Source of the DNA: Bacteroidota bacterium | Lineage (GTDB): Bacteria > Bacteroidota > Bacteroidia > NS11-12g > UBA955 | Direction: 5' to 3' | NCBI GenBank assembly: GCA_016787485.1 | Contig: JAEUUL010000022.1 | Location: forward strand, 51,887-115,886 | Length of the DNA stretch: 64,000 bases | In this document: piece after piece, positions 1-64,000 of the stretch | How the letters are laid out: the number at the start of each line of letters is the position of its first letter | How positions within the stretch are numbered: position 1 is the stretch's first letter | The notes under the pieces: generated by a model | Database searches by the model: none | What the model was told of the DNA's origin: nothing | Seen by the model: only the letters and a program-made list of their open reading frames with translations | Program-made: the position numbers and the translations under genes

Positions 1-35
1 AAAAATTCAAAGAATTGTTCACCCATAATATTTTT

Positions 36-2852
36 TTATTTGCTCTGCCTTAACATACTTTTTGTAGCTTTAGCCAACAAACCACTCGTATACTTCTCAT
101 ACAACCCAAACAAATACTCTATCCGTTCGCGTTCATCTGCAAAGGGTTCTTTGCGGTAGCATTTGTCCACGGCTTTGTCCAGGGTTTGGTGGGCTTTGAG
201 CAGGTCTGGCGGCATGGTGAGGGGATTGTACAGGGTGGCCAGGCTGCTGCCGGGGTATTTGGCGCGGGTGTCCAGCACACCCTGTGCAGCTTCCTCAACC
301 GCCTTTTTCTGGGCATCGGTGGGGTTTTCCGGCCAGGGAAAATTATAATAAACCGAAGGCGAATAACTAAAATCACTTTTCATTTTTCCGCCTACTGTAT
401 ATGCCCATCTAACGTGCATTTTAGATTGTAGTACACCGAAAATAAACACATTTGCTCCGGGTATAATTTGCAGTTTATTGCTACAAATGACATCTTTTGA
501 TAAATATCCAATGGGAATATAATCTCTATTTTCTGAACTAACCTCCGGTACAGCGAGATATTCGCTAATGGGCTGTCTATCTTGAGTAAACAATGAAGGT
601 AATTTAGAATATCTTCTAACACTTGCAGTAGGACTGCTATTTCGAAATTCAGTCACTTTTTTAAGCCTTTCCTTTAGAACCCCATTTTTCAATAATAATT
701 CAGATGGAGCTTCCTTTAGCCAAAAACAATATCGATATTTATTATTAATAAATTCGTATGCACCGATATATTTTTTAATAAATGGGATAAGTTCAGGTTC
801 TGTTTGTGAAATAAAGTCGTAATCATCTTTTTCAAGAATTAAATGCCCACCATCAGTAGGCTGGCTCCCTTTAAACATCTCCGGCAATCCATGCAAAGGT
901 TTCGATCTGCTAGAAAGTAAAATATCATTTGAAGCAACTAAATAACTATTTATATTACTAGTAGGTATTTCAATTGGATTATTATTAATTGAATCATATA
1001 TAAATAGCCTAGAACTTTCTGTACGAAGAGCAGTAAAACCAATTATGACAACATGCACAGCCGCATTTCCGCGCGCTTCATTCGACCATTTAAAAGTTTG
1101 ATGAGCAAAATAAATATGACATTTATATTTATTAAAAACATCTGAATACATAATTGGCACTTGCTCCCCTTGAACAATGCTATTTGTGCTAACAAATCCA
1201 ACTTTAGTTAAACCATATAAATTTATATATTGGGCAGCTTTTCTATACCACGCAGCAACAAAATCTAATCTCCCAGCACGTTTTGAATCATTAAAAACAA
1301 AGTGCATATCATTTTGTTGTTCTTCATTTCTCCATTGATGTCCCAAAAACGGCGGATTCCCCATTATATAATCAAACACCTGTTCTCTCTTTTGCCAGGG
1401 AATGGGGTCTATCAGGCTTTGCCAGTCTGTGCGCAGGGCATTGGCATGTACAATGCGTGGCCTGCTGCGCAAGGGAAGGCGGGCAAAATACTGGCCAAAC
1501 ATGTCACTCACCCGCAGATTCATCTGGTGGTCCATGAGCCAAAGGGCAACCTGCGCTATCTGACTGGGGAATTCCTCTATCTCTATGCCATAGAATTGTG
1601 CCACATCGCAACGGATAAAATTGCTTACAGGCACATTCGCATAGCCAGCACTGTTTCCATCCTTTATGCTAAACTGGTCATTCAGTTGCTGTTTTATCAC
1701 TTCCAGTTCCAGCAACCGCAACTCCCGGTAGCTCACAATGAGAAAATTACCGCAACCGCAGGCCGGGTCAAGAAATCGCAGTTCACTGATTTTGTCATGA
1801 AATTTGTTCATGGCACTGCTGCGTTGCCCCTTGTTCTTGTAAGCTTTTATTGCTTCAAACTCAGCCCACAACTCATCCAGAAACAGGGGTTTAATGAGTT
1901 TGAGGATATTCTTTTCACTGGTGTAATGGGCACCCAGGTTGCGGCGCTTTTCTTTGTCCATCACACTCTGAAACAGGCTGCCGAAAATGGCGGGTGAAAT
2001 GCGGCTCCAGTCAAGGCTGCAACATTCCAGCAACTGTTCGCGCATTTTGCGGTCAAATGCGGCCGGTGGCAGGGTTTCTTCAAACAGCTTGCCATTTACA
2101 TAGGCAAAGGCATTGAGTTGTTCATCCAGATTTGTCAGACGCTTTGCCGGGTCTGTGTTCAGCACATAAAACAATTCGGCCAGTTTGGACCCCAGATCGC
2201 TTCCGTCTGTCGCGGTGCGGTCTTCTATGTACGACTGAAACTGGTATTTCTCAAAAATGTTGCTGTCTTCAGCAAACAGGCAGAACAGCAGACGCACAAG
2301 GTACACTTCCAGGGCATGTCCCTCGTATCCGGTAGCCAGCATGGCATCGTGCAGCTTGCCCATCAACTCAGCCGCTTCTATGTTGGCGGGGTCCTGCTCT
2401 TTGTATTGTGTCTGTTCGTACCCGGCAATGAACTTAAACAGATCTACCTTTTCGGGCAGTTCTGCCAACATAATTTCGTGGCTGCTGTCATGGTCCAGAT
2501 CGTACAGGCGCATGCGGGCAAAATCGCTGACGATGATGTAGCGTGGATATTCGGCAGCTTTGAGGCCGGTGAAGTAGTCGGCAGCCTGATCGTAGGCGCG
2601 GTCCAGGTTTTTGCCTTTGCTTTTATGTTCCACCACCAGTTTGCCGGGCCAGAACAGGTCTATATAACCCTGTTTGTCGTTCAGTTTCTTTACAAACTTC
2701 TCAAACATGGCCACCTGCCGGCGTTCCTGCCCGAACACGCGGAAAAAGCCATCCCAGAAGCTTTTGGCTTCGGCGTCTTCATCATAGGCATCGGCCCATT
2801 CACTGGCAAAGACAGCGGCGCGGGTGCGGATTTCGTTGAGGGAGAGGGGCAT
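36..2852 (-). CDS. Type IIG/IIL single-polypeptide restriction-modification enzyme, MmeI family (N-terminal PD-(D/E)xK nuclease + N6-adenine DNA methyltransferase + target recognition domain)
   Basis: The 938 aa length is close to MmeI (919 aa). The N-terminus (MPLSLNEIRTRA...FWDGFFRVFG...IDLFWPGKLVVEHKSKGKNLDRAYDQAADYF) follows the MmeI N-terminal nuclease pattern (D...EXK). SAM-binding motif I is LDPACGCGNFL and catalytic motif IV is MGNPPFLG (NPPF/Y of amino-methyltransferases). Confidence 0.9.
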   Translation of the reverse strand: MPLSLNEIRTRAAVFASEWADAYDEDAEAKSFWDGFFRVFGQERRQVAMFEKFVKKLNDKQGYIDLFWPGKLVVEHKSKGKNLDRAYDQAADYFTGLKAAEYPRYIIVSDFARMRLYDLDHDSSHEIMLAELPEKVDLFKFIAGYEQTQYKEQDPANIEAAELMGKLHDAMLATGYEGHALEVYLVRLLFCLFAEDSNIFEKYQFQSYIEDRTATDGSDLGSKLAELFYVLNTDPAKRLTNLDEQLNAFAYVNGKLFEETLPPAAFDRKMREQLLECCSLDWSRISPAIFGSLFQSVMDKEKRRNLGAHYTSEKNILKLIKPLFLDELWAEFEAIKAYKNKGQRSSAMNKFHDKISELRFLDPACGCGNFLIVSYRELRLLELEVIKQQLNDQFSIKDGNSAGYANVPVSNFIRCDVAQFYGIEIEEFPSQIAQVALWLMDHQMNLRVSDMFGQYFARLPLRSRPRIVHANALRTDWQSLIDPIPWQKREQVFDYIMGNPPFLGHQWRNEEQQNDMHFVFNDSKRAGRLDFVAAWYRKAAQYINLYGLTKVGFVSTNSIVQGEQVPIMYSDVFNKYKCHIYFAHQTFKWSNEARGNAAVHVVIIGFTALRTESSRLFIYDSINNNPIEIPTSNINSYLVASNDILLSSRSKPLHGLPEMFKGSQPTDGGHLILEKDDYDFISQTEPELIPFIKKYIGAYEFINNKYRYCFWLKEAPSELLLKNGVLKERLKKVTEFRNSSPTASVRRYSKLPSLFTQDRQPISEYLAVPEVSSENRDYIPIGYLSKDVICSNKLQIIPGANVFIFGVLQSKMHVRWAYTVGGKMKSDFSYSPSVYYNFPWPENPTDAQKKAVEEAAQGVLDTRAKYPGSSLATLYNPLTMPPDLLKAHQTLDKAVDKCYRKEPFADERERIEYLFGLYEKYTSGLLAKATKSMLRQSK

Positions 2853-2880
2853 TGGGGTTGCAATTTACACAAGCTCGTTG

Positions 2881-2923
2881 TTGATTTTTGTCCCGTCTGC
2901 TATACACTCATAGATTAAATTTG
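2881..2923 (+). promoter_or_regulatory. Putative Bacteroidota-type promoter for the 2939 cassette (TTG ... TAAATTTG, a TAnnTTTG-like -7 element at 2916..2923)
   Basis: TAnnTTTG match taaatttg about 15-20 nt upstream of ATG 2939, with TTG elements at 2881-2890. It lies in the divergent intergenic region between the MmeI-like gene and the cassette. Confidence 0.35.
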
Positions 2924-2938
2924 CTTTTATGAGGCGTA

Positions 2939-3445
2939 ATGTTGCAAATTTGCATAAAGATGAATCCTGAAATAGGCACAACAATTACAAATCAGGAATC
3001 TGGATTTGACCAGATCATAGATCAAGTTGTGGCATATGTGAAAGGCGAGGAACTGGAAATTTCCTCTGGTGTAGCCCCAAGGCATAAGCAAGAGATTTGG
3101 GAACAGTTGTTTAAAGGCAACTTGTTGCCCATGCTAAAATTGCAGCAAAATCAGAACAATGAAGTTTTGGGAGCACAGTTGGCCATTGGCTTTCTAAGGA
3201 GGCTCGTACTAGAATACAAGACAACTCCCCAAAAACTAGCCCTTAGTCAGAAAAACAATAAGGTATATGTATGGGCAGAAATTCAGGATGATGATGAAGC
3301 TTCAATGGATGCTATTCTGGCAGCTACAATAGACACCAACTTTGAGCATCGGGACAGTGGACTTACATTGTCTCCAATGATTGTTGAGCAACGAGAAATG
3401 ATTCCTGTACCTCCGCATTACAAGCTTCTGACCAATTATGCCTGA
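2939..3445 (+). CDS. Hypothetical protein (168 aa; an alternative start at 2960 gives MNPEIG...), first gene of a 2-gene cassette
   Basis: Intact ORF in AT-rich DNA, divergent from the RM gene. Its stop overlaps the start of the next ORF (ATGCCTGA, 8-nt overlap), implying translational coupling. I recognised no conserved motif. Confidence 0.5.
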   Translation: MLQICIKMNPEIGTTITNQESGFDQIIDQVVAYVKGEELEISSGVAPRHKQEIWEQLFKGNLLPMLKLQQNQNNEVLGAQLAIGFLRRLVLEYKTTPQKLALSQKNNKVYVWAEIQDDDEASMDAILAATIDTNFEHRDSGLTLSPMIVEQREMIPVPPHYKLLTNYA

Positions 3446-3914
3446 TTCTTCTTCGCACTTTCGACAGGCTGAAAGAAATCTTAAGGTCGTTGAAGTGCTG
3501 AATTCCAGCCCAGAACATTATTGGGATTGGCAGGTTACAGCCCTGTTTTACTCTGCATTGCATCTGATTAATGGCCACATCATGGAAACCGACGGAGGTT
3601 TTTACAATACACATGCCTCAGTGCAATCGATTATATATTTCAACAATACTGGCAGCAAGGCCAAACTGCCACGTGAGGTAGGTGTTGCATACGAAAAGTT
3701 GCAATTGCTTTCGCGCAAAGCGAGATATTTATATGATCCTGAGGGTAGAAACCTAGGAAATCCGCAATTTGTTGGTGCAGATGGATTTGAAAAAGCAGTT
3801 TATGCATATGAGATTGTTTGTAAGTATATTACCCAGACATATAATGTAAAAGTAGACAGCATCAATATTAGCTGCTTAAAGGCTGGCTGGGAAAAAAGAT
3901 CCCTGCCACTCTGA
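3438..3914 (+). CDS. Hypothetical protein with HEPN-like N-terminal helices (158 aa), second gene of the cassette
   Basis: Residues FRQAERNLKVVEVLNSS...WDWQVTALFYSALHLINGH resemble the first two helices of HEPN domains (A..L..A..L....Y..A..YyA.H...). I found no clean Rx4-6H motif (the nearest is SRKARYLYD). It overlaps the preceding ORF by 8 nt. Confidence 0.45.
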   Translation: MPDSSSHFRQAERNLKVVEVLNSSPEHYWDWQVTALFYSALHLINGHIMETDGGFYNTHASVQSIIYFNNTGSKAKLPREVGVAYEKLQLLSRKARYLYDPEGRNLGNPQFVGADGFEKAVYAYEIVCKYITQTYNVKVDSINISCLKAGWEKRSLPL

Positions 3915-4007
3915 AAACAATAATTTATCAGCATAATAAAAATCGAAAACTCGCCCTGGTTTACTTTTTTGGAAGCGAGTCTTATATTAGATATTTGATA
4001 AATTTTA

Positions 4008-4673
4008 TCAATAAAACAAGAAGCCTAAAACAAGTATTGTTCCTAAGCAACCGTAAAGCAAAGTATTATTAATATCACGTGGTGAAGATCCAGGTACATA
4101 TTCTTTTCTCTCTGTGACTTTAGCCTCTATCAGTTCTAAATCTATATTCTTATAAATTTTTCTTGAATTAATTTCTGCAGCCAATAAAAGTTTAATTTTC
4201 TCTCCTGGCTTCGGAAAAGAATCAGCACTTTGTGACTCTGTTAAATATAAATCCAATACGTCAATATTGCTTGATCTTTTTATATTGCAGTTAGGGAAAA
4301 TAGACTCTGAAAAAGTGCTATTTGCAGGTATTACAGCATTTGGTTTACTTCTGGTTGCATCAATTAATAGGGTCTGTCCACTTGAAAACGAGGTAGCATT
4401 GCCGTAAATTACCATTGAAGAGGAATTCCAAATTAGTTCAATTGGTGATTCTGAAATGTTTCTAAATATACAGTCTAAACTTGATTTACCTACAGAAAAC
4501 TTAACGGTCAATTCGGAATCTCGGTATTCCAAATTTGTGCTAATTGAATCATTAGCTCTAATCCCCCAGGTGTATTTACAGGAAAATACAGTCTTATACT
4601 TTGGCTTTAATGCTGCGCATCCTGTCAAATAAATTGAAATAAGCAAAATGATGGGTGTAAAACAATTCTTCAT
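4008..4673 (-). CDS. Lipoprotein (lipobox LTGC) with C-terminal hydrophobic anchor, function unknown
   Basis: Signal peptide MKNCFTPIILLISIYLTGC; Ser/Asn-rich body; C-terminal LLYGCLGTILVLGFLFY; AT-rich codon usage like the neighbouring cassette. Confidence 0.55.
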   Translation of the reverse strand: MKNCFTPIILLISIYLTGCAALKPKYKTVFSCKYTWGIRANDSISTNLEYRDSELTVKFSVGKSSLDCIFRNISESPIELIWNSSSMVIYGNATSFSSGQTLLIDATRSKPNAVIPANSTFSESIFPNCNIKRSSNIDVLDLYLTESQSADSFPKPGEKIKLLLAAEINSRKIYKNIDLELIEAKVTERKEYVPGSSPRDINNTLLYGCLGTILVLGFLFY

Positions 4674-4726
4674 ATCATGAATATATTTGATTCACTAATG
4701 ACTGGTCAAATATAACGATTATCATA

Positions 4727-4760
4727 AATAATAAAAGGAGGCCATTAAGACCTCCTTTTT
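4727..4760. terminator. Bidirectional rho-independent terminator (aaaGGAGGccattaagaCCTCCttttt)
   Basis: GGAGG/CCTCC stem flanked by an A-run and a T-run, lying between the lipoprotein start and the nrdJ stop. Confidence 0.5.
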
Positions 4761-4781
4761 ATAAATTCACATGATTGTATG

Positions 4782-7700
4782 TTAACTACATCCCAGACTG
4801 TTTCCACAGTTCAGGCATTTGTAGCAGGTGCCGCTGCGCACAGTGATGTGTCCGCACACGTTGCAGGCAGGGGCATCGCTTTGTACCTCACGCAGGTGGT
4901 CCTGCATGTTCTTCACTCCGCCACCGGTTTCCAGCATCGCTTCTTTTGACTCTATCACCGGAACGGGGTTGTTAAATACAGGGATGAACTCACTCACCAC
5001 CGGCGCTTCCTGCGCATCGGGGCTGGTAAACTCGCTGGGTTTCACCTGCACCAGGTCTTCGCGGTTCAGGTATTCAAAGCCAAGCAGGCGGAAGATATAA
5101 TCAACAATAGAGGTAGAATTCTTGATATTCGGGTGACCTTCCACCATGCCGCTGGGCTCGAAGCGGGTAAAGGCGAACTTGTCTACAAACTCTTCCAGGG
5201 GCACACCATACTGCAGGCCTACGGATACAGCAATGCTGAAACAGTTGACCAGAGAACGGAAGCTGGCGCCTTCCTTGTGCATATCTATAAAGATTTCACC
5301 CAGGGTACCGTCATCGTACTCACCGGTGCGCACAAAGATGGTTTGTCCGCCCACCTTGCCTTTTTGCGTAAAGCCTTTGCGCTTGTTGGGCAGGCGTTTC
5401 TTCTCTACAATGTTCGAAAGCTGGCGTTTGAATTTGGTGTCAGGGCTTTCATTCAGGATGCGCTTGGCGGCTTCCAGCACAATCTCCGGGGTCAGCTCTT
5501 CTGCAAAGCGGATCACCTTACCTTCCGTACCGGCTACTGCATCTGATTTGGCTTCTGCTTTCTCGTCTGCTTCTGCGGTTTCAGATTTATTGCTCAGGGG
5601 CTGGCTCAGTTTGCAACCATCGCGGTACAGGGCATTGGCTTTCAGGCCCAGTTTCCAGCTCAGCTCATAGCAGGCTTTGATATCGTCTACAGTGGCTTCG
5701 TTGGGCAGGTTGATGGTTTTACTGATGGCACCTGAAATAAAGGGCTGTGCAGCAGCCATCATACGGATGTGGGCAAAGGGGTGGATGTAGCGCACGCCAA
5801 TGTTTCCGCACTTGTTGGCGCAGTCAAATACAGGGTAGTGCTCCTCTTTCAGATGGGGTGCCCCTTCAATGGTCATGGTGCCTGCTACAAATACGTTGGC
5901 CTCATTGATTTCGGCTTTGCTGAATCCCAGCGCTTCCAGCATATTGAAACGGGGGTCGTTGTACTGCTCTGCAGTGAATCCTATGCGCTGCAGGCACTCC
6001 TCGCCCAGTGTGTATTTGTTGAACACAAAACCGATTTCGAATGCCATTGGGGCTTCGGATTCCAGTTTTTCCAGGTCTGCCTCGTTAAATCCTTTGGCCC
6101 GCAATGATTCGTGGTTGATATGCGGTGCACCGGCAAATGTTTGGTGACCTTTTGCATAGTTTACGATTTCATCCACTTCCTCCGGAGTGTAGCCCAGGTT
6201 TTTCAGTGCAACCGGAACGGTGTTGTTTACAATTTTAAAATATCCTCCACCACTGAGTTTCTTGTATTTCACCAGGGCAAAATCGGGTTCAATACCGGTG
6301 GTATCACAATCCATGAGCAGACCAATGGTTCCGGTTGGTGCAATCACGGTTGACTGTGCATTGCGATAGCCGTAGCGTTCACCCCACTGCAGGGCGCGAT
6401 CCCAGGCATTGCAGGCACTCTTCAGCAGATAATCAGGGCAGTATTTCTCATCAATGCAAACAGGTTTGATTCCCAACCCTTCAAACGCCAGCGGAGTGTT
6501 GTATGCCGCATAGCGGTGGTTGCGGATAACCCGCATCATGTGTTTCTTGTTCTTTTCATACATGCGGAACGGGCCTTTTACAGCTGCCATTTCTGCACTT
6601 GTAGCATAAGCAACACCTGTAAGAATGGCGGTAACCGAGCCACAAATGGCGCTGGCCTCTTTGCTGTCGTAGGGTATACCAGCACTCATCAGCACAGAAC
6701 CCAGATTGGCGTAACCCAGACCCAGTGTACGATAGTCGTAGCTGAGCTGTGCCACTTCCTTGCTGGGGAACTGGGCCATAAGCACAGAGATTTCAAGAAC
6801 AGTGGTCCACAGACGGCTGGCGTATTCCAGAGAGTTCACATCAAAGGTGCGTTCATCTTCACTGAAGAATTTGCGCAGATTGAGTGATGCCAGATTGCAG
6901 GCAGTATTGTCCAGGAACATATACTCACTGCAGGGGTTGCTGGCATTGATGCGGCCACCTTCAGGGCAGGTATGCCATTCGTTGATGGTATCATCATACT
7001 GCATTCCGGGGTCGGCACAGGCCCATGCCGCTTCACCAATGGCATCCCATACTTCCTGTGCAGGCATGGTATGCATTACTTTTCCGGTACTGCGGGCAGT
7101 AAATTCCCAATCCTGGTTGTTCTTCAGTTTGTCGAAAAACCGGTTGGATACACGGATAGAGTTGTTGCTGTTCTGTCCGGATACCGTGTTATAGGCTTCA
7201 CCTTCGTAATCGTTGCTGTATCCGGCTTTAATAAGGGCAGCCACCTTAGCTTCTTCCCCTTGTTTCCATTTGATAAACTCCAAGGCCTCGGGGTGATCCA
7301 GATCCAGACACACCATTTTGGCTGCACGGCGTGTGGTTCCGCCGCTTTTGATAGCTCCGGCAGCACGGTCACCTATTTTAAGGAAACTCATCAGGCCGCT
7401 GCTTGTTCCCCCACCACTCAGTTTTTCTCCTGCACCACGTATACGTGAGAAGTTTGTACCCACACCAGAGCCGTACTTGAAAATACGGGCTTCACGCACC
7501 CACAAATCCATGATACCGCCTTCGTTGACCAGATCATCGTCTACAGACAGGATAAAGCAGGCATGGGGTTGCGGACGTTCGTAGGCAGATGTGCTTTTGG
7601 TGAGTTTTTCAGTCTCAGGATCCACGTAGTAGTGACCCTGAGGTTTGCCTGCAATGGCATAGCTGCTGTGCAGACCTGTGTTGAACCACTGCGGGCTGTT

Positions 7701-8102
7701 GGGCGCCGCTTCCTGGTTCAGCATGGAATAGACCAACTCATCATAGAACACCTGTGCATCCGTGCTGCTGGCGAAGTACCCATACTTTTCCCCCCATTGA
7801 CGCCAGCAGTTGGCCAAACGGTGTACCACCTGTTTTGCAGATGTTTCACTCCCCAGTGAACCATCTGCCTGCGGTACGCCGGCTTTACGGAAATATTTCT
7901 GCGCCATGATATCTGTAGCCACCTGGCTCCAGCCTTGTGGTACTTCCACATTGCGCATTTCAAACACTACGCTGCCATCCGGTTTTTTAATGACCGAACT
8001 GCGCATGTCGTAAACAAATTGATCAAAGGGACTAACGCCTTCTTTGGTGTTCTGCCTTTTAAATTCAAGGCCGTTGGGGTTGAGGGTAAATTCTTGACTC
8101 AT
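4782..8102 (-). CDS. nrdJ: Adenosylcobalamin-dependent ribonucleotide reductase, class II (long form with C-terminal Zn ribbon)
   Basis: 1106 aa; RNR active-site signature [23 protein letters not shown]; C-terminal CNVCGH...CYKCLNCG zinc ribbon typical of NrdJ. Confidence 0.9.
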
Positions 8103-8451
8103 GGGTTCTGCTTTAGAGGGTTGGTGTCAATTACGTTTGGTAAAACGTTTGAGGGATTCAAAACTATTCAGGGTCTGTACTGATTCACGAATTGGTTTTT
8201 CCACAGGAATCCGAGAATCCCAATGGCAGTGCAGCCCCACACCTGTTGAAAACGCAACAAGCCCAACAGGGACGCGGATTCTGACGTAACACCCTGATTT
8301 ACAAAGGCCGCAGGCAATATAGCCTTAACACTTACCGGTCAACCTGCTGTTTTACACAGCCGAATGAACTGTTTGGAAAACTGTAATTCCGGGTAAAGCC
8401 CGGTTCAGCGCGTACCTCTGCTCTATTTTCTTTTTCTTTGCACTTTAAATC
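8103..8451 (-). promoter_or_regulatory. Long (~350 nt) 5' leader/divergent promoter region of nrdJ; possibly a structured regulatory RNA
   Basis: Unusually long untranslated gap before nrdJ. The minus-strand transcript contains ...cagGGTGttacgtcagAATCCgcgtCCCtgttggGC...gCaCTGcca..., loosely reminiscent of cobalamin-riboswitch core elements but not a convincing match. Confidence 0.3.
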
Positions 8452-9213
8452 ATGTCTAAGCCTGTCCTTTCACGGCTGCAATCTTTGCACCAACAACACC
8501 GCAAAAGCCTTGCCGTACTCTTCGATCCGGACGATTCGGCAGAGGATATGACAGAAGTATTGGAAACCGCACTGCTGCATGGTGTTGAGTTGTTTTTCGT
8601 GGGTGGAAGTCTGCTTACCCGCGGAAGAACAGAAGCATGCGTGGAACTGCTGAGAAATGGCGGTGCGCCTGAGGTTGTGTTGTTTCCGGGAAATGAAATT
8701 CAGGTGGTAAAGGGTGCTGACGCCATCTTGTTTATGTCTCTTATCAGCGGGCGCAACCCGGAATTTCTCATAGGGAAACAGGTGAATGCTGCTCCATGGG
8801 TTCAGGCTGCAGGCCTGGAAGCCATACCCACCGGCTATATGCTCGTAGACAGTGGCCGGATGACCAGTGCCGCCTACATGAGCCACACACTACCCCTGCC
8901 TGCCGACAAACCGGATATTGCAGCAGCAACTGCACTGGCGGGCGCACTGATGGGTCAGGCGGTAACGTACCTCGATGCCGGAAGCGGCGCCCAGAGCCCG
9001 ATACCCGCTGAGCTTATCCAGAGAGTGCGCAAAACAGTGAACACAGTACTCATAGCAGGAGGCGGTATCCGCACTGCAACAGAAGCCGCCAGTGCATGGG
9101 AAGCCGGCGCTGACATTGTGGTTGTAGGCAATGGGGCCTTTGCAAAGCCAGATGTAATCAGGGAAATTGCCGTGGTGTTGCAAAAAGTAAACACTGTGCC
9201 GGCAGTAGTGTAG
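8452..9213 (+). CDS. Geranylgeranylglyceryl/heptaprenylglyceryl phosphate synthase family protein (PcrB/GGGPS, TIM barrel)
   Basis: Motifs matching PcrB/GGGPS: FDPDD, FFVGGS, PGNEIQVVKGADAILFMSLISGRNPEFLIGKQV, IPTGYMLVDSG, YLDAGSG, LIAGGGIRT...ADIVVVGNGAF. Confidence 0.8.
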   Translation: MSKPVLSRLQSLHQQHRKSLAVLFDPDDSAEDMTEVLETALLHGVELFFVGGSLLTRGRTEACVELLRNGGAPEVVLFPGNEIQVVKGADAILFMSLISGRNPEFLIGKQVNAAPWVQAAGLEAIPTGYMLVDSGRMTSAAYMSHTLPLPADKPDIAAATALAGALMGQAVTYLDAGSGAQSPIPAELIQRVRKTVNTVLIAGGGIRTATEAASAWEAGADIVVVGNGAFAKPDVIREIAVVLQKVNTVPAVV

Positions 9214-9234
9214 TATTTATTCTTCACCCAATAC

Positions 9235-9765
9235 ATGCTTTACCCTTTTCAAACCATTTATCTGCGCACATCCCTCAACCGAAACGACGTGCAGGAGCAG
9301 TTGAAGTCTGTTACTTTCCTGCCCGAAGTACCCCGTACGCAGCAAAAAACCACAGGGATTTTCTATGGCAGCGTAAGTCCTGACCAATTCGACATTGAAT
9401 ATATTGGTGATAAACCAGGGTATTGCCAGTTTATTTCCGGCGAAATCAAAGGTCTGGAAGACGAAATATATCTGATACTGCGCATGGGCGCATTCCGCCA
9501 TCGCCGCTTCTATTTGCTTTTGTGTGCTTTTTATTTCGTGTCTCTTGCACTGGTTGCGTCAGATTTCATGCAGAATGGCACCCCATCCCTCCAACGCTGG
9601 CCTGCGGTTGTTTTCGGCTTTGTATTCATAATCCTTACCGGCTATTGTACCACATATCTCTGGAGGTTTCAGCGCACAAAGGCACGCACCGTGTTATACC
9701 TGCGGGGCATGTTTCAGGCCGACGAAGTAACGGCATCTGATTTACCTGTTGTGTTTCGCCTTTAG
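9235..9765 (+). CDS. Hypothetical membrane protein
   Basis: ORF with two hydrophobic segments; no recognisable motif. Confidence 0.4.
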   Translation: MLYPFQTIYLRTSLNRNDVQEQLKSVTFLPEVPRTQQKTTGIFYGSVSPDQFDIEYIGDKPGYCQFISGEIKGLEDEIYLILRMGAFRHRRFYLLLCAFYFVSLALVASDFMQNGTPSLQRWPAVVFGFVFIILTGYCTTYLWRFQRTKARTVLYLRGMFQADEVTASDLPVVFRL

Positions 9766-9780
9766 GGGTAAAGCCCGGAT

Positions 9781-10398
9781 TTGCGGTACTTTTGTATGTC
9801 TGCCATGAAAAAGTCATCCCTGTTTGCCGGGTTTATTCTGTTCAGTTTTTTACTGCAGGCCCAGGACACGCTGGTGCTGCGGGACAATCGCAGGGAAGTA
9901 TGCACTGTGCAAAAGGTGCGCCTTACGGAAATTGAATATCTTCCCTGGGGAAAGGGAAACACGGCCCCATACGCCATCAACAAATCTCTGGTGCAATATA
10001 TTATTTACAACACCGGCACCATTGATACCCTGAACCCCCTTACCGTGGAGCAAGCCAATGCCTCATCCCCGGACACCTCGGAAAAACAGGCGGAAGTAAA
10101 TTACCAGCAAGGATTTAAAGAAGGTTACCAGCACACACAGGCAGGACCGGTTGTAGCAGCAGGCATAGCCTCCGGCTGTTTAACCCCATACGGTGGAATA
10201 GCGGTTCCCATCATTCTGTCCCTTTCTAAAGTGAAAGGCACAAAAATTTCGGACCCGGCCTATACACAAAGCAAAAGTCCGGCCTACAAGGAAGGTTATC
10301 TCAAAGGCGCAGGCCGCAAGCGCAGAACCGCCATTTGGTCGGGTTACGGGGGTACAGTCGGCGTTATTGCCGGCGCCATCATCCTGCTTACACTATAG
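9781..10398 (+). CDS. Hypothetical secreted protein with C-terminal TM segment
   Basis: Signal peptide (MKKSSLFAGFILFSFLLQAQ) and C-terminal TVGVIAGAIILLTL. Confidence 0.45.
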   Translation: MRYFCMSAMKKSSLFAGFILFSFLLQAQDTLVLRDNRREVCTVQKVRLTEIEYLPWGKGNTAPYAINKSLVQYIIYNTGTIDTLNPLTVEQANASSPDTSEKQAEVNYQQGFKEGYQHTQAGPVVAAGIASGCLTPYGGIAVPIILSLSKVKGTKISDPAYTQSKSPAYKEGYLKGAGRKRRTAIWSGYGGTVGVIAGAIILLTL

Positions 10399-10941
10399 GC
10401 TGGTTCGCAATATTTTCAGCAAATCAGATTCCAGCGTGCGCTTCGGAGTTTCTTCAATTTTACCCACTGTCTTTCCATTGCGTAATACATAGATTGCAGG
10501 AACGGATTGAATAGTCACTTCACACACAAATCCTGAATCTGCAGGTTTCTTTTCACGATTTACACGGTAATATTCAAATGCCCGGCTTGGGAACCCACTT
10601 TCGTCAAGCACTTTTAACAAACGGGGCACCTCTCTGCGTGTGTCCGAGCACCAGTTGCCACCAATGACCCTGATTTGCACGCCCGGCCAAAGTGATTGCA
10701 ATTGCCTGCAATACTTCTTTTTCGGCTTATAACTGTAAAATTCACGGTATAATCTTTTATAAAATCCCTTGGCCCAAACTTGGGTAAGGCTGTCTGCCGA
10801 GGTGGTGTCTGCAATCAGTTTCTGAGCAAACATGGTCAGCAATCCGGACTCCAAAAGGACTTGCTGTGGTCTCTGAGCAGGCGATATTGCCGTACTTTCT
10901 GCAGAAAAAAGCAACACAATGAACAGCAGCAGGTATTTCAT
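10393..10941 (-). CDS. Thioredoxin-fold secreted protein (TlpA-like, CxxT variant)
   Basis: Start chosen at MKYLLLFIVLLFS (signal peptide). VIGGNWCSDTRREVPRL resembles the thioredoxin-fold active-site region. Confidence 0.45.
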   Translation of the reverse strand: MKYLLLFIVLLFSAESTAISPAQRPQQVLLESGLLTMFAQKLIADTTSADSLTQVWAKGFYKRLYREFYSYKPKKKYCRQLQSLWPGVQIRVIGGNWCSDTRREVPRLLKVLDESGFPSRAFEYYRVNREKKPADSGFVCEVTIQSVPAIYVLRNGKTVGKIEETPKRTLESDLLKILRTSL

Positions 10942-10995
10942 CCTGCGAAAATAGCCCACCAAATCCGCTGAAAATAGTACCTTCGTCCCAACTTC

Positions 10996-11970
10996 ATGAG
11001 TCAGTCTGTTGCGCAGATTAAAGCCCCTATTTCCACCGAGCTGGACAAGTTTGAGCACATTTTCCGCAACAGCATGAAAACCAGTGTCCCTTTGCTGGAT
11101 ACCATCATGAGCTACATCGTAAAGCGCAAGGGCAAACAGGTAAGACCCATGTTTGTGCTTTACAGCGCCACCCTTTTCGGACCCATCAACGAACGCACTT
11201 ACCGCGGAGCCGCGCTGGTGGAATTGTTACATACCGCTACGCTTGTACACGACGATGTGGTGGACGACAGCAATTTGCGCAGGGGATTTTTCAGCATCAA
11301 CGCGCTGTGGAAGAACAAAATTGCGGTACTGGTAGGTGATTTTCTCTTGTCTAAAGGATTGCTTCTTTCTATTGACAACAAAGACTTCGATTTGTTGGGA
11401 ATACTCAGCCATTCCGTGCGTGAAATGAGTGAGGGAGAGCTGTTACAGCTGGAACGCGCCCGTTTTATGGATGTGAATGAAGAGATTTATTTTGAAATCA
11501 TCCGCAAAAAAACCGCATCACTCATTGCTTCCTGCTGCCAGATAGGCACAGCCAGTACACAACCTGATCCGGAAATTCAGGAATCCATGCGCCGCTTTGG
11601 CGAACTCATTGGCCTTGCATTTCAAATCCGTGATGACCTGTTCGATTTTGGCGACAACAAATCTGGCAAACCTTCCGGAATAGATATCAAAGAGAAAAAA
11701 CTGACCCTGCCTGTGATTTATGCGTTGGCACAGGCACCTTCCTCAGAAAGACGGCATATTCGTCAGGTAATCCGCAGCCGAAAAGAAAAAGAAAAACTGC
11801 AGATTGTACTAAAGTTTATTCAGCAATACGGGGGGCTGGACTATGCCCGCAAACGAATGGCGGAATTGCGTGATGAAGCTTTTGAAATTTTGCACAGAGT
11901 AAGTCCGGAAAGTGAAAGCAGAAATTACCTGCAGAATCTTGTTAATTTTGTGATAGACCGCGAAGTATAA
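10996..11970 (+). CDS. Polyprenyl diphosphate synthase (trans-isoprenyl diphosphate synthase family)
   Basis: FARM LVHDDVVDDSNLRRG and SARM FQIRDDLFDFGD; 324 aa. Confidence 0.85.
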   Translation: MSQSVAQIKAPISTELDKFEHIFRNSMKTSVPLLDTIMSYIVKRKGKQVRPMFVLYSATLFGPINERTYRGAALVELLHTATLVHDDVVDDSNLRRGFFSINALWKNKIAVLVGDFLLSKGLLLSIDNKDFDLLGILSHSVREMSEGELLQLERARFMDVNEEIYFEIIRKKTASLIASCCQIGTASTQPDPEIQESMRRFGELIGLAFQIRDDLFDFGDNKSGKPSGIDIKEKKLTLPVIYALAQAPSSERRHIRQVIRSRKEKEKLQIVLKFIQQYGGLDYARKRMAELRDEAFEILHRVSPESESRNYLQNLVNFVIDREV

Positions 11971-11971
11971 T

Positions 11972-12463
11972 ATGAAAGCCCGAATACAAGACAAAGAAAT
12001 ACAACTGGAACAAAACGACGGAAAGTGGGTGCCTGTACACGCACCCGATGCCGTTGTGGAAACCCTGGCAGACGGCCGCCTGCTAATTCAGGTTCATAAC
12101 CAAACTTTTACTGCCCGGTTGGGTGAAGTAAACAAGGCTGATAAAATTGTCACTGTTTATCTGAATGGGAAAAAGGCAGAAGTGCATGTAAAAGAACCAC
12201 TGGATGACCTTTTGCACGCCATGGGACTGGACCAGCTCACAAAACCCAAAGCGCAAACGATCAAAGCACCAATGCCGGGGCTGGTTCTGGATGTATGCAC
12301 AGAGCCCGGCATGGAGGTAAAAAAAGGCGACAAAGTGCTGGTTCTCGAAGCCATGAAAATGGAAAATATCATCAAAGCACAGGGAGACGGAATTGTTGGC
12401 AAGGTTTTGGTAGAAAAAGGACAGGCAGTAGACAAAAACCAACTGCTGATAGAATTTATATGA
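11972..12463 (+). CDS. Biotin/lipoyl-attachment domain protein (acetyl-CoA carboxylase BCCP-like)
   Basis: C-terminal biotinyl domain with EAMKMEN and the biotinylation lysine. Confidence 0.75.
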   Translation: MKARIQDKEIQLEQNDGKWVPVHAPDAVVETLADGRLLIQVHNQTFTARLGEVNKADKIVTVYLNGKKAEVHVKEPLDDLLHAMGLDQLTKPKAQTIKAPMPGLVLDVCTEPGMEVKKGDKVLVLEAMKMENIIKAQGDGIVGKVLVEKGQAVDKNQLLIEFI

Positions 12464-12942
12464 AAAACGTTTTCATTATAGCATTTCTCAGTTTTCTGCC
12501 ATCATTAATTATGGCGCAGGATACCCTGGCCCGCCCGGCCAAAGTGATACTTGACAAATCGGGCAAGCTCACTTCTGCACAGATAAAAACACTAAGCGAC
12601 CTGAGTGAAGGGTTGCAGCGCACACGCAAAACCATGGGCTGGGTGCTGGTGGTAGATACAGTTCCTGCCGGGCAGACAGTGATGGCCTATGCAAAGGGAA
12701 TTTTTAAGAAATGGAACCTGAACAATGACAATGATGGAATGAATTTTATCATCATTTATGTGCGCAAAGAAAACGGAATCCGGATTGAGGCCAGTGATAA
12801 AATTGTAACGCTGGTTACCAAAGATTATATGCGGCGGGTGATTGCCGAAAGTATGATTCCACTCCTGAAACAGAGCAAAGAGTTTGAAGCCCTGAAAAAA
12901 GGCATGGAAATGATGGTAAAGCAAATCGTGAATAACGAATAG
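12460..12942 (+). CDS. TPM-domain (TLP18.3/Psb32-like) secreted protein
   Basis: Start at MKNVFIIAFLSFLPSLIMAQ; its ATG overlaps the upstream stop (ATATGA); NFIIIYV...GIRIEASDKI motif region. Confidence 0.55.
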   Translation: MKNVFIIAFLSFLPSLIMAQDTLARPAKVILDKSGKLTSAQIKTLSDLSEGLQRTRKTMGWVLVVDTVPAGQTVMAYAKGIFKKWNLNNDNDGMNFIIIYVRKENGIRIEASDKIVTLVTKDYMRRVIAESMIPLLKQSKEFEALKKGMEMMVKQIVNNE

Positions 12943-12985
12943 CTTTTTACTGCAAACATCCCAACCTGTCCTAAATTGCAGCCCG

Positions 12986-14443
12986 GTGCGGGTTGCAGAT
13001 AACACACGCGGAGCTTACCGGATTTTTTACCTGCTCGTTGGGGTATACCTGCTGTTGGGATTGATTAATCTGGCCTATGTGCCGGTACCCTGGCTGGACG
13101 AAACCGCCAACCTGGAGCCCGCCATTATGTGGCACCGTACCGGTCATCTTATCAGCAAAGGTTGGCCCAACCCGGGAGCCGATAAAGCCTTTCTCAGTTA
13201 CCCGCCAGCCATACATGTGCTGCACTACTGCAACCTTGCCATTTCTCCCTGTACCGTTTTCAGAATCCGGCTTCCGTTTCTTCTTCTCCATACCGGCAGT
13301 ATTTTATTGCTTTATTTTTTACTCAGGAAACTGGGATCTGCCACCTGGCTGGCTGCAACTGTCTCTGCACTGTTTATGTTTGACAAAGTCGTTTTTGAAA
13401 TTTCGAAAGCGGCCAGAAGTGAAACACTGGAAATTTTTCTTCTGCTGTTGCTGCTTCATTTGTGGTTTGCAGGCAAGCGTGGATTCATACTGGGTGTGCT
13501 GTGTGGCGCCCTCGTTCTTACCCACCTGAAAGAATGGCCTGTTGCTGGTCTCATTGCCCTTGCAGCATTGTATCATAACGCCCCAAAAATCAAACTTGCA
13601 TTCCTGGCTGGCATAGTTCTTCTTCCCCTGTGGTATCTTCAATTCATCCACTGGGATATTCACGGACTTTACCAGCAATGGTTTCTGCAAAGCACGGAGC
13701 ATGCAGCCCATGGTTCTGTTTTGCAACGAATCCTGGATTTTTTATTCACCCGTTTCTGGCCCGTTTACAAAGAACAACCCTGGGTGATTCCATTGCATAT
13801 GGTACTGCTGTTTATGTCGTGTGCACAATTGAGACACTGGAAGAAAACCGAGACCTTGCCCGCTATCCTGTTTGCCGTTGGAAGCATCGCCTGGATGCTG
13901 GTTTTAGGCCCTCATTACCGCTACTGGCCACCCATGTACTTGCTGGGTCTTCTCTCTGCAGCACCATATTTGTCTCAAAAAGTACTGCGCTGGAAACCCT
14001 GGATGTGGGGAATTACAGTCCCGGTTGCAGCCGGACTCGCTTTTCCATTTGTAACACGGCACACATTGGGCCTTGTGCAACGTGAAGCCCGGGATCCTCA
14101 GGCCGCGCTCGCATTTATTGAAAATTTCATCCCGCGTGGGCCGAAAACACTGCTCATAGGGGCTGAAATCGGACAATACTATATGGCGGACAAACCGGAA
14201 ACGGAATTCTCAACCCTGCTGTACCCGGACCATTTCCGGTTTGAAGATTACCAGCAGGTATTTCTGCTCACTGACAAGCCGGTGCGTTGGAAGGCCTTAG
14301 CCATTTACAATCCAGGGGAGCCCGCCTGGATACGCCATTATCCTAATCTGGGCAGGGCAGGTACTTTTCAGGGAATGGTCCTATATCGGATTCAGTCCAG
14401 GGAACAATGGGACTCCATTGCCCGGCCTTTTTTCCCGCGCTGA
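12986..14443 (+). CDS. GT-C fold membrane glycosyltransferase (ArnT/PMT-like, family 39/83-like)
   Basis: Many TM helices; first extracytoplasmic loop WLDETANLEPAIMWHRTG (DE motif). Confidence 0.5.
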   Translation: MRVADNTRGAYRIFYLLVGVYLLLGLINLAYVPVPWLDETANLEPAIMWHRTGHLISKGWPNPGADKAFLSYPPAIHVLHYCNLAISPCTVFRIRLPFLLLHTGSILLLYFLLRKLGSATWLAATVSALFMFDKVVFEISKAARSETLEIFLLLLLLHLWFAGKRGFILGVLCGALVLTHLKEWPVAGLIALAALYHNAPKIKLAFLAGIVLLPLWYLQFIHWDIHGLYQQWFLQSTEHAAHGSVLQRILDFLFTRFWPVYKEQPWVIPLHMVLLFMSCAQLRHWKKTETLPAILFAVGSIAWMLVLGPHYRYWPPMYLLGLLSAAPYLSQKVLRWKPWMWGITVPVAAGLAFPFVTRHTLGLVQREARDPQAALAFIENFIPRGPKTLLIGAEIGQYYMADKPETEFSTLLYPDHFRFEDYQQVFLLTDKPVRWKALAIYNPGEPAWIRHYPNLGRAGTFQGMVLYRIQSREQWDSIARPFFPR

Positions 14444-14444
14444 G

Positions 14445-15764
14445 TCAGCGCTTTGCCTGGGCATTCTGCAATCCATAACCAATGAGCTCATCGAATCCCA
14501 TGGTTTGGTTGCGGTGGTACATCAGTACCATGTAGTTGTTCTCGGTTTCAGAATGCGCCCCTTCAAAATATCTGGTATCCATTGCACCGGTTGACGGATC
14601 CTTCACTGCATACACATAATTATAATAAGCCTGTTTCAGGGGTACAACGGCTTCGTATGCTTTGCTGTCCGCATTATAATACATGCGAAAATCGTCCTGT
14701 GTGCGCCAGTCACTTAACTCACCATAGATATATATATCTTTCCCTTTCAGCTCCTCATCGCTGCGCAGCGTAAAATGCACAAAACAATAATCGCTTTCTA
14801 CTGGTATACCACTGGGCAGGGGTATGTCTTTGCTGTAAATAAAATAGCGTCCATTATAGTCTTTCCAGTTCATGTACCTGTCAAATCTGCGTGTATTGTC
14901 ATTGACCAGCAAAACATGCTTCTGGTTGGATATATTGAATTTCTGCTTCACGTTTGCCCCGGTCTGGCGCAGGCTGCGAATGTCGAAAAAGCGGTATTCA
15001 TTCAGCCCGTCCACATTATTTCCGGTTTGATATTTATAGGTGTAGGTGTTGCCGGATACAAACTGCGGTGCAAGATCTGTTATGGCCGTGGACCACTCTC
15101 CGTTGCGAAGAATGACAGATTTCAGATCCTTGTAGGGATTGGGAAGAAAATACCCAGACTCATTCAGCGTATATGCAAACTGCACCTGCTGATGCGTGGG
15201 GCGCAATTCCACCTGATTGCTCTGGTTTATCGTCACATCTGTGGTTCCTTTGTTATCCAGAACCAAAATCCGCCGGCTCAATACGATGTCATTTTCGTCA
15301 AAATTGCGGTATACAAGCAACAGAAAGTTTCCGCTTACCCTGGGTATGGTATTGTTTCCCGGCACCGTAACCTGATAATGGGTATACTGCATGAGTGTGC
15401 CGGTACTGAACATGGCATTGTCTATGTTATCAAATCCAGTACCACTCAGTGCCTGCCCCTTCTGCAGCCCGCTGGGCTCCCAGTTTGCATTGCAATGAAT
15501 AAGGGTAAACTGGTAATAGTCTCTTTCGCTGCTGAATTGGTCAAACTCAAGATTCAGCGTTTCACCTGTACCCAGATTCAGTATTGGAAAGTTAAAGCCC
15601 GAGGCGGTCTGACTGATTTGTGCAGAATGAATATCCTTTTCGTAGATATAATTGGTGTATTGCAGCGTGCTGTCGGCGGCAGTTGCAATGCCGGCAAACG
15701 AAACAAGTATACAAAGCAGAAATGTACGCATGTGTGGCAACATGTAACGCCAAATGTATGCCAA
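14445..15764 (-). CDS. Hypothetical secreted protein (439 aa)
   Basis: Signal peptide MRTFLLCILVSFAGIATA (the start may be at 15731); no motif recognised. Confidence 0.5.
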   Translation of the reverse strand: MAYIWRYMLPHMRTFLLCILVSFAGIATAADSTLQYTNYIYEKDIHSAQISQTASGFNFPILNLGTGETLNLEFDQFSSERDYYQFTLIHCNANWEPSGLQKGQALSGTGFDNIDNAMFSTGTLMQYTHYQVTVPGNNTIPRVSGNFLLLVYRNFDENDIVLSRRILVLDNKGTTDVTINQSNQVELRPTHQQVQFAYTLNESGYFLPNPYKDLKSVILRNGEWSTAITDLAPQFVSGNTYTYKYQTGNNVDGLNEYRFFDIRSLRQTGANVKQKFNISNQKHVLLVNDNTRRFDRYMNWKDYNGRYFIYSKDIPLPSGIPVESDYCFVHFTLRSDEELKGKDIYIYGELSDWRTQDDFRMYYNADSKAYEAVVPLKQAYYNYVYAVKDPSTGAMDTRYFEGAHSETENNYMVLMYHRNQTMGFDELIGYGLQNAQAKR

Positions 15765-15865
15765 AAATTGCTGGGGAACAAAGAAAGTATGGTTTACTAT
15801 ATGTCAATTTCATGTCTGTAATCCCATCAACCCCGGTTTTCAAGTAATCTTGTAAATCTGAATCT

Positions 15866-16657
15866 ATGAAAATCCCGTTTTTACCTGTTCTGCTTCTGTG
15901 TTTCGGTGCATGCACCCAGGGTGCAGCTGTGAAGACAAACCCAATGGATACACTGGTAAAACCAGCGGATACCCCGGCTCCGAAGTATCCTTTTCGGGAC
16001 AGGTACAGGACAGCAGGCAGGTATGTGGACTCAATGGTCAATGCATTTCTCAGACAATTTCCGGATACAGGCGCTGAATCGGAAGATTACAACGCAACCC
16101 TGTTGCCGGAAAATCAGATCAATGCTTTTACAGACGTGCAATATCTGGCCTTCGTAATCGAGCATCCCGAAGGACATTTGCAGAATTGCAACATCAGCGT
16201 ACCCATTTTTGTTGCCGGAATGAAACACCGGTTATACATGAGAATTCCGGGAACAATGGCGGAGGAGTTTCCCACGGATATGCGGTTGAAAAAATTTAAA
16301 ACCAAATTTCCCGGCTGCTTCATCCTGCTGGATTCCTTGCTGCAATTGCCCCTGCAGGACAGCAACCTCATATGCAAGGCAGTGGAAGTATACCGGCAAA
16401 TGAATGCCAAAGCCTGTATCCAGCGTTTGATGCTAAAAGTCCAACAAGATGCCCATGGTTTCTGGGGGTCCTGCCTGATGTATGTCTGGTATCAGCATTT
16501 CACAAAAGACTGCCTGACCTCCGAAACCGGGAAATCCGTTGCTGCGCTGGCCGACCCCGCAAATCCGGAAGCCTCACCCCATCTGAATTACACCAGCAAA
16601 CGACGTGAAAAACTCATACAGGAAATTCAGGATTGGTTGAAAAAGTTGCCCGAATGA
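15866..16657 (+). CDS. Hypothetical lipoprotein
   Basis: MKIPFLPVLLLCFGAC lipobox. Confidence 0.5.
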   Translation: MKIPFLPVLLLCFGACTQGAAVKTNPMDTLVKPADTPAPKYPFRDRYRTAGRYVDSMVNAFLRQFPDTGAESEDYNATLLPENQINAFTDVQYLAFVIEHPEGHLQNCNISVPIFVAGMKHRLYMRIPGTMAEEFPTDMRLKKFKTKFPGCFILLDSLLQLPLQDSNLICKAVEVYRQMNAKACIQRLMLKVQQDAHGFWGSCLMYVWYQHFTKDCLTSETGKSVAALADPANPEASPHLNYTSKRREKLIQEIQDWLKKLPE

Positions 16658-17505
16658 AATTGTCTGTTGTTGCCTGCATATTTACCGTGCTGCTCTTTGT
16701 TCATTGTCAAAGCCAGGAATTGGCAATCCGGCAGGCAGACCGCGTTTCCATATCATCAGGCCATTGGAAACTCGGGAAAAAAGGACATCGTATCAACCCT
16801 GCACATTCCGTAAAAAACAATCCGTTTGCGATAGGCCGCTATGAAGTTACAAATGCAGAATTTGAAAAATTTGTAAAAGCCACAGGGTATATCACTGTAG
16901 CAGAGAAAGACCACAATGCGCAGGTTTACTGCGACAGCCTGGGTGAATTTATCTGGTGCACGGATACGGCAGCCAGCTGGCGCTTTCCGCAGGGCAAACA
17001 ATTTGCGTACTACACCCACAGGCTGAACGAACCTGTAACCTGCATATGTTTTGATGACGCCATTGCCTATTGCCAATGGGCTGGTGTGCGCCTACCCACT
17101 CTGGATGAATGGGAAATTGCCGCCCGTGCCGGCAGCCGGGGCACCTGGTTCTTTGGCAACCGCTTTGATTCCATTGTGCGGTATGGCAACTGCTGGCATG
17201 CACGAAGCCATTACAAACCCGACAGCAGTGACGGATACCCCTTTACTGCACCCGTGGGAAAATATTTACCCAATGACTGGGGTTTGTATGATATGTACGG
17301 CAATGTATTTGAATTTTGTGCGGACAAACCTGCCATTTTTGCATCACACCCGGAATGGGCCAGTGCAAGGGGTGGCAGCTGGTGGTGCAGCAAATATTCC
17401 TGCAATTTTGTCAATTCTGTGGATATCGGGAGGGTGCACCGCAGGGCCAGTTTTTCCAATCTTGGGTTTCGTGTTGTGTATGAGAAAATGAAAAGTGAAA
17501 TATGA
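16654..17505 (+). CDS. Formylglycine-generating enzyme (SUMF1/FGE) family protein
   Basis: RGGSWW and YDMYGNVFEF motifs; its start overlaps the upstream stop (ATGA). Confidence 0.8.
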   Translation: MKLSVVACIFTVLLFVHCQSQELAIRQADRVSISSGHWKLGKKGHRINPAHSVKNNPFAIGRYEVTNAEFEKFVKATGYITVAEKDHNAQVYCDSLGEFIWCTDTAASWRFPQGKQFAYYTHRLNEPVTCICFDDAIAYCQWAGVRLPTLDEWEIAARAGSRGTWFFGNRFDSIVRYGNCWHARSHYKPDSSDGYPFTAPVGKYLPNDWGLYDMYGNVFEFCADKPAIFASHPEWASARGGSWWCSKYSCNFVNSVDIGRVHRRASFSNLGFRVVYEKMKSEI

Positions 17506-18254
17506 AAATACCCATGCAATATCTCCTTGTCCTATTGTTAATATCCATGCCGTTGCAATTGCTCCGGGGACAACCCAATTATGATTCCATTTACGGTGAA
17601 TGGACACAGACCCAACTGCCCCGGATTCCTGCCATGCAAGCTTCAAACAGTGTGCTGCACACCTTGCTGGAAGGCAACATGCCCCGTTCGTTGTACACTG
17701 AAAAACCTCTTCCGGACAGCATTCTGACCGAAATGGATGTACATGAAAAACTGATGTATGTGCTTCAGTATCCTTCAAAAATCAGACAAAACTGCTATTA
17801 CCTGAACCGCAGTAAAATAAAGCCGCGGATCTATTTCTGGCTGGAGGGTGATGTGCGTTATTTTTCACCCTGGCAGGACAGTTTACTGAAAAAAAATAAG
17901 GATACCCTGTTTGCCATTGCCTACGGAATACTCAGTAGAAAAACAACCTTTTACAATGACCTGCAACGGCTGCAATCCATTGCCGGCAACTGGGAAAGTC
18001 CAAAGGGCTGGATCCCCCTTTTTAACTGGGCTTGCCGCACACATGACAACAGCCCGGAATATTACACCTTGCTCAATTGGGCTTTGTTTAAAGACACCAA
18101 CATTCGCTGGGATAAATGCATCAGAAAAAAGCATAAAAAGTACGACAAAATGCTGGCGAACGGGAGTTTTACCGACCGGTATTATCCGTTTCGCAGGAAA
18201 TACAAAAAAGCCCTTTTACATGCAGCAGATGCCTGGATGAAAGCCCACCCCTGA
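17502..18254 (+). CDS. Hypothetical secreted protein
   Basis: Signal peptide; its start overlaps the FGE stop. Confidence 0.5.
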   Translation: MKIPMQYLLVLLLISMPLQLLRGQPNYDSIYGEWTQTQLPRIPAMQASNSVLHTLLEGNMPRSLYTEKPLPDSILTEMDVHEKLMYVLQYPSKIRQNCYYLNRSKIKPRIYFWLEGDVRYFSPWQDSLLKKNKDTLFAIAYGILSRKTTFYNDLQRLQSIAGNWESPKGWIPLFNWACRTHDNSPEYYTLLNWALFKDTNIRWDKCIRKKHKKYDKMLANGSFTDRYYPFRRKYKKALLHAADAWMKAHP

Positions 18255-18256
18255 AC

Positions 18257-20185
18257 TCAGGAATCCTGCAGCCCCATCCATTCTTCCATCACGGCATCAT
18301 AGGTCTTTTGATTGCTTGCAATCTGGCCTTCAATTTTCTGAAACAATTCAGTTAATTCCTGAATTTTTTGAAAATCTACCGCCACTTCTGGTGACTGCAA
18401 TTTTTCTTCCACCATGGCCTTTTCATGCTGCATTTCCTGTATGGCTTTTTCCAGATCCGCCATTTTACTCTCCAATTGGTGCAGCGTATTTTTACTCGCC
18501 TTTTTCTGGTCCGGCGAAGGCTCGCTTTCGGGAGTTACGGTCTTCTTTACATTCTCCTTTTTTGTATTCTTTGGCTCCGGGGCACGCTTGCTGTACCACT
18601 CTTCCCATTCTTCATAGGTTCCCGGATATTCGCGCAGTTTATGGTCTTCAATCCACCAGATTTTATTGGCAACCTGACTCACAAATGTGCGGTCGTGGGA
18701 GATCAGGATAAATGTACCCTTGTAATTGTTCAGTGCATCCGCCAATACGCTGGTACTGAACATGTCCAGGTGATTCGTGGGCTCATCCAGCAACAGAAAA
18801 TTGGATTGGGTAAGCAGTGTTTTGGCCAGTGCCACTCTTGATTTTTCTCCCCCGGAAAGCACTTTTACTTTTTTGAAAACCTCATCGCCGGTAAAGAGAA
18901 AACAACCCAGTGTGGTGCGCAGTTCAGACTCGGTATATTCACCACCTACCGTAGACAATTCATTCAGCAAATCATTCTTGAGGTTCAATGCTTCCAACTG
19001 ATGCTGGGCAAAAAATGCGGGTTCTACATTCCAGCCGGTTTCTATCTCACCATCATAGGGTTCACTGCCAAAAATCATACGCAGCAAAGTACTTTTTCCG
19101 CGGCCATTCGCCCCGATCAATGCTATTTTGTCACCACGCATGATTTCTCCGGAAGCGTGATCCAGAATCTGCAATGAACCATAACTTTTGCTTACATTAT
19201 TCAGTTTGCTGATCAGTTTACCAGGCGTAACCCGAATGTTAAACCGGATGTTCATTTCCCGGGTTTCATCCTCCAGCACTTCAATTTTCTCAATTTTCTC
19301 GAGCATCTTCACCCGGCTTTGCACAGCTGTCGCCTTGCTGGCCTTGGCTTTAAACCGCTGGATAAACCGCATCTGCTGCCGGATAAAATCCTGCTGATTG
19401 TCATACCTGCGCTGCATCATTTCATCGCGTTCTTCCTTTTGTTCCAGGTACTGACTGAAATTGCCCTTGTACTGGAAAATCTGCTGATGCGCCACTTCGG
19501 CGATGCGGTTTACACAATTGTCCAGGAACAACCGGTCGTGACTCACAACCACAAATGTGCCTTTGTAATCTTTCAGATACTGCTCTATCCATTGAATGGT
19601 TGGTAAATCCAGATGGTTCGTCGGTTCATCCAATAACAGCAGGTCGGGTTGCATCAGCAGCAACTTGGCCAGCATGGCCCGCATACGCCACCCACCGCTA
19701 AACTGATTCAGGGGTTTTTGAAGTTCTTCGGTAGAAAATCCCAGTCCTTCCAGCAGCTTTTCCGCCTCAGCATGCCAGTCGTACCCACCCAGGGTGCCAA
19801 ACTGGTCCTGTAATTCGGTGAGTTTTTGAATGGTATCCACATCATGGGTAACTTCAATCTCTGCAAGTAATTTATGGATCTGCCGGTCCAGGTTTGCAAG
19901 GTCTTCGCGGCCCTGCAATACCACATCAAGCACAGGATCGGCATAGTCTATACTCAGCAAATCCTGGTTCAGAAATCCGATTCTGAGGTCGGCTGGCTTG
20001 CTGAAAGTACCTTCCCGCAACTCGTATTCACCGGAAATAACCCGCAACAATGTGGATTTCCCGGTTCCGTTTAACCCCACCAATCCTATTTTCTCTCCGG
20101 GCTTTATATGCCACGAAGCATTGCGGTACAGATATCTGCCGGCAAATTCAAAAGAGAAATCAACTAAAGCAAGCACAGGTTGCAA
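18257..20185 (-). CDS. ABC-F family ATPase (tandem ABC domains, no TMD)
   Basis: Two Walker A motifs (GLNGTGKST, GANGRGKST), two LLDEPTNHLD motifs, and a C-terminal coiled coil. Confidence 0.85.
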   Translation of the reverse strand: MQPVLALVDFSFEFAGRYLYRNASWHIKPGEKIGLVGLNGTGKSTLLRVISGEYELREGTFSKPADLRIGFLNQDLLSIDYADPVLDVVLQGREDLANLDRQIHKLLAEIEVTHDVDTIQKLTELQDQFGTLGGYDWHAEAEKLLEGLGFSTEELQKPLNQFSGGWRMRAMLAKLLLMQPDLLLLDEPTNHLDLPTIQWIEQYLKDYKGTFVVVSHDRLFLDNCVNRIAEVAHQQIFQYKGNFSQYLEQKEERDEMMQRRYDNQQDFIRQQMRFIQRFKAKASKATAVQSRVKMLEKIEKIEVLEDETREMNIRFNIRVTPGKLISKLNNVSKSYGSLQILDHASGEIMRGDKIALIGANGRGKSTLLRMIFGSEPYDGEIETGWNVEPAFFAQHQLEALNLKNDLLNELSTVGGEYTESELRTTLGCFLFTGDEVFKKVKVLSGGEKSRVALAKTLLTQSNFLLLDEPTNHLDMFSTSVLADALNNYKGTFILISHDRTFVSQVANKIWWIEDHKLREYPGTYEEWEEWYSKRAPEPKNTKKENVKKTVTPESEPSPDQKKASKNTLHQLESKMADLEKAIQEMQHEKAMVEEKLQSPEVAVDFQKIQELTELFQKIEGQIASNQKTYDAVMEEWMGLQDS

Positions 20186-20263
20186 AGGTACAACTCAGGC
20201 TTCATTCCTGCCCCGGTGAATCTAACTGAATAACCCGATGGAATTGATTATACTTGAACTCTC

Positions 20264-21106
20264 ATGCCAAAGCCTGAGGTTATTTTGTTTTACAACCCCC
20301 GTGCAGGTCGTTTCCGGCTGCACAAAGTGCTGCACATCCAACATGAACTGGAACATCTGCTGGGATCATGCCGGGCCATATCGGACATACACGAATTGCA
20401 GGAGGTGAAGCAGGCACATATTGTCATTGCCGGCGGAGACGGAACCGTACACACTGCCATCAACCATGCTGATTTGCACACCAATACCTTTTCGGTCATT
20501 GCCATGGGCAGCGGCAATGATTTTGTATGCAATTTCCCCGTCCATTCTCTGCGTGATTTGTGCCGGAATATCCTTGCAGAAAAAACAACACAGGTAGACT
20601 TACTGCAGGTGAATGATACCAGGGCCGCAGTATTGGTGGGCGTTGGCTTTGATGCTTTTGTGTCCGATAAAGCCAGAAAAAACCGCATCAAAATTCCATC
20701 GCTGAAATATCTGATTCCGGTAGCAAGATATATGTTCTTTTACAAAGGCATCCAAATGCACATTTCTGGTAAGGATTTACAGTATTCCGGAAGGGTTTTC
20801 ATGCTTTCCTGTGGCAACGGATACCGCGCAGGCGGTGGGTTCAGGTTGTTTCCCAAAGCCAGTGTTTCAGACGGAAAGATGGATGTACTGCTGATAGAAC
20901 CACCTACATTCTGGCAAAAATTAAAATATGCAGGCCTGGTGAATTTTGGAAAACATCTCAATCTGAATATTGTAAAATATATCCAAACGGATTCCATCAC
21001 CGTGCGACTGGACAATCCTGATTTTTTCAACACAGATGGCGATGTCTACACCGCTGCAGAAATGCAGATAACCATACTGCCCGGTGTGCTGAAATTGATT
21101 CAGTAA
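20264..21106 (+). CDS. Diacylglycerol kinase-family lipid kinase (YegS-like)
   Basis: GGDGT motif (HIVIAGGDGTVHTAINH). Confidence 0.8.
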   Translation: MPKPEVILFYNPRAGRFRLHKVLHIQHELEHLLGSCRAISDIHELQEVKQAHIVIAGGDGTVHTAINHADLHTNTFSVIAMGSGNDFVCNFPVHSLRDLCRNILAEKTTQVDLLQVNDTRAAVLVGVGFDAFVSDKARKNRIKIPSLKYLIPVARYMFFYKGIQMHISGKDLQYSGRVFMLSCGNGYRAGGGFRLFPKASVSDGKMDVLLIEPPTFWQKLKYAGLVNFGKHLNLNIVKYIQTDSITVRLDNPDFFNTDGDVYTAAEMQITILPGVLKLIQ

Positions 21107-21128
21107 ATGAATGCCGTGAAATACGGTG

Positions 21129-21150
21129 GCTTTATTCTTTATTTACTCCG
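21129..21150 (+). terminator. Weak putative intrinsic terminator
   Basis: ccgtgaaatacgg stem-loop followed by tggctttattcttt. Confidence 0.25.
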
Positions 21151-21210
21151 TCAGCAAGCCCGGAAAAGGTGCAATCTCACAACAAAATGATCACTGAGCC
21201 GGAATCCCTT

Positions 21211-21837
21211 TCAACCCAGAATTCCTTTTGCCAGCAAATGCAAACCCACCAAAATTAAAGCCGCAGCTACCACAGAATCCACCCTTTTTAAAATCACCGG
21301 TTTGATAAATTTTTTCAATTTATCTGCTGCTACGGCAATTCCGATTTCTGTAAAAAACACAGTTCCTACAGCACCTATTGCAAACACGATTTTATGGGGT
21401 GTGGTATAATTCAGTGCCGGAGGTATGCTGTACAAACCCAGCCACCAGGCCGCATTTGCAGGGTTCAGCAAATTGATAAAAAAGGGTTTGATAAAAAAAT
21501 CACGGGTGTGTTTCATGCCTTTCAATGGCTTATCGGTTTGATTCAGTTTGCGTTCCTGCAGGTAAGTAAATACCCCCATGATAAGCAGTACAATGCCACC
21601 TGTAATTGATACTTTATCGCTGTGCTGTGCCAGAAAACGGCTGATATAGCCCGTAAATCCTATGGCAAGAATCACGAAAACAATGTCACCGGCAATAACC
21701 CCGCTGGCAATGGTAATTCCTTTCTTATATCCATGCTTTACCCCGGTCTGAATAAGCATGAAGAAGATAACACCCAGCAGCACACTCATCAGAAATCCGG
21801 TGAGAATGCCGTATCCCAGAGGTGCAAGCCAACTCAA
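21211..21837 (-). CDS. LysE/RhtB-type translocator-like membrane protein
   Basis: About 208 aa, 6 TM helices; the size and topology fit the LysE family. Confidence 0.45.
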   Translation of the reverse strand: MSWLAPLGYGILTGFLMSVLLGVIFFMLIQTGVKHGYKKGITIASGVIAGDIVFVILAIGFTGYISRFLAQHSDKVSITGGIVLLIMGVFTYLQERKLNQTDKPLKGMKHTRDFFIKPFFINLLNPANAAWWLGLYSIPPALNYTTPHKIVFAIGAVGTVFFTEIGIAVAADKLKKFIKPVILKRVDSVVAAALILVGLHLLAKGILG

Positions 21838-21838
21838 A

Positions 21839-22228
21839 TCAATATGGCTTTAATTGAAACTCCAGCTGTGATTGTTTGTTCCGGATCCAGAATTCCTTGC
21901 GGGTCATTTTGCGGATTTCGAACAACTGTCTTTCGCCGTCATCGTAATCGATCACAAAATCCTTGTCAGATGTCATGGTTCCCCATACTCCAAGCCTCTT
22001 TACCTTATTCACCTGCACGATAACAGAATAATTGCGGGTAAACTCCCAGATATAATCTTTATAGGCACTGGTGCTGTCTGTGGTATTGTAGGCCACCTTG
22101 GCTGCAACCCATTTGCCTTCGATTCTTTCCTTACGGGGCCACAAAGAAACGGTAGGTCCCTCTTCGTACTTACGGCAACCGGAAAACAAGAATACCGCCA
22201 AAAGGCCGGTGAGCAGATACGTTTTCAT
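21839..22228 (-). CDS. Small lipoprotein
   Basis: Start at MKTYLLTGLLAVFLFSGC. Confidence 0.45.
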   Translation of the reverse strand: MKTYLLTGLLAVFLFSGCRKYEEGPTVSLWPRKERIEGKWVAAKVAYNTTDSTSAYKDYIWEFTRNYSVIVQVNKVKRLGVWGTMTSDKDFVIDYDDGERQLFEIRKMTRKEFWIRNKQSQLEFQLKPY

Positions 22229-22318
22229 ATCGGTACAAAGGTCTGAATTATATTCGATAACCTGTGTCCACTGTCTGTTTTGGTAGACGAAAGCCCCGTT
22301 TTTCACTACCAGCGCGGG

Positions 22319-25300
22319 CTATTGCGCAATCAGGCGCGACAGACTCCAGGGATTCCACAGGTTCCAGTTCACCCTGAAATTCAGCAAATGATACCATTTG
22401 ATCTGTTTCACACCTGGAATCTGGTTGCGGGTATCTATGGCAGTGCGCAACGTTTTGCTATACACCAGTGGAAGGCTGATTTCAAAGTGGGTCACGTTTC
22501 CGGTATGGGTCCTCAGTGTAATTCCACCCACATAATCAAATTGCATTACTGAACTGCTTCCAGGGTCCCACAGCGCTGCATCTACATAAAACTGCAGCGG
22601 CAGAAATGGCAGAATGTGGGACTGTACCGTACCACCACATACCCAGTTGCTGCTCATCAACCGCGGGTAAGGCATGCGCAGGGCATTGCTTTCATTCAGC
22701 ATCTGGTAACCGTAACGCCCTTCTGTCATAAATGTGGCTGTGCGGCCGGAAATGATTTGGGTAAATCCATAATCGTTATATCCGTTTGCCCCGGTAACAG
22801 GGATACCAAAACCGCCGGCATTGCCAAATTGAAATTGTTTAAATGGCAGCGCACTGAACCAGCCCCGCAGACGCAGTCCGATATTCTTCCTGCTTTGATT
22901 GGGGTATAAGAAATAGGTTTCTCCATGCAGGTTCAGTTTGAGAAATTTCCCCGGCACAACTGCTCCCGTGCTCAGTGTTCCTGCCAATCCGCCAAACTCT
23001 GCATCGGCCTGCAGATAACCGGGCGCCAGTTTGCGCATACTCTCCCTGCGGTAGTAAACCCTCAGAAGATCATTTTCCAGATAGGGATGCGCTGTGGCAT
23101 AGCGCAGATAACCATCAACCGCGCCGGTTGAATCGTAATGCGGGCCCGTATAACTGCCACGATCCATGCGGTTGATGATCAAGGAAACACCCAACTGTGA
23201 TGAAGATTCTGCTTTGGTTCTTCTGAACCGGCTTACCCACTGCAATGCAAGATGGTTAAATGCATTCCGTTCCGGATCTGCAGCATCGGGGCTGAAATGA
23301 AAACGGGATGTACGCAGACTGATTTCTGACAGTTGAAACCTTCCCGCATTATGAAACAAATTGCGCTGAATGCCCGCGGTACCTGCAATCTGTTTGCTCT
23401 TCAGTCCGTAGAAAGGGGTTACCCACCACTCCCAGTTTCGTCGAGGAAACGTAATGTTTGTGATCAGCAATCCCGGCATCCAGCCATCGTACGGATTGAA
23501 GGCAAATGGCCAGGGAAAGACACCCAGATTGTTCTGTCCACGGGTATAAAAATACGGCAGCCCAAAATGGGGCTTGGCCCAGGTGCGAAAAATGCCATGC
23601 GTTCTGCCATCGTTGTTGGCCAGGTTCTTTTCAGGCAACCAACCGTTGCTGTTCAGCGAAACTTGCTCTGCATCCCGCGAAATCAATACTTGTGTATCCC
23701 TCCCATTCAGCCACAAATCGCGACGCACTTTGCCTGCAGTATAACTGAGTCTTACCGGCACTTGTATCGCACCCTTGTTTCTCACTTTCACCAGGTAACC
23801 CGCATTCGATTTTCGCACGGAACCCAGGGCATAATCCGGCAGAGTCCCTCCCATCAGATCCTGGAAAAACCACTTTAATGATTGGCCGGCTTCTGCCTCA
23901 AACGCATCCTGAATATCTCCGGGCAAAGGATGTCTGTATTGCCACTGACTGAAATACCGTTGAACACAACTGCGAAACAATTCATCACCGAGGTAGCTCT
24001 GCAAATAGTTCAGCCGCAGTGGATTGATGCCATATACCATGGCTCCGTAATTGAGTTGGTTATAGGTTCCCGCAGCAAGATTTCCAGGTTGATATACCCC
24101 AACATCATGCATAGCCCGCATACCGGCGTAGGCTGAAACCGGCAGTATGGGCTCTCCCGGCAGAAATTGCTTTGGCTCCTCTCCACTTACTTTTTGCTCG
24201 TAAAATGTGTTCAGACTCTCATCCATCCAGGGATAGCGCCGTTCCTGACTGCCCAGCATACCCTGAAACCAGTTGTGTCCCACTTCGTGAATAGTGGTGG
24301 TGGCGTCCGCATCGGAACAAATGGTAATCATGGGATATTCCATGCCACCGGCACTGGACAATCCACCTACAACCACGGTGCATTGCCCGTATGGATACAT
24401 CCCCGCCTTCGCTGAGTAACCCTTAAGGGCTTTGGCAATGTTTGCAGTAATCTGAGTGTATGGAGAACGGTCTGATTGAAATGGCCTGCGTAATTTCTCA
24501 CGGATAAAGAAAGCCCAGGTAGTTACCGTATGGGTGCTGTCCAACTGCACACTGCCTTTTGCCACCTCAAATTCCGGGTGGGCAAACCATGCAAAATCGG
24601 GCACCTGTTTCTGAATATAATGCAATGTTTTGCTGGCCGGTTGGTCAGCAACCCCTATATCATCCGTGCCGACCCCGGCCAATTCATCCAGCCAGAGGAG
24701 TTCATTTGTGTTCTGAAGCATCCCGGTGGCGGCAACGCGCATATTTCCGGGAAGGGTGATTTGCACATCATAATCACCAAACTCACTGTAGTACTCGCCT
24801 TGCTCCAGATAGGGCATGGTATTCCAACCATTCACATCATATACCGCCGGTTTCGGGTACCATTGTGTAGCTGCCACCAGTCTGCCCTTGTGCCCCATTC
24901 TGCTGAACAAATAAGGCAACTTAACCCTGAACGGAGTTTGGATGATATGGGATTTGCCAGGCAGAATGGGTTCCGGCAACCAGACCTGTACGATATCGCT
25001 GAAATCCGGGTGATAGGTAAACATGGCGGGCTTCCCATTCACGCGAAATGACAGGGAATCGAGTGAACCACGGTTTTCACCGGGGGCATTCAGATATTTT
25101 ATATTTCCGTTATAAAGCGCTTCTTTCCCGTATCCGCTGTTTCGTGCGGAAAATGCATTGGGCCAGATGTGAAACCACAGCGTGGACAAGGTGTCTGGCG
25201 AATTGTTTGTATATACAATCATTTCATCCGCATGCAGCGTAAAAGTCTGGGTGTCCAGTGTCACCCGGATGGTATGGTCCACCTTCTGCTGCCATGAGGC

Positions 25301-25411
25301 TTGCCGCATTTTCAGGGGCACTTTCCCCGAAGATTGTGCAAAAAGCGGGCAACCGGATGAAATGAACAGCCCCAAACCCAGCAAAACCGCTACTGCTTTG
25401 TATTTTCGCAT
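22319..25411 (-). CDS. M1-family zinc metallopeptidase (aminopeptidase N-like) with large C-terminal extension, secreted
   Basis: HEVGHNWF (HExxH), downstream WMDESL glutamate, GGMEYP (GAMEN-like); start at MRKYKAVAVLLGLGLFISSG. Confidence 0.8.
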   Translation of the reverse strand: MRKYKAVAVLLGLGLFISSGCPLFAQSSGKVPLKMRQASWQQKVDHTIRVTLDTQTFTLHADEMIVYTNNSPDTLSTLWFHIWPNAFSARNSGYGKEALYNGNIKYLNAPGENRGSLDSLSFRVNGKPAMFTYHPDFSDIVQVWLPEPILPGKSHIIQTPFRVKLPYLFSRMGHKGRLVAATQWYPKPAVYDVNGWNTMPYLEQGEYYSEFGDYDVQITLPGNMRVAATGMLQNTNELLWLDELAGVGTDDIGVADQPASKTLHYIQKQVPDFAWFAHPEFEVAKGSVQLDSTHTVTTWAFFIREKLRRPFQSDRSPYTQITANIAKALKGYSAKAGMYPYGQCTVVVGGLSSAGGMEYPMITICSDADATTTIHEVGHNWFQGMLGSQERRYPWMDESLNTFYEQKVSGEEPKQFLPGEPILPVSAYAGMRAMHDVGVYQPGNLAAGTYNQLNYGAMVYGINPLRLNYLQSYLGDELFRSCVQRYFSQWQYRHPLPGDIQDAFEAEAGQSLKWFFQDLMGGTLPDYALGSVRKSNAGYLVKVRNKGAIQVPVRLSYTAGKVRRDLWLNGRDTQVLISRDAEQVSLNSNGWLPEKNLANNDGRTHGIFRTWAKPHFGLPYFYTRGQNNLGVFPWPFAFNPYDGWMPGLLITNITFPRRNWEWWVTPFYGLKSKQIAGTAGIQRNLFHNAGRFQLSEISLRTSRFHFSPDAADPERNAFNHLALQWVSRFRRTKAESSSQLGVSLIINRMDRGSYTGPHYDSTGAVDGYLRYATAHPYLENDLLRVYYRRESMRKLAPGYLQADAEFGGLAGTLSTGAVVPGKFLKLNLHGETYFLYPNQSRKNIGLRLRGWFSALPFKQFQFGNAGGFGIPVTGANGYNDYGFTQIISGRTATFMTEGRYGYQMLNESNALRMPYPRLMSSNWVCGGTVQSHILPFLPLQFYVDAALWDPGSSSVMQFDYVGGITLRTHTGNVTHFEISLPLVYSKTLRTAIDTRNQIPGVKQIKWYHLLNFRVNWNLWNPWSLSRLIAQ

Positions 25412-25493
25412 TGGTATAAACTGTGCAAAAATACAGGGGCAATTTCCAAAGCAAGTGGAAAAAGGTTGTGAACTATGGATATTTTTGACCCCA

Positions 25494-26948
25494 ATGAGTT
25501 TATTTCCTTCCGACTGGGACGATGAAGAGGACGACGAATTCGAGGGCAATATTGAAGAGCTCGTGCGTGAATTCGAAGGAAAACAGCGTGAGGATTTCAC
25601 CTCGCGTGAATTGCTGGAAATATTCCGGTACTATTCCTACAACACAGGCATAACCGATGCTGCCCCCGGCTTTACCCGCATAAAGCGTGTGCTGGAACTG
25701 GGTATAACCCAATTCCCCTATATGCCAGTTTTCGCTATTCATCTCGCTGAGGTGCTTATACGGGAAAACAATTTCCGTATGGCCCGCAAATACATTCATC
25801 AGGCGAGGGAATACAATGCCTTTGAACCTGCCCTGTTCTTTATCGATGCAGTCATTTTTGCCCTGGAAGGCCGCACCGAAAAGGCAAATGACATGCTGAA
25901 CCGCGGATTGGAACTGGCAGGAAACGACGAAGCCGTGCTTGAGGATTTACTGGAATTGCTCATCTTCTATGGTCAATTCGACATGGCCCTGCCTGTGCTT
26001 GAAAAAAGCCTTGAGATAGGTTCCGATGTAAATTATATCATGGAAAAATGGCTCAACCATACCGAAGACAAACATCTGGTGGCAGCTGTGATTCCCATGC
26101 TCGAACGAATGGTGGATCAGTCACCGTATGCCGAAGATACATGGTATCTGCTGGGGTCGGCTTTTATGGAGCTGGAAGAACATGCCAAAGCAGAATGGGC
26201 TTTTGACTACGCGGTTACAATCAATGACACTTTCCACGAAGCCTGGATTGGGTATCTCGAGGCCGTTTATGAAAATGAAAAATACAAAGAGTTTCTGCAA
26301 CTGCTGGCAGAGCAAACTCCCCGGTTCCCGGCAGGTGCCTTTGATGAACTGCAGGGGTTACAGGCCTGGAGCCTTTATGAAACAGGAGATATAAAAGGCT
26401 CACGAACCCACTACCGTGAAGTTCTGCGCAAAAACCCGCAGGACAGTGAGAGTTGGTACAGCATGGGACTTACCTGGCACTATGAACAAAACTTCAGTGC
26501 CGCCCTGCCCTACCTGGAAAAAGCATGGGAACTCAACCCAGAGGAGGCGGACTACGGAATTGTTCTTGCGGCAGCTTACTTTGGCATGCATGAGGCCGAA
26601 AAATGGGAGGCCATCTATGAAACGCTGGCGGCCGAACATCCGAATGAAGAGGAGGTTTGGCTGGACTGGAGCCTGGCATTGTGGGAGACAGGACAAACAG
26701 ACCGTGCGCTTGAAACCACACAAAATGGATTGAAACATAACCCCGGCAATGCAAGAATCATGTACCGGCTCGCTGCCATGTGCTATCTGACCGGACAACA
26801 GGCCGCCGCAGAATATTTGCTTGAAACAGCCCTTACCTTTCATGCAGAAGACCACACACAAATGTTTATTTTTGCACCGGAATTGAAAAAGGCGGCCTCG
26901 CTGTTGCGAATCATCGCCCGATTTACCAACCCCGGACTTTCTGCATGA
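25494..26948 (+). CDS. TPR-repeat protein
   Basis: Repeated TPR-like helical units; start chosen at MSLFPSDWDDEE to avoid overlap with the divergent peptidase gene. Confidence 0.6.
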   Translation: MSLFPSDWDDEEDDEFEGNIEELVREFEGKQREDFTSRELLEIFRYYSYNTGITDAAPGFTRIKRVLELGITQFPYMPVFAIHLAEVLIRENNFRMARKYIHQAREYNAFEPALFFIDAVIFALEGRTEKANDMLNRGLELAGNDEAVLEDLLELLIFYGQFDMALPVLEKSLEIGSDVNYIMEKWLNHTEDKHLVAAVIPMLERMVDQSPYAEDTWYLLGSAFMELEEHAKAEWAFDYAVTINDTFHEAWIGYLEAVYENEKYKEFLQLLAEQTPRFPAGAFDELQGLQAWSLYETGDIKGSRTHYREVLRKNPQDSESWYSMGLTWHYEQNFSAALPYLEKAWELNPEEADYGIVLAAAYFGMHEAEKWEAIYETLAAEHPNEEEVWLDWSLALWETGQTDRALETTQNGLKHNPGNARIMYRLAAMCYLTGQQAAAEYLLETALTFHAEDHTQMFIFAPELKKAASLLRIIARFTNPGLSA

Positions 26949-27727
26949 ATAAAGAACTTTTTAATCTGACCCAATTACCCGCCCGCACTGCCAAACCCCG
27001 CCAAAACGGCCTTACCATGGTTATGGATAAAGGGCTGAGCCTGCGCGAAGTAGAAGATTTTTTAAGCAACGGAGGAGCTCATACCGATATGGTGAAACTG
27101 GGTTTCGGTACCGGTTTTGTAACCCCCCATCTGACCGATAAAATCAAAATGTATCAGTCCGCCGGTATGGCAGTGTACTTCGGTGGCACTCTCTTCGAGG
27201 CCTACATCATCCGCAACCAGTTTGACGATTACCTCCGTTTGCTGGAAAAAACCGGCATCACCCATTGCGAAGTGAGTGATGGCAGCATAGACATGCACCA
27301 TGATGAAAAATGTGAGTACATCCGCAAACTGGCCAAAGTATCCACAGTGCTTTCAGAAGTTGGCAGCAAGGATGCAGAAAAAATCATTCCGCCCTATGAG
27401 TGGATTGAGCAGATGGAAAGCGAAATCAGCGCAGGGGTTTGGAAAGTAATCGCCGAAGCAAGGGAATCCGGCACGGTCGGTATTTTTCGCGGAACAGGCG
27501 AAGTGCGCAGCGGCCTGGTAGCCGAAATCATCCGCAAAATTCCCCTCGAAACCATCTTGTGGGAAGCTCCACTCAAGGCTCAGCAGGTGTGGTTTATCAA
27601 ATTGTATGGAGCCAACGTAAATCTTGGCAACATCGCACCCGGCGAAGTGATTGCACTGGAAACCCTGCGCCTGGGACTGAGGGGAGACAGTTTTGACTTC
27701 TTCCTCAACAAGCCGGAAACAGTTTAG
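26945..27727 (+). CDS. (2R)-phospho-3-sulfolactate synthase (ComA) family protein
   Basis: The 260 aa length and sequence pattern fit the ComA family; its start overlaps the TPR gene stop (ATGA). Confidence 0.6.
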   Translation: MNKELFNLTQLPARTAKPRQNGLTMVMDKGLSLREVEDFLSNGGAHTDMVKLGFGTGFVTPHLTDKIKMYQSAGMAVYFGGTLFEAYIIRNQFDDYLRLLEKTGITHCEVSDGSIDMHHDEKCEYIRKLAKVSTVLSEVGSKDAEKIIPPYEWIEQMESEISAGVWKVIAEARESGTVGIFRGTGEVRSGLVAEIIRKIPLETILWEAPLKAQQVWFIKLYGANVNLGNIAPGEVIALETLRLGLRGDSFDFFLNKPETV

Positions 27728-27740
27728 ACAATTATCCCTC

Positions 27741-28202
27741 TTAGTTAAACTGTCGCATTACGCGCAACAGATTCGGGTAGTCCTGGTAGCCGATAATATT
27801 GGCAAGTACCGAACCGTTCTTGAAACAAATCACAGTGGGATAGCCTTCCAGGTTGTATCTGCCGGAGATTTCAGGCTGGGCTTCCGCATCCACACTCAGC
27901 ACAATCACACTGTCGGCTTTCTCTGTTTTCAGCCGGGCAATAAAGGGAGCCATCCGCTTGCATGGACCACACCAGGTGGTGTAAAAATCCACCATAACCA
28001 GTTTCTTGCCTTTAATGGTTTTATCGAATTCTGCCAGGGTAATCGGCCCGTCATGAGCAACGCTGTTATCTGCGGTTGCAGCAGTGGTTTGTGCAGGCTC
28101 ATCGTTTACTACCTCTTCACTGCGCTGGTTGCAGGCATACAATACATACACTCCTGCCAGGGCGGCAACTGCCATTCCGGTTTTCAAAATCGGGTTTTTC
28201 AT
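27741..28202 (-). CDS. Thioredoxin-family protein (secreted)
   Basis: WCGPCK active site; N-terminal signal peptide. Confidence 0.8.
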   Translation of the reverse strand: MKNPILKTGMAVAALAGVYVLYACNQRSEEVVNDEPAQTTAATADNSVAHDGPITLAEFDKTIKGKKLVMVDFYTTWCGPCKRMAPFIARLKTEKADSVIVLSVDAEAQPEISGRYNLEGYPTVICFKNGSVLANIIGYQDYPNLLRVMRQFN

Positions 28203-28245
28203 GGTTTACAAAGTTACTTGGTTCAAATGCAATAATTTTGCCATA

Positions 28246-29190
28246 ATGTCAACCCCACCGGATTTGTCCATTGTCATCCCCGTGTATAACGAGGAAATGA
28301 ACATCAATAAGCTATACCAGCGGCTGGCTTCCGTATTGTCTGGCATGACATTGTCTGCAGAGATTATCTACGTGAACGATGGCAGTAAAGACCACTCTCT
28401 GGCCGTTTTACACAGCCTTGCCGCCAGCGACCCCCGTGTTCACTTTATCGATTTCAGCCGCAATTTTGGCCACCAGCTCGCCATTTCTGCCGGTATAGAA
28501 AATGCCCGGGGCGAGCATATCGTCATTATGGACGGTGATGGACAGGATCCTCCGGAATTAATACCGGAATTGCTGGCCAAAGCACTTGAAGGCTATGAGG
28601 TAGTGTATGCACGCCGCCGAAAGCGGCAGGGTGAGAACTTTCTGAAGAAATTCACAGCCCGCATGTTCTACCGAATCCTGGCCCGTATTACCAATATAGA
28701 AATACCGGTTGACACCGGCGATTTTCGCATCATTCACCGTAAAATTCAGCAGATTCTGAAACGCATGCCCGAACAGCATAAGTACATCCGCGGACAAATC
28801 AGCTGGATTGGATTTAACCAAACCTGGCTGGAATACGACCGGGAAGAACGCATGGGCGGTGAAACCAAATTTACCTATAAGAAAATGATGCGCTTCGCCC
28901 TGGATGGCATCAGCAGTTTCAGCGTATGGCCCCTGAAAGTCGCCACCATCAGCGGTTTTCTTGTTTCGGGGGTGGCTTTTGCGCTTATTGTATACAGTCT
29001 CTACGAAAAATTCTTCGGTACCACAGAACCCGGCTGGACCTCTCTGCATATTTCTGTGTTGTTCATAGGTGGCATACAACTCATCGGCATTGGCATTCTG
29101 GGCGAGTACCTGGGCCGTGTGAGTGAAAATGTAAAAAACAGACCCCACTATATCATCAGGGATACCAACCTGCCGCATGATGAAACTTAA
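28246..29190 (+). CDS. Family 2 glycosyltransferase, polyprenyl-phosphate sugar transferase type (ArnC/DPM1-like)
   Basis: SIVIPVYNEE, VNDGS, IVIMDGDGQD (DxD), C-terminal TM helices. Confidence 0.8.
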   Translation: MSTPPDLSIVIPVYNEEMNINKLYQRLASVLSGMTLSAEIIYVNDGSKDHSLAVLHSLAASDPRVHFIDFSRNFGHQLAISAGIENARGEHIVIMDGDGQDPPELIPELLAKALEGYEVVYARRRKRQGENFLKKFTARMFYRILARITNIEIPVDTGDFRIIHRKIQQILKRMPEQHKYIRGQISWIGFNQTWLEYDREERMGGETKFTYKKMMRFALDGISSFSVWPLKVATISGFLVSGVAFALIVYSLYEKFFGTTEPGWTSLHISVLFIGGIQLIGIGILGEYLGRVSENVKNRPHYIIRDTNLPHDET

Positions 29191-30709
29191 GCCCCACTGG
29201 TGGTTCTGGGTCACCTGGCTCTTGCTCTGCAGTTCTCTCGGGTTCTGGAAAAATCTGCAAAAACCGCCCTACAGCATGCATCAGGGAGCACAGGCCGACC
29301 GCGCTTGTGTTGCCTGGAATTATTACCATGAAAGCATGAATTTCTTCCTGCCCCGGGTCATGGAATCACGTGCCTGGGATGGAATTGCAGGGATGGAATT
29401 CCCGGCACTGCCATACACATCTGCCCTTTTGTACAAAATTTTCGGATTTCACGATGGTATCTACAGGGCAGTGATGTGGTTCATCGTCTCATTCGGTGTT
29501 TATGCAGCCTGGCTTATTACCGGATTCTTTGTCCGGAGAAATCTGAACAGACTGTTGCTGGTATATGGCTGGTACCTTTCACCGGTTCTGGTATTTTATA
29601 CCCCCAATTTTCTCCCAGACCCGGCTGCTTTGTCTTTTTCCATGCTTGCCTGGTATTTCTTTTTCAGGTTCTATTTTCAAATTCAAATCCGAAAATCACT
29701 CTGGCTTTATACCTTATTTATATCGCTGGCGGGACTTATTAAAGTGTCATTTCTAATCACACATTTTGCCATTTTCGGATTGTGTGTACTGCCTCTCATT
29801 CCGCGTTTGAAATTGCCCCTTTCCGTACCGGTAAAGCCACGCCATGTGTTGTGGTTCATTGTTCCCCTCGCATGTGTGGGAAGCTGGTATTCATACAGTG
29901 CTGCACTCACACGTAAAACCTGGAATGTTCATTTTCTGCAACAACCCAATCCTGCAAAAAGCTGGGCACAGCTGACAGACAATACTGCCTATGCTTTTAA
30001 CACGTGGTACGACAGCATATATGCCGGTTATTTGCTGTATTTCGTCATCGCTTTTATTCTTATCACCATTGTCATTCATTACCGTAAAAACCCGCTGATA
30101 GCTGCCATTTCAGGGTTTCTCTTTCTGGGGTTTGCAGCAGCCTTTATTTTATTCAATACACAGTTCAGATACCACGATTATTATTTCATCCTTTTGTTTC
30201 CATTTTTATTTTTCGGATTGTTACTTATGCAGCAAACATTTGTGGAAAACCGCACCGTCTTTATCGGGCTGGTGCCCATCATTCTCATGCTTGGATTTTA
30301 TTATTTTCCTATTCGCAATTTTTTCCATTCCCGCCACATGCAGGATAGGAAATACGGTGAAAATGATTACTACAATCAGGCATTGATACATAATTATTCC
30401 GCATATGATTCCATGGCAATGTATTTGAATAAAAACATTCCTGCAAACAGCCGGATTATGCTGGCTTTTGACCCATCACCCAACACCGGATTGTATTTAC
30501 TGCAGCGCAAAGGGGTAAGAATTGCAACGGATTTTCCTGCGGAATTGGCTCAGTCCATTGCGGCTGAACATCATATAAAATATGTCGTCATCAACGATTC
30601 AGCCCTGTGGAATAAAAATTTCACAAAAGTATTTGGTTCAATTCCGAGAATACGACAACAGTATAACAATCTGTACCTGCTGGAATATGCTGAAATAGAA
30701 AAGCAATAA
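29177..30709 (+). CDS. GT-C fold polytopic membrane protein (putative ArnT/PMT-like glycosyltransferase)
   Basis: More than 10 TM helices; it overlaps the GT2 gene by 14 nt, the classic ArnC+ArnT-type pairing. Confidence 0.45.
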   Translation: MMKLKPHWWFWVTWLLLCSSLGFWKNLQKPPYSMHQGAQADRACVAWNYYHESMNFFLPRVMESRAWDGIAGMEFPALPYTSALLYKIFGFHDGIYRAVMWFIVSFGVYAAWLITGFFVRRNLNRLLLVYGWYLSPVLVFYTPNFLPDPAALSFSMLAWYFFFRFYFQIQIRKSLWLYTLFISLAGLIKVSFLITHFAIFGLCVLPLIPRLKLPLSVPVKPRHVLWFIVPLACVGSWYSYSAALTRKTWNVHFLQQPNPAKSWAQLTDNTAYAFNTWYDSIYAGYLLYFVIAFILITIVIHYRKNPLIAAISGFLFLGFAAAFILFNTQFRYHDYYFILLFPFLFFGLLLMQQTFVENRTVFIGLVPIILMLGFYYFPIRNFFHSRHMQDRKYGENDYYNQALIHNYSAYDSMAMYLNKNIPANSRIMLAFDPSPNTGLYLLQRKGVRIATDFPAELAQSIAAEHHIKYVVINDSALWNKNFTKVFGSIPRIRQQYNNLYLLEYAEIEKQ

Positions 30710-30781
30710 CCTACCGGTTCAATTGTAAGATTCTATCCCGGGATTTGAAATTCCAGAGATTCAGTTTAATTTTGAATTTGC

Positions 30782-33700
30782 ATGAAACGACACTTACTTT
30801 GTATAGCTTCTGTACTATTTGCCATAACGGCTTCTGTTTCCGGACAATCCAGAGGATTTGTTGCCAACTCAGGACAGATTGAAGACCAGGATGGGAAACC
30901 CAACCTTAAAGTCCGGTATCAGTATGCCTCTGCAGGTGCAAACATTTCCCTTGTACCGGGTGGGTTTGAATACCACCTGTACGAGGCAGTATTTGAAAAG
31001 GATTTTAAAATGCCCGGCTTTTCAGACCCTGAAAAAAAACAGCCGGCTCCGCCACAAATGAGCTACCACCGCATTGAGGCACAATTCATCAATAGCAATC
31101 CTGCTGCCCGGTATATTCCGCAGGATGCCATCCCGGTGTGGTACAATTATTACACGGGCAACACACCAGAATCCGGCGTTACAGTCCATTCCACCAAAAA
31201 GGTATTATTGCAAAATATTTACAACGGAATTGATATTCTATTTTCGGCAGACAATGGATTTAAATATGACATCATTGTTCATCCCGGTGGCCGTTTGCAG
31301 GATGTGGAACTGAGATATTCGGGTGCTGACGGATTGAAAATTGCGGCGAACGGCGCGCTGATATTACAAAATTCCATCCGTGAAATATCCGAGACAATTC
31401 CTGCCAGTTTTTTAATTCATCCCGAACAAAAAACTCAAACCCCTGCAGAGGTAAGCTACCACTTGAATCCGCAAACAAATACGGTCACCTTTGCCACTAC
31501 ACCCTATGACCCGTCCATGGAACTTGTGGTGGATCCCTGGGCCACCTATTACGGAGGAAATGACATTGAATACGGAGAACGGGTTGGACTGGACCCTGCC
31601 GGCAATGTCTATTTCAGTGGGTTAACCCTGTCCATTGCAAGCATAGCCACCACAGGGGCTTACCAAACCACACGGGGTGGAGACTGGGATGCATTTGTGG
31701 CGAAATTCAGCAAATCGGGTTCCATCATTTGGGGTACCTATTTTGGTGGCAGCACACTGGAATACAATTATAGCCTGGGGGTTGATTCCACCGGAAAAAG
31801 GGTGGCCATCTGCGGCCATACCCAATCCACCTCGGCCATAGCCAGTTCCGGCGCACACCAGACCAGTCTGTCCGGCACAGGCACCTGGGATGCCTTCATT
31901 GCTGTGTTTAATGACAGTGGCAAACGACAGTGGAGTACCTATCTTGGCGGGACAAGCAATGATTACGGGAACTCCCTGTGTTTTGATGGTGCAGGCAATG
32001 TCATTGCTTCGGGGTATACTTCCTCCTCTTCGGGTTTTCCAACATCGGGCGCACACCAGAGCACAAATGCAGGATCTTTTGACATGTTTTTATCAAAATT
32101 CAACAGCAGCGGAGTATTGCAATGGGGTACATTTATCGGTGGCACTCAAACCGAAATCGTACTAAACAGTGTATGCGACTATAACCGGGATATTCTCCTG
32201 GTTGGCTACTCAGCATCCTCCACGGGTATCGCGACTTCCGGTGTCCACCAAAGTGGAATTGCCGGATCGGGAAGCACAGATGCCATTCTGATTAAATTTA
32301 ATACGAACGGGCAACGTTTGTGGGGCACCTATTATGGCGGTACAGGTGGTGAGATGGGTCTGGGAATCAGCCTTGACAAAAAGAGCAACATCCTGTTGTG
32401 CGGATCCACTGGTTCCACAAGCAATATAGCCACCAACGGGTCCCACCAGATTTTAACGGGTGGATCAAATGATGCATTTCTGGTAAAATTCAATAAAAAC
32501 GGAACCCGCCAATGGGGCACATACTATGGCGGCAGCAGCAATGAGGAATTCTATGGCACAGGGGCTGATTCCGCTGGCAACGTGTATGCGGGAGGAATGT
32601 CCTACTCTACTTCCGGCATTGCCACAACCGGTGCTTACCAAACCACAAATGCAGGCGCAGAGGATGGCGTGATTGTGAAATTCACAGATTCCGGTAAACG
32701 GGTTTGGGCTACCTATTTTGGCGGCACTTCTACAGACAGGATTTATGGAATGGACGTAAATCCAAACGGTGATGTTTTAATTGGAGGATACACGGGCTCC
32801 AACTCCGGAATCGCTACCACCGGCGCACACCAAACAACCAAAGGCGTTGGCGAAGATGGTTTTCTGGCTTTGTTCAACGGAAAAGGCAGCCTGAATTCAT
32901 TGGACAACAATACCATCAGCGGCAATACGGAAGTCTGTTACAACCAGTCACCCGGGAAATTGACCGGCAGCACACCCACCGGGGGCACGGGCAGCTATAC
33001 CTACAAATGGATGGTGTCCACAACCTCCGCCACATCCGGATTCAGCACCGCCTCAGGCACCAGCAACCAAAGCGATTATACACCGGGTGCACTCACCCAG
33101 ACCACCTGGTACAAGCGGGTTGTAACCTCCGGCAGCCAGAATGATACAAGCTCCGCCCTGCGTATTTCAATTCAAACGGTTTCTGCCGGTTTCAGCATCA
33201 ATGACACCAGCCAGTGTGAGGGCGCAAATCAGTTTGTTTTTACCAATTCCAGCACCACAAATACAGGAGGAATAAAAATCTACAACTGGAAATTCGGAAC
33301 CGACACTTCTACTGCAAAATCCCCGGTCAAATCATTTACTACCGTGGGTAAAACTTCGGTCAAACTGCTGGTTGTAAGCTCAGGTAACTGCAAAGATTCG
33401 GTGACCAAAAACATTTACATCGATCCGGATCCGCAGGCATCATTTAAAATCAATAACAATACCCAGTGTTTGCCCGGGAATCAGTTCAATTTTACCGGAA
33501 CAAGTACCCTGAGTACAGGCACCATAATGCAGACCCAATGGGATTTTGGGGATGGCAGCACACAATCGGTGGCGAACCCGGCAAAATCCTATGCCAATGC
33601 AGGAAGTTTTTCAGTCTCACTGGTGGTTACATCCGATAAAGGATGCACAGATACAGCACGAAATTCCGTAACGGTGAAAAAGAATGCCACAGCAGATTTT

Positions 33701-34954
33701 ACAATCAATTCCGATGCACAATGTCTGGCGCAAAACAATTTTATTTTTACCGATGCAAGCAAAAACAATGGTGAAACCATCAGCCTGAGAACCTGGCATA
33801 CCGGCGACGGGAACCAATCCAACAGCCAGAATCCATCTTACTCCTATTCGGCGCCTGGCAACTACAAGGTAAAACTAATTGTGCGCACATCTTATGGCTG
33901 CCAGGATTCCCTTGTAAAAAATGTAAATGTGTATGCCATGCCAACCGTAAAACCCCGGGTAAATGAAAAAACACAGTGTTTTACCAATCACCAGTTTGAA
34001 TTTACAGACAGCAGCACCGTACAAAACGGCACACTTTTCAAACGGACCTGGTATGTGGACGATGGAACCAAATCCACATTTTTGAAATGGAACAAATCGT
34101 TCACTTCTGTTGGAATACACAAAGTAAAACTCGTGGTAGAATCCAATTATGGTTGTTCTGATTCCGGCGAATTACAAATTCGTGCGGTGCCGGATGCCAT
34201 TGCTAAAATCGGGCTAACTGCAGTAAACACCTGTCTGGGGAACAATCTGTTCCAACTGGCAGACAACAGCACCATCACCGGAGGCAGCATTGCAAAACGC
34301 CGCTGGGATTTTGGCGACGGCACATCCGCCACACAGAAAAACACATCCAAAACCTACGGCAATGCAGGTACTTATACAGCGCGACTGGTGGTGGAATCAG
34401 ACCAGGGATGCAAAGACAGTGCTGAGGAGGAAATAACGGTATATCCCGGCCCCACCGTGGGAAACATCAGTGGCTTGTTTCAGAATTTAAATGCAGGTAC
34501 CCCGTATTTTTATATCATTACCAGCCAGCCCAACACTACCTATACCTGGAAAACAATTAACGGAACATTGCTGTCAGGCCAGGGAACTTCCACAGCCAGT
34601 ATCAGTTGGACTGCCATGGGGGCCGGCAGCGTATCCGTTGTGGCTTCACAATCCAATGGCTGCAAGGATTCAACCCAGAAACTTGTGGAAATTACAGGTA
34701 TGTCCGGGATAAAATCAACCGGGAAACATTCAACAGAAATATATCCCAACCCTGCAGATGATTTCATTTATATCAATCCGTCCAATGCAGAACTCATGCT
34801 GGTTTATTCCTCAGGCGGACAGCTCATATACAGGGGGAATCCACTGAAAATATACAACACAAGGGATATTAGGGATGGTGTATACCAGTTGATACTGATG
34901 TATAATTCCGGCAAAACAGAAAGTGGGAAATTTATTGTTTCCCATCACAAATAA
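30782..34954 (+). CDS. Large T9SS-secreted protein with SBBP beta-propeller repeats and PKD domains, Por C-terminal sorting domain
   Basis: Repeated ...GNVYxxGxTxS...IATTGAYQT...DAFVAKF (SBBP); several WDFGDG PKD units; C-terminus IYPNPADDFIYIN...GVYQLIL (T9SS CTD). Confidence 0.8.
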   Translation: MKRHLLCIASVLFAITASVSGQSRGFVANSGQIEDQDGKPNLKVRYQYASAGANISLVPGGFEYHLYEAVFEKDFKMPGFSDPEKKQPAPPQMSYHRIEAQFINSNPAARYIPQDAIPVWYNYYTGNTPESGVTVHSTKKVLLQNIYNGIDILFSADNGFKYDIIVHPGGRLQDVELRYSGADGLKIAANGALILQNSIREISETIPASFLIHPEQKTQTPAEVSYHLNPQTNTVTFATTPYDPSMELVVDPWATYYGGNDIEYGERVGLDPAGNVYFSGLTLSIASIATTGAYQTTRGGDWDAFVAKFSKSGSIIWGTYFGGSTLEYNYSLGVDSTGKRVAICGHTQSTSAIASSGAHQTSLSGTGTWDAFIAVFNDSGKRQWSTYLGGTSNDYGNSLCFDGAGNVIASGYTSSSSGFPTSGAHQSTNAGSFDMFLSKFNSSGVLQWGTFIGGTQTEIVLNSVCDYNRDILLVGYSASSTGIATSGVHQSGIAGSGSTDAILIKFNTNGQRLWGTYYGGTGGEMGLGISLDKKSNILLCGSTGSTSNIATNGSHQILTGGSNDAFLVKFNKNGTRQWGTYYGGSSNEEFYGTGADSAGNVYAGGMSYSTSGIATTGAYQTTNAGAEDGVIVKFTDSGKRVWATYFGGTSTDRIYGMDVNPNGDVLIGGYTGSNSGIATTGAHQTTKGVGEDGFLALFNGKGSLNSLDNNTISGNTEVCYNQSPGKLTGSTPTGGTGSYTYKWMVSTTSATSGFSTASGTSNQSDYTPGALTQTTWYKRVVTSGSQNDTSSALRISIQTVSAGFSINDTSQCEGANQFVFTNSSTTNTGGIKIYNWKFGTDTSTAKSPVKSFTTVGKTSVKLLVVSSGNCKDSVTKNIYIDPDPQASFKINNNTQCLPGNQFNFTGTSTLSTGTIMQTQWDFGDGSTQSVANPAKSYANAGSFSVSLVVTSDKGCTDTARNSVTVKKNATADFTINSDAQCLAQNNFIFTDASKNNGETISLRTWHTGDGNQSNSQNPSYSYSAPGNYKVKLIVRTSYGCQDSLVKNVNVYAMPTVKPRVNEKTQCFTNHQFEFTDSSTVQNGTLFKRTWYVDDGTKSTFLKWNKSFTSVGIHKVKLVVESNYGCSDSGELQIRAVPDAIAKIGLTAVNTCLGNNLFQLADNSTITGGSIAKRRWDFGDGTSATQKNTSKTYGNAGTYTARLVVESDQGCKDSAEEEITVYPGPTVGNISGLFQNLNAGTPYFYIITSQPNTTYTWKTINGTLLSGQGTSTASISWTAMGAGSVSVVASQSNGCKDSTQKLVEITGMSGIKSTGKHSTEIYPNPADDFIYINPSNAELMLVYSSGGQLIYRGNPLKIYNTRDIRDGVYQLILMYNSGKTESGKFIVSHHK

Positions 34955-34963
34955 TCAGTCGAT

Positions 34964-36781
34964 TCAGGCATTTTCCGAGGCGGGAGTATCATCCCCCCAG
35001 AAATCGCCGGGTTCCTGCTGGCGTTCGACCATGCGGCGGTAAATTCCACTACTCCGCGCCATCAGTGCTTCATGACTGCCTTGTTCTGCAATGTGTCCGC
35101 CCTGCAGCACAATAATCTGGTCGGCATTCCGAATGGTGCTGAGCCGGTGTGCAATCACAATGCTGGTGCGCCCTTCCATGAGGTGCTGCAGCGCTTCCTG
35201 CACCTGCTGTTCACTTTCACTGTCCAGGCTGCTGGTGGCTTCATCCAGAATCAGCAGGCGCGGGTCCTTCAGCATGGCACGGGCAATTGCAATACGCTGC
35301 CGCTGCCCCCCGCTGAGCTTGATGCCCCTGTCGCCCACCACGGTTTTGTATCCCTCCGGAAAGGCCATAATAAAATCATGCGCATTGGCATTGCAGGCTG
35401 CCTGTTCTACCTGCGCTTCCGTGGCCTGCGGATTGCCGTACAGAATATTTTCATAAATACTGCCTCCAAAAAGAATAATTTCCTGTGGAACCAGAGCCAT
35501 GCTGTTGCGCAGCGTAAACAGGTCTGCATTTGCGATGTCTTCCCCTCCTATGCAGATTCTGCCCGACACAGGTTCATAAAAACGGTACAAAAGATTGACC
35601 AAGGTGCTTTTCCCTGCACCACTGGGACCCACCACCGCAAGGGTACTCCCGCTGGGCACCCGGAAATCAATATCTTTCAATACCTCAAATCCTGGTCTGC
35701 TGGGATAATGAAATGCCACATGCTCAAATGCCACATCCCCCTGCAGTTTCTCTTTGGGTTCTCCTGCATGCATTAAGGGTTCGGTCGGTTTGTCAATTAG
35801 TTCCAGTACCCTGTCCACCGCGCCGATGGTCTTCTGTATCTGTACAAACTGTTCTGCCAGTCCGCCAATACTGCCACCCACAAAACCGGTAAACATGATA
35901 AAACTGAATAATTCACCGATTTCCATTTCACCCGTGCGCACCATTCCCAAGCCCATAAAAATGAGCCATACTATGCTGCCAAACAGGCAGATGATGATGA
36001 AACTGCTGAATGCTCCACGCAACAAACCACGGAAAATACTTTGCCGTCGAAGGTTCTCCACGTCGGCTCCAAAGCGGTTCAATTCATACGTTTCATTGGA
36101 AAATGCTTTCACATTCTGTATTCCCGTAAAAGTTTCCTCGGCAATCACGCTATTGTTCCCGGTTAATTCCTGCACCTGACGGCTCACCTTGCGTATGTAT
36201 CTGCCAAAAAACAGAGAAATAACGATAACAACCGGGACAGAAATAAGCATATACAAAGCCAGTTTCTGACTTGTAATAAACAACCAGGCGATACCACCGA
36301 AAATAACCAGAACCTGACGCAGAAACATGGCCAGGTTTGTACTGAAGGTATCCTGTATCTGGCCGATATCAGCGGTGAGCCGGCTGAGCAAATCTCCTAC
36401 CCGGTTCTGGTGAAAGAAATCCATATTCTGCAGCAGCACAGAACCATACAATTTCTTTCGCAGAGCAAATGTCAGATTTTCGGTTACACGCACATACAAT
36501 CCAATACGCAAAAATGAAAATACGGCCTGCGCTATGAAAAGGTACACGAAATAGATGGCAAGGGTTTTTAACTGATTTACGTTTGTGCGGGCATCCACCA
36601 GTTTTCCCAGCAGAGCCGGAAACAACAGAGAGGTAACTGCGGTGAGGGCCAGAAAAATGGTTCCGATGCCAAACAACCAGCGGTCGCTTTTGCGTATCAA
36701 TGAAAAAAGGCGCAGGGAACGCTTGATAGAAGGCCAGTTGATGCGGGCTTTGGGTATATCCCTGTCGTTGCGTGCAGACAT
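34964..36781 (-). CDS. ABC exporter, fused permease + ATPase (MsbA-like)
   Basis: Six-TM N-terminal domain; Walker A GPSGAGKST, signature LSGGQRQR, Walker B LILDEATS. Confidence 0.85.
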   Translation of the reverse strand: MSARNDRDIPKARINWPSIKRSLRLFSLIRKSDRWLFGIGTIFLALTAVTSLLFPALLGKLVDARTNVNQLKTLAIYFVYLFIAQAVFSFLRIGLYVRVTENLTFALRKKLYGSVLLQNMDFFHQNRVGDLLSRLTADIGQIQDTFSTNLAMFLRQVLVIFGGIAWLFITSQKLALYMLISVPVVIVISLFFGRYIRKVSRQVQELTGNNSVIAEETFTGIQNVKAFSNETYELNRFGADVENLRRQSIFRGLLRGAFSSFIIICLFGSIVWLIFMGLGMVRTGEMEIGELFSFIMFTGFVGGSIGGLAEQFVQIQKTIGAVDRVLELIDKPTEPLMHAGEPKEKLQGDVAFEHVAFHYPSRPGFEVLKDIDFRVPSGSTLAVVGPSGAGKSTLVNLLYRFYEPVSGRICIGGEDIANADLFTLRNSMALVPQEIILFGGSIYENILYGNPQATEAQVEQAACNANAHDFIMAFPEGYKTVVGDRGIKLSGGQRQRIAIARAMLKDPRLLILDEATSSLDSESEQQVQEALQHLMEGRTSIVIAHRLSTIRNADQIIVLQGGHIAEQGSHEALMARSSGIYRRMVERQQEPGDFWGDDTPASENA

Positions 36782-36945
36782 GTGGATGCAAAATTCGGTG
36801 TAAATGCAGACGAATGAGATTCCATTTTACCTGAAACCGGAAAATTCCAAAGGTCATGGTAGTTTAATACTATATAAATTGAGCATAAAATACCATGTTT
36901 TTGCCCCTTTTATTTACTTCCTTGAGCCCTGTTTCGGAGGGGTAA

Positions 36946-37635
36946 ATGAAGGCATGGATAAAGTCGGCAGGAAATCTGTTTTTTCCGGTGGTATGCCAGT
37001 CTTGCGGCAGTTGGCTGGTTCAGGGTGAAAATGCGCTTTGTATGCATTGTGTGGATGAATTGCCACGCACCGGTTATTCACTGCAACCAGGCAATCCCAC
37101 AGAACGAATTTTCTGGGGCAGGATAGACCTGGCGCTGGCAGGCAGTTTTCTTGAATTCAGAGAAGGAGGCGTGGTTCAGGATTTAATGCACCGCATCAAA
37201 TACAAAGGACAGAAAGAACTGGCACATGCCCTGGGGCTGTTATATGCTGAAGAAATTAAAAGTCGTTTTCAATCTCCGCCTGATATTCTTCTGCCGGTTC
37301 CATTGCATCCCCGGCGGGAGAGACAGAGGGGTTACAACCAAAGTGAATGGTTTGCCAAAGGCATGGCAGAAATACTTGAGTGTACTGTCAATACGGATTT
37401 GTTAAAACGCGAGATTTACTCACAATCTCAAACGCGCAAGGGCAGATTTACCCGCTGGGAAAATGTGGGCCACATCTTTATGGCCAGAAACAAGCGGCTG
37501 CTTGAAGGCAAAACCGCAATTCTGGTTGATGATGTAGTGACAACCGGTGCCACTCTGGAGGCCTGTCTGCAATGTCTCAGGGACATTCCCGGCATAAGGC
37601 TCGGGGTGCTCTCCCTGGCCATCGCAAACGGTTAG
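36946..37635 (+). CDS. ComF family protein (double zinc ribbon + phosphoribosyltransferase domain)
   Basis: CQSCGSW...CMHCVDEL and the PRTase motif ILVDDVVTTGATL. Confidence 0.75.
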   Translation: MKAWIKSAGNLFFPVVCQSCGSWLVQGENALCMHCVDELPRTGYSLQPGNPTERIFWGRIDLALAGSFLEFREGGVVQDLMHRIKYKGQKELAHALGLLYAEEIKSRFQSPPDILLPVPLHPRRERQRGYNQSEWFAKGMAEILECTVNTDLLKREIYSQSQTRKGRFTRWENVGHIFMARNKRLLEGKTAILVDDVVTTGATLEACLQCLRDIPGIRLGVLSLAIANG

Positions 37636-37708
37636 TATATTGTAAAAATCGTGTAAGGTCGCGGTCCTATGGCCATTTTCAGATATTTTTGCCCTTCTCT
37701 ATACTAAG

Positions 37709-40700
37709 ATGATCAAGAAAATACTGTTCTCATTGCTCGCAACCCTGTGCCTGAATGCCTATGGCCAATACAGCACCAATTCGGTTGCTCCTGTTGTTTT
37801 GCCTTCATACATGGCTGGTTCCCAGGGTGGAAGCCATGCCCTGCCCGTACTGTTTAAACTGCGCATCATTGGCATGGCGCCAAACAACAAGTACAAATAT
37901 GTTGTGCGTGGTATGTCTGCCGCCGACATGGCCAGTACCAACCTGTTTGCCGGAGCCGGAAACGGGCTTTATCCCGACACCGGTGGTATATGGCGCTATG
38001 TCAGCGGCACACCTTCATTTGCCAACAACAACCACGATACATTTACCACAAGTGGTGGCGGGGAATACGAAGGTTGGTTTGGCCTTGTAGCCACCAATGA
38101 TTCCCGTTTCAATGCAGGAAAAGCCATTTATCCCGGCCTTACCATTATCGGCATTGGCAATACCGACACATTCAGGGTTGCTTCCATTGATTCCATGCGG
38201 GTACTCAGCTTCAGCACAAGCAACGCTGCAGATACATCCTGCACAGGCATCTACGGCAAGAGTATGGGCACCGACCGCAATCTGGTTGCCCTCTACAACA
38301 ACAACACCGGTATGGGACGTCCCTTAAATGTAACCTACATTGAAAATGAAAAAGTAAACATTCCGAATCTGGTTTCCTTTTACAGCAATGTGGAAGGCAA
38401 AAGCGGATACTGGGCAGCCATCATGCCAAATACGAATTCTTTCGGTATTCGCCGCATTGAGCAAATCAGTCTGAAAACCAACCTGATTGTGTACGCCAAC
38501 AATGATGGAGATGGTATCTGGGGACCCTCCTCTAAATCCACCATAAATCCCACCGGTGGTCGCACAAGTCCGGTTTCTTTTGATGAAAACGACGCTGCCC
38601 TCACCCCTCCCATGGTTGAATACTGGACCGGAACGTCAACAAAAAAAGAGAATGATGGTGCTGTAGAAGTGTATGTTGTGCGCAAATACAGCAATGACCA
38701 GGCTCAATCTGTGCGGATTTTTGTAGCAGGCAATACCGCTACCAAAAATGCCGATTATACCATTGCCTCAGACCCCAAAACCATCACATTTAAGGCCAGT
38801 GGCGCCCAGGCCAATGATACAACAAAAATCACCATTACAGATGATCAGATTCATGAAGGCGATGAGACCATTGTGCTTTCCATGGACAATGCTTCAAACT
38901 GTGTGATTGGCGCGAACAAGGCCCACACCATGACCATCAAAGACAACGACACAGCCTATATCTCTGTTAAAAAGAAAACAGAAATCGTGAAAGAGTCGGC
39001 TGGCAAAGTGGGGATCACTGTAAAAATCGACAAAGCGGTAGGAACACCCAGTCAGTTGCGCTTGAGGGTGAAATCCAAAGGTTTTTTCACCAATATTCCG
39101 GCAGAATACAAACTGGGACAAAACAACACGGACTCGGTGATCACCCTGGGCAAAACCACAGGACCCGACAGCGTAACCATTTATGCCAGAGTGATTGATG
39201 AAAGCAATCCCGATGCAGATGATAGTGTGATACTGGTAGTTCGTCCCATTACAGGTGTTGCCAGACTGAAAGATTCACTGTGTACCCAGATTATGCAGGA
39301 CAATGACGGACCGTGCCACATCAAATTCCTGAACAAAACCGCTACAGCAAAAGAACCCGACGGAACCCTGAAGGTGAGAATATTGCTCGTGAAAAAGACA
39401 GATGCCGGCGGAGACTTCTCTCTCCGTTATATCTCCAGTGCTTCTTCTGCACAGGAGGGAGTTCGCTTTACCTATAATCCCACAAGCAAAATTTTCAACA
39501 TAGACAACACAACTCCGGATACAATCGATGTATCGGTTCCATTAATCAACGACAACATTTACCAACCCACCCAAAACATCATGTGGGGTCTGGGCTCTCT
39601 GAACAATGTGACTATCCTGAAACCCGACAGCTTCAATGTAACCCTGTTGAACGACGACTTGCCCCTGTATAAAATCGGAACCATCCGCAGCCAGAACAGC
39701 ACGGCAAAAACCCCGGACTCAAGCGGTGTGCGATGCCGGATCTCGGGCACAGTTTACGGAGGTAATCTCAGTGGCAATGGGGTAGAATTTACCTTGCGTG
39801 ACAATACCGGTGGCATCCTCGTTTCAAATCTTAAAAAGTATGGCTACAACGTTACAGAAGGTGACTCACTCCTGATTTCCGGCACAGTGCTCCCCAACAA
39901 TGGCCTGCCCATGTTTGGCACACTCGATACCATCATCAAAATAGCTGGCAGCCGCCCGCTGAATGCGGTGTCTGTGGTTACCACACTCAATGAAAGCACA
40001 GAAAGCAGACTGATTCAAAAACGCCGTGTAAAACTGGTAAACCCTGCAGAATGGCCTTCATCCGCCCTCAGTGCAAATTCAGGCAAATATGTGCGGATTC
40101 AAACCACTTCAGGAGTTACAGACAGTCTGTATATAGATGCAGAAACCGATCTGGACGGGACTACAGCACCGACCGGATATTTAAACGTAACCGGCATAGG
40201 CGGGCAGTCTGACCCCACAGCCCCTCACACCGTGGGCTACACCATTTGTCCGCGCAAACTCACAGACATTACCCCTGCATCGCTTCCGGTTGTAAAATTT
40301 GCCAAGGTGCGTGACACCATTACAGAACTGGCCGACTCCTTCCGCATGGATTTCAACATTGCACCTACCGATGAAAACTTCAGCTACGATATCGCTATAC
40401 AGAGCAGCAGTACTGCACAAAATCCGCGTGACTACAACTGGACTACCCGCACCATTAATGTGATTAAGAACAACTCATTCTATACCACAAAATGCAATAT
40501 CAGCGATGATGTGGTATCGGATGGTGATCAAACCCTTGTGTTTGTGATACGGAATATCAATGGTCCCGGTTCTGTGGGAACAGATAGTGCACTTACCCTG
40601 GTTATTCTAGACAATGAACCGAAAATCGGGGTGAAAACCTTTGCGGACGGCCAGATAAGAATGTATCCCAACCCAGCTGCACAGAAAGTGTTCCTGCGCA

Positions 40701-40879
40701 GCCCGGTTCAACTTGGCCTGGCAAGAATATTGGCGATAGATGGCCGTGAAGTGGCTGCATCAAACATTGCCGGGAACCAGACTGAAATCAACATTCAGCA
40801 TTTGAAACCGGGTATGTATATGGTACAGGTTACCACACTTGAAGGAGATACTTATACAGAATCCCTGATGATCCGTTAA
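37709..40879 (+). CDS. Large T9SS-secreted protein with Calx-beta-like domains and Por C-terminal sorting domain
   Basis: Signal peptide; Calx-beta-like DDQIHEGDETIVLSM...IKDND; C-terminal RMYPNPAAQKVFL...GMYMVQV. Confidence 0.7.
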   Translation: MIKKILFSLLATLCLNAYGQYSTNSVAPVVLPSYMAGSQGGSHALPVLFKLRIIGMAPNNKYKYVVRGMSAADMASTNLFAGAGNGLYPDTGGIWRYVSGTPSFANNNHDTFTTSGGGEYEGWFGLVATNDSRFNAGKAIYPGLTIIGIGNTDTFRVASIDSMRVLSFSTSNAADTSCTGIYGKSMGTDRNLVALYNNNTGMGRPLNVTYIENEKVNIPNLVSFYSNVEGKSGYWAAIMPNTNSFGIRRIEQISLKTNLIVYANNDGDGIWGPSSKSTINPTGGRTSPVSFDENDAALTPPMVEYWTGTSTKKENDGAVEVYVVRKYSNDQAQSVRIFVAGNTATKNADYTIASDPKTITFKASGAQANDTTKITITDDQIHEGDETIVLSMDNASNCVIGANKAHTMTIKDNDTAYISVKKKTEIVKESAGKVGITVKIDKAVGTPSQLRLRVKSKGFFTNIPAEYKLGQNNTDSVITLGKTTGPDSVTIYARVIDESNPDADDSVILVVRPITGVARLKDSLCTQIMQDNDGPCHIKFLNKTATAKEPDGTLKVRILLVKKTDAGGDFSLRYISSASSAQEGVRFTYNPTSKIFNIDNTTPDTIDVSVPLINDNIYQPTQNIMWGLGSLNNVTILKPDSFNVTLLNDDLPLYKIGTIRSQNSTAKTPDSSGVRCRISGTVYGGNLSGNGVEFTLRDNTGGILVSNLKKYGYNVTEGDSLLISGTVLPNNGLPMFGTLDTIIKIAGSRPLNAVSVVTTLNESTESRLIQKRRVKLVNPAEWPSSALSANSGKYVRIQTTSGVTDSLYIDAETDLDGTTAPTGYLNVTGIGGQSDPTAPHTVGYTICPRKLTDITPASLPVVKFAKVRDTITELADSFRMDFNIAPTDENFSYDIAIQSSSTAQNPRDYNWTTRTINVIKNNSFYTTKCNISDDVVSDGDQTLVFVIRNINGPGSVGTDSALTLVILDNEPKIGVKTFADGQIRMYPNPAAQKVFLRSPVQLGLARILAIDGREVAASNIAGNQTEINIQHLKPGMYMVQVTTLEGDTYTESLMIR

Positions 40880-40902
40880 CGGATTGAATCTGTTCATAAA
40901 AA

Positions 40903-40936
40903 AAAGCGCTGCTTTCATGCAGCGCTTTTTTTATGT
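40903..40936. terminator. Rho-independent terminator (aaaaaaAGCGCTGCtttcatGCAGCGCTttttttt)
   Basis: Perfect 8-bp GC-rich stem, 6-nt loop, flanking A-run and T-run. Confidence 0.75.
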
Positions 40937-40979
40937 GTGATAAGTCACATATATTATTGATAAACAATACCATATTCGT

Positions 40980-42353
40980 GTGTATATGAAATCATTGGCT
41001 CGATTGTTCGTGCTTAATTTTTTTCTGGTCTTCACTCAGGCCTGGGGTCAGATTCCAAATGCAGACATGGAACTATGGGATTCCTCTGTATTGCAGCACC
41101 CCACAGGATGGCGCCAGTATGGCTTCGCAAACAAGGTTGCAGGATACAAAAGCAGCTATGCAGCCAAAGTTTTTCGCACATCGGCACAAAACAGCGGACC
41201 CGGAGCCCTGATCTACGGCAATCCGGAAAATAATTTCACCGGAGGAATCCCTGTAAATGCGAGACCCGATTCAGTAGTGGGTTTCTTTAAAACCCATATT
41301 CCCACCGGTGATACGGGCTGGCTGCTGGTCTTTTTCAAGCGAAATGGACATACCATCAGTCAGGATATTTTTTATCTGCTGGGAACAGATTCGGCGCAAT
41401 TCAGGCGCAGGGCCTTCGGAATCAATTACAATGATACCGGCATAGCCGACAGTCTGATTATCGGGTTTGCCTCTACCAATCCGGACAATCCAATTGATGG
41501 GGGCTTCGTAGTAGCCGACAGTCTGCACTTTACCGGCGGTACAGGTCAGGTGCAGGTTCCCAATTCCAATTTTGAATCCTGGTTTCAGACTGTTGTTCAA
41601 ACCCCTTCGGGTTGGAACACATCCAACAACGCCGGCCTGCAAACCACACAACCTGTTACACGGAGTAACGACCACGTTTTCGGAAACCATTCTGCCAGAA
41701 TTCAGAACGTATGGTACGATGGTCAGCTGTCCTATGGATTTATTATGGCCGGAAGACAAAGCAATCAGGGGCCACCCGCACCGGGATTTGCCCTTACGGG
41801 CCGGGATTCTGCCTTTTACGTAAACTACAAGTTCTTTCCACAGGGTGATACCATGCAAATCGCCATCATCATATACGACTCTGGTCAGATGATCACCACG
41901 GGCAGTTTGTCGCAATCAGATTCAGTAAAAAACTGGACTCAGGTGAAAATCCCCATTCATTACCCCCAAAATTATACCGGAACCCCCGATAGTGCAGCCC
42001 TTTTTTGTGCCGCTTTCAAAGGCGGAAGCAATCCCCACGGTATGTCTGTACTTTATGTAGATGGCTTCAGATTAAATGTGCCTATGAACCATGTTCAAAA
42101 ATGGTCAATGCCTTTGCGGCTGTATCCCAATCCGGCAAATACAAACCTGAATCTGACCATGCACCATGCTTTGCCAACAGATATGAAACTTCGTGTAACT
42201 GATCTGACAGGAAAGGAAATTGCTGCAGGATATGCGATAACCGGCAGGAATACGCTGAAAATCGAAACCGCGCAATTGCCTGCTGGCACCTATCTATTCA
42301 AAATCAGCGGTACAGGATTACAAAACACAGGTCGTTTTCAGGTAATTCATTAA
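40980..42353 (+). CDS. T9SS-secreted hypothetical protein (Por C-terminal sorting domain)
   Basis: Signal peptide; C-terminus LYPNPANTNLNL...GTYLFKI. Confidence 0.65.
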   Translation: MYMKSLARLFVLNFFLVFTQAWGQIPNADMELWDSSVLQHPTGWRQYGFANKVAGYKSSYAAKVFRTSAQNSGPGALIYGNPENNFTGGIPVNARPDSVVGFFKTHIPTGDTGWLLVFFKRNGHTISQDIFYLLGTDSAQFRRRAFGINYNDTGIADSLIIGFASTNPDNPIDGGFVVADSLHFTGGTGQVQVPNSNFESWFQTVVQTPSGWNTSNNAGLQTTQPVTRSNDHVFGNHSARIQNVWYDGQLSYGFIMAGRQSNQGPPAPGFALTGRDSAFYVNYKFFPQGDTMQIAIIIYDSGQMITTGSLSQSDSVKNWTQVKIPIHYPQNYTGTPDSAALFCAAFKGGSNPHGMSVLYVDGFRLNVPMNHVQKWSMPLRLYPNPANTNLNLTMHHALPTDMKLRVTDLTGKEIAAGYAITGRNTLKIETAQLPAGTYLFKISGTGLQNTGRFQVIH

Positions 42354-42373
42354 CACAAACCGGGCTCAAAAAA

Positions 42374-45328
42374 TCAATAACCAAAGAGTTCTTCCATACT
42401 CAGTTCTTTTACCTTGCCGTAGCGTGCCAGATCTTTCAGGCCCACTTTTTCCCTGCTGCCTGTCACGGTCATGGCATATTTGCGGTTTGCAAAGTGTTTT
42501 TGATGAAAGGCCATAATGTCCGACAATTGGATCGTGGGCAGTTGCTTATATACCTCTGATCTCGGATCTGTTTTCAACCCTTTTTCCTGCAGGGCAAAAT
42601 AATATTGCACAAGCCCGGCTTCTTCTACCCGTTCTGTCTCAAGTCTGCTCAACAGGCTCTGGCGCGCGAGTTCAAACACATTGGTATCTGCCGGTATTTT
42701 TTGAAGCAATTCATTCATAGCGGCTGCGGACTCATGCAATTTGTCAGCTTGTGTGCCCACCATGGCTATCAGGGTATTGGGTTTACCCGCCCGCGATGCC
42801 AGATTGTAACCAGCATACGTGTTATATGCCAGTGCCTTGGATTCCCTTATACTTTGAAAAACCACACTGCTCATATCACCCCCGAAATACTGGTTAAACA
42901 AACCTGAAATGCCTTCTTCAGACGGTTGATAAATCTCATCTGTTGCCACCCAATATACCGTGGCCTGAACCTGATTATAGTGGGCAAAATACACTTCGTT
43001 TTCAACAATTTTACGGGGTGTAAAATCCTTAGGCACAGCAGTTGGGATAAATTTGGCTGGCAACGCATGCCTCTCCTTCAGTGTGACTTTCAGTTCGGAT
43101 ATTTCCCGCTGACCATAATAATTGATTGCGTGAGATATGGTAAATAAAGACTGAATGATTTTTACAATTTCTTCTGCCTTTATACTCTTCAATTCTTCTG
43201 TACTCAATACCCATTTATTTGGATTGTCACTGCCATACATTGCATAAGCCGTAAGCATAGAACCTATGCTGCGGCTGCTGAGTTTGGCATCTGTCCTTCT
43301 TTTCTCAATACCCTGAATCATCGATTGAAATACCTGTGGTTCTGCAGAGATATTTTTCACCAGATTTTCGAGCAAAGAAATGGCGGTATTGAAATTTTCC
43401 TCAGGTCCATTCAGTGTAATATAACTGCGGCGGTCTTCGCTTCTGGCACTGAAACTGCAGCCCAGGGAATACATTCTGCGACTGATGGCATCAGCGCTGA
43501 TATCCCCGGTTCCGGCCAACTTCAGATATTCCATAGCCAGGGGCATCAATTTGTTGTGAAAACGACCGGATTCAATTCTGAATTGAAGTGTAAACAACCG
43601 GTTTTGTGTGTTCTGAACATAATACAGCGTAGCAGGCCCCATTTCGGTTTGCACAATGTCTTTCCCAAAGTCACAGAATACAGGTTGAACGGGATTTGTT
43701 TCTTCCTGCAGCCATTCAGTTACAAATGCGGATTGTTTGTCTCTGTTTAATTCAACCGGATGAATTTCAGGCTTCACAATTTTTTGAACGCCGGAATCCT
43801 GACCACGACGCTTAAATACCTCTACCCGGTCTGAATTGAGAAACTCCATGGCAAACTCCTGAATTTCTGCTTTGCGGATACGCGACATCTTCCACAATTC
43901 ATTAAACGTTTCCTGGTAGCCCTGCTTTGAAATAAATGCATCCAGCAAAAAATAGGTGCGGTTCTGGTTGCTGTTAAATCCGCTGATACGGCTTATTTCC
44001 TCATTCAGTATCACCGCACGCAGCATACTGTCTTCAAATTTACCCTCCCGTATCAATTGCATCTGACCCAACATCAGGTCTCTTACCTCCTCAAGAGACT
44101 GGCCGGCCCTGGGCCTGCCCGTGAGACTGAAAACACCGTAATCGTTCATCTGGTCCACACTGCTGCCGGCACTCAGCACCTTCATGGATTTGACAAGATT
44201 CAAATCCATCAACCCGGCCTGACTGTTGCTGAGCAACATATCCACCAGCCTTGCAATGCGTGCATTCTGGCTCCCTGCTTCAGGGGTCCTGTAACCAATG
44301 GTTACCCATTCAGCATCGGGTCCTTTAATCTCTATCTGTTTTGGTGCTGCGCGCAGCATTTCATACGTATACGTATACTCCGGCACTTCAGTGGATGTCA
44401 TCCAGGCAAAATGCTCTGCAATGCCATCTGCTGCTGCATCAGGATCGAAATCCCCGCACATAATGATGGCCATATTATTGGGTACATAATATTTTTTATA
44501 ATATTCCCTTATCGCGGTCAGGCTCGGATTTTTCAAATGTTCTACAGTGCCAATGGTTGTTTGTTTCCCGTAATTGTGGTTGCGGAACAATTCGGCCATC
44601 AACCGTTCATTCACCTTGCTGCCGTCCCTGTCCAGACTCATGTTTTTTTCCTCATACACGGCCTCAAGTTCGGTGTGAAACAGCCTGAGAACCGGGTAAC
44701 GGTATCGTTCACTTTCCAGTTCCAGCCACTTGTGCATCATGTTCGAGGGAATATCATTTACATACACAGTTTGGTCTGTGCTGGTAAAGGCATTGGTGCC
44801 AGCTGCCCCCATGGCCTGACACATTTTGTCATATTCATTGGCTATTGCCCACTTCGCTGCCAGGGCACTCACACTATCTATGCTGCGGTAAATCCGTTTG
44901 CGGGCACCTTCTTCTGCAGTATGATTGTACACCTCATACAGGGAATCCACCTGTTGCAAAAGGGGTTTCTCCTTTTCCCAGTTCAGGGTACCGTATTTGT
45001 TGGTTCCCTTAAACAGCATATGCTCCAGATAATGTGCCAGTCCTGTATGGTCTGCCGGGTCATTCTTGCTGCCGGTTCGCACTGCAATGGCTGTATATAT
45101 TCTGGGCTCCCGGTTGTTCGGACTTGCAATCAGCGTAAGCCCGTTTTTAAACGTGTAAACCCTCACATTCAACGGATCGCCTTCAAACCGGCGCATGGTC
45201 CATTTGGGTTCTTTATAGTCAGCATAGGTAGCCAGTCTTTGCTGTGCGTTTGCAATCAGTGCTATGCACAAGCCAATTCCCAGAAATACTTTTTTCAGCA
45301 TATAATCGTACAAAGTTAATTCCTGCAT
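42374..45328 (-). CDS. M16-family zinc peptidase (pitrilysin/insulinase-like, tandem M16 units), secreted
   Basis: HYLEHMLFKGT (HxxEH inverzincin motif); 984 aa. The start is probably at MLKKVFLGIGLCIALIANA (45301). Confidence 0.85.
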   Translation of the reverse strand: MQELTLYDYMLKKVFLGIGLCIALIANAQQRLATYADYKEPKWTMRRFEGDPLNVRVYTFKNGLTLIASPNNREPRIYTAIAVRTGSKNDPADHTGLAHYLEHMLFKGTNKYGTLNWEKEKPLLQQVDSLYEVYNHTAEEGARKRIYRSIDSVSALAAKWAIANEYDKMCQAMGAAGTNAFTSTDQTVYVNDIPSNMMHKWLELESERYRYPVLRLFHTELEAVYEEKNMSLDRDGSKVNERLMAELFRNHNYGKQTTIGTVEHLKNPSLTAIREYYKKYYVPNNMAIIMCGDFDPDAAADGIAEHFAWMTSTEVPEYTYTYEMLRAAPKQIEIKGPDAEWVTIGYRTPEAGSQNARIARLVDMLLSNSQAGLMDLNLVKSMKVLSAGSSVDQMNDYGVFSLTGRPRAGQSLEEVRDLMLGQMQLIREGKFEDSMLRAVILNEEISRISGFNSNQNRTYFLLDAFISKQGYQETFNELWKMSRIRKAEIQEFAMEFLNSDRVEVFKRRGQDSGVQKIVKPEIHPVELNRDKQSAFVTEWLQEETNPVQPVFCDFGKDIVQTEMGPATLYYVQNTQNRLFTLQFRIESGRFHNKLMPLAMEYLKLAGTGDISADAISRRMYSLGCSFSARSEDRRSYITLNGPEENFNTAISLLENLVKNISAEPQVFQSMIQGIEKRRTDAKLSSRSIGSMLTAYAMYGSDNPNKWVLSTEELKSIKAEEIVKIIQSLFTISHAINYYGQREISELKVTLKERHALPAKFIPTAVPKDFTPRKIVENEVYFAHYNQVQATVYWVATDEIYQPSEEGISGLFNQYFGGDMSSVVFQSIRESKALAYNTYAGYNLASRAGKPNTLIAMVGTQADKLHESAAAMNELLQKIPADTNVFELARQSLLSRLETERVEEAGLVQYYFALQEKGLKTDPRSEVYKQLPTIQLSDIMAFHQKHFANRKYAMTVTGSREKVGLKDLARYGKVKELSMEELFGY

Positions 45329-45359
45329 GGCAAAAGCCGTGCCTTAACAGAAATCCCGA

Positions 45360-46328
45360 TTAACGCGATCTGGACGACTTTTCCAGTTTTCTGAAATAAC
45401 GCCTGAAGAAAATGCTGTGTTTCAATGCCTCCAAATCCGCGTTGAGCAAGGCGGTACCTTTTTCCAGATTATTCACAGCAGATTCCAACTGTCTGCCTGT
45501 GGCTGTGTCTCTCAGCAGCTTGCCCAACGGGCTGTTGCGGTCTGCTTGTGCAGATTTCAATTCGGTCATCATCGCGCTTGCAGTATCAGCAACGTTCTCC
45601 AGCCTGGATACAGCATTTTTTACAGAAACTGACACGTTGGTGTCCCCGATCAATGTCTGCACCAGGTTGCCGGGAGTACGTATCTGCGTACCCACATCAC
45701 TGGCAGAAGCCAACAGACTCCGTGCATGTGCAGACGCAACCCGCAAATCATCCACGGTAGCCAGCAAACCTTCGTACAATTCATCCTCGGTAAGCAACCT
45801 GCCGGCTGAACCCTTTCCTTCGGCCAGTTTTTGGGTCAGTATTTTTAAATCCCGGGTAATGGCCAGCAAATTGTCATTGTTCTGCTCCAGGGTGCGCATT
45901 ACGTCTTCAGTACGTGTACCCTGTAAAAACCGCAATGTATCCCCTTCCTGAAGGGTGCGGACTCCGGGTGTGCCACCAAAAATGACCAGAATCCGGTTGC
46001 CGATAAGCCCATCCTTTGCCAGCTTCACCATCGCATTGCTGTATATATATGGCTGTACTTTCTGATCCACACGCATGGTCACTTCCACTGCACCCGGTTT
46101 GAATTCAAGCCGGCTTACTGTGCCTATTTTCACCCCGGAAAACCAAATATTGTTGCCTGCCTGCAAACCTTCAACATCCGCAATTCTTGCATAAATTCTT
46201 ATTTTCTTCACGAATGTCTCATGTATGTTGCCCACCATAAGTATTCCTGCACAAAGAATAAGTGTGCCGGCAAGAATAAACAGACCCAACCGTATATTTT
46301 TTTTTCGTAAATCTGCGTCCGTATTCAT
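45360..46328 (-). CDS. mlaD: MlaD/MCE-domain protein
   Basis: N-terminal TM helix followed by an MCE domain; operon with mlaF/mlaE. Confidence 0.75.
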   Translation of the reverse strand: MNTDADLRKKNIRLGLFILAGTLILCAGILMVGNIHETFVKKIRIYARIADVEGLQAGNNIWFSGVKIGTVSRLEFKPGAVEVTMRVDQKVQPYIYSNAMVKLAKDGLIGNRILVIFGGTPGVRTLQEGDTLRFLQGTRTEDVMRTLEQNNDNLLAITRDLKILTQKLAEGKGSAGRLLTEDELYEGLLATVDDLRVASAHARSLLASASDVGTQIRTPGNLVQTLIGDTNVSVSVKNAVSRLENVADTASAMMTELKSAQADRNSPLGKLLRDTATGRQLESAVNNLEKGTALLNADLEALKHSIFFRRYFRKLEKSSRSR

Positions 46329-47089
46329 TGAATAAAATTATAAGCGTAAAATCCGTTTATCCGTTCATCACTTCCATCAAAAACCTCATCAAAGGTACCT
46401 ATTCTGACAAATTTACCATCAAGCAGCATGGCAATTCTGTTACCGGTATTTCTGGCACAGGTTAAATCATGGGTGATAATGATGGAGGTGGTTTTATATC
46501 TTTCCTGCACCTCAAGAATCAATTCGTTAATTTCATTGGAAGTGATTGGATCCAAACCACCGGTAGGCTCATCATACAGCATAATCTCCGGCTTCATTAT
46601 CAGGGTCCGGGCCACGCCTACCCGTTTTCGCTGTCCGCCGGACAATTCTGCCGGCATCTGGTGTTTTTTATCCTGCAACCCTACAGCCTCCAGCACCTCA
46701 TCTACGGCCAAATCAATCTCTTTTCTCGACAGGTTTTTTATATTCATGGTCAGTGGAAATTCAAGGTTGCCTCCCACATCCATACTGTCGTACAATGCGC
46801 TGCTCTGAAATGAAAACCCCAGGCGCAAACGCAATGCATCCAAACTTTTTGAATCCAGTGTTTCTACTTTTTTCCCCAACATTTCCATGCTCCCAGAATC
46901 CGGTTTCAACAGTCCGGCAAGGAGTTTAATCAGCACCGATTTGCCACTGCCCGACCTGCCAAGCACAATCATATTCTCTCCTTTCCATACATCCAGATCT
47001 ATCCCGTTCAGCACCTGAAGGGAACCAAATGATATACACAATCCCCGGATAGAGATCATCGGCAAATCACTGTGTATCTGATTTTGCAT
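46325..47089 (-). CDS. mlaF: ABC transporter ATP-binding protein, MlaF-like
   Basis: Walker A GRSGSGKS, signature LSGGQRKRVGVAR, Walker B MLYDEPTGGLD. Confidence 0.85.
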   Translation of the reverse strand: MQNQIHSDLPMISIRGLCISFGSLQVLNGIDLDVWKGENMIVLGRSGSGKSVLIKLLAGLLKPDSGSMEMLGKKVETLDSKSLDALRLRLGFSFQSSALYDSMDVGGNLEFPLTMNIKNLSRKEIDLAVDEVLEAVGLQDKKHQMPAELSGGQRKRVGVARTLIMKPEIMLYDEPTGGLDPITSNEINELILEVQERYKTTSIIITHDLTCARNTGNRIAMLLDGKFVRIGTFDEVFDGSDERINGFYAYNFIQ

Positions 47090-47092
47090 ATC

Positions 47093-47896
47093 TTAATAAA
47101 ACCGAATCCAGTTGATCATCTGAACCAAAACAATTTCCTCCATGAACACGAGAAACATTCCTGTCACCACTGCCGAATTGGCTGCCAATCCCACACCCTG
47201 TGTGCCCTTAGATGCCCGGAAACCTTTGTAACAACCTACAATACCTACAGTGAATCCATATACAAAACTCTTGGCGGCAGAAGACCACAGATCGAGAAAA
47301 GTAATGGTAGAAAATGCATCCTGAAAATAGGAAATCAGGCTGGTAGCCTCGTTCGCATGTACATTAAAATAAGAACCGATAAGCCCGACAAATGCACTGT
47401 ACATAACCAATACAGGAATCATGAGTGTACAGGCCAGTGTGCGTGTTACAACCAGATATTTAAAAGGATTTATGGCAGACACTTCCATGGCTTCAATCTG
47501 CTCAGACACTTTCATACTGCCCAGTTCAGCCCCGATGTTTGAGCCAACTTTGCCTGCACAAATCAATGCTGTAACAAGGGGTGCCAGGGCGCGGATAACA
47601 GCAATGGCAATCAGCGACGGAAGCCAGCTTGTGGCACCGAAACTCTCCAGAGAAGGCCGCGATTGCTTGGTAAAAACAATACCTGTAACAAATCCTGTAA
47701 GAGAAATCAATGGAAGAGACATATATCCCACCATATAACATTGCCGCAATAACTCTTTGAAATGCCATGGGGGCACGAAGGCCTCCCTGAAAAACCGGAG
47801 CACAAACATCCAGGCATCATATACCCCGGCTCCCAGTTCTCCGAATCTATCTGCCAGGCTGAGGCTGCCTTTCTGTCCTGAACCACCCACACTCAC
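47093..47896 (-). CDS. mlaE: ABC transporter permease, MlaE-like
   Basis: ICAGKVGSNIGAELGSMKVSEQIEAM family signature. Confidence 0.8.
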   Translation of the reverse strand: MSVGGSGQKGSLSLADRFGELGAGVYDAWMFVLRFFREAFVPPWHFKELLRQCYMVGYMSLPLISLTGFVTGIVFTKQSRPSLESFGATSWLPSLIAIAVIRALAPLVTALICAGKVGSNIGAELGSMKVSEQIEAMEVSAINPFKYLVVTRTLACTLMIPVLVMYSAFVGLIGSYFNVHANEATSLISYFQDAFSTITFLDLWSSAAKSFVYGFTVGIVGCYKGFRASKGTQGVGLAANSAVVTGMFLVFMEEIVLVQMINWIRFY

Positions 47897-47976
47897 AGGG
47901 GCAAATTACTTATTTATCCCCTGCTTTGCAACTTTATATCAATTCCTGCTGACAGGCTTACTTTTGTACCCCCAAC

Positions 47977-48474
47977 ATGGATACCAACCGCATTTTTCTT
48001 GGCATTGGCAGCAATATGGACAATCGCTTTATGATGCTTTCCAAAGCGGTGGAAGAGATAGGCAAATACGCAGGAATTATCATTCAAACATCACCCGTAT
48101 ATGAAACCGCTGCATGGGGAAACACCAGACAAAATGCCTTTCTCAATCAGGTGGTTGAAATCAAGAGCAGACTGAGCCCAGCTGACTTAATGCAGAAATT
48201 GTTGCAGATTGAAAAATCCATGGGGCGTATGCGGGACCTGAAATGGGGTCCCAGACGGATTGATATAGATATTCTCTTCTATGGCCAGACCATTATAAAC
48301 AATACCGGTCTTCTCATACCACATCCACATATTCAGGACCGTCGTTTTGTGCTGCAGCCGCTGCTGGATATTGCACCGGGTTTTGTTCACCCGAAACTGA
48401 ATTTAACAATAGAAGAATTGCTGCATCGTTGTCCGGATTCTCTGCCGGTTACACGATACAATGAGGAAGCATAA
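47977..48474 (+). CDS. folK: 2-amino-4-hydroxy-6-hydroxymethyldihydropteridine diphosphokinase (HPPK)
   Basis: IFLGIGSNM...PRRIDIDILFYG; 165 aa. Confidence 0.85.
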   Translation: MDTNRIFLGIGSNMDNRFMMLSKAVEEIGKYAGIIIQTSPVYETAAWGNTRQNAFLNQVVEIKSRLSPADLMQKLLQIEKSMGRMRDLKWGPRRIDIDILFYGQTIINNTGLLIPHPHIQDRRFVLQPLLDIAPGFVHPKLNLTIEELLHRCPDSLPVTRYNEEA

Positions 48475-48476
48475 AC

Positions 48477-49058
48477 ATGGACGCTTTTCTCCTTCCCCCC
48501 TGCCTTTTTCCGCCAGTGAGCTGGTATATTTCAGGACTGCAACAAAATCATTTTCGCATTGCAACCAACCTGATTTACAGCAAACGCACCCTGCTGAGTC
48601 GTTACGAAATTGCCGGGGCAAACGGAATGCAGATTTTATCTGTACCAGTAAAGCATACAGACCAGAAACAGGCATTAAAAGAAGTACAAATTGCTTTTGT
48701 TGAACCATGGCTGAAAAATCACAAAACTGCATTGGAAAGTGCTTACAAAAAAAGTCCTTTCTATGAATATTATGATTATAAAATATTGCCCGTATTGCAG
48801 CAGGAAACTGCTTTGCTCCAATTGGCTTTAATGGGGTTAAAAACAGTACACCAATTGCTGTATCTGGAAGATATTCCATTGCAGTTTCACAATTCTGAAA
48901 TTATCAGATACCATGAAGATTTTATACACCCGGTTCCGGAATATCCCCAGGTATTTTCGGACCGAAACGGATTTAAAAACAACATGTCTGTTCTCGATTT
49001 GCTTTTCAATCTGGGACCGGATGCAGGGGATTATTTGCGGGGTGCTATATCAAAATGA
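48477..49058 (+). CDS. WbqC-like family protein
   Basis: LLPPCLFPPVSWY...GANGMQILSVPV pattern typical of WbqC. Confidence 0.65.
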   Translation: MDAFLLPPCLFPPVSWYISGLQQNHFRIATNLIYSKRTLLSRYEIAGANGMQILSVPVKHTDQKQALKEVQIAFVEPWLKNHKTALESAYKKSPFYEYYDYKILPVLQQETALLQLALMGLKTVHQLLYLEDIPLQFHNSEIIRYHEDFIHPVPEYPQVFSDRNGFKNNMSVLDLLFNLGPDAGDYLRGAISK

Positions 49059-50986
49059 TACATACGGTATTCAACAGACTGGTTTTGCACCGAAACCGGC
49101 CTGAATCCCAGTCGGTATATCACTCCTCCACTTGCAAAATATCTTTCGCTTGTATTGTCTGCACTGAATTTAAATGAAACGCCGAATTGCTGTTGAAAAT
49201 TCAGCCGCAAATCAACCACAGCCGAGGTATTATTCTCATCAGCAACCTGCAATCCCAGGCGGAGATAAGAACCGTTTCTGAGTCCCATTCCCGTTCCGAT
49301 TCCCATCTCAGAAAGAAACATTGCTCTGTGAAAACTCAGGTTGCGTTCAAAATCTCCGTTGCTCTGCAAATAATAATAGAACCAGCGGGGGTTCCCGAGC
49401 CTGAAAGAATACAGAGGTACAATTCTGAATGTGGGATACTTCTTGCCTTCTGCTGTATTCTCGTAAATCCGGTGGCTGGGGTGGTACATACCGGATTGAA
49501 ATCCCAACCCGGCACCCAGCCATTTTCCATCATATCGGTACATGCCACTTACCCCACCAATCCAATCTATCCGCGGTGGCACTGAACGGTTTTGCATAAA
49601 TACGTATTTTCCTGCATTGGTATCCCCCTCAAACTCTGTCACTTTTCCGAGGTTGGCACCAAAAATCCACTCCTGTTTCCTGTAATTTCCGTATTGCAAT
49701 ACCCGGCCATAATTGAATGCCCCGGTTTTTATCCTGTTCTGATAAATGGGACCATCTCCCACAGTATGCCATCCGGGGGTGCCGCAGCCACTGCTGTATA
49801 CAGACTTGTGCGCATGGTAATGTTCCAGTGTTTCACTTCCCATGCCGGCACTGAACTGATTGTAAATGTAGCGTCCGGTATCCGGCAATGCCCACAGATT
49901 CGCATGGGGATGTATTTGCGCAATCAATGGAAAACCCTGCTTCAAATACAGTACAAACAATGAGGCCAAAGCTATCCGGTACCAGCGAAATCGCAACTGT
50001 GCAAATGGCAATACTGAAAACAATACGAATGGCAAGGCATTCACCCCAAGTGCATACCAATCTTCTTTATTCCATGCAGATCTGAACAGAAAAACCGCAA
50101 CCGTGCAAAACCCGATAAGCACAATTCTGCGATACCGGGGTACATTTACCGCAGTCAGATCTGTAACTCCGGTTTTTTTCAGGTAAAATACCAGAAAAGT
50201 CAGGGCAAGTATTGCTTCTGCCCATTGAATTTTTTTTAGCCCGACAACTTCTTCACCAAAAGCGGTCTGATTAAAACCCACCCTGACAAAATCCACCAAA
50301 AAATGCAGTACAAAAAACAGGGTCAGTCCCAGAAATACAGGCCTGTGAATTTTTGATCCGTGGCGATACATGAAATGCATAAGGACTGCAATTCCGACAT
50401 ATCCTGCAATCAGCAAAAGTGGTACGGGAACAACGGCAAGTGACCACGTATCCTGCATACTGAGCAATCCAAGGTCAATCTGGCTATGGCCCGCGGGACT
50501 GCATGCAGGATAAATCACCCCCGGCCAACCTGTCTGTGACTGACCAAAACAGCAGCCCACAGCCAGACAACCCAGCCTTTGCACAGCCAGGGCAAGGGGC
50601 ACTGCAACCGCGAGCAAGTCAATTCTGCACCATCGGGCACGATACCACCATGATGCCAGTAAAAAACCCCCTAATCCGAAAAGCAGTCCGCCTGCAACCG
50701 ACCTGCCACTGGTAAAAATTCCATGGTTCAACCAGGTAACCCACCCATCGGCAGAAAGTGTACTGAGCCGGGTGGCGAGCAAAAAGGACAGGAAGGAAAA
50801 CCCCATGATTTCAGACGCTGCCGAAAGGGGCAGACCCTTGCCTGCACAGGTTTGTAAAAAAATCCATGACCGCACTGCAATGGCTGCAACAAATGCCGCC
50901 TGATAGATGAATTCCCCTTGCTCATGGCTGAGACCGATATAAAAACCCCATTGATTCACTGGTTCATGTGTATACGAATGTAACAC
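49031..50986 (-). CDS. Polytopic membrane protein with Lgt-like (prolipoprotein diacylglyceryl transferase-like) N-terminal region plus ~350 aa C-terminal extension
   Basis: VQRLGCLAVGCCFGQ resembles the Lgt G-R-x-G-N-F-x-N-x-E region; the start codon is uncertain. Confidence 0.35.
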   Translation of the reverse strand: MLHSYTHEPVNQWGFYIGLSHEQGEFIYQAAFVAAIAVRSWIFLQTCAGKGLPLSAASEIMGFSFLSFLLATRLSTLSADGWVTWLNHGIFTSGRSVAGGLLFGLGGFLLASWWYRARWCRIDLLAVAVPLALAVQRLGCLAVGCCFGQSQTGWPGVIYPACSPAGHSQIDLGLLSMQDTWSLAVVPVPLLLIAGYVGIAVLMHFMYRHGSKIHRPVFLGLTLFFVLHFLVDFVRVGFNQTAFGEEVVGLKKIQWAEAILALTFLVFYLKKTGVTDLTAVNVPRYRRIVLIGFCTVAVFLFRSAWNKEDWYALGVNALPFVLFSVLPFAQLRFRWYRIALASLFVLYLKQGFPLIAQIHPHANLWALPDTGRYIYNQFSAGMGSETLEHYHAHKSVYSSGCGTPGWHTVGDGPIYQNRIKTGAFNYGRVLQYGNYRKQEWIFGANLGKVTEFEGDTNAGKYVFMQNRSVPPRIDWIGGVSGMYRYDGKWLGAGLGFQSGMYHPSHRIYENTAEGKKYPTFRIVPLYSFRLGNPRWFYYYLQSNGDFERNLSFHRAMFLSEMGIGTGMGLRNGSYLRLGLQVADENNTSAVVDLRLNFQQQFGVSFKFSADNTSERYFASGGVIYRLGFRPVSVQNQSVEYRMYHFDIAPRK

Positions 50987-51063
50987 AATGAATGACGACT
51001 CAAAGTGTTACACCGGAAAAATCCACTGTAACTTCGCAGACAATCAAATCGTAATAGAAAAAC

Positions 51064-51771
51064 ATGTACATCACCCTGGACATAGGTAATACACTGATCA
51101 AATTTGCCACCTTTAGCCATGAAGGTGAAATGCTTGATTGGGGTCAGTTGGACCAGGCATATCATCTGGGCAGAACATTTGAAAGTGCCACTGCTCTTGG
51201 GTTTTGCAATGTGCGCGGACAAAGGGTTCCTGATTTTGGAGGTTTTACGGGTGCCATTATGGAATTGGCCCCCGGCATAAGACTTCCGTTTGAAAATGAC
51301 TACAAGACTCCAAACACGCTGGGAACTGACCGCCTGGCAGCTGCCGCCGGTGCAGTGCACCGGTTTCCCGGAAAAAATGTAATGGTTTTGGATGCAGGAA
51401 CCTGCCTGAAAACAGAAATCATTACTGCCGGCGGCCACTATCTGGGAGGCTCTATTTCCCCGGGAATGATGATGCGTTATGCAGCCCTTCACCACTATAC
51501 AGGCCGGCTTCCGGAGGTAGAACACAAAGATTTCGATGCCCTGATCGGGCAGAGTACAGAAGAGAGCATTCTCTGCGGAGTGCAGGCAGGCATGGTTGCA
51601 GAAGCCACAGGACGCATTGCCCAATTGGAACCGGGATTTGATGATTTGCATGTGGTGATTACCGGTGGCGATGGTCCCATGTTGGCCGGTAAGCTTAAAA
51701 CACGGATATTTGCAGAGCCTTTGCTGCATCATTACGGAATATTCCACTGTCTCAGATTAAATGGATTTTAA
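51064..51771 (+). CDS. coaX: Type III pantothenate kinase
   Basis: MYITLDIGNTLIKFA N-terminal ASKHA motif; 235 aa. Confidence 0.85.
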   Translation: MYITLDIGNTLIKFATFSHEGEMLDWGQLDQAYHLGRTFESATALGFCNVRGQRVPDFGGFTGAIMELAPGIRLPFENDYKTPNTLGTDRLAAAAGAVHRFPGKNVMVLDAGTCLKTEIITAGGHYLGGSISPGMMMRYAALHHYTGRLPEVEHKDFDALIGQSTEESILCGVQAGMVAEATGRIAQLEPGFDDLHVVITGGDGPMLAGKLKTRIFAEPLLHHYGIFHCLRLNGF

Positions 51772-53128
51772 AACTCGACTCCCCTTTTTACTCCTATGGG
51801 TATGCTCCCTGCAGGCAATGGCCCAAAGCGGACAAAATTTCACAGCCTCTCCATACAGCAATTTTGGATTGGGAGAGGTATTAAACAACAACTTCACACA
51901 GGCCGGCTATTCCTCACAGTCTCACAGCGGCGCGTACAGCTACTCACTTCTGAACCCCGCAACCCTGGGCAATCTGCAATATACCACCCTGGACTTTGGA
52001 CTGTCTGCCCGAACCGGCAGTGTGCAAAGCGGCAGCAATGTACAGGGCTTCAGAGGTGGCTCTCTCAATTACCTTGCTATGGGATATAAGAGCTGGCATA
52101 CGGCCCTGAAAATCAGGCCCAAATCCAATGCAGACAGCACAAAAAGAATAAAAAAGTTGCCCCTTGAGTGGAACAGTGCATTTGCATTGTACCCTTCCAC
52201 TTCAGTAGGATATAATTATGTGTTTGAATCCCAGAATCCCATTAAAACACTCACTGCCCACAGCGGAATCGGTGGCATTAATGTGGTGGACTGGGCTCAC
52301 GGATTGCGTATAGGAAATCACGTCAGTTTTGGCTATTCCCTGGGCTATATGTTTGGCCAGCTGACAGACAACAGCATTTTCAGTTTTCCTGATAGCGCAG
52401 AATACAATTTTGTGGGAGACGAAAAACGGGTACTGTTGCGCGGTTACCAGCACAGGGCAGGTGGGTTGTTTCAATTCCGTATGGACAGTACTTACCACAA
52501 ATTGGGCTTCAGTTTCGGGTTTCACAGCGGCATGAAAGGAAATCAATCCAGGTTGACCAGAACCCTGGAATATTCCAGTGGAGGAAGCCTCTACGCCATA
52601 GACACCGTGGTACTTTCCGAAACGGGTTATCAGAAATTCAAAATGCCTTCCAGCCTCGGACTGGGCTACACCTTTCAATGGCGCCGCAAATGGAGTCTGG
52701 GCCTGGACTACCGCTTTACCCGCTGGGGCAACTATTCTGCGTTCTTTTCCCACACAAGTCAAATGGCCAACCGCAGTGACTTTGGATTCACATTCATTCT
52801 CAATCCAGCAGACGAAAAATTGTCCAAGCAAAAACACCAGCCCATTCCCATTCGTTTGGGTGCCCGGTATAGCCAGACGCAGAATGTATTTACCAGTTCG
52901 GGCGTGAAAACAACCATAGAAGAGCAGGGGGCATTCTTTGGATTCGGGCTTCCCCTCACCCGCAGATATTTTGACAACCGTGTTCTCCGCAGCGTAATCA
53001 ATGTGCAGATAGACTATATAACCAGGGGCAAAAACAGCAATGGACTGGCCCGTGAACAATATGTGGGTGCCACAGTCGGGTTAAACCTTGGCGACATTTG
53101 GTTTGTGCGCCGCAAATTCGGAGACTGA
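51761..53128 (+). CDS. Hypothetical outer-membrane beta-barrel protein
   Basis: Signal peptide MDFKTRLPFLLLWVCSLQAMAQ; alternating hydrophobic pattern. Confidence 0.5.
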   Translation: MDFKTRLPFLLLWVCSLQAMAQSGQNFTASPYSNFGLGEVLNNNFTQAGYSSQSHSGAYSYSLLNPATLGNLQYTTLDFGLSARTGSVQSGSNVQGFRGGSLNYLAMGYKSWHTALKIRPKSNADSTKRIKKLPLEWNSAFALYPSTSVGYNYVFESQNPIKTLTAHSGIGGINVVDWAHGLRIGNHVSFGYSLGYMFGQLTDNSIFSFPDSAEYNFVGDEKRVLLRGYQHRAGGLFQFRMDSTYHKLGFSFGFHSGMKGNQSRLTRTLEYSSGGSLYAIDTVVLSETGYQKFKMPSSLGLGYTFQWRRKWSLGLDYRFTRWGNYSAFFSHTSQMANRSDFGFTFILNPADEKLSKQKHQPIPIRLGARYSQTQNVFTSSGVKTTIEEQGAFFGFGLPLTRRYFDNRVLRSVINVQIDYITRGKNSNGLAREQYVGATVGLNLGDIWFVRRKFGD

Positions 53129-53727
53129 TGTGGAAGTTCATTGTATTGCTTACAGGATTTGTATTGCTGACTTCCTGCAACAACCTGAAAACAGACACCT
53201 ACCGAAGCAAACGAAAGGACAGCATTGCCACACGCGAAAATGCCGAGAATGTAACCATTGAGTATACAGATTCGGGCCTGTTGCGGGCCAGAATTCAGAG
53301 CAAGCTGATGGTGGCCGTTAAGCATGTGCGTGAACCTTATATAGAGATGCCCAAAGGCGTGGAAGCTTGCTTTTTCGACCCGGATGGGACTGTGGCCAGC
53401 TACCTTTCTGCCGAGTATGGGATCAGTTATCAGGAAAAGAAAATGGTCCTCCTGCGCCGCAATGTGCAGGTAATGAATGTAAAGGGTGAAAGACTGAATA
53501 CAGAAGAACTGATTTGGGACCAGAATTCAGGACGCATCCGCACCGATAAATTCGTACGCATCAATACCCGCGATCAGATCATCATGGGTGAAGGCATGGA
53601 AAGCAACCAATCCTTTACCGACTGGGAAATTCTGAATGTACGCGGAACCATAAATGTAAACAACCATGATTCAATATCACGTAATGGCGCTGCTCTGCCT
53701 GGTAGCTGCGGGCGTGGCCGGCATTGA
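53128..53727 (+). CDS. LptC-like (OstA-like N-terminal) periplasmic lipoprotein
   Basis: Start MWKFIVLLTGFVLLTSC overlaps the upstream stop (TGATG); LptC-like beta-jellyroll pattern. Confidence 0.45.
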   Translation: MWKFIVLLTGFVLLTSCNNLKTDTYRSKRKDSIATRENAENVTIEYTDSGLLRARIQSKLMVAVKHVREPYIEMPKGVEACFFDPDGTVASYLSAEYGISYQEKKMVLLRRNVQVMNVKGERLNTEELIWDQNSGRIRTDKFVRINTRDQIIMGEGMESNQSFTDWEILNVRGTINVNNHDSISRNGAALPGSCGRGRH

Positions 53728-53863
53728 GGCCCTTTTCCGCTTTACCATGACACCCGAAGGATTCAGCAATCCTCTGGGCTGGCTGATGACAGCGCTTACA
53801 GCAGGTGCATTCCTGCTCTATTTCAGGGTACGTAAACTGCGCAAAAAAGCCGGTGGATTCTGA
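53666..53863 (+). CDS. Possible small two-TM membrane protein (65 aa)
   Basis: Two hydrophobic helices and a basic C-terminus (RVRKLRKKAGGF); it overlaps the 3' end of the LptC-like ORF out of frame. Confidence 0.25.
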   Translation: MIQYHVMALLCLVAAGVAGIEALFRFTMTPEGFSNPLGWLMTALTAGAFLLYFRVRKLRKKAGGF

Positions 53864-53920
53864 ATTCTCCGATATACAGGTTGTATTTTCAACAATTGGT
53901 ATATATTTGCTTAAGTAACA

Positions 53921-55249
53921 ATGGCAGACCCCCTCACGGTATCCGCGCCTCTCACTCACACATTGCTACAGGCAGGTGGCAGCCCTGCTTTTTCCCAAAA
54001 TGCAGTGATTGTCTTTTTTTGCCTTCTGGCCTGTGCCTTCTTCGGCGGCATTGAGATTGCATTTCTTAGCGCCAGCAAACTCCGCATAGAGTTGCGAAGC
54101 AAACAAGGCAACTTTACTGCCAAAATACTCTCCAGATACCTTAAAAACCCCTCTGATTTTATCAGTACCGTGCTTGTGGCTAACAACCTGGCCCTCGTTA
54201 TCTATGGTATTTATATGAATGAAATACTGATGGAAACCGGTCTTGCACAGATGATACAAAGCAAATTGTTGCGGTTTCTGGTGCTCACAGTAATCAGTAC
54301 ACTCATTGTACTTATTACCGCAGAGTTTATCCCCAAATCCCTTTTTCGCATCAATCCGGATTCTCTTCTTTTTGCGCTGGCTATTCCTTTCCGTTTCTTT
54401 CATGTTTTGCTTTGGCCGCTGATTTATCTGGTAAAAAAATCCAGTGCATTCTTATTGCGCATATTTACCCGAACGGTTGTTACTGAAAGTACGCCTGTAT
54501 TCACCAAGGTAGACCTGGACAACTACATCACCTCACTGGAAAATTCCGGGCATCAGGAAAATACTGAAATAGATACGGAAGTATTTCGGAATGCACTGGA
54601 TTTCAGCGATGTAAAAGTGCGTGATTTTATGGTTCCCCGCACAGAACTTGTGGCGCTGGAAATACAGGAAGGAATAGGTGCACTAAGGGATTTATTCATC
54701 AGCAGCAGCCACTCTAAAATTCTTATTTACCGCGATACAATTGACAATATCATCGGATTTGTACACCACAGTGAAATTTACAGCAAACCAGACAGTATTC
54801 AGCAGGTTTTAAAGCCGCTTTTAATCATCAATGAGAGCATGCAGGCACACGATTTATTGCGCGAATTCATTCAGAAACACCGCAGTATCGCAGTGGTGGT
54901 GGATGAGTTCGGAGGCACCGCCGGTATTGCTACCATGGAAGATGTGATCGAAGAAATATTCGGCGAAATTGAAGACGAATACGATACTGAAGCCCTTACA
55001 GAAAAAGTACTTTCAGAAAATCATTATTTATTTTCTGCCCGTCAGGAAATTTATCACCTGAATGAAAATTACTATTTGAACATACCCGAAGGGGATTATC
55101 ACACCCTGGGTGGTTTTGTTATTTCCATCTGTGGCAAAATCCCCCGTCAGCGGGAAATCATCCGTCAGGGCCGCTTTGAGTTTATCATCACCAAAGCCCG
55201 CGGCGCCCGGATAGAGGAAATGGAATTAATTCTGCACGAAGTGGAGTAA
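53921..55249 (+). CDS. CNNM/DUF21 transmembrane domain + CBS pair + CorC_HlyC protein (hemolysin-family; GldE-like)
   Basis: Four-TM DUF21 N-terminal domain, CBS region, C-terminal transporter-associated domain; 442 aa. Confidence 0.8.
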   Translation: MADPLTVSAPLTHTLLQAGGSPAFSQNAVIVFFCLLACAFFGGIEIAFLSASKLRIELRSKQGNFTAKILSRYLKNPSDFISTVLVANNLALVIYGIYMNEILMETGLAQMIQSKLLRFLVLTVISTLIVLITAEFIPKSLFRINPDSLLFALAIPFRFFHVLLWPLIYLVKKSSAFLLRIFTRTVVTESTPVFTKVDLDNYITSLENSGHQENTEIDTEVFRNALDFSDVKVRDFMVPRTELVALEIQEGIGALRDLFISSSHSKILIYRDTIDNIIGFVHHSEIYSKPDSIQQVLKPLLIINESMQAHDLLREFIQKHRSIAVVVDEFGGTAGIATMEDVIEEIFGEIEDEYDTEALTEKVLSENHYLFSARQEIYHLNENYYLNIPEGDYHTLGGFVISICGKIPRQREIIRQGRFEFIITKARGARIEEMELILHEVE

Positions 55250-55251
55250 AT

Positions 55252-55974
55252 ATGCGGAGTGCATTCTGGTTTAACCTGGCTTTTATTGCATTCTCCTTTC
55301 AAAGCACTTCCGCGCAGCAATTGGGGTTGGAAATGACACCAGTAGGAGAGTATTCCCAATGGTTGCTGAAATGCAAACCGAACCAATTCATTAAAGACCA
55401 GACCAAAGTAACAGGTGGCAACTGGGGGTTTTATTTCGGTGGCCGGTATTCTTCGCGGGCCCTGTCTGTGTCGTGGGGAATTAGCCAGCCTTTTATCAGA
55501 AGTGCAGCAACACTGAAAATGCAGTACCCCCGCGTATACAAAGGAGACACAACCTATTCCAAATACTCTGCGTCCTTTAAAATCCCCTCTACCCGTTTCC
55601 GATTTGAATTGGCATATGCCAATCACAACCGGCGCTTTAATCCGGGGATTTTTGCCGGCCTGGAATTCCTGCCGGGTGAATGGATCATGCTCAATGCCGC
55701 AAAAGTTCCTGAATCATTGAAATCCGCCACCAACGTATTAGTAAAGGATCTGAACGAACAAAGATTTCGACTGAACACCGGCATTCTGATAAATCAATTA
55801 TTCTTAAAAACATCACACAAATCCGATCCGGGAATTATCCGGCTTGGATATAGTTTCAGTACCGGTAAGCATGCCTTAATACAATCCGGATATATATATT
55901 TTCACTATACACTTTTGTTAAATATGGGAACCGGATTTTCACAAAAATCTGTTTTAAAGGCTTTTGAAGAATGA
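55252..55974 (+). CDS. Hypothetical outer-membrane protein
   Basis: Signal peptide; its stop overlaps the next gene's start (ATGA). Confidence 0.45.
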   Translation: MRSAFWFNLAFIAFSFQSTSAQQLGLEMTPVGEYSQWLLKCKPNQFIKDQTKVTGGNWGFYFGGRYSSRALSVSWGISQPFIRSAATLKMQYPRVYKGDTTYSKYSASFKIPSTRFRFELAYANHNRRFNPGIFAGLEFLPGEWIMLNAAKVPESLKSATNVLVKDLNEQRFRLNTGILINQLFLKTSHKSDPGIIRLGYSFSTGKHALIQSGYIYFHYTLLLNMGTGFSQKSVLKAFEE

Positions 55975-58900
55975 AATCCCTGATTGCCTGTATTTGTGCT
56001 TTGATTTTTTTACCTCTGGGAGCACAAAAACCCAATACTGTAGTACAGGCAGGCAATGGAAGCAAAATTTCACTGATTGCCGGAAGTTACAACGGACTGA
56101 TGTACGCTGCAGGTGACAAGGAAGGTACGATTGTGGTGTGGGATGCCGTGAATCAGGGGCAGGTGGGCCATTTTCACATTCCTACGGACAGCAGCAGAAG
56201 TTCACGTCCGGGCCTTAATATGCTGATTTCCGGGCCTGATGTAGCGCATGCCGGTTTGGAAGATTTTCAATTTGTGGATGCAAAGGGTTTGAATGAGGTT
56301 GCAGCTATTACCTTTAACCCGTCCAACACTTACCTCGCAGCGTCAGACCAGACGGGTCGTGTATTCTGGTGGGAAATTGAAACACGCAGTTTAAAAGGCT
56401 CTTTGCCTCCTTTTAAGTCAGGAAAATCTTCCCTAAAAGTGCGTAAACTTGCGTATGACAGAAGCGGAAATTATCTGCTTATTCAGGGATCCCAGTTTTA
56501 TATCTACAGTTTATCCGAAAATCGCGTTGTCTATAACAACCCCGACATTGTGGCTTTCGACCGGGACATCGCGGCAGATATACTGTATTTTATTGAAAAG
56601 GGAACCAATAAAAAAGAGCAACCCATCCTGTCTCTGAGCCGTTCAAAAAAAGGCATTGTAGATTTTATGAAAAATTCCAAAACAGAACCCCTGAAAAGCA
56701 AACTGTGCCGCAGCCTGCACGGCAGGCAGGGTTTGATGCCGAAGTTCAAACCTGAAAATCTCAATTTGATTGTCGCAGACAGCCACATGCGGGGTATAAA
56801 ATACGGTCAGACCCTAGCCTGGGAAGAAAATGGCCGCTACCACCTGCGCACCACTGGGGGCTTTGTAAATGATGGTGCGGGGACTTTTGCCATCACCCCA
56901 AGACATGAGGTGGCACTGGCACAGGGAGAGCTCTACCTGTGGAGGGGTAAAGACGCCAAAAACCTGAGTAAAAAATGGAAGAATTTTGTGCGCACCAATG
57001 CCGTTTCCTGTGATGCCTTGCGTGATTTATTGCTTGTCAACAATGGAAATTCGCTGCAGGCCTTAGACCGATATTCCGGACGCACCCTGCAGTTTGGCGG
57101 GGGCGATTTTTCTGTTATTTCCATGGAAAAAGGAGCCGCACAAACCTTGTACAACCGCATGTCCAGCGTATATGACGGATGGGTTTCTGGCATACGTACC
57201 TTCAATTATACCCAGGTGCCCCCGGTCTCAAATTATATTCCGGGTACACACAGATTCTATTCAGCGGTTGCTGAGCAACAAATTGCGCTGACACGACGCA
57301 ACCGGATTCAGCTGCGGGATGCAGATAACCGCATTCTCCATCAGAAGGTGACAGACAATCACACCATGTTTACGCAACCCATAATGTGGTTTGTGCGAGG
57401 CATGTATCTCATGGGAGGAATGTATGTAGTGGCCAGAACCAGTCATTGGTCTGTGGCTGTTGTAAAAAATGCAGCCTACAGCCAGAAACACAATCTCCTT
57501 TTCTATTACACCCAAAAAATACCCTATGGCGGACAAAGAATTGAGGTATTTGATGTAACCCGGAACAAAAAAAGACCGGGCATCAAAGTATATGGAAAAG
57601 ATATCTCAGCCCTGGCCCTGTCTGGCGATGAAGCATACCTGACCAGTGCGGGAAAAAACTGTGTACTGTGCGAAAAAACCAGCATATCTGTGCACCCCAT
57701 AGAAAATATTGGTACCCGGAAAAACAAACCGGTATTACGCATTGCAGACAGTGCCAGCCGCACAGCGGAACATCTCGCCTTGTGCAGGAACTGGCTTGCC
57801 GTGGGAACAAGGGAGGTAAAGGAAGTTTTTGAAACCCGAAAAAACAAAACCATTCTGATTGGTGCCAGGAAAACCCAGTTTATCCGGCTTTTTCAATTTC
57901 CTTCCGGTCAGGTATCAGATACACTCTATGGCACTTCGGGTCCGTTTGCCTTTACCCACAATGGTAAAATGCTTTGCTACGCACGCAAACAATCCCTGGT
58001 GTTATACAATCCTGAAACCCGCACTGAGGAAGTCACCTGGCCTGCCCATACCGCACCGGTGACCTCCGTAGCCTGGGACAGCGCACATGGGCAGATTATT
58101 ACCTCCTCCATGGATGGCAGTATCATTTTTTGGGACGGAGACACGCACAAAAAACTTGCATCCCTGTTTCAGGGCAAAAATGAATTCGTATTGCTCACCC
58201 CCGACGGATATTACACCGCCTCTGCCCGCGGTACTTCTGCCGTAGGCTATGGCCTGGGTACCCGCTTTATTTCATTTGAACAATACGACCTGCAGTATAA
58301 CCGACCTGACATTGTGTATGAAAGGCTTGGGTGGTACGGGCCTGAAGTGACCGGTATCCTGCGCATGGCAAGGGAAAAACGGCTAAAACATTTTGGGTTT
58401 GACAGCAGTCTTTTCAAACCCGACCCTGCCATGTTGCCTGCAATAGAAATTCAGAACAAGTGGCAGATTCCCATGGAAACCACACAACAGGAATTTCTTC
58501 TCAGATTCCGTTCTTCCTCTGGCGCCGATCCGGTAGAAAGGTTGCGACTGGAAATCAATGGTGTTCCCTTATTTGGCTCACACGGATTGCTTTACCCTAA
58601 AAATGGTTTGGACAGTCTCCGGTTCCCTCTGAATGCCGGTGACAATGAAGTCAAATTGTACCTGGTAACCCGGCGCGGATTTGAAAGTATCCGCGAAGTG
58701 CTGCGCATTCGTTATGTACCCGAAAAGAAAGAAATTCCGCAAACCTGGACCATTCATATCGGTGCCGGAAAATTTGCCGACAGCAGCATGAATTTGCGTT
58801 ACGCAGCCAAAGATGCCAGTGATTTGAAGAACTTCTTCCAGACCCGCAAAAATGTACGTTCCCTGCTGCTGACTGATGACCAGGTTACCCGCAAAAACCT

Positions 58901-59546
58901 GCTTGCCCTGCGTGATACGCTTTTGCGCACCAAGCCGGGTGACAGGGTCATAGTTACTTACAGCGGACACGGTGTGCTGAGCAGGAATTATGACTATTTC
59001 CTGAGCACCAGTGAAACAGATTTTGAAAACCCGGAAAACACCTGCATCTCTTATTCAGATCTGCTGGGCATTCTCGACAGTATCCCGGCGCGCCACAAAT
59101 TGCTGTTGCTGGATGCATGCCACAGCGGGGATATAGACCGGGAGGGAACCCAGTTGATTCAGACAGAAGACACTGCGGGAATACACGGAGGTTTTTCTGC
59201 CCGCGGCGCCCGCCTGGGCAATGCAACCGAACAGAATACCGCACAGGCTTTTGCCCTGATGCAGAATTTGTTCGTGCAGGTAAACAATGGGAATGGCACC
59301 ACGGTGTGTTCAGCATCAGCGGGTACAGACTACGCGCTGGAAAGCACTGCCTGGGGAAACGGCGCTTTTACCTATTGCCTGTTAAAAGGGCTGCGGAAAC
59401 GCAAGGCGGATAAAAACCACAACAAAACTGTGGAACTGTCAGAAATGAAAAAGTATTTGCTGAAGGAGGTACCGGCCTTAACCCAGGGAAGGCAGCAGCC
59501 CGGCTTCAGAATAGAAAACCTGCAGGACGACTGGGTGGTGTGGTGA
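55971..59546 (+). CDS. Secreted WD40/beta-propeller repeat protein with C-terminal caspase-like (peptidase C14) domain
   Basis: Signal peptide; WD-like repeats (GTIVVWD, GRVFWWE, GSIIFWD); C-terminal catalytic dyad context VIVTYSGHG (His) and LLLDACHSGD (Cys). Confidence 0.75.
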   Translation: MKSLIACICALIFLPLGAQKPNTVVQAGNGSKISLIAGSYNGLMYAAGDKEGTIVVWDAVNQGQVGHFHIPTDSSRSSRPGLNMLISGPDVAHAGLEDFQFVDAKGLNEVAAITFNPSNTYLAASDQTGRVFWWEIETRSLKGSLPPFKSGKSSLKVRKLAYDRSGNYLLIQGSQFYIYSLSENRVVYNNPDIVAFDRDIAADILYFIEKGTNKKEQPILSLSRSKKGIVDFMKNSKTEPLKSKLCRSLHGRQGLMPKFKPENLNLIVADSHMRGIKYGQTLAWEENGRYHLRTTGGFVNDGAGTFAITPRHEVALAQGELYLWRGKDAKNLSKKWKNFVRTNAVSCDALRDLLLVNNGNSLQALDRYSGRTLQFGGGDFSVISMEKGAAQTLYNRMSSVYDGWVSGIRTFNYTQVPPVSNYIPGTHRFYSAVAEQQIALTRRNRIQLRDADNRILHQKVTDNHTMFTQPIMWFVRGMYLMGGMYVVARTSHWSVAVVKNAAYSQKHNLLFYYTQKIPYGGQRIEVFDVTRNKKRPGIKVYGKDISALALSGDEAYLTSAGKNCVLCEKTSISVHPIENIGTRKNKPVLRIADSASRTAEHLALCRNWLAVGTREVKEVFETRKNKTILIGARKTQFIRLFQFPSGQVSDTLYGTSGPFAFTHNGKMLCYARKQSLVLYNPETRTEEVTWPAHTAPVTSVAWDSAHGQIITSSMDGSIIFWDGDTHKKLASLFQGKNEFVLLTPDGYYTASARGTSAVGYGLGTRFISFEQYDLQYNRPDIVYERLGWYGPEVTGILRMAREKRLKHFGFDSSLFKPDPAMLPAIEIQNKWQIPMETTQQEFLLRFRSSSGADPVERLRLEINGVPLFGSHGLLYPKNGLDSLRFPLNAGDNEVKLYLVTRRGFESIREVLRIRYVPEKKEIPQTWTIHIGAGKFADSSMNLRYAAKDASDLKNFFQTRKNVRSLLLTDDQVTRKNLLALRDTLLRTKPGDRVIVTYSGHGVLSRNYDYFLSTSETDFENPENTCISYSDLLGILDSIPARHKLLLLDACHSGDIDREGTQLIQTEDTAGIHGGFSARGARLGNATEQNTAQAFALMQNLFVQVNNGNGTTVCSASAGTDYALESTAWGNGAFTYCLLKGLRKRKADKNHNKTVELSEMKKYLLKEVPALTQGRQQPGFRIENLQDDWVVW

Positions 59547-59562
59547 GATTATTCACCCCGCA

Positions 59563-60357
59563 TCAGAACCCATCCCCGTCAAACAAGTTCCCGATACCCC
59601 CAAGTACTGAGCCTTCCTCTTTGCGGCGACCGGTTCCGTAACTCAGAATGCGGCTGGCCAGGCGGCTTACCGGCAGCGTCTGCAGCCATACCTTACCCGG
59701 ACCGCGCATCACGGCGAAAAATAGGCCTTCTCCCCCGAAAACAGCATTGCGGATGCCTTTCACAAATTCAATATCAAAATCGATGTCTTTGGTATATGCT
59801 ACAACGCAGCCGGTATCTATTCTCAGGATTTCACCGGGTGCCAGGGTGCGTTCCATGATATGGCCGCCGGCATGTACAAAAGTCAGGCCATCGCCCTCCA
59901 GTTTCTGCATAATGAAACCTTCACCCCCAAACAAGCCTGTTCCCAGTTTTCGCTGAAATTCGATTCCCACACTTACACCCTTGGCTGCACAGAGAAACGC
60001 ATCTTTCTGACATATAATTTTTCCTCCCAGTTCATAAAGGTCCAGGGGAATAATTTTTCCGGCATACGGTGCGGCAAATGCCACCCGGCGCTTACCCCCA
60101 CCCAGATTTGAGAAGGCGGTCATAAAGAGACTTTCACCGGTAAGCAGACGCTTGCCCGCACTCAGCAGTTTGTCCATAAAACCACTTCCCCCGCTGCGGC
60201 TGCCGTCACCAAAAATGGTCTCCATCTGGATGTCGTTGTCCATATACATAAAACTGCCGCTTTCTGCGATAACGGTTTCCTGCGGATCCAGTTCTATTTC
60301 CACACATTGCATTTCTTCGCCCAGCAGGCGGTAATCGATTTCATGATTGCTTCTCAT
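59563..60357 (-). CDS. TIGR00266/AIM24 (DUF124) family protein
   Basis: AESGSFMYMD...GESLFMTAF...ICQKDAFLCA...GLFGGEGFIMQKLEGDG...HAGGHI...IDTGCVVAY matches the DUF124 family pattern. Confidence 0.8.
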   Translation of the reverse strand: MRSNHEIDYRLLGEEMQCVEIELDPQETVIAESGSFMYMDNDIQMETIFGDGSRSGGSGFMDKLLSAGKRLLTGESLFMTAFSNLGGGKRRVAFAAPYAGKIIPLDLYELGGKIICQKDAFLCAAKGVSVGIEFQRKLGTGLFGGEGFIMQKLEGDGLTFVHAGGHIMERTLAPGEILRIDTGCVVAYTKDIDFDIEFVKGIRNAVFGGEGLFFAVMRGPGKVWLQTLPVSRLASRILSYGTGRRKEEGSVLGGIGNLFDGDGF

Positions 60358-60439
60358 AGGTTTCAGAATTTCCGGCTTCAAAAAAAAAGAACATGAGGGT
60401 AAGTTGCATGAAAATTGTATTAACGGAGTACAATTTCCG

Positions 60440-61345
60440 ATGCACAGACGTATTGCCGTGATTTTCACCCTGATCTGCAGTTTTTCGCTGCAGGCGCAGA
60501 TAACAGATCAAATAAAGAAAGAAAGCAAAGAGAATACGAAGAAACGAAGTTCATCATCCTCTTCTTCTTCGTCCTCTTCTTCTTCGTCCAACTCAGACGG
60601 CAGCAGCCTTGCCTGTGATTTCTGCGGCTGTTTGCTTCAATCCCTCTTTTCCGGCTCTTCATCGGGCAACAACAGCACCAATGCATCAACCCGGATACCC
60701 TCCAATACCCTTACTCCGGGACCTGATGTGGTTGCACCCCGCGGCCCCGCCGATACATCCACAACCCTGGGGGCGGTTGCCGGAAATGGAAATACCTCAT
60801 CGGTCAATTCCACTGGTATACGCAAAAAACAACCAAGACAATTTCTGGAACTTACCAGCACCATTGGCGGAATTCCGGTAAATCAATATCCTGTAACTGT
60901 GGAAGCCGGAGTAATCAGGGGCATATATTCTCCCTCCATTCGCATGTATACCTTGCTCGATCAGCGACCAGGACGCACAGACCAAATCAGTTACTGGGAT
61001 ATGCAGGTTTTCAGAATTGCATTTGGCAATCAGGGTCAACCGATCCGCGTATTCATTGGCGGCGGCCCTTTGCTCGAGGGTTTCAGCGGAAACGTATTTG
61101 CCTGTTTTTCCGGTCGGGCAGACCTGATGCCCACAAAGAGAATATTTACCAAACTGGAAGGCCGCATCGCCCTGGATGGTAAATCCGAATCTTATGTATG
61201 GTCCGAAGCCAATCTGAGTCTGCTTTACAGACTCAATCCAAAATCAAAAACAGCCATTTACGCCGGATTGTATGGCATCACGCAGCGGTTTTATGAAACA
61301 ATCAAATTGAATTCACTGGGTGCCAGTGTATCCATAAGATTGTAA
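60440..61345 (+). CDS. Hypothetical secreted/outer-membrane protein with N-terminal poly-Ser tract
   Basis: Signal peptide MHRRIAVIFTLICSFSLQAQ; a run of 13 consecutive Ser residues, which begins with the 10 Ser encoded by the 15-bp tandem repeat. Confidence 0.5.
   Translation: MHRRIAVIFTLICSFSLQAQITDQIKKESKENTKKRSSSSSSSSSSSSSSNSDGSSLACDFCGCLLQSLFSGSSSGNNSTNASTRIPSNTLTPGPDVVAPRGPADTSTTLGAVAGNGNTSSVNSTGIRKKQPRQFLELTSTIGGIPVNQYPVTVEAGVIRGIYSPSIRMYTLLDQRPGRTDQISYWDMQVFRIAFGNQGQPIRVFIGGGPLLEGFSGNVFACFSGRADLMPTKRIFTKLEGRIALDGKSESYVWSEANLSLLYRLNPKSKTAIYAGLYGITQRFYETIKLNSLGASVSIRL
60557..60586 (+). repeat. Perfect 15-bp direct tandem duplication (tcctcttcttcttcg x2) encoding the poly-Ser tract
   Basis: Read directly from the sequence; the repeat is in frame (5 codons per unit). 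Confidence 0.8.
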
Positions 61346-61348
61346 AAT

Positions 61349-61747
61349 TTACTCCTGCTCGTGATAATCCGGCAATTCAGTATCAGATGCCGGAGGAATT
61401 TCGTGTTCGCGGCCCTTGCGGTTTTGCGCAGCCAGAGTCTCCCCGTCGCTATGGGTGGTTTCCAGCCACACCTGACCCGATTTGCGAAAAACCTGCACAT
61501 GCAGACCGGCAGCGGTTAAAAACCAACCCTCCAGTTGTTTCACTGTCATTTCTGCATTTACTTCCCACGCAACAGTTTCGGCTACACCTGCCGATTGGTT
61601 ATAATCGCTGATCAATGCTGACTTGGGTGTGCCATGACCGGCTTCGTGACCGGCTTCGAAAAATTCGAGTTTCAGGTATGGAAAATGGTTATGAAACTCC
61701 TGACGAATTTCACGTAAAGTGGTATTGGGATTGATTTGAAATTTCAT
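61349..61747 (-). CDS. Hypothetical protein (132 aa)
   Basis: ORF directly downstream of the FAH-family gene on the same strand; no motif recognised. Confidence 0.4.
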   Translation of the reverse strand: MKFQINPNTTLREIRQEFHNHFPYLKLEFFEAGHEAGHGTPKSALISDYNQSAGVAETVAWEVNAEMTVKQLEGWFLTAAGLHVQVFRKSGQVWLETTHSDGETLAAQNRKGREHEIPPASDTELPDYHEQE

Positions 61748-61763
61748 GTTGTTTAAATGGATT

Positions 61764-62783
61764 TTATTGTTCTTGTGAAACCGTTTTTTTGTTCTTTAAT
61801 ATAGAAAAATCGGAGGCCTCTTTTACAATGGAATTGCGAAGTACACCCAATCCGTCAATTTGCATCACTACCTCATCTCCGGGCTGCAACCACTGTTCCT
61901 GGTAGTTTGGATCATTCAGCCTGCCTGTTCCGTTCAGTTCCAGAAAACAGCCCGTACCCACTGTACCACTTCCTATTACATCTCCGGGGTAAACATCCAC
62001 GCCATAGGCACAGCGTTCAACAATTTCTGCAAAAGTCCAGTCCATGTCACCCATATTTCCGCGGCTTACTTCCACTCCGTTTACCATACAGGTCATGTTC
62101 AGGTTGTAATTGGCCCCCACATGGCCCGGTTTGGCAGGAATGCGGTATTGCTCCAGTTCATCAGGGGTTACCAGCCACGGACCGATAACAGTGCTGAAAT
62201 CCTTGCCTTTGGCAGGTCCCAGATTTAAAAGCATTTCCTCCATCTGCAGTCTGCGCGCACTCATGTCGTTCATAATCATATAACCGGCTATATAGGCATC
62301 GGCTTCTTCTGCTCTGATGTTACGTCCTTTCCTGCCTATTACAATTGCCGACTCCAATTCAAAATCAAGTTTTTCAAAATGGTCCGGCATACAGCGGATT
62401 TCACCCGGACCCTGTATGGCATTGTGGTTGGTGAAGTACATTATCGGGTACTGATCAAATTCCGGGATCATGGGCACTCCGCGGTTGCGGCGGGCAGCAG
62501 CTACATGCTGCCTGAATGCATAACCATCCCTGCAACTGGTGGGGTGTGGAACCGGGGCCAACAGGTTTTTTTCATCATATGGAACAGCCAGATTACGGTG
62601 AGCTCCGCCACGTATCTCCGATTCAAGATCACGTGCAATGGCGCTGTTTTGTTCCCAGTTCTGCAGGAAAGTGGTCATTTCAGCAGGCAGGTTTGGGTTC
62701 ATTTTGGGCAGGGAATAAATGTGATTCTCAACCAGCAGGCCGGTTTGAACTTTTCCCTGATGTAAAAAAGATACCAGTTTCAT
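61764..62783 (-). CDS. Fumarylacetoacetate hydrolase (FAH) family protein
   Basis: The 339 aa length fits the family; C-terminal FAH-fold pattern (GDVIGSGTVGTGCFLELNG). Confidence 0.7.
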   Translation of the reverse strand: MKLVSFLHQGKVQTGLLVENHIYSLPKMNPNLPAEMTTFLQNWEQNSAIARDLESEIRGGAHRNLAVPYDEKNLLAPVPHPTSCRDGYAFRQHVAAARRNRGVPMIPEFDQYPIMYFTNHNAIQGPGEIRCMPDHFEKLDFELESAIVIGRKGRNIRAEEADAYIAGYMIMNDMSARRLQMEEMLLNLGPAKGKDFSTVIGPWLVTPDELEQYRIPAKPGHVGANYNLNMTCMVNGVEVSRGNMGDMDWTFAEIVERCAYGVDVYPGDVIGSGTVGTGCFLELNGTGRLNDPNYQEQWLQPGDEVVMQIDGLGVLRNSIVKEASDFSILKNKKTVSQEQ

Positions 62784-62813
62784 TCACCGGCAAAAATACG
62801 ATGAACTGCCCCT

Positions 62814-63539
62814 TCAGCGGGTAAGTACGATATAATCATTCACAGCTTTTCTCAAAAACCGCTGTGGGTCGGACGGTACGGTATGTAATTGCAACAAACC
62901 GGCAAGGTGCAGCGCCGCTTCCCTCACCGCCGAATTATACACATTCTGGCTGTATTCACTCCGGCTGTTCAGCAGGTTCTTTAACAACAGGATATGCTTT
63001 TCCTCTATATGCTTTATTTCCGGATACTCAACGGTATCGGCGGGATTGGTTGCATGGAGGTTCAATATATTTTCCAGGGTAAAATGCACGCTGGGTTTGT
63101 TTTTCACCAGCACAGTGCCTGCCAGTAAATCCCCCAGACGCTGGCGGTTTTCGGTTCCCAGCATCATGAGCAAACCCAACGCCCCGGCAGAAAAAGTAAG
63201 ATCCAGGGGTCGCATAATCCAGCGAAGAAAATAATCTGGAAAAGTAAGGCTTGCTCCATCGGTGCGCATCACTCGGATCCCCAGTATGAGTTTGCCCACA
63301 CTGCGGCCCCTCATAAAAAATTCGCAGAACAAATGATAAAAGGTAAACCCAATGAACAGAACCCACTGAAACAGGAGTCCGCCACCGGAAAAACCCAAAA
63401 ACAAACTCAGCGCAAAAGCAAAAAGACCCAGTACACAAAAATCCAGCAGAGTGGCTCCAATCCTTTGTATAACCCCGGCGAGCTCATAAGCCACATCCAC
63501 GCTTTGGGCCGTGCGTATTTCTATCTGTTTTACCGCCAT
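62814..63539 (-). CDS. RDD-family membrane protein
   Basis: Three TM helices; the size and pattern fit RDD-domain proteins. Confidence 0.5.
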   Translation of the reverse strand: MAVKQIEIRTAQSVDVAYELAGVIQRIGATLLDFCVLGLFAFALSLFLGFSGGGLLFQWVLFIGFTFYHLFCEFFMRGRSVGKLILGIRVMRTDGASLTFPDYFLRWIMRPLDLTFSAGALGLLMMLGTENRQRLGDLLAGTVLVKNKPSVHFTLENILNLHATNPADTVEYPEIKHIEEKHILLLKNLLNSRSEYSQNVYNSAVREAALHLAGLLQLHTVPSDPQRFLRKAVNDYIVLTR

Positions 63540-63605
63540 GGTGGGTCAAATTTACAGAATAAAACAAATGCGGCAACGTGGTCTTCAGTACCTTTGTATC
63601 ATTCT

Positions 63606-64000
63606 ATGTCATTTGCCGGTCTCAATCTCAATACTGCCCTGTTAAACGCACTGGATGAGATGGGGTATTCCCGCCCCACCGTCATTCAGGAAAAAGTATT
63701 TTCTCCGGTTATGTCTGGCCGTGATATTCTGGCCACTGCGCAACCTGGCACCGGCAAAACCCTGGCTTACCTGCTTCCCATGCTCAGGCAACTCACCTTC
63801 AGCAAGCAGAAAGACCCACGCTTACTGGTTCTGGTACCTACCCGTGAACTTGTACTGCAGGTTGAAGAAGAGGCCAACAAGCTCACACGGTATATGAATG
63901 TGCGTATAGGAGCTGTGTATGGCGGAACAAATATGAACACTCAGAAACAGCGGGTTATGGAAGGGCTCGATTTGCTGGTGGCTACACCGGGACGCCTGCT
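63606..64000 (+). CDS. DEAD-box ATP-dependent RNA helicase (N-terminal fragment, runs off the window end)
   Basis: Q-motif region (F..L.L...L.AL.EMGY..PT.IQ) and Walker A AQPGTGKTLAY. Confidence 0.85.
   Translation, partial: MSFAGLNLNTALLNALDEMGYSRPTVIQEKVFSPVMSGRDILATAQPGTGKTLAYLLPMLRQLTFSKQKDPRLLVLVPTRELVLQVEEEANKLTRYMNVRIGAVYGGTNMNTQKQRVMEGLDLLVATPGRL

What the first reader, a model, noticed from the sequence alone, without database searches (positions are those of the whole stretch)
1..4780. Small defence island beside nrdJ: MmeI-family RM enzyme plus an AT-rich cassette of unknown genes
A stand-alone type IIG/IIL MmeI-like restriction-modification enzyme sits at the window edge. By eye the adjacent 2853..4780 (two coupled small ORFs and a lipoprotein) is much more AT-rich than the flanking core genes (roughly 35% versus 50-55% GC). 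RM genes are hallmark anchors of defence islands, and unknown genes embedded next to them are enriched for novel anti-phage functions. Because the window starts at position 1, the island may extend further left.
Basis: partly seen in the sequence, partly recalled or inferred. Interest (0 to 1): 0.7.

Follow-up and report, generated by a model that had tools for sequence, protein, structure and literature searches.

The report
MmeI enzyme, HEPN gene pair, orphan lipoprotein
Next to the nrdJ gene lie an intact MmeI-type restriction enzyme whose DNA-recognition segment has been swapped, a conserved but unannotated two-gene HEPN module that looks like a toxin-antitoxin or abortive-infection system, and one orphan AT-rich lipoprotein gene; this is a modest defence cluster, not a freshly imported island.

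Summary

**MmeI gene (36..2852, minus strand).** It is a complete MmeI-family enzyme with all five Pfam domains. It aligns end to end with MmeI itself (PDB 5hr4).

**Composition.** Only the lipoprotein gene (33% GC) is strongly AT-rich. The two coupled ORFs are 41% GC against a window mean of 47%, which is not exceptional.

A 1-kb block inside the MmeI gene (339..1343) has third-codon-position GC (GC3) of 0.20, against 0.61 in the rest of the gene. In that block, identity to the closest allele falls from about 90% to 30-60%. This is a swapped recognition-domain cassette, a process already described for this family.

**The two ORFs.** They form a coherent two-gene module:
- orfA is an acidic partner with no recognisable fold.
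- The pair is unannotated, and orfB has about 1,345 representative relatives.
- It stays paired down to 29% identity, occurs on phages and beside integrases, and lies next to nrdJ in three lineages.

It is most likely a toxin-antitoxin or abortive-infection module; this is untested.

**The lipoprotein.** It is an orphan sitting in a variable slot.

The parts
36..2852 (-). MmeI-family Type IIL/IIG restriction-modification enzyme, 938 aa, apparently intact
   Evidence: All five Pfam MmeI domains are present. PADLOC REase_MTase_IIG scores 1167 bits. The protein aligns full-length with MmeI, PDB 5hr4, at E=1e-297. The nuclease motif D..EHK (aa 65-76), methyltransferase motif I DPACGCGNF (aa 362) and motif IV NPPF (aa 499) are all present.
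339..1343 (-). Exchanged block inside the MmeI gene (codons 504-838). It covers the second half of the methyltransferase domain and the whole target-recognition domain.
   Evidence: GC3 is 0.197 inside the block and 0.612 outside; 2*deltaLL is 157 against a permutation maximum of 17. Identity to the closest allele (L016) is 85-98% in aa 1-490 and 80-96% in aa 830-938, but 30-64% within the block. The block's best relatives reach only 58-59% identity and come from other phyla.
2853..2959 (.). Divergent intergenic region between MmeI and orfA. It contains a perfect 12-nt palindrome, TGCAAATTTGCA, at 2943..2954, 5 nt before the orfA start codon.
   Evidence: The palindrome occurs once in the window. 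It is the only conserved element upstream of orfA in five other genomic contexts. Its function as operator or promoter element is inferred.
2960..3445 (+). orfA, 161 aa from the ATG at 2960 (an upstream in-frame ATG at 2939 lies inside the palindrome region). It is acidic (pI 4.8) and is the partner of orfB, a putative antitoxin or regulator.
3438..3914 (+). orfB, 158 aa, a HEPN-fold protein of the AF0298-like HEPN-T type and the putative RNase toxin or effector. It overlaps orfA by 8 nt.
3961..4781 (.). Variable slot between the conserved end of the orfAB module and the nrdJ stop codon.
   Evidence: Alignment with relative L001 stops at 3960 and resumes at 4782. The same slot holds 3.5 kb of different AT-rich genes in L001 and only a 243-bp spacer in L008.
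4008..4673 (-). Orphan lipoprotein gene, 221 aa, 33% GC.
   Evidence: The N-terminus MKNCFTPIILLISIYLTGC carries a lipobox, and there is a C-terminal hydrophobic helix. Only one other homologue exists among 5.8 billion proteins: 62% identity, on a 1-kb contig. No family matches.
4733..4759 (-). Terminator-like hairpin just downstream of nrdJ: an 11-bp stem followed by a T-rich tail.
4782..8102 (-). nrdJ, class II B12-dependent ribonucleotide reductase; the conserved core flank.
   Evidence: It is 90% and 80% identical at protein level in the syntenic relatives.

Best explanation
The region holds three unrelated pieces of accessory DNA of different ages, lying beside the core gene nrdJ.

1. **MmeI-family enzyme.** This is a single-chain Type IIL restriction-modification enzyme and is probably active: the nuclease motif and both methyltransferase motifs are intact. 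Its central block was replaced by homologous recombination with a different, low-GC allele. The block covers the second half of the methyltransferase domain and the recognition domain (codons 504-838). The conserved N- and C-terminal parts of the gene served as the homology arms. The swap presumably changed the DNA sequence the enzyme recognises (inferred).

2. **orfA-orfB.** This is a self-contained two-gene module.
- orfB is a HEPN-fold protein of the AF0298-like type. It lacks the canonical Rx4-6H motif.
- It keeps the basic residue at the end of helix 3 (R96, followed by invariant Y97), an invariant histidine (H59) in the insert between helices 2 and 3, and an acidic residue (D30) in helix 2.
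- I infer that orfB is a metal-independent RNase. I also infer that the acidic upstream partner orfA holds it in check, as in a toxin-antitoxin or abortive-infection system, and that the conserved palindrome in front of orfA is its operator or promoter.
- The module has been resident next to nrdJ for a long time.

3. **Lipoprotein gene.** This is recent, lineage-specific AT-rich cargo in a variable slot. Its function is unknown, and nothing ties it to defence.

Shown here: gene identities, folds, the mosaic structure, synteny and co-occurrence. Inferred: enzymatic activity, toxicity, neutralisation by orfA and any anti-phage effect.
For: **MmeI identity and intact motifs:**

**Mosaic structure:**
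- The GC3 change-point is at codons 504-838.
- Identity to the L016 allele is 91% and 89% in the arms and 47% in the block.
- The block's nearest relatives (58-59%) are in Lentisphaeria and Mucilaginibacter.
- Relatives L001 and L015 keep only in-frame N-terminal plus C-terminal remnants, with different deletion end points.
- Natural recognition-domain exchange in this family was already proposed by Morgan and Luyten 2009 (PMC2731914).

**orfB fold and conservation:**
- Of 117 relatives, 31 hit PF05168 colinearly over the whole profile.
- Conservation counts out of 117: H59 117, Y97 117, R96 116, N14 115, H42 115, D30 111.
- These positions match the published description of the alternative active site of AF0298-like HEPN-T and AbiV (PMC3710099).

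**Module behaviour:**
- Start and stop codons overlap or abut.
- Partners are acidic (pI 4.8-5.2) and the HEPN proteins neutral to basic (pI 6.6-9.3).
- An orfA homologue lies upstream of orfB homologues down to 29% identity, in 12 independent contexts.
- The pair is present in Microcystis phage Mea-Yong924-1 next to its integrase, and on an IMG/VR contig next to an XRE-type repressor.
- It also occurs in a tape-measure/primase context, next to HipBA and next to an integrase.
- The palindrome is conserved across contexts.

**Long residence:** synteny with nrdJ in three lineages, and GC that tracks the host.

**Lipoprotein:**
Against: - No experiment exists on any member of the orfA or orfB families. 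Database names are all 'hypothetical protein'.
- orfB lacks the canonical Rx4-6H motif, so it could be catalytically inactive.
- orfB itself does not reach any Pfam HEPN model. The sequence link runs through relatives, several of which score below the curated cut-off.
- The orfA model is only moderately confident, so its interaction with orfB is inferred from gene order and co-occurrence alone.
- Stable vertical inheritance next to nrdJ, and occurrence among metabolic genes (L012, L113), would also fit a housekeeping or regulatory role.
- L016 shows the same low-GC3 block. The swap is therefore a feature of this allele group, and its direction and date in the window's lineage are not resolved.
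Confidence: 0.6

Rival explanations
1. orfA-orfB is not a conflict system. It is a resident regulatory or stress module in which a catalytically inactive HEPN domain binds a nucleotide or RNA, as proposed for MtlR and human sacsin. On this reading the locus is simply MmeI plus ordinary accessory genes.
For: - There is no Rx4-6H motif.
- The pair is inherited with nrdJ across three lineages, at rates like the core gene pcrB.
- Its GC is ameliorated to each host.
- Several copies lie among metabolic genes.
- There is no PADLOC hit.
- PMC3710099 notes non-catalytic HEPN domains.
Against: - The constellation of invariant polar residues (H59, R96, Y97, N14, H42, D30) matches the alternative active site proposed for AF0298-like HEPN-T and AbiV.
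- The pair is carried by phages and viral contigs, and sits beside integrases, HipBA and restriction-enzyme genes.
- It occupies at least five unrelated genomic positions, so it is mobile.
Confidence: 0.22
2. MmeI, orfA and orfB form one functional three-gene system. The HEPN protein acts as a back-up suicide RNase triggered when restriction fails, as suggested in general terms for HEPN genes embedded in restriction-modification operons.
For: - MmeI and orfA are transcribed divergently from a shared 107-bp spacer.
- The adjacency recurs in three lineages: the window, L001 and L015.
- PMC3710099 reports clustering of HEPN-T genes with restriction-modification operons.
Against: - In L001 and L015 the MmeI gene is reduced to an 82-127-aa stub, while orfA and orfB stay intact.
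- L004, L008, L012, L096, L111, L112, L113 and L116 have the pair without any MmeI.
- None of 80 MmeI loci from other genomes has the pair within 10 kb.
Confidence: 0.08
3. The whole of 1..4780 is one recently acquired genomic island. The unknown genes, including the lipoprotein, would be novel anti-phage genes.
For: - The region contains a restriction-modification gene and a HEPN module.
- The lipoprotein gene is strongly AT-rich and lineage-specific.
- The slot is variable between relatives.
Against: - Composition is heterogeneous: 51%, 33%, 49%, 41% and 33% GC in successive pieces.
- orfAB and the MmeI arms are shared with relatives at the same position.
- The window part has no integrase, tRNA or flanking repeats.
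- The cargo in the same slot in L001 is secreted proteins and lipoproteins with no defence hits.
Confidence: 0.1

Closest known systems
MmeI (Methylophilus methylotrophus; PDB 5hr4) and the Type IIL MmeI family
   Same: Same five-domain, single-chain architecture and the same length class. The alignment is end to end at E=1e-297. The D..ExK nuclease motif and the DPACGCGNF and NPPF methyltransferase motifs are conserved.
   Different: The recognition-domain block is only 30-60% identical even to the closest allele, so the recognition sequence is unknown and probably differs. The block also has a sharply different codon composition from the rest of the gene.
Natural recognition-domain exchange between MmeI homologues (Microcystis aeruginosa PCC7806 IPF4888/IPF5080; Morgan and Luyten 2009, PMC2731914)
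   Same: Alleles are nearly identical outside the recognition-domain region and divergent inside it. The conserved flanks act as recombination arms.
   Different: Here the alleles sit in different genomes and genomic contexts, not as paralogues in one strain. The exchange is also marked by a GC3 step from 0.61 to 0.20. Relatives show a further outcome: deletion of everything between the arms.
AF0298-like HEPN-T proteins (Pfam PF05168; PDB 2hsb, 1ufb, 1wol)
   Different: orfB is about 30 residues longer and has a C-terminal beta-hairpin. It does not reach the PF05168 model itself. It is paired with orfA instead of a minimal nucleotidyltransferase.
HepT-MntA (HEPN-MNT) type VII toxin-antitoxin systems
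   Different: - There is no RX4HXY motif.
- Neutralisation by AMPylation is therefore not supported.
AbiV (HEPN abortive-infection protein; PDB 9bj5)
   Same: It is a HEPN protein lacking the canonical histidine, with the same alternative histidine position according to PMC3710099. It has been reported as an RNase in an anti-phage system (bioRxiv 10.1101/2024.05.05.592566, abstract seen).

Membership tests
MmeI family (Type IIL/IIG restriction-modification enzymes) | Five-domain architecture: N-terminal nuclease, helical spacer, gamma-class N6-adenine methyltransferase, target-recognition domain and C-terminal domain, all in one chain | tested here: met
   All five Pfam MmeI domains match at E from 1e-24 to 1e-89, in the expected order. 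The alignment to MmeI (5hr4) is full-length.
MmeI family (Type IIL/IIG restriction-modification enzymes) | Catalytic motifs: PD-(D/E)XK nuclease, methyltransferase motif I (DPACG..) and motif IV (NPPF) | tested here: met
   DLFWPGKLVVEHK aligns with MmeI's DLFWPGILLIEMK. DPACGCGNF is at aa 362 and NPPF at aa 499.
MmeI family (Type IIL/IIG restriction-modification enzymes) | Cleavage about 20/18 nt from an asymmetric site, with single-strand adenine methylation for host protection | not testable with these tools
   Needs enzyme assays or methylome data.
HEPN superfamily (orfB) | Four-helix up-and-down bundle with the HEPN topology | tested here: met
   [not shown]
HEPN superfamily (orfB) | Canonical Rx4-6H motif at the end of helix 3 | tested here: not met
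   The sequence there is S92-R93-K-A-R96-Y97-L-Y-D100. No histidine lies within 4-6 residues of either arginine, in orfB or in the 117-sequence alignment.
AF0298-like HEPN-T subfamily (PF05168) | Basic residue retained at the end of helix 3, a conserved histidine in the insert between helices 2 and 3, and an acidic residue in helix 2 (as described in PMC3710099) | tested here: met
   Counts out of 117: R96 116, H59 117 (the model places it at the start of the short helix 59-66, between helices 2 and 3), D30 111.
AF0298-like HEPN-T subfamily (PF05168) | Match to the Pfam HEPN model above the curated cut-off | tested here: not met
   orfB itself has no match at E up to 0.1. Of 117 distant relatives, 31 match, with a best E of 2.4e-6. 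In a sample of ten, the four matches scored 14-20 bits against a cut-off of 22.
HEPN-MNT (type VII) toxin-antitoxin | The partner is a minimal nucleotidyltransferase (Pfam NTP_transf_2; G-S ... DxD catalytic motif) | tested here: not met
   [not shown]
Generic two-gene toxin-antitoxin module | Two small, translationally coupled genes; an acidic and a basic partner; strict co-occurrence; patchy distribution linked to mobile elements | tested here: met
   The genes overlap by 8 nt. pI is 4.8 against 7.8, and the pattern holds in five other pairs. Co-occurrence holds in 12 contexts. The pair occurs in phage and integrase contexts.
Generic two-gene toxin-antitoxin module | Toxicity of one component, neutralised by the other | not testable with these tools
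   Needs expression experiments.
Known anti-phage systems (PADLOC-DB v2.0.0) for orfA, orfB and the lipoprotein | Match to any model of a known or candidate defence protein | tested here: not met
   There are no hits except a chance-level Cas6 match for orfA at E=0.037.
Recently acquired genomic island (whole of 1..4780) | Uniformly deviant composition, absence from close relatives between conserved neighbours, and mobility signatures (integrase, tRNA, flanking repeats) | tested here: not met
   Composition is a patchwork. orfAB and the MmeI arms are present at the same site in relatives. There is no tRNA, no flanking repeats and no integrase in the window part. Only 3961..4781 behaves as a presence/absence segment. 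The left boundary could not be examined.

The most novel reading that the evidence does not exclude
orfA-orfB is the founding example of an undescribed, widespread anti-phage (abortive-infection or superinfection-exclusion) system, frequently carried by temperate phages. In this reading a HEPN-T RNase uses the non-canonical histidine/arginine/tyrosine site, and a new acidic alpha/beta antitoxin with no recognisable fold relatives restrains it. That would make it a non-nucleotidyltransferase solution to controlling HEPN-T toxins.
Probability: 0.3. Interest if true: 0.6.

Novelty: new variant of a known kind. Interest (0 to 1): 0.42.

Why it matters
**The HEPN pair.** HEPN-T proteins of the AF0298 type are abundant. 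They lack the canonical catalytic motif, and as far as the sources read here show, the alternative active site proposed for them in 2013 remains a prediction for this type.
- This module is a compact, well-conserved family. orfB has about 1,345 representative relatives at 50% clustering, all unannotated.
- Its candidate residues are invariant: H59, R96 and Y97.
- Its partner is not a nucleotidyltransferase.
- It is therefore a clean system for testing whether such HEPN domains are RNases, and how they are controlled without AMPylation.
- Its presence on phages beside integrase and repressor genes makes a role in phage-host conflict directly testable.

**The MmeI gene.** It gives a clear natural example of exchange of the recognition-domain cassette, and of deletion between the same conserved arms. 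This is relevant to how restriction specificities diversify and to engineering this enzyme family. The principle itself is already known.

Tried and rejected
**Retrieving the sequence left of the window.**
- Exact-protein look-ups for orfB and MmeI found nothing.
- The genome collection does not hold this metagenome-assembled genome; the best MmeI match there is 74% identical.
- The left boundary therefore stays open.

**Sequence and profile searches.**
- Pfam, NCBIfam, PADLOC and PHROGs gave nothing for orfA, orfB or the lipoprotein.
- Profile searches of the orfA and orfB families against PDB sequences gave only chance-level hits: a macrodomain, PCNA, LsrG and LicT.

**Other searches that led nowhere.**
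- The AlphaFold-database Foldseek library was unavailable.
- A search of metagenome contigs with the broad orfB alignment failed for lack of a conserved stretch. The narrower alignment worked.
- No orfB relative exists in the plasmid collection.
- Flanking repeats around the lipoprotein gene are only short chance matches.
- Rfam gave nothing.
- The genes downstream of the MmeI stubs in L001 and L015 are unrelated to each other.
- The variable genes of L001 and L008 have no defence hits, apart from a patatin-like phospholipase in L008 and a sub-threshold Mrr_cat match in L001.
- The short (about 120 aa) HEPN relatives in L107 and L109 have a different upstream partner, not detectably related to orfA.
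- The window holds no second MmeI paralogue that could have donated the block.

Full report
**What is there.**

The first 8.1 kb of the window hold five genes:
- a 938-aa ORF at 36..2852 (minus strand);
- two overlapping ORFs on the plus strand, which I call orfA and orfB. orfA runs 2960..3445, with an alternative in-frame start at 2939. orfB runs 3438..3914;
- a 221-aa ORF at 4008..4673 (minus strand);
- nrdJ at 4782..8102 (minus strand).

The orfA, orfB and lipoprotein products match NCBI entries from a metagenome-assembled 'Bacteroidetes bacterium', locus tags JNL57_06950 to JNL57_06960, on a 272,750-bp contig.

**The restriction enzyme.**

- The 938-aa protein has all five Pfam MmeI domains in order.
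- It scores 1167 bits against the PADLOC Type IIG model.
- It aligns over residues 1-925 with MmeI itself (PDB 5hr4, E=1e-297).
- The nuclease motif is conserved: DLFWPGKLVVEHK against MmeI's DLFWPGILLIEMK.
- Methyltransferase motif I (DPACGCGNF, aa 362) and motif IV (NPPF, aa 499) are conserved.

The gene is therefore complete and probably active.

**Composition.**

Window GC is 47.2%. Background 500-bp windows average 47.4% with sd 3.1%.

| Segment | GC | Comment |
|---|---|---|
| nrdJ | 51.2% | core flank |
| orfA | 41.2% | z about -1.6; 6% of background windows as low |
| orfB | 41.5% | as orfA |
| Lipoprotein gene | 33.0% | z about -5; no background window as low |
| Spacers flanking the lipoprotein gene | 26-27% | |

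So 'roughly 35%' holds only for the lipoprotein gene and its flanks.

Window 400..1400 is 33% GC, between flanks of 49-51%.

**The MmeI gene is a mosaic.**

- A two-breakpoint likelihood scan of third codon positions puts the block at codons 504-838 (window 339..1343).
- GC3 is 0.197 inside and 0.612 outside. 2*deltaLL is 157, against a maximum of 17 in 100 permutations.
- The block starts five codons after NPPF and ends eight codons before the MmeI_C domain. It covers the second half of the methyltransferase domain and the whole recognition domain.
- The closest allele found (L016, a Bacteroidia genome, in a different genomic context) is 85-98% identical in 50-residue windows over aa 1-490 and 80-96% over aa 830-938. 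Inside the block it is only 30-64% identical.
- Taken as separate queries, the arms are 91% and 89% identical to L016 and the block 47%. The block's best matches, at 58-59%, are in a Lentisphaeria genome and a Mucilaginibacter genome.
- L016 shows the same GC3 step (arms 0.5-0.6, block 0.22-0.26) in a 36% GC genome. Low-GC recognition cassettes between conserved arms are thus a property of this allele group, and I cannot say when or in which direction the exchange occurred.
- Morgan and Luyten (2009, PMC2731914) already proposed natural exchange of the recognition-domain region in this family. They cite two Microcystis homologues that are 98.5% identical outside it. This is a clean new example of a known process.

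**Relatives show the same arms used for deletion.**

- In L001-L003, whose nrdJ protein is 90% identical to the window's, blastn aligns window 2695..3960 at 70% identity. That stretch covers the MmeI 5' end, the spacer, orfA and orfB.
- It also aligns window 73..192 (the MmeI 3' end) at 87.5%. Only about 48 bp lie between the two aligned pieces.
- The resulting 127-aa ORF still hits MmeI_N and MmeI_C.
- L015 carries a different stub, aa 1-50 fused to aa 906-927, again directly beside orfA.
- MmeI plus the pair therefore existed as neighbours in at least three lineages. MmeI was lost twice by internal deletion, while orfA and orfB remained intact.
- None of 80 MmeI loci from other genomes has orfA, orfB or nrdJ within 10 kb.

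**orfB is a HEPN protein.**

- It has no hit in Pfam, NCBIfam, PADLOC or PHROGs.
- Word-indexed homology search finds only 14 clusters.
- A profile search of 1.84 billion representatives finds 1,345 proteins at E up to 1e-3 and 196 at E up to 1e-10. Those listed are nearly all about 160 aa, apart from fragments.
- Those I looked up are all named 'hypothetical protein'.
- The AlphaFold model is confident (pLDDT 88.9, pTM 0.86). It shows four long helices, a short helix in the insert between helices 2 and 3, and a C-terminal hairpin.
- Of 117 distant family members, 31 match Pfam HEPN PF05168 (best E 2.4e-6). The matches are colinear over almost the whole profile.
- The canonical Rx4-6H motif is absent.
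- Across the 117 sequences (22-37% identical to orfB apart from the five close homologues), these residues are conserved: W31, Y38, H59 and Y97 in all 117; R96 in 116; N14 and H42 in 115; S92 and T34 in 113; D30 in 111.
- Anantharaman et al. (2013, PMC3710099) describe exactly this arrangement for AF0298-like HEPN-T proteins and AbiV. The motif lies at the end of helix 3 with the histidine missing and the basic residue kept. A strongly conserved alternative histidine comes from the insert between helices 2 and 3, and an acidic residue sits in helix 2. They suggest it forms an alternative RNase site.
- In orfB these correspond to R96 (end of helix 79-95), H59 (start of helix 59-66) and D30 (start of helix 29-52). 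This is an inference from sequence position and predicted secondary structure. I could not measure distances in the model.

**orfA is its constant partner, and it is not a nucleotidyltransferase.**

- orfA has no family match.
- Only 18 clusters of close relatives exist, on the same contigs as the orfB relatives.
- The model is moderate (pLDDT 76). The N-terminal 65 residues are poor, but the C-terminal alpha/beta domain is confident.
- The alignment contains no G-S...DxD motif.
- An orfA homologue lies immediately upstream of every 160-aa-class orfB homologue I examined, with start and stop codons overlapping or 1-6 nt apart:
  - L096: 32% identity, E=5e-22;
  - L103 and L104;
  - L111, L112, L113 and L116: profile E from 3e-9 to 3e-22.
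- The partners are always acidic (pI 4.8-5.2) and the HEPN proteins neutral to basic (pI 6.6-9.3).
- Shorter, more distant HEPN relatives (about 120 aa; L107, L109) have a different abutting partner.

**Where the pair lives.**

- Next to nrdJ:
  - the window;
  - L001-L003;
  - L008-L011 and L099-L100, where the nrdJ protein is 80% identical, there is no MmeI and no lipoprotein, and 243 bp separate orfB from nrdJ.
- Between a peptidase gene and a large CHU_C protein gene in L012-L014. In L004-L007 the same site has HipBA and other genes inserted beside it.
- Beside a tyrosine integrase in L015.
- In Microcystis phage Mea-Yong924-1 and its relative, directly beside the phage integrase.
- On an IMG/VR viral contig beside an XRE-type repressor.
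- In a tape-measure/primase context (L116).
- Among metabolic genes, with a Type I restriction gene 6 kb away (L113).

The pair's GC follows the host in every case: 31-46%, which is 0-9 points below the local background. Its divergence between the nrdJ-linked lineages (68-73% identity) is comparable to that of pcrB (53-62%).

The pair is therefore mobile over long times but an old resident here.

**A conserved palindrome.**

TGCAAATTTGCA at 2943..2954 lies 5 nt before the orfA start codon. It occurs once in the window. It is the only conserved element upstream of orfA in L001, L004, L008, L012 and L015, whose upstream regions are otherwise unrelated. It could be an operator, part of a Bacteroidota-type promoter, or both. 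This is untested.

**The lipoprotein and its slot.**

- The ORF has a lipoprotein signal (…YLTGC) and a C-terminal hydrophobic helix.
- It has one homologue in 5.8 billion proteins (62% identity, on a 1-kb contig) and no family match.
- Conservation with L001 ends at 3960 and resumes at the nrdJ stop codon.
- In L001 the same slot holds 3.5 kb: a small HTH gene and five genes of 31-33% GC. All five start with signal or lipoprotein signal peptides, and none has a defence or Pfam hit.
- In L008 the slot is empty.
- The window has no flanking repeats and no tRNA.

So 3961..4781 is a variable slot that takes up AT-rich genes for surface or secreted proteins. Nothing ties the window's lipoprotein to defence.

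**Overall reading.**

The locus is a small cluster of conflict-type genes, a restriction enzyme and a HEPN module, plus unrelated cargo. The pieces differ in age:
- the HEPN pair is old;
- the MmeI gene is old at this site but recombining;
- the lipoprotein is recent.

The most useful lead is the orfA-orfB module. It is an unannotated, widespread, partly phage-borne variant of HEPN toxin-antitoxin or abortive-infection systems. It has a non-canonical active-site pattern and a partner of unknown fold. Its activity, toxicity and any anti-phage role remain to be shown.

Whether the cluster continues to the left of the window could not be determined. In relative L001 the variable region continues about 4 kb further, through three unknown genes and a YefM/YoeB pair to metH. 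metH is not present in the window's 64 kb.

Noticed in passing
window 2943..2954: A perfect 12-nt palindrome, TGCAAATTTGCA, lies 5 nt upstream of the orfA start codon. It is unique in the window and is the only conserved upstream element in five other genomic contexts of the module. A related sequence (TGTAAATTGCA on the minus strand, window about 2860..2870) lies just upstream of the MmeI start.
   Followed up: partly
L001 9035..9418 and L015 9166..9414: Two relatives keep in-frame stubs of the MmeI gene with different end points: 127 aa from aa 1-55 plus 884-927, and 82 aa from aa 1-50 plus 906-927. This points to independent internal deletions between the conserved arms. I did not check whether the stubs are expressed or whether microhomology marks the junctions.
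   Followed up: partly
L016 10001..12829: The closest MmeI allele sits in a 36% GC Bacteroidia genome, in an unrelated context. Its arms have GC3 of 0.5-0.6, above what a 36% GC genome would suggest, and its block has GC3 of about 0.24. The arms are 79% identical to the window's at nucleotide level. This suggests horizontal movement of the whole gene as well as of the cassette.
   Followed up: partly
L001 10580..14048: The slot between orfB and nrdJ in this relative carries a small HTH gene and five AT-rich (31-33% GC) genes. All five have signal or lipoprotein signal peptides and none has a family match. It looks like a lineage-specific surface-protein cassette.
   Followed up: partly
L001 7894..9045: A 383-aa membrane protein gene directly downstream of the MmeI stub has a sub-threshold Mrr_cat restriction-endonuclease match (E=0.002) in its C-terminal part. 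It is unrelated to the gene at the equivalent place in L015.
   Followed up: partly
L004 7732..9255; L001 5035..5543; L008 6296..7081: Other conflict-type genes lie near the module in relatives: a HipBA-type three-gene set directly upstream of orfA, a YefM/YoeB pair 4 kb away, and a patatin-like phospholipase that matches PADLOC effector models (E=9e-10).
   Followed up: partly
L107 5650..6360 and L109 5662..6375: In high-GC genomes, shorter (119-124 aa) relatives of orfB are paired with an abutting 112-116-aa upstream protein. That protein has no detectable similarity to orfA and no family match. It may be a second, distinct partner family for this HEPN clade.
   Followed up: partly
window 4733..4759: A strong terminator-like hairpin (11-bp stem, A-run before and T-run after) lies 23 nt downstream of nrdJ. 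It separates nrdJ from the lipoprotein gene, which has its own promoter-like site at 4709..4680.
   Followed up: no
window 30001..31000: This is the only other 1-kb window below 41% GC outside the studied region (40.1%). It lies at the start of a 1390-aa ORF (30782..34954). I did not examine it.
   Followed up: no

What the first reader, a model, noticed from the sequence alone, without database searches (positions are those of the whole stretch)
361..1320. Compositional mosaic inside the MmeI-like gene: AT-rich central block matching the expected TRD position
The 5' two-thirds of the gene (nuclease + methyltransferase, about 1380..2852) has genome-typical GC content. About 360..1320, encoding roughly aa 510-820, is strikingly AT-rich, and the 3' end becomes GC-rich again. 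In MmeI-family enzymes the target recognition domain lies after the methyltransferase domain, and its swapping is known to retarget specificity. This pattern suggests a recombinational TRD replacement from a low-GC donor, and hence a new recognition sequence.
Basis: partly seen in the sequence, partly recalled or inferred. Interest (0 to 1): 0.55.

Follow-up and report, generated by a model that had tools for sequence, protein, structure and literature searches.

The report
Swapped DNA-recognition module in MmeI-like enzyme
A restriction-modification enzyme gene of the MmeI family carries a sharply bounded AT-rich middle section, its whole DNA-reading module, that was exchanged by recombination; this way of changing target sequence is already known for these enzymes, so the case is clear but ordinary.

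Summary
The gene at window 36..2852 (-) encodes a complete 938-aa MmeI-family (Type IIL/IIG) enzyme. Codons 504-838 (window 339..1343) have GC3 0.20. The rest of the gene has 0.61 and host genes 0.51 +/- 0.05. The edges are step-like, directly after GNPPFL (methyltransferase motif IV) and directly before PWPE.

Thirteen relatives are 85-92% identical outside this block but only 42-59% inside. Two of them lie at the same chromosomal site, next to the class II ribonucleotide reductase. In sister pairs the block is saturated at synonymous sites while the frame is nearly identical (dS 2.05 against 0.12). That shows recombination, not fast local evolution.

The block is larger than the TRD. It also holds the C-terminal 136 aa of the methyltransferase domain, and it contains all 16 base-contact positions known from the MmeI-DNA structure. 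The contact residues predict roughly (G/A)GCCAG. That differs from the alleles at the same locus, but the signature is shared with a widespread Chitinophagaceae-type group.

No donor was found; the best block match anywhere is 60%. A milder AT shift of this module occurs in 95% of 78 diverse homologues. TRD exchange in this family was proposed in 2009, so this is a new member of a known kind.

The parts
36..2852 (-). Complete MmeI-family (Type IIL/IIG) restriction-modification gene, 938 aa plus stop
   Evidence: All five MmeI Pfam domains are present with E-values from 1e-24 to 1e-89. It matches PDB 5HR4 (MmeI) at E=1e-297 over residues 1-925 and PADLOC REase_MTase_IIG at 1167 bits. An identical protein, P0001, is on record as 'MAG: Bacteroidetes bacterium'.
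2403..2852 (-). N-terminal PD-(D/E)XK nuclease domain (aa 1-150), part of the conserved frame
   Evidence: D65, E75 and K77 align with MmeI D70, E80 and K82 and are invariant in 25 homologues. GC3 is about 0.63.
1968..2402 (-). Helical spacer (aa 151-295), part of the conserved frame
   Evidence: Pfam MmeI_hel covers 179-257. The MmeI domain limits come from PMC4833311 and were transferred through the alignment.
1344..1967 (-). N-terminal part of the gamma-class N6-adenine methyltransferase domain, up to motif IV (aa 296-503), part of the conserved frame
   Evidence: Motif I (FLDPACGCGNF, 360-370) and motif IV (NPPF, 499-502) are intact. GC3 is 0.57 over aa 341-503. A second, older mosaic lies at aa 341-503: 89% identity to P0002 and P0004 but about 70% to the other clade members.
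1344..1361 (-). Left junction anchor GGG AAT CCG CCG TTT TTG (G498-L503)
   Evidence: The core AAT CCG CCG TTT is identical in nine of the ten clade-level genes aligned (one has CCT for the first proline codon), while the flanking glycine and leucine codons vary. Sequence identity and GC3 switch right after it.
936..1343 (-). AT-rich block, first part: C-terminal part of the methyltransferase domain (aa 504-639), including the minor-groove contact loop Q506-W507-R508
   Evidence: GC3 is about 0.2. Identity to clade mates is 48-72% against about 90% in the frame. MmeI K487, S488 and K489 contact base pairs 2 and 4 (PMC4833311). They map here through the alignment.
339..935 (-). AT-rich block, second part: target recognition domain (aa 640-838)
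   Evidence: Pfam MmeI_TRD covers 642-842. Identity to clade mates is 28-54%. It holds the contact positions K661, Q664, T742, T756, Q757, E770, V771, N792, K793, M824, K825, D827 and S829.
327..338 (-). Right junction anchor CCC TGG CCG GAA (P839-E842)
   Evidence: This string is nearly invariant in the ten aligned genes. GC3 switches between F838 (TTT) and P839 (CCC).
39..338 (-). C-terminal helical bundle (aa 839-938), part of the conserved frame
   Evidence: Pfam MmeI_C covers 846-925. Identity to clade mates is 87-94%, apart from P0013 and P0014 at 73% and 78%. GC3 is 0.67.
4782..8102 (-). Class II ribonucleotide reductase, the marker showing that the locus is orthologous in relatives
   Evidence: Pfam Ribonuc_red_2_N, Ribonuc_red_lgC and TSCPD. 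The same gene sits directly upstream of the MmeI-like gene in L088 and L090. It is 81-82% identical at the protein level, with dS 1.7-1.9.
2853..4781 (.). Variable low-GC spacer between the reductase and the MmeI-like gene, with three ORFs that match no family (2939..3445 +, 3438..3914 +, 4008..4673 -)
   Evidence: GC is 0.29-0.45. There are no hits in Pfam, NCBIfam, PADLOC or PHROGs. At the same position L088 has an Abi_2 gene and L090 has nothing.

Best explanation
The gene encodes an intact single-chain MmeI-type enzyme: nuclease, spacer, N6-adenine methyltransferase, TRD and C-terminal bundle. Its complete DNA-reading module (aa 504-838) was replaced by homologous recombination with a diverged MmeI-family gene from a low-GC source. 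The module comprises the methyltransferase segment after motif IV, with its minor-groove contact loop, plus the TRD. The crossovers fell in the two conserved stretches that flank the module, GNPPF(L) and (F)PWPE. The rest of the gene stayed in place next to the ribonucleotide reductase and diverged together with the chromosome.

The exchange gave this lineage a different target from the alleles at the same locus in relatives. The predicted target is about 5'-(G/A)GCCAG-3', methylated on the adenine, with cleavage about 20/18 nt downstream.

Shown: the composition step, the collapse of identity, the shared locus, the recombination signal in sister pairs, and the intact catalytic motifs.
Inferred: the direction of the exchange (block incoming, frame resident), its fairly recent date, the crossover sites, enzyme activity, and the predicted motif.
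For: (1) The GC3 step is sharp, 0.20 against 0.61, at codons 504 and 838, with LLR 78.7 against at most 10.2 in shuffles. The block lies about 6 SD below host genes and the frame is close to host.
(2) Thirteen relatives are 85-92% identical in the frame and 42-59% in the block.
(3) L088 and L090 carry the gene beside the same class II reductase. Frame dS to the window gene is 1.4-1.5, similar to the reductase's 1.7-1.9. Block dN is 0.60-0.63, against 0.056 in the frame and 0.15 in the reductase.
(4) Recombination is shown directly in the clade. For L088 against L089, frame dS is 0.12 and dN 0, while block dS is 2.05. For L088 against L090 and L001 against L002, frame dS is 0.5-0.6 and the block is saturated.
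(5) Block types do not follow frame relationships. P0009's frame is 95-96% identical to P0008 and P0010, but its block is 45-48% identical to theirs and 74% to P0014. P0004's block is 83% identical to P0013 but 50% to P0002, whose frame is 96% identical to P0004's.
(6) All 16 base-contact positions of the MmeI-DNA structure (PMC4833311) fall inside the block.
(7) The core of the nucleotide anchors at both edges is conserved.
(8) Equally strong mosaics occur in isolate genomes, for example Pontibacter sp. H259 with frame 0.72 and block 0.29. The pattern is therefore not an artefact of metagenome assembly.
Against: No donor was found. The closest block among 5.8 billion proteins is 60% identical. 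JGI metagenome and IMG/VR scans found nothing.

The window gene's frame is already near synonymous saturation against its nearest sampled relatives (dS 0.8-2.6). The dS contrast therefore cannot be shown for this gene itself.

Against the more distant P0015 group, identity is about uniform along the gene, 57-61% in the block and 65-67% in the frame. On protein evidence alone, the window could hold an old block while its clade mates were the ones replaced.

The AT shift of this module is family-wide, seen in 95% of 78 genes. Some region-specific bias could therefore add to the signal.
Confidence: 0.75

Rival explanations
1. The mosaic was inherited, not made here. The exchange took place in another genome, and the already mosaic gene reached this locus as a whole. 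It could have arrived by allelic replacement through flanking homology or on a mobile element.
For: Close relatives P0002 and P0003 lie next to integrase, RteC and HTH_17 genes, so the clade does travel on integrative elements. Every clade member examined is mosaic. The DNA between the gene and the reductase is a variable low-GC insert.
Against: The frame's synonymous divergence from the alleles at the same locus (1.4-1.5) is close to that of the neighbouring reductase (1.7-1.9). The frame's GC3 is also near host level. Both fit long residence of the frame at this site.
Confidence: 0.12
2. There was no exchange. The recognition module evolves very fast where it sits, under diversifying selection. 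Its synonymous sites drift towards AT because selection or biased gene conversion that keeps GC3 high acts less well there.
For: The AT shift of the module is family-wide and graded. The median difference between frame and block is 0.16, and 95% of 78 genes show it. It grows with host GC (rho 0.44). The block tracks host GC3 with slope 0.75, as partial equilibration would predict.
Against: The step in the window gene is sharp to within a few codons and as large as 0.41. Invariant prolines inside the block also use AT-ending codons. Within the block, GC3 does not follow residue conservation (rho 0.08). Sister pairs with frame dS of 0.12 have block dS of 2.05. Block types are shared across different frames.
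Confidence: 0.08
3. The mosaic is an assembly chimera. The source is a metagenome-assembled genome, and the assembler joined reads from two populations at the conserved motifs.
For: The matching protein record is a MAG. Both junctions lie in conserved nucleotide strings.
Against: The shared strings are only about 12-17 nt, shorter than usual assembly k-mers. Two chimeric joins returning to the same frame would be required. Nine independent assemblies show the same architecture, as do isolate genomes such as Pontibacter sp. H259 and Flavobacterium fragile. The reading frame and all motifs are intact.
Confidence: 0.03

Closest known systems
MmeI of Methylophilus methylotrophus (Type IIL; PDB 5HR4; TCCRAC 20/18)
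   Same: It has the same five-domain single-chain architecture and aligns end to end at E=1e-297. The nuclease D-X9-E-X-K motif, methyltransferase motif I and NPPF are all intact.
   Different: Eleven of the 13 TRD contact positions differ (only E751 and N773 are kept), as do all three methyltransferase-loop contacts. Examples are Y642/K645 to K/Q, A774/R810 to K/S and E806/R808 to K/D. A different target is therefore predicted. The host is a Bacteroidota MAG, not a betaproteobacterium.
Microcystis aeruginosa PCC7806 pair IPF4888 / IPF5080 (Morgan & Luyten 2009, PMC2731914)
   Same: These are two MmeI homologues that are 98.5% identical everywhere except the TRD region, where identity is 55%. 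The authors read this as TRD exchange by recombination. The pattern is the same as in this clade.
   Different: That case is a pair of paralogues within one genome. Here the comparison is between alleles at an orthologous locus in different lineages. No compositional signature was found in the sections of that paper read here, and the breakpoints (NPPF and FPWPE) were not looked up in its Supplementary Figure S8.
Movement and allelic replacement of TRDs in Helicobacter pylori Type I, IIG and III systems (Furuta et al., PMC3077401, PMC3467074, PMC3983042)
   Same: Recognition domains are exchanged through recombination, and methylation specificity changes as a result (abstracts only; that the recombination runs through flanking conserved sequence is from my own knowledge).
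   Different: These are different enzyme families. The exchange is within a species and among co-resident genes. Here the imported module differs strongly in composition from the host, which points to a distant source.
TRD shuffling in Type I hsdS specificity subunits
   Same: Variable recognition modules sit between conserved frame segments and are reassorted by recombination (my own knowledge).
   Different: HsdS is a separate subunit with two TRDs. Here the module lies inside the catalytic polypeptide and takes part of the methyltransferase domain with it.

Membership tests
MmeI family (Type IIL / IIG single-chain restriction-modification enzymes) | Five-domain architecture: MmeI_N, helical spacer, MTase, TRD, C-terminal bundle | tested here: met
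   All five Pfam models score far above their cut-offs. The alignment to 5HR4 runs end to end.
MmeI family (Type IIL / IIG single-chain restriction-modification enzymes) | PD-(D/E)XK nuclease motif D-X9-E-X-K | tested here: met
   D65, E75 and K77 align with MmeI D70, E80 and K82 and are invariant in 25 homologues. That these are the catalytic residues comes from my own knowledge of MmeI.
MmeI family (Type IIL / IIG single-chain restriction-modification enzymes) | Gamma-class N6-adenine methyltransferase motifs I and IV (NPPF) | tested here: met
   FLDPACGCGNF at 360-370 and NPPF at 499-502.
MmeI family (Type IIL / IIG single-chain restriction-modification enzymes) | Stand-alone system with no companion methyltransferase or specificity subunit | tested here: inconclusive
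   The upstream neighbours match no methyltransferase or S-subunit family. The downstream side is cut off by the window edge at base 36, and the contig could not be retrieved.
MmeI family (Type IIL / IIG single-chain restriction-modification enzymes) | AdoMet-dependent cleavage about 20/18 nt from an asymmetric site; methylation of one strand only | not testable with these tools
   This needs biochemistry or methylome sequencing.
Recombinational exchange of the recognition module (TRD swap) | High identity in flanking segments and a collapse inside the module | tested here: met
   85-92% against 42-59% in 13 relatives.
Recombinational exchange of the recognition module (TRD swap) | Excess synonymous divergence in the module relative to the flanks | tested here: inconclusive
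   Met for sister pairs in the clade: L088 against L089 gives 2.05 against 0.12, and L088 against L090 and L001 against L002 give saturation against 0.5-0.6. Not resolvable for the window gene itself, because its frame dS to the nearest relatives is already 0.8-2.6.
Recombinational exchange of the recognition module (TRD swap) | Same chromosomal locus carrying different modules | tested here: met
   In the window, L088 and L090 the gene lies next to the class II reductase. Blocks are 42-48% identical to one another.
Recombinational exchange of the recognition module (TRD swap) | An identified donor carrying a near-identical module | tested here: not met
   The best block identity is 60%. Cluster representatives reach at most 51%. 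Metagenome and viral scans found none.

The most novel reading that the evidence does not exclude
The AT-rich module may be one visible case of a family-wide rule. Across phyla, the recognition module of MmeI-type enzymes is shifted towards AT relative to both its own frame and its host: 95% of 78 genes, with the block 0.10 below host GC3 while the frame tracks the host with slope 1.0. This would mean that recognition modules, bounded by NPPF and FPW, turn over as a semi-independent pool of cassettes moving between genomes much faster than the enzyme frames. It would be a natural cassette system for retargeting restriction enzymes, detectable from composition alone.
Probability: 0.3. Interest if true: 0.5.

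Novelty: new member of a known kind. Interest (0 to 1): 0.3.

Why it matters
This is a clean natural example of how a single-chain restriction-modification enzyme changes its target. The enzyme swaps its whole DNA-contact module and keeps its catalytic frame.

The natural breakpoints lie right after NPPF and right before PWPE. They show which piece can be moved without breaking the enzyme: the TRD together with the methyltransferase segment that carries the minor-groove contacts. That is practical guidance for building chimeric MmeI-type enzymes with new specificities.

The survey also suggests that a drop in third-position GC inside such genes can flag recognition modules with a separate history. 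The biology itself is not surprising to specialists.

Tried and rejected
- Donor search, block alone: it returned only fragments shorter than 600 aa, best 58%. The tool appears to filter by length.
- Donor search, exhaustive against cluster representatives: at most 51%, too coarse to be useful.
- Donor search, JGI metagenome and IMG/VR scans with block peptides: no relatives.
- Donor search, block repeated three times so that full-length proteins pass the filter: this worked, but nothing exceeds 60%.
- Contig beyond the window's left edge: the exact protein is not in the encoding-contig index, so the downstream neighbours remain unseen.
- Silent TRD cassettes or a shufflon: tblastn of the block and of the full protein against the window finds no second copy. 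Rejected.
- Downstream genes of relatives as spare TRDs: they have no similarity to the MmeI-like protein. Rejected.
- Avoidance of the predicted motif: GCCAG occurs 212 times against 221 expected, and the NGCCAG ratios are 0.79-1.15. Uninformative.
- Nucleotide anchors conserved beyond protein constraint: family-wide, CCG at the NPPF prolines is 51-55% against a 27% baseline. Other conserved prolines reach 50-53%, so this is not special.
- Amino-acid composition as the cause of low GC: rejected by the per-amino-acid GC3 comparison and the unchanged GC2.
- RflFIII as a characterised enzyme with the same position-2 contacts: its site could not be confirmed. One paper quotes GCGCAG from REBASE, which disagrees with my memory of CGCCAG. 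No equivalence is claimed.
Full report
1. THE OBSERVATION

The composition drop is real and sharp. In 200-nt windows GC is 0.295-0.385 from about 301 to 1400, 0.46-0.56 from 1301 to 2900, and 0.535-0.57 at 101-400. The window as a whole is 0.472.

The region lies inside one ORF, 36..2852 on the minus strand, 938 aa. A two-state change-point fit on third codon positions places the low-GC block at codons 504-838, window 339..1343.
- GC3 is 0.197 inside and 0.612 outside.
- GC2 is unchanged, 0.355 against 0.350.
- The log-likelihood ratio is 78.7, against at most 10.2 in 30 codon shuffles.
- The edges are supported within codons 489-509 and 836-839.

The other 37 long ORFs of the window have GC3 0.508 +/- 0.053. 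Among 219 host windows of 200 codons, only the adjacent ORF 4011..4673 approaches the block. Every degenerate amino acid shows the drop.

2. WHAT THE GENE IS

The protein has all five MmeI Pfam domains: N 11-173, spacer 179-257, MTase 340-617, TRD 642-842 and C 846-925. It aligns end to end with the crystallised MmeI, 5HR4, at E=1e-297. It scores 1167 bits on the PADLOC Type IIG model.

The catalytic motifs are intact. The nuclease residues D65, E75 and K77 align with MmeI D70, E80 and K82. Methyltransferase motif I (FLDPACGCGNF) and motif IV (NPPF, 499-502) are present. The identical protein is on record from a Bacteroidetes MAG.

3. WHERE THE BLOCK LIES

The left edge falls right after G-N-P-P-F-L and the right edge right before P-W-P-E. 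I transferred the MmeI domain limits (PMC4833311) through the alignment. On that basis the block is the last 136 residues of the methyltransferase domain (504-639) plus nearly the whole TRD (640-838). It is therefore larger than the TRD.

The structure paper lists the residues that contact bases: Y642, K645, A723, F737, Y738, E751, T752, N773, A774, L805, E806, R808 and R810 in the TRD, and K487, S488 and K489 in the methyltransferase domain. All 16 map inside the block, from Q506 to S829. None of the catalytic motifs I-IV does. The block is the complete DNA-reading module.

4. COMPARISON WITH RELATIVES

Thirteen proteins (P0002-P0014) are 85-92% identical to the window protein over the frame (aa 1-340 and 839-925). 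Over the block they are only 42-59% identical.

Among these 14 proteins there are at least eight block types, and the types do not follow the frames.
- P0009's frame is 95-96% identical to P0008 and P0010, but its block is 45-48% identical to theirs and 74% to P0014.
- P0004's block is 83% identical to P0013, but 50% to P0002, whose frame is 96% identical to P0004's.

5. SAME LOCUS IN RELATIVES

In L088 (P0008) and L090 (P0009) the gene lies directly downstream of a 1110-aa class II ribonucleotide reductase. In the window the equivalent reductase is at 4782..8102. The reductases are 81-82% identical to the window's, with dS 1.7-1.9 and dN 0.15. The MmeI frame has dS 1.4-1.5 and dN 0.056, and the block has dN 0.60-0.63.

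The frame has therefore diverged roughly in step with the chromosome. The block is unrelated at that scale.

6. RECOMBINATION RATHER THAN FAST LOCAL EVOLUTION

For the pair L088 and L089, the frame has dS 0.12 and dN 0, while the block has dS 2.05. For L088 against L090 and L001 against L002, frame dS is 0.5-0.6 and the block is saturated. Fast protein evolution in place cannot raise synonymous divergence 17-fold, but exchange with a diverged gene can.

For the window gene itself this test lacks power, because its frame is already near saturation against all sampled relatives (dS 0.8-2.6). There the evidence is the GC3 step, the shared locus and the pattern in the clade.

The block's GC3 (0.20) is far from the host's (0.51). 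I infer that the import is younger than the split from the nearest sampled relatives, since synonymous sites would otherwise have moved towards host composition. This is a rough inference, not a measurement.

7. JUNCTIONS

In ten aligned genes the core AAT CCG CCG TTT at the left edge is nearly invariant, and so is CCC TGG CCG GA(A) at the right edge. In the window gene the codon style flips at these points. These are plausible crossover sites.

Across the wider family the nucleotide conservation there is only moderately above what the protein requires. I make no stronger claim.

8. PREDICTED SPECIFICITY

I used the published residue-base correlations (PMC2731914; PMC4833311).
- K661/Q664, at MmeI Y642/K645: G at position 2.
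- E770/N792, at MmeI E751/N773: C at position 3.
- K793/S829, at MmeI A774/R810: C at position 4.
- K825/D827, at MmeI E806/R808: G at position 6.
- T742/T756/Q757, at MmeI A723/F737/Y738: position 1 is ambiguous. Thr points to G and Gln to A.

This gives about 5'-(G/A)GCCAG-3', with the adenine methylated.

The two alleles at the same locus, P0008 and P0009, have different contact sets, so the target differs between them. However, the window's full signature, including the methyltransferase loop Q-W-R, is identical to that of P0015, P0017, P0018, P0021, P0024, P0025, P0027 and P0029. The named members of that group come from Chitinophagaceae-like Bacteroidota. The target is therefore probably not new to the family. 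Nothing was measured.

9. DONOR

None was found. When proteins are ranked by block similarity alone, the best match after the protein itself is 60% identical. Cluster representatives reach at most 51%. Metagenome and viral scans found nothing. One gene of the closest block group, L091, sits in DNA of 35% GC with block GC3 0.27. This fits a low-GC source, but the lineage is unsampled.

10. A WIDER PATTERN

All nine close relatives whose DNA I fetched are mosaic in the same way, with frame-segment GC3 0.41-0.82 and block GC3 0.26-0.52.

In 78 homologues from many phyla, taken from GTDB species representatives, block GC3 is below frame GC3 in 95%. The median difference is 0.16 and the maximum 0.42 (Wilcoxon p=3e-14). 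The window's difference of 0.415 is at the extreme.

The averaged profile steps down at about aa 481-500 and recovers at about 800-860. Frames track the GC3 of flanking genes with slope 1.01 and an offset of +0.05. Blocks track with slope 0.75 and sit 0.10 below, and 85% of them lie below the host. Invariant prolines inside the block also prefer AT-ending codons. Within the block, GC3 does not follow residue conservation.

The simplest reading is that recognition modules are, on average, more recent arrivals than frames, and that acquired DNA tends to be AT-rich (general knowledge). A region-specific substitution bias is not excluded.

11. COMPARISON WITH WHAT IS KNOWN

[quoted passage not shown] They cited two Microcystis paralogues that are 98.5% identical outside the TRD region and 55% inside. 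TRD movement is also well described for Helicobacter systems.

This finding is a further, well-resolved natural case. What it adds:
- the exact module boundaries;
- the co-transfer of the methyltransferase contact loop;
- the evidence from an orthologous locus;
- the compositional signature and its spread across the family.

12. VERDICT

This is a new member of a known kind, with interest 0.3.

Noticed in passing
window 2853..4781: The stretch between the reductase and the MmeI-like gene is a variable low-GC insert. It has an overlapping ORF pair (2939..3445 and 3438..3914, + strand) and a predicted lipoprotein (4008..4673, - strand, GC3 0.26; signal peptide with Cys, C-terminal hydrophobic tail). 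None matches Pfam, NCBIfam, PADLOC or PHROGs. At the same position L088 has an Abi_2 gene and L090 has nothing, so this looks like an insertion hotspot beside the defence gene.
   Followed up: partly
window 1344..1829 (aa 341-503 of the gene): There is a second, older mosaic inside the frame. This segment is 89% identical to P0002 and P0004 but only 68-74% to the other clade members. A 10-residue-longer loop variant (QQLNDQFSIKDGNSAGYANVPVSNF) is shared only with those two. GC3 here is frame-like (0.57).
   Followed up: partly
window 1..35, and L003, L005, L088, L089, L090 downstream of the gene: In five relatives the MmeI-like gene is followed by a variable 242-364 aa protein with no Pfam hit (three of these fall into two unrelated types, the other is unique) and then a conserved 95-101 aa DUF4325 protein. 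In the window a minus-strand ATG at about base 26 may start such a downstream gene, but the window edge cuts it off. A functional link to the enzyme is unknown.
   Followed up: partly
L088 against L089 (P0008 against P0010): Two genes whose N-terminal 340 residues are identical (whole frame 98%) share one block type (81-82% identical). They differ at the position-6 contact pair, K-x-D against E-x-R, the switch shown experimentally to change G to C. Block dS is 2.05, so even this difference probably arose by exchange between related cassettes and not by point mutation.
   Followed up: partly
L001 793..4611 and L003 7782..9297: The closest frame relatives P0002 and P0003 lie next to a tyrosine integrase (Arm-DNA-bind_5, Phage_integrase) and HTH_17; RteC and AAA_25 genes are also present beside P0002 (L001). 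That is the make-up of Bacteroidota integrative mobilisable or conjugative elements. The same gene clade is therefore chromosomal at the reductase locus in some lineages and carried on elements in others.
   Followed up: no
window 39..152 (aa 901-938): GC falls again in the last 40 or so codons (0.41, then 0.30). This lysine-rich C-terminal tail differs among all relatives.
   Followed up: no
L051 (Pontibacter sp. H259) and L005: Two other genes show a GC3 mosaic as extreme as the window's (frame 0.72 and 0.68, block 0.29 and 0.28). One is from a cultured isolate, which could serve as an experimental system for the same question.
   Followed up: no

Follow-up and report, generated by a model that had tools for sequence, protein, structure and literature searches.

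A mobile two-gene cassette pairing a non-canonical HEPN-fold protein with a conserved partner in Bacteroidota and temperate phages

A 64,000-nt stretch of contig JAEUUL010000022.1 from a Bacteroidota bacterium, referred to here as the window, contains two small overlapping genes that move together as a cassette (Table 1). The second gene (ORF2) encodes a protein with a HEPN fold that lacks the canonical motif, and the first (ORF1) encodes a conserved partner protein. The cassette is present in temperate phages of Bacteroidota and cyanobacteria and is widespread in Bacteroidota. We propose that the pair constitutes a toxin-antitoxin or abortive-infection-like module, with ORF2 as an RNase toxin of non-canonical HEPN type and ORF1 as a protein antitoxin of a new kind, and assign this reading a probability of roughly one half.

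Table 1. Coordinates of the two-gene cassette, its flanking elements and the adjacent restriction-modification gene in the window.
Feature	Position	Strand	Description
MmeI-family type IIG restriction-modification enzyme	36..2852	-	Complete; all five Pfam MmeI domains; divergent from the pair
Palindrome TGCAAATTTGCA	2943..2954	+	Perfect; 5 nt upstream of ATG 2960; left cassette boundary
ORF1	2960..3445	+	161 aa; partner protein, family unassigned; proposed antitoxin/regulator
ORF1/ORF2 overlap	3438..3445	+	8 nt, ATGCCTGA; ORF2 start / ORF1 stop
ORF2	3438..3914	+	158 aa; HEPN fold, AF0298/UPF0332-like branch, C-terminal beta-hairpin; proposed RNase toxin/effector
3' element ATCGAAAAC(T/C)CGCC..GCGAGTCTT	3942..3983	+	Downstream of ORF2; right cassette boundary in this sub-lineage

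Both open reading frames are present as the initial annotation gave them (2939..3445, +, 168 aa, and 3438..3914, +, 158 aa), and the sequence at their junction bears out the 8-nt overlap, which implies translational coupling of ORF2 to ORF1. Judged by their homologues, both are genuine genes and not chance ORFs, because 14 clusters for ORF2 and about 20 for ORF1 were recovered at E 1e-40 to 1e-100; in an exhaustive profile search the ORF2 family comprises 1,345 representative clusters. The existence of ORF1 stands, but its start at 2939 does not hold up as well. ATG 2960 is the more likely start, as the NCBI record begins there, the N-termini of homologues align there, and a conserved promoter-like palindrome, marking the left cassette edge, falls inside the longer frame. 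Among close relatives, identity amounts to 63-76% for ORF1 and 61-76% for ORF2. The GC content of the pair is 0.42-0.43, compared with 0.50-0.54 in the neighbouring ribonucleotide reductase gene.

Co-occurrence of the two genes across genomes had been put forward as a check, and the pairing is indeed conserved: an ORF1 homologue lies directly upstream of ORF2 in all of the approximately 20 distinct genomic contexts examined, each with an intact pair, and this persists down to about 24% (ORF1) and 29% (ORF2) identity. The 8-nt overlap is common to the window and loci L008, L019, L020, L021 and L033, while elsewhere the genes overlap by 1 nt or are separated by 3 nt (4 nt with the caller's shorter ORF1). 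In this respect the pair fits the operational picture of a type II-like module: both genes are small, run in one direction and lie in close coupling, and they stay together across unrelated contexts and mobile elements. A minimal pair from Gastranaerophilales (L031, 106+121 aa) was considered as a further member and set aside; its HEPN protein is related, but no homology to ORF1 could be detected in the partner. Locus L030 holds a fragment too short for such a comparison.

The homology that defines the cassette extends over 2943-3983, from the palindrome to the 3' element, and moves as a single unit. Homology detected by blastn to L008, L020 and L021 starts exactly at 2943. The palindrome motif is unique within the window, and in L001, L005, L008, L012, L019, L020 and L021, loci among which the upstream DNA is unrelated, the motif TGCAA[A/C]TT[T/C]G recurs 5-9 nt ahead of ORF1. 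We regard the palindrome as a candidate Bacteroidota -7 promoter box and/or operator, the stretch to be compared with the consensus TAnnTTTG being CAAATTTG; the conserved palindrome overlaps this putative promoter, and any binding of ORF1 there is conjectural. On the opposite side, the copies of the 3' element in the window, L005, L008, L019 and L020 align with 29 invariant columns despite differing flanks. It is predicted to form a weak terminator-like hairpin, whose stability is no better than that of shuffled sequence in three of four copies. This folding behaviour, together with an Rfam search that returned nothing above threshold in or around the pair, led us to reject an RNA antitoxin or sRNA as part of the cassette.

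ORF2 is a single-domain protein that belongs to the HEPN superfamily. [quoted passage not shown] Only W31, Y38, H59, R96 and Y97 are invariant across 114 diverse relatives. R96 and Y97 directly follow the helix formed by residues 79-95, and H59 resides inside the insert between helices 2 and 3. H59, R96 and Y97 thereby coincide with the alternative site that AF0298-like and AbiV HEPNs are described to have, in which the basic residue is kept and the His is contributed by the insert (PMC3710099). The alignment of one relative to PDB 9xbd matches H59 with its His and Y97 with its Tyr; in the companion entry, 9xbc, Phe replaces Tyr at the position aligned with Y97.

Among the closest known proteins are the AF0298/UPF0332-type HEPNs (PF05168; the 'HEPN-T' of Anantharaman et al. 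2013; PDB 2hsb, 1ufb, 1wol, 9xbd), which likewise lack the motif His, are small (~125-160 aa) and are encoded by the second gene of an overlapping two-gene pair. Unlike these, ORF2 carries S-R-x-x-R-Y where they have R-N-x-x-D-Y, possesses an extra C-terminal beta-hairpin, has an upstream partner other than a minimal nucleotidyltransferase and, for the window protein, escapes PF05168 even at E <= 10. PF05168 is matched by 32 of the 114 relatives at E <= 0.1, and three of the 114 pass its gathering threshold of 22 bits (P0174 at 28.1, P0184 at 25.6 and P0162 at 22.2 bits), so the ORF2 family borders or extends PF05168; one of its members is named 'UPF0332 family' in IMG. We assign ORF2 to the AF0298-type HEPN branch, which had been described before. 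To our knowledge, neither toxicity nor RNase activity has been shown experimentally for the ORF2 family or for AF0298-type HEPNs, and the activity of the AF0298/UPF0332 branch, which is devoid of the catalytic histidine, has never been demonstrated.

Searches of Pfam, NCBIfam, PADLOC and PHROGs gave zero matches for either window protein, in agreement with the earlier statement that neither could be assigned to a recognised family, and the ORF2 family as a whole is not represented in PADLOC, NCBIfam or PHROGs. The pair is thereby missing from the defence and toxin-antitoxin catalogues, as the empty PADLOC and NCBIfam searches indicate. The suggestion of an undescribed system holds with respect to these catalogues, but not with respect to the HEPN branch of ORF2 and its alternative R/H site, which have been known since 2013 (PMC3710099). 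Sequence-profile searches of the PDB with profiles A1, A2, A3, A4 and A5 produced chance-level matches alone, and O-acetyl-ADP-ribose deacetylase, PCNA, LsrG and designed proteins were dismissed as relatives on this basis; a single relative, P0162, reached a PDB HEPN entry.

In seven of the approximately 20 contexts the pair belongs to a temperate phage or to an element flanked by an integrase, and its place there is invariably the lysogeny region. The complete Microcystis phage Mea-Yong924-1 carries the pair beside its integrase, L018 has it at a prophage end with a holin and an integrase, and in L019 it is accompanied by an integrase, a SIR2-like gene and an MmeI remnant. Phage contigs carrying the pair encode a portal, a terminase and a repressor, or an integrase. 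HipBA is inserted alongside the pair in one context, and YefM/YoeB is found nearby in another. The reading of the pair as a mobile cassette is supported by these ties to prophage lysogeny regions, integrases, restriction-modification, HipBA and the SIR2-like gene; plasmid carriage was not found. The idea of a defence-type neighbourhood applies in part, to those contexts with HipBA, the SIR2-like gene or MmeI, but in about half of the contexts the surroundings are ordinary housekeeping genes, among which the pair is a solitary, unrelated insertion. In several lineages the pair is syntenic on the chromosome beside ribonucleotide reductase or peptidase M20, and vertical inheritance is therefore possible in those lineages. 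In L015 and L024 an ECF sigma factor gene and a 105-aa gene precede it in the same orientation.

These chromosomal positions bear on a non-toxic role for the pair, which we consider rather unlikely: an inactive HEPN would bind nucleotide or RNA, with ORF1 as a structural or regulatory partner, in cellular or phage regulation such as stress response or lysogeny control. The many loci among housekeeping genes, their synteny across related genomes and the same-strand arrangement behind the ECF sigma factor and 105-aa gene are consistent with such a role, as are the missing Rx4-6H histidine, the equal conservation of ORF1 and ORF2 among close relatives, and the fact that HEPN domains without the motif are often regarded as binding domains (PMC3710099). 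However, R96, H59 and Y97 are invariant at the positions of the alternative catalytic site, whereas the label 'inactive' was kept in the 2013 analysis for HEPNs without conserved polar residues (PMC3710099), and the patchy, cassette-like distribution with recurrence in phage integrase-repressor regions argues in the same direction.

That recurrence, always in the lysogeny region, and the lower GC of the Bacteroidota copies relative to host core genes would also suit a prophage moron serving the phage itself (superinfection exclusion, counter-defence or induction control), with chromosomal copies as decayed prophage remnants. We judge this improbable, as most chromosomal copies have no other phage genes within 8 kb. 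It furthermore overlaps with the toxin-antitoxin or abortive-infection reading and does not exclude it, given that HepS and similar HEPN defences encoded by prophages are proposed abortive-infection systems (PMC13043305).

For ORF1, no convincing family or fold match was obtained. In the structure model, its N-terminal half is helical with low confidence, while the C-terminal part (66-160) forms a confident alpha+beta sandwich; a comparison with BFVD viral structures yielded nothing at E <= 0.001. A YutD-like antitoxin was rejected, resting on a single weak N-terminal Pfam match in one homologue (E 0.045, not significant). Neither an HTH, an RHH nor an AbrB DNA-binding domain was detected by Pfam, NCBIfam or fold search. 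Conserved polar residues are almost absent, and we therefore read ORF1 as a binder rather than an enzyme.

The analogy to HEPN/MNT systems drawn in the initial annotation fails for ORF1, which matches no family and lacks a nucleotidyltransferase motif. In HepT/MntA (type VII), the motifs are R-phi-xxx-H-x-Y for HepT and GSx10DxD for MntA (PMC13000451). The pair resembles this system in its antitoxin-first overlapping order and the conserved Tyr beside the motif Arg, but differs in the SRxxRY motif of ORF2, with an invariant Tyr and no His, and in the absence of GSx10DxD from ORF1; it is thus not a canonical HEPN/MNT pair, and neutralisation by AMPylation is unlikely. There remains little room for ORF1 as an extremely diverged minimal nucleotidyltransferase that AMPylates Tyr97 as MntA does HepT. 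Such a role would agree with the usual pairing of PF05168-type HEPNs with an upstream overlapping MNT gene (PMC3710099), with the AMPylation of HepT on a Tyr adjacent to its motif (PMC13000451) and with the invariance of Y97 and its alignment to the 9xbd Tyr. Against it, D112 is the sole carboxylate of ORF1 that is at least 90% conserved, with no conserved carboxylate pair; the model places a beta-hairpin where the strand-helix-strand carrying the nucleotidyltransferase motif belongs; and six diverse ORF1 members gave no NTP_transf_2 or Polbeta Pfam match at E <= 10.

A further model comes from PrrC, an anticodon nuclease tied to the type I enzyme EcoprrI: by analogy, the pair would act as a second-line effector wired to MmeI, firing upon inhibition of the restriction enzyme. 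The link to the restriction-modification gene is real in one sub-lineage, where L005 and L019 share the MmeI-pair junction of the window, but it is not general. Although the divergent arrangement with a complete MmeI gene, the recurring junction and the reported clustering of HEPN-T genes with restriction-modification operons (PMC3710099) favour such wiring, we find it very improbable, since MmeI in L005 and L019 is an internally deleted remnant of ~80-130 aa beside an intact pair, the other ~17 contexts contain no restriction-modification gene (leaving a neighbour in only three of ~20, decayed in two), and homology to L008, L020, L021, L001 and L012 stops at 2943 and does not include MmeI. 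In PrrC/RloC-type proteins, moreover, an ABC-type ATPase precedes the HEPN domain in a fusion and the restriction-modification link is obligate, neither of which applies to ORF2.

Returning to the toxin-antitoxin or abortive-infection reading, we postulate that the cassette acts as a self-contained, horizontally mobile two-gene module. ORF1 would be translated first from the shared transcript, which is probably leaderless or carries a short leader, with ORF2 translation coupled to it. ORF2 may be a HEPN ribonuclease with an alternative site, formed by R96 at the end of helix 3, the invariant Y97, and H59 from the insert between helices 2 and 3. ORF1 would be a non-enzymatic partner that binds ORF2 and silences it, much as a type II antitoxin does. 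We infer that once ORF1 is lost or displaced, be it by phage infection, by stress or because the element disappears, the RNase could be freed and translation arrested. Where temperate phages carry the cassette, it lies in the integrase-repressor region; prophage expression from there may protect the lysogen or stabilise the element. Several observations speak against this reading: the canonical catalytic His is missing in ORF2; ORF1 lacks the DNA-binding domain carried by most type II antitoxins; close relatives show ORF1 to be conserved about as well as ORF2, although antitoxins as a rule diverge faster than toxins; neither plasmid carriage nor a PADLOC match was found; and the syntenic chromosomal copies could be vertically inherited.

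Several known systems share single traits with the pair. AbiV, the abortive-infection HEPN of Lactococcus (PDB 9bj5), has the alternative His position, was listed with the AF0298 family in 2013 (PMC3710099), and is a phage-defence toxin restrained by a co-encoded neutraliser. That neutraliser is an RNA (type III; bioRxiv 10.1101/2024.05.05.592566), unlike the conserved 160-aa protein partner here, and neither a sequence-level relationship nor a HEPN_AbiV Pfam match places the pair with AbiV. Solo HEPN defences of prophages (HepS of Gifsy-1; Tha) likewise occupy an accessory slot of temperate phages and are proposed to act by abortive infection (PMC13043305); HepS, however, works as one protein whose motif (R100-H105) is canonical and whose regulation comes from its own tetramer, in contrast to the obligate two-gene pair with its non-canonical site. 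RnlA/RnlB and LsoA/LsoB combine a HEPN toxin with a non-MNT protein antitoxin, but RnlA and LsoA are ~350 aa long, comprise several domains and keep the canonical motif; the toxin gene comes first in these systems, and there is no sequence similarity to either gene of the pair.

A more specific proposal is that the pair constitutes an undescribed two-component anti-phage (abortive-infection) system, in which the ORF1 family, as a new class of protein partner that has no known fold relatives, would be both antitoxin and infection sensor and ORF2 an RNase using the R/Y and insert-His site in place of Rx4-6H; we put this forward tentatively and regard it as possible but doubtful. HEPN RNases are among the commonest effectors in toxin-antitoxin, abortive-infection and CRISPR systems, and the module escapes annotation unnoticed both in genomes of Bacteroidota and in phages, Microcystis phage Mea-Yong924-1 among them. 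The family provides a compact, strongly conserved and phage-borne test case for whether the alternative site is catalytic. If the proposal is true, it would give the first functional assignment for the alternative HEPN site predicted in 2013 in AF0298-type proteins. The family could further reveal by what means a HEPN toxin is kept in check when the usual nucleotidyltransferase is absent and, if it is a defence system, would add to the thin Bacteroidota repertoire and to the immunity genes encoded by prophages.

ORF1 and ORF2 lie beside a divergent MmeI-family gene (PADLOC REase_MTase_IIG, 1167 bits) and, as stated in the initial annotation, overlap by 8 nt. Their GC content is 0.42-0.43, compared with 0.50-0.54 in the adjoining ribonucleotide reductase gene. 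Both are real genes, as their homologues fall into clusters (14 for ORF2, about 20 for ORF1) of similar length at E values of 1e-40 to 1e-100. The deposited records, JNL57_06950 and JNL57_06955 of a Bacteroidetes MAG, describe hypothetical proteins, and searches of Pfam, NCBIfam, PADLOC and PHROGs returned no match for either, in line with the earlier view that they belong to no recognised family. The frame first described for ORF1 stands, although its start is probably different: the most likely start is ATG 2960, giving 161 aa, because the deposited start and the homologue N-termini coincide there and positions 2943-2954, within the longer frame, form a conserved non-coding motif. Within ORF2, positions 3775-3851 (+) resemble the Bacteroides-1 sRNA of Rfam below its gathering score (25.5 versus 43 bits, E 0.13), most likely by chance.

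Features of the window and phage or integrase-flanked loci carrying relatives of the pair (L numbers, loci from other genomes or viral contigs)
Feature	Position	Strand	Remarks
MmeI-family type IIG restriction-modification enzyme	36..2852	-	5/5 MmeI Pfam domains; complete
Perfect palindrome TGCAAATTTGCA	2943-2954	+	5 nt upstream of ATG 2960
ORF1, reading frame as first described	2939..3445	+	168 aa
ORF1/ORF2 overlap	3438-3445	+	ATGCCTGA
ORF2	3438..3914	+	158 aa
Conserved 3' element ATCGAAAACCCGCCCTGGTGCGCTGTTC…GGCGAGTCTT	3942-3983	+	~42 nt; 3' of ORF2 in window, L005, L008, L019, L020
L018			tail-like protein, holin, pair, then convergent integrase
L019			SIR2-like gene, MmeI remnant, pair, integrase
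L032/L035			phage contig: portal, large and small terminase subunits, repressor
L036 and L038			integrase in both; repressor also in L038
L037			viral contig
L041, Microcystis phage Mea-Yong924-1 (MZ447863.1)	37981-40180		complete genome; QXN68092 and QXN68093, then integrase QXN68094

We postulate, at a probability of about 50%, that the pair is a toxin-antitoxin or abortive-infection-type module, in which ORF2 acts as a HEPN RNase and ORF1 as its neutraliser. ORF2 would use an alternative site formed by R96, Y97 and H59. ORF1, whose translation comes first and is coupled to that of ORF2, would neutralise ORF2 through direct binding, and ORF2 set free by a presumed trigger would become toxic by arresting translation.

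The AlphaFold2 model of ORF2, built with 13 homologues, is confident (pLDDT 88.9, pTM 0.86) and consists of helices 4-22 and 29-52, a short helix 59-66, helices 79-95 and 113-135, and a C-terminal β-hairpin. When 1.84 billion representatives were searched exhaustively with a profile, 1,345 relatives emerged at E ≤ 0.001, 196 of them at E ≤ 1e-10; the best 150 of the 1,345 are nearly all single-domain proteins of about 160 aa. Because the Pfam HEPN profile PF05168 is matched by 32 of 114 diverse relatives (best E 2.4e-6; three above the gathering score) and IMG names one family member 'UPF0332 family', ORF2 is HEPN-like, with the AF0298/UPF0332 type as its nearest branch. The initial annotation was thus correct on the fold, and equally on the absence of a canonical Rx4-6H motif. 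Only W31, Y38, H59, R96 and Y97 are invariant across the 114 relatives, with H7, N14, D30, T34, H42, Y85, L88, S92 and L124 conserved in at least 90%. In the model, R96-Y97 directly follow helix 79-95, and H59 is the first residue of the short insert helix. According to Anantharaman et al. (PMC3710099), the motif histidine is missing from AF0298-like HEPN-T proteins and from AbiV, which retain the basic residue; the modelled ORF2 fits this alternative site. Furthermore, aligning the ORF2 relative P0162 to the solved HEPN structure 9xbd places the family histidine on the histidine of 'SSHS' and 'LSRKARY' on 'LRNRSDY'. As invariance, model positions and alignment all match the alternative-site description, we infer that R96, Y97 and H59 form a catalytic or ligand-binding site.

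PDB 9xbd and its companion 9xbc are recent, apparently unpublished entries ('HEPN domain-containing protein', 125-131 aa), and a literature search found no paper citing them. At the position aligned with Y97, 9xbc carries Phe and 9xbd Tyr; modification or catalysis at this residue of the AF0298 branch may be under study by others. The literature yielded no biochemical precedent for AF0298-type HEPN activity, which counts against the toxin reading. Weighed against the invariance of the site residues, a regulatory adaptor pair built on an inactive HEPN is rather unlikely.

The two genes are obligately paired: in each locus examined that has a full-length ORF2 homologue, an ORF1 homologue lies immediately upstream. 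This partner was detected by tblastn in 27 of the first 32 loci and in viral contigs L036-L038, and by hhalign in L025 (97.5%), L026 (99.6%), L033 (75%, E 2.5e-5) and the Microcystis phage (97.3%). Checking co-occurrence across genomes, as had been suggested, we found the pairing kept in about 20 distinct contexts after redundant contigs were merged, comprising Flavobacteriales, Chitinophagales, Spirosomataceae, Maribellus and Bacteroidaceae MAGs and a cyanophage. Junctions are 8- or 1-nt overlaps or gaps of 3-4 nt. Two outliers are a 106+121 aa pair in a Gastranaerophilales MAG (L031, 7589-8276), whose partner is not detectably related to ORF1, and a 95-aa fragment at a contig end. L031 and viral contigs L039 and L040 encode shorter HEPN relatives (121-134 aa) without the C-terminal hairpin, preceded by genes of 106, 167 and 190 aa with no detectable relation to ORF1; the HEPN core may combine with different partners.

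The pair is carried by phages and integrase-flanked elements. GenBank annotates both Microcystis phage proteins as hypothetical, and the phage Mae-Yong924-2 (MZ570427) also matches ORF2; the module is therefore not limited to Bacteroidota. No plasmid carriage of the pair was found. The L019 locus resembles a small mobile island of defence genes, since a gene encoding a 364-aa protein (6072-7169, -) weakly similar to defence-associated SIR2 (PADLOC Aga_SIR2, E 7e-9) adjoins an MmeI remnant and a tyrosine integrase. A moron that benefits the phage, a reading that partly overlaps with ours, is improbable. Distant chromosomal copies are solitary among housekeeping genes (Cys/Met PLP enzyme, FtsH, RecO, MsrA, GH3/beta-lactamase, peptidase M23). 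The neighbour in L025 appears from its sequence to be an Era-type GTPase, and in one lineage the pair follows an ECF sigma factor gene.

The N-terminal half of the ORF1 model is helical and of low confidence, followed by a confident α+β domain (helix 66-85, strands 92-98 and 101-108, helix 113-129, strands 136-143 and 155-159). Almost no polar residue is conserved in the diverse alignment, in which P151 is invariant and A106, D112 and N127 reach at least 90%; this pattern suggests that ORF1 is a binding protein more than an enzyme. Without a GSx10DxD motif it is not a canonical MNT, and only the HEPN half of the HEPN/MNT analogy survives. It is accordingly unlikely that ORF1 is a degenerate nucleotidyltransferase that modifies the invariant Y97 of ORF2 in the manner of a type VII system. 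Two properties of ORF1 count against the toxin-antitoxin reading: it has no DNA-binding domain, and close relatives conserve it as well as they do ORF2.

The cassette has defined boundaries. Motifs of the TGCAAATTTGCA type recur 5-9 nt ahead of the ORF1 start in relatives with unrelated upstream DNA. The Bacteroidota -7 promoter box has the consensus TAnnTTTG, which we take the palindrome to resemble; it is a candidate promoter or operator, which would imply a leaderless transcript. In blastn comparisons with L008, L020 and L021, homology starts exactly at 2943 and ends at about 3960. The 3' element has 29 invariant columns across five loci with differing flanks, and in three of four copies the hairpin predicted for it gains no stability over shuffled sequence; candidate roles are a terminator, the remnant of an attachment site or a binding site for protein or RNA. 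Given the blastn start and the extent of this element, the transferable unit spans about 2943-3983.

In the window, L005-7, L008-11, L020 and L021, the cassette is syntenic, with genes for class II ribonucleotide reductase and PcrB nearby. Between the cassette and the reductase gene is a variable slot, possibly an integration hotspot, holding a 221-aa lipoprotein-like gene (window), five unknown genes and an HTH gene (L005), an SDH-type protease (L020) or nothing (L008). The window's slot gene (4008-4673, -; GC about 0.32) encodes a protein with a lipoprotein-type signal (…LTGC…) and, at its C terminus, a hydrophobic helix; its one family match, with the superinfection-exclusion lipoprotein Cor, is at chance level (PHROGs E 0.21). 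In L001-4, L022 and L012-14 the cassette lies between peptidase M20 and DUF7948/CHU_C genes. One lineage alone (L001, 5732-7255) has a three-gene HipBA module (HTH_3, Couple_hipA, HipA_C) between the peptidase gene and the cassette; as the otherwise syntenic L012 lacks it, a second toxin-antitoxin system landed at the same spot. Syntenic positions in several lineages count against the toxin-antitoxin reading. The cassette behaves as a small selfish or accessory unit and belongs to no metabolic operon.

The opposite flank varies as well, with full MmeI in the window and unknown genes plus a patatin gene in L008. Internally deleted MmeI remnants (L005, 7035-7418; L019, 7166-7414; related to window 73-192 and 2695-2852) lie beside intact cassettes in different genomic settings. 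In both, the N-terminal 50 or so codons run straight into C-terminal codons, and the two junctions nearly coincide. In this sub-lineage the cassette seems to have moved together with MmeI, the pair being retained as the restriction gene decayed. The restriction-modification neighbour first pointed out is thus real in the window and local to one sub-lineage rather than a general link, and a guard tied to MmeI is very unlikely. Within MmeI, about 1 kb (401-1400) has a GC content of 0.30-0.35, against 0.45-0.53 elsewhere in the gene, and encodes about aa 484-817, the end of the methyltransferase domain and the target-recognition domain (Pfam TRD 642-842); this suggests that the specificity domain was swapped in by recombination from a lower-GC donor.

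The HEPN fold and HEPN toxins with an upstream neutraliser are already known, and prediction of the alternative active site dates from 2013. New are an uncatalogued sub-family of 1,345 clusters, marked by an S-R-x-x-R-Y motif and an extra hairpin at the C terminus; an obligate partner family without detectable relatives in place of the MNT usual for this HEPN branch; and recurrent placement within the lysogeny regions of temperate phages from two phyla. That the pair is an undescribed two-component anti-phage system is a tentative proposal, well short of even odds; if true, it would bring functional validation of the alternative HEPN site.
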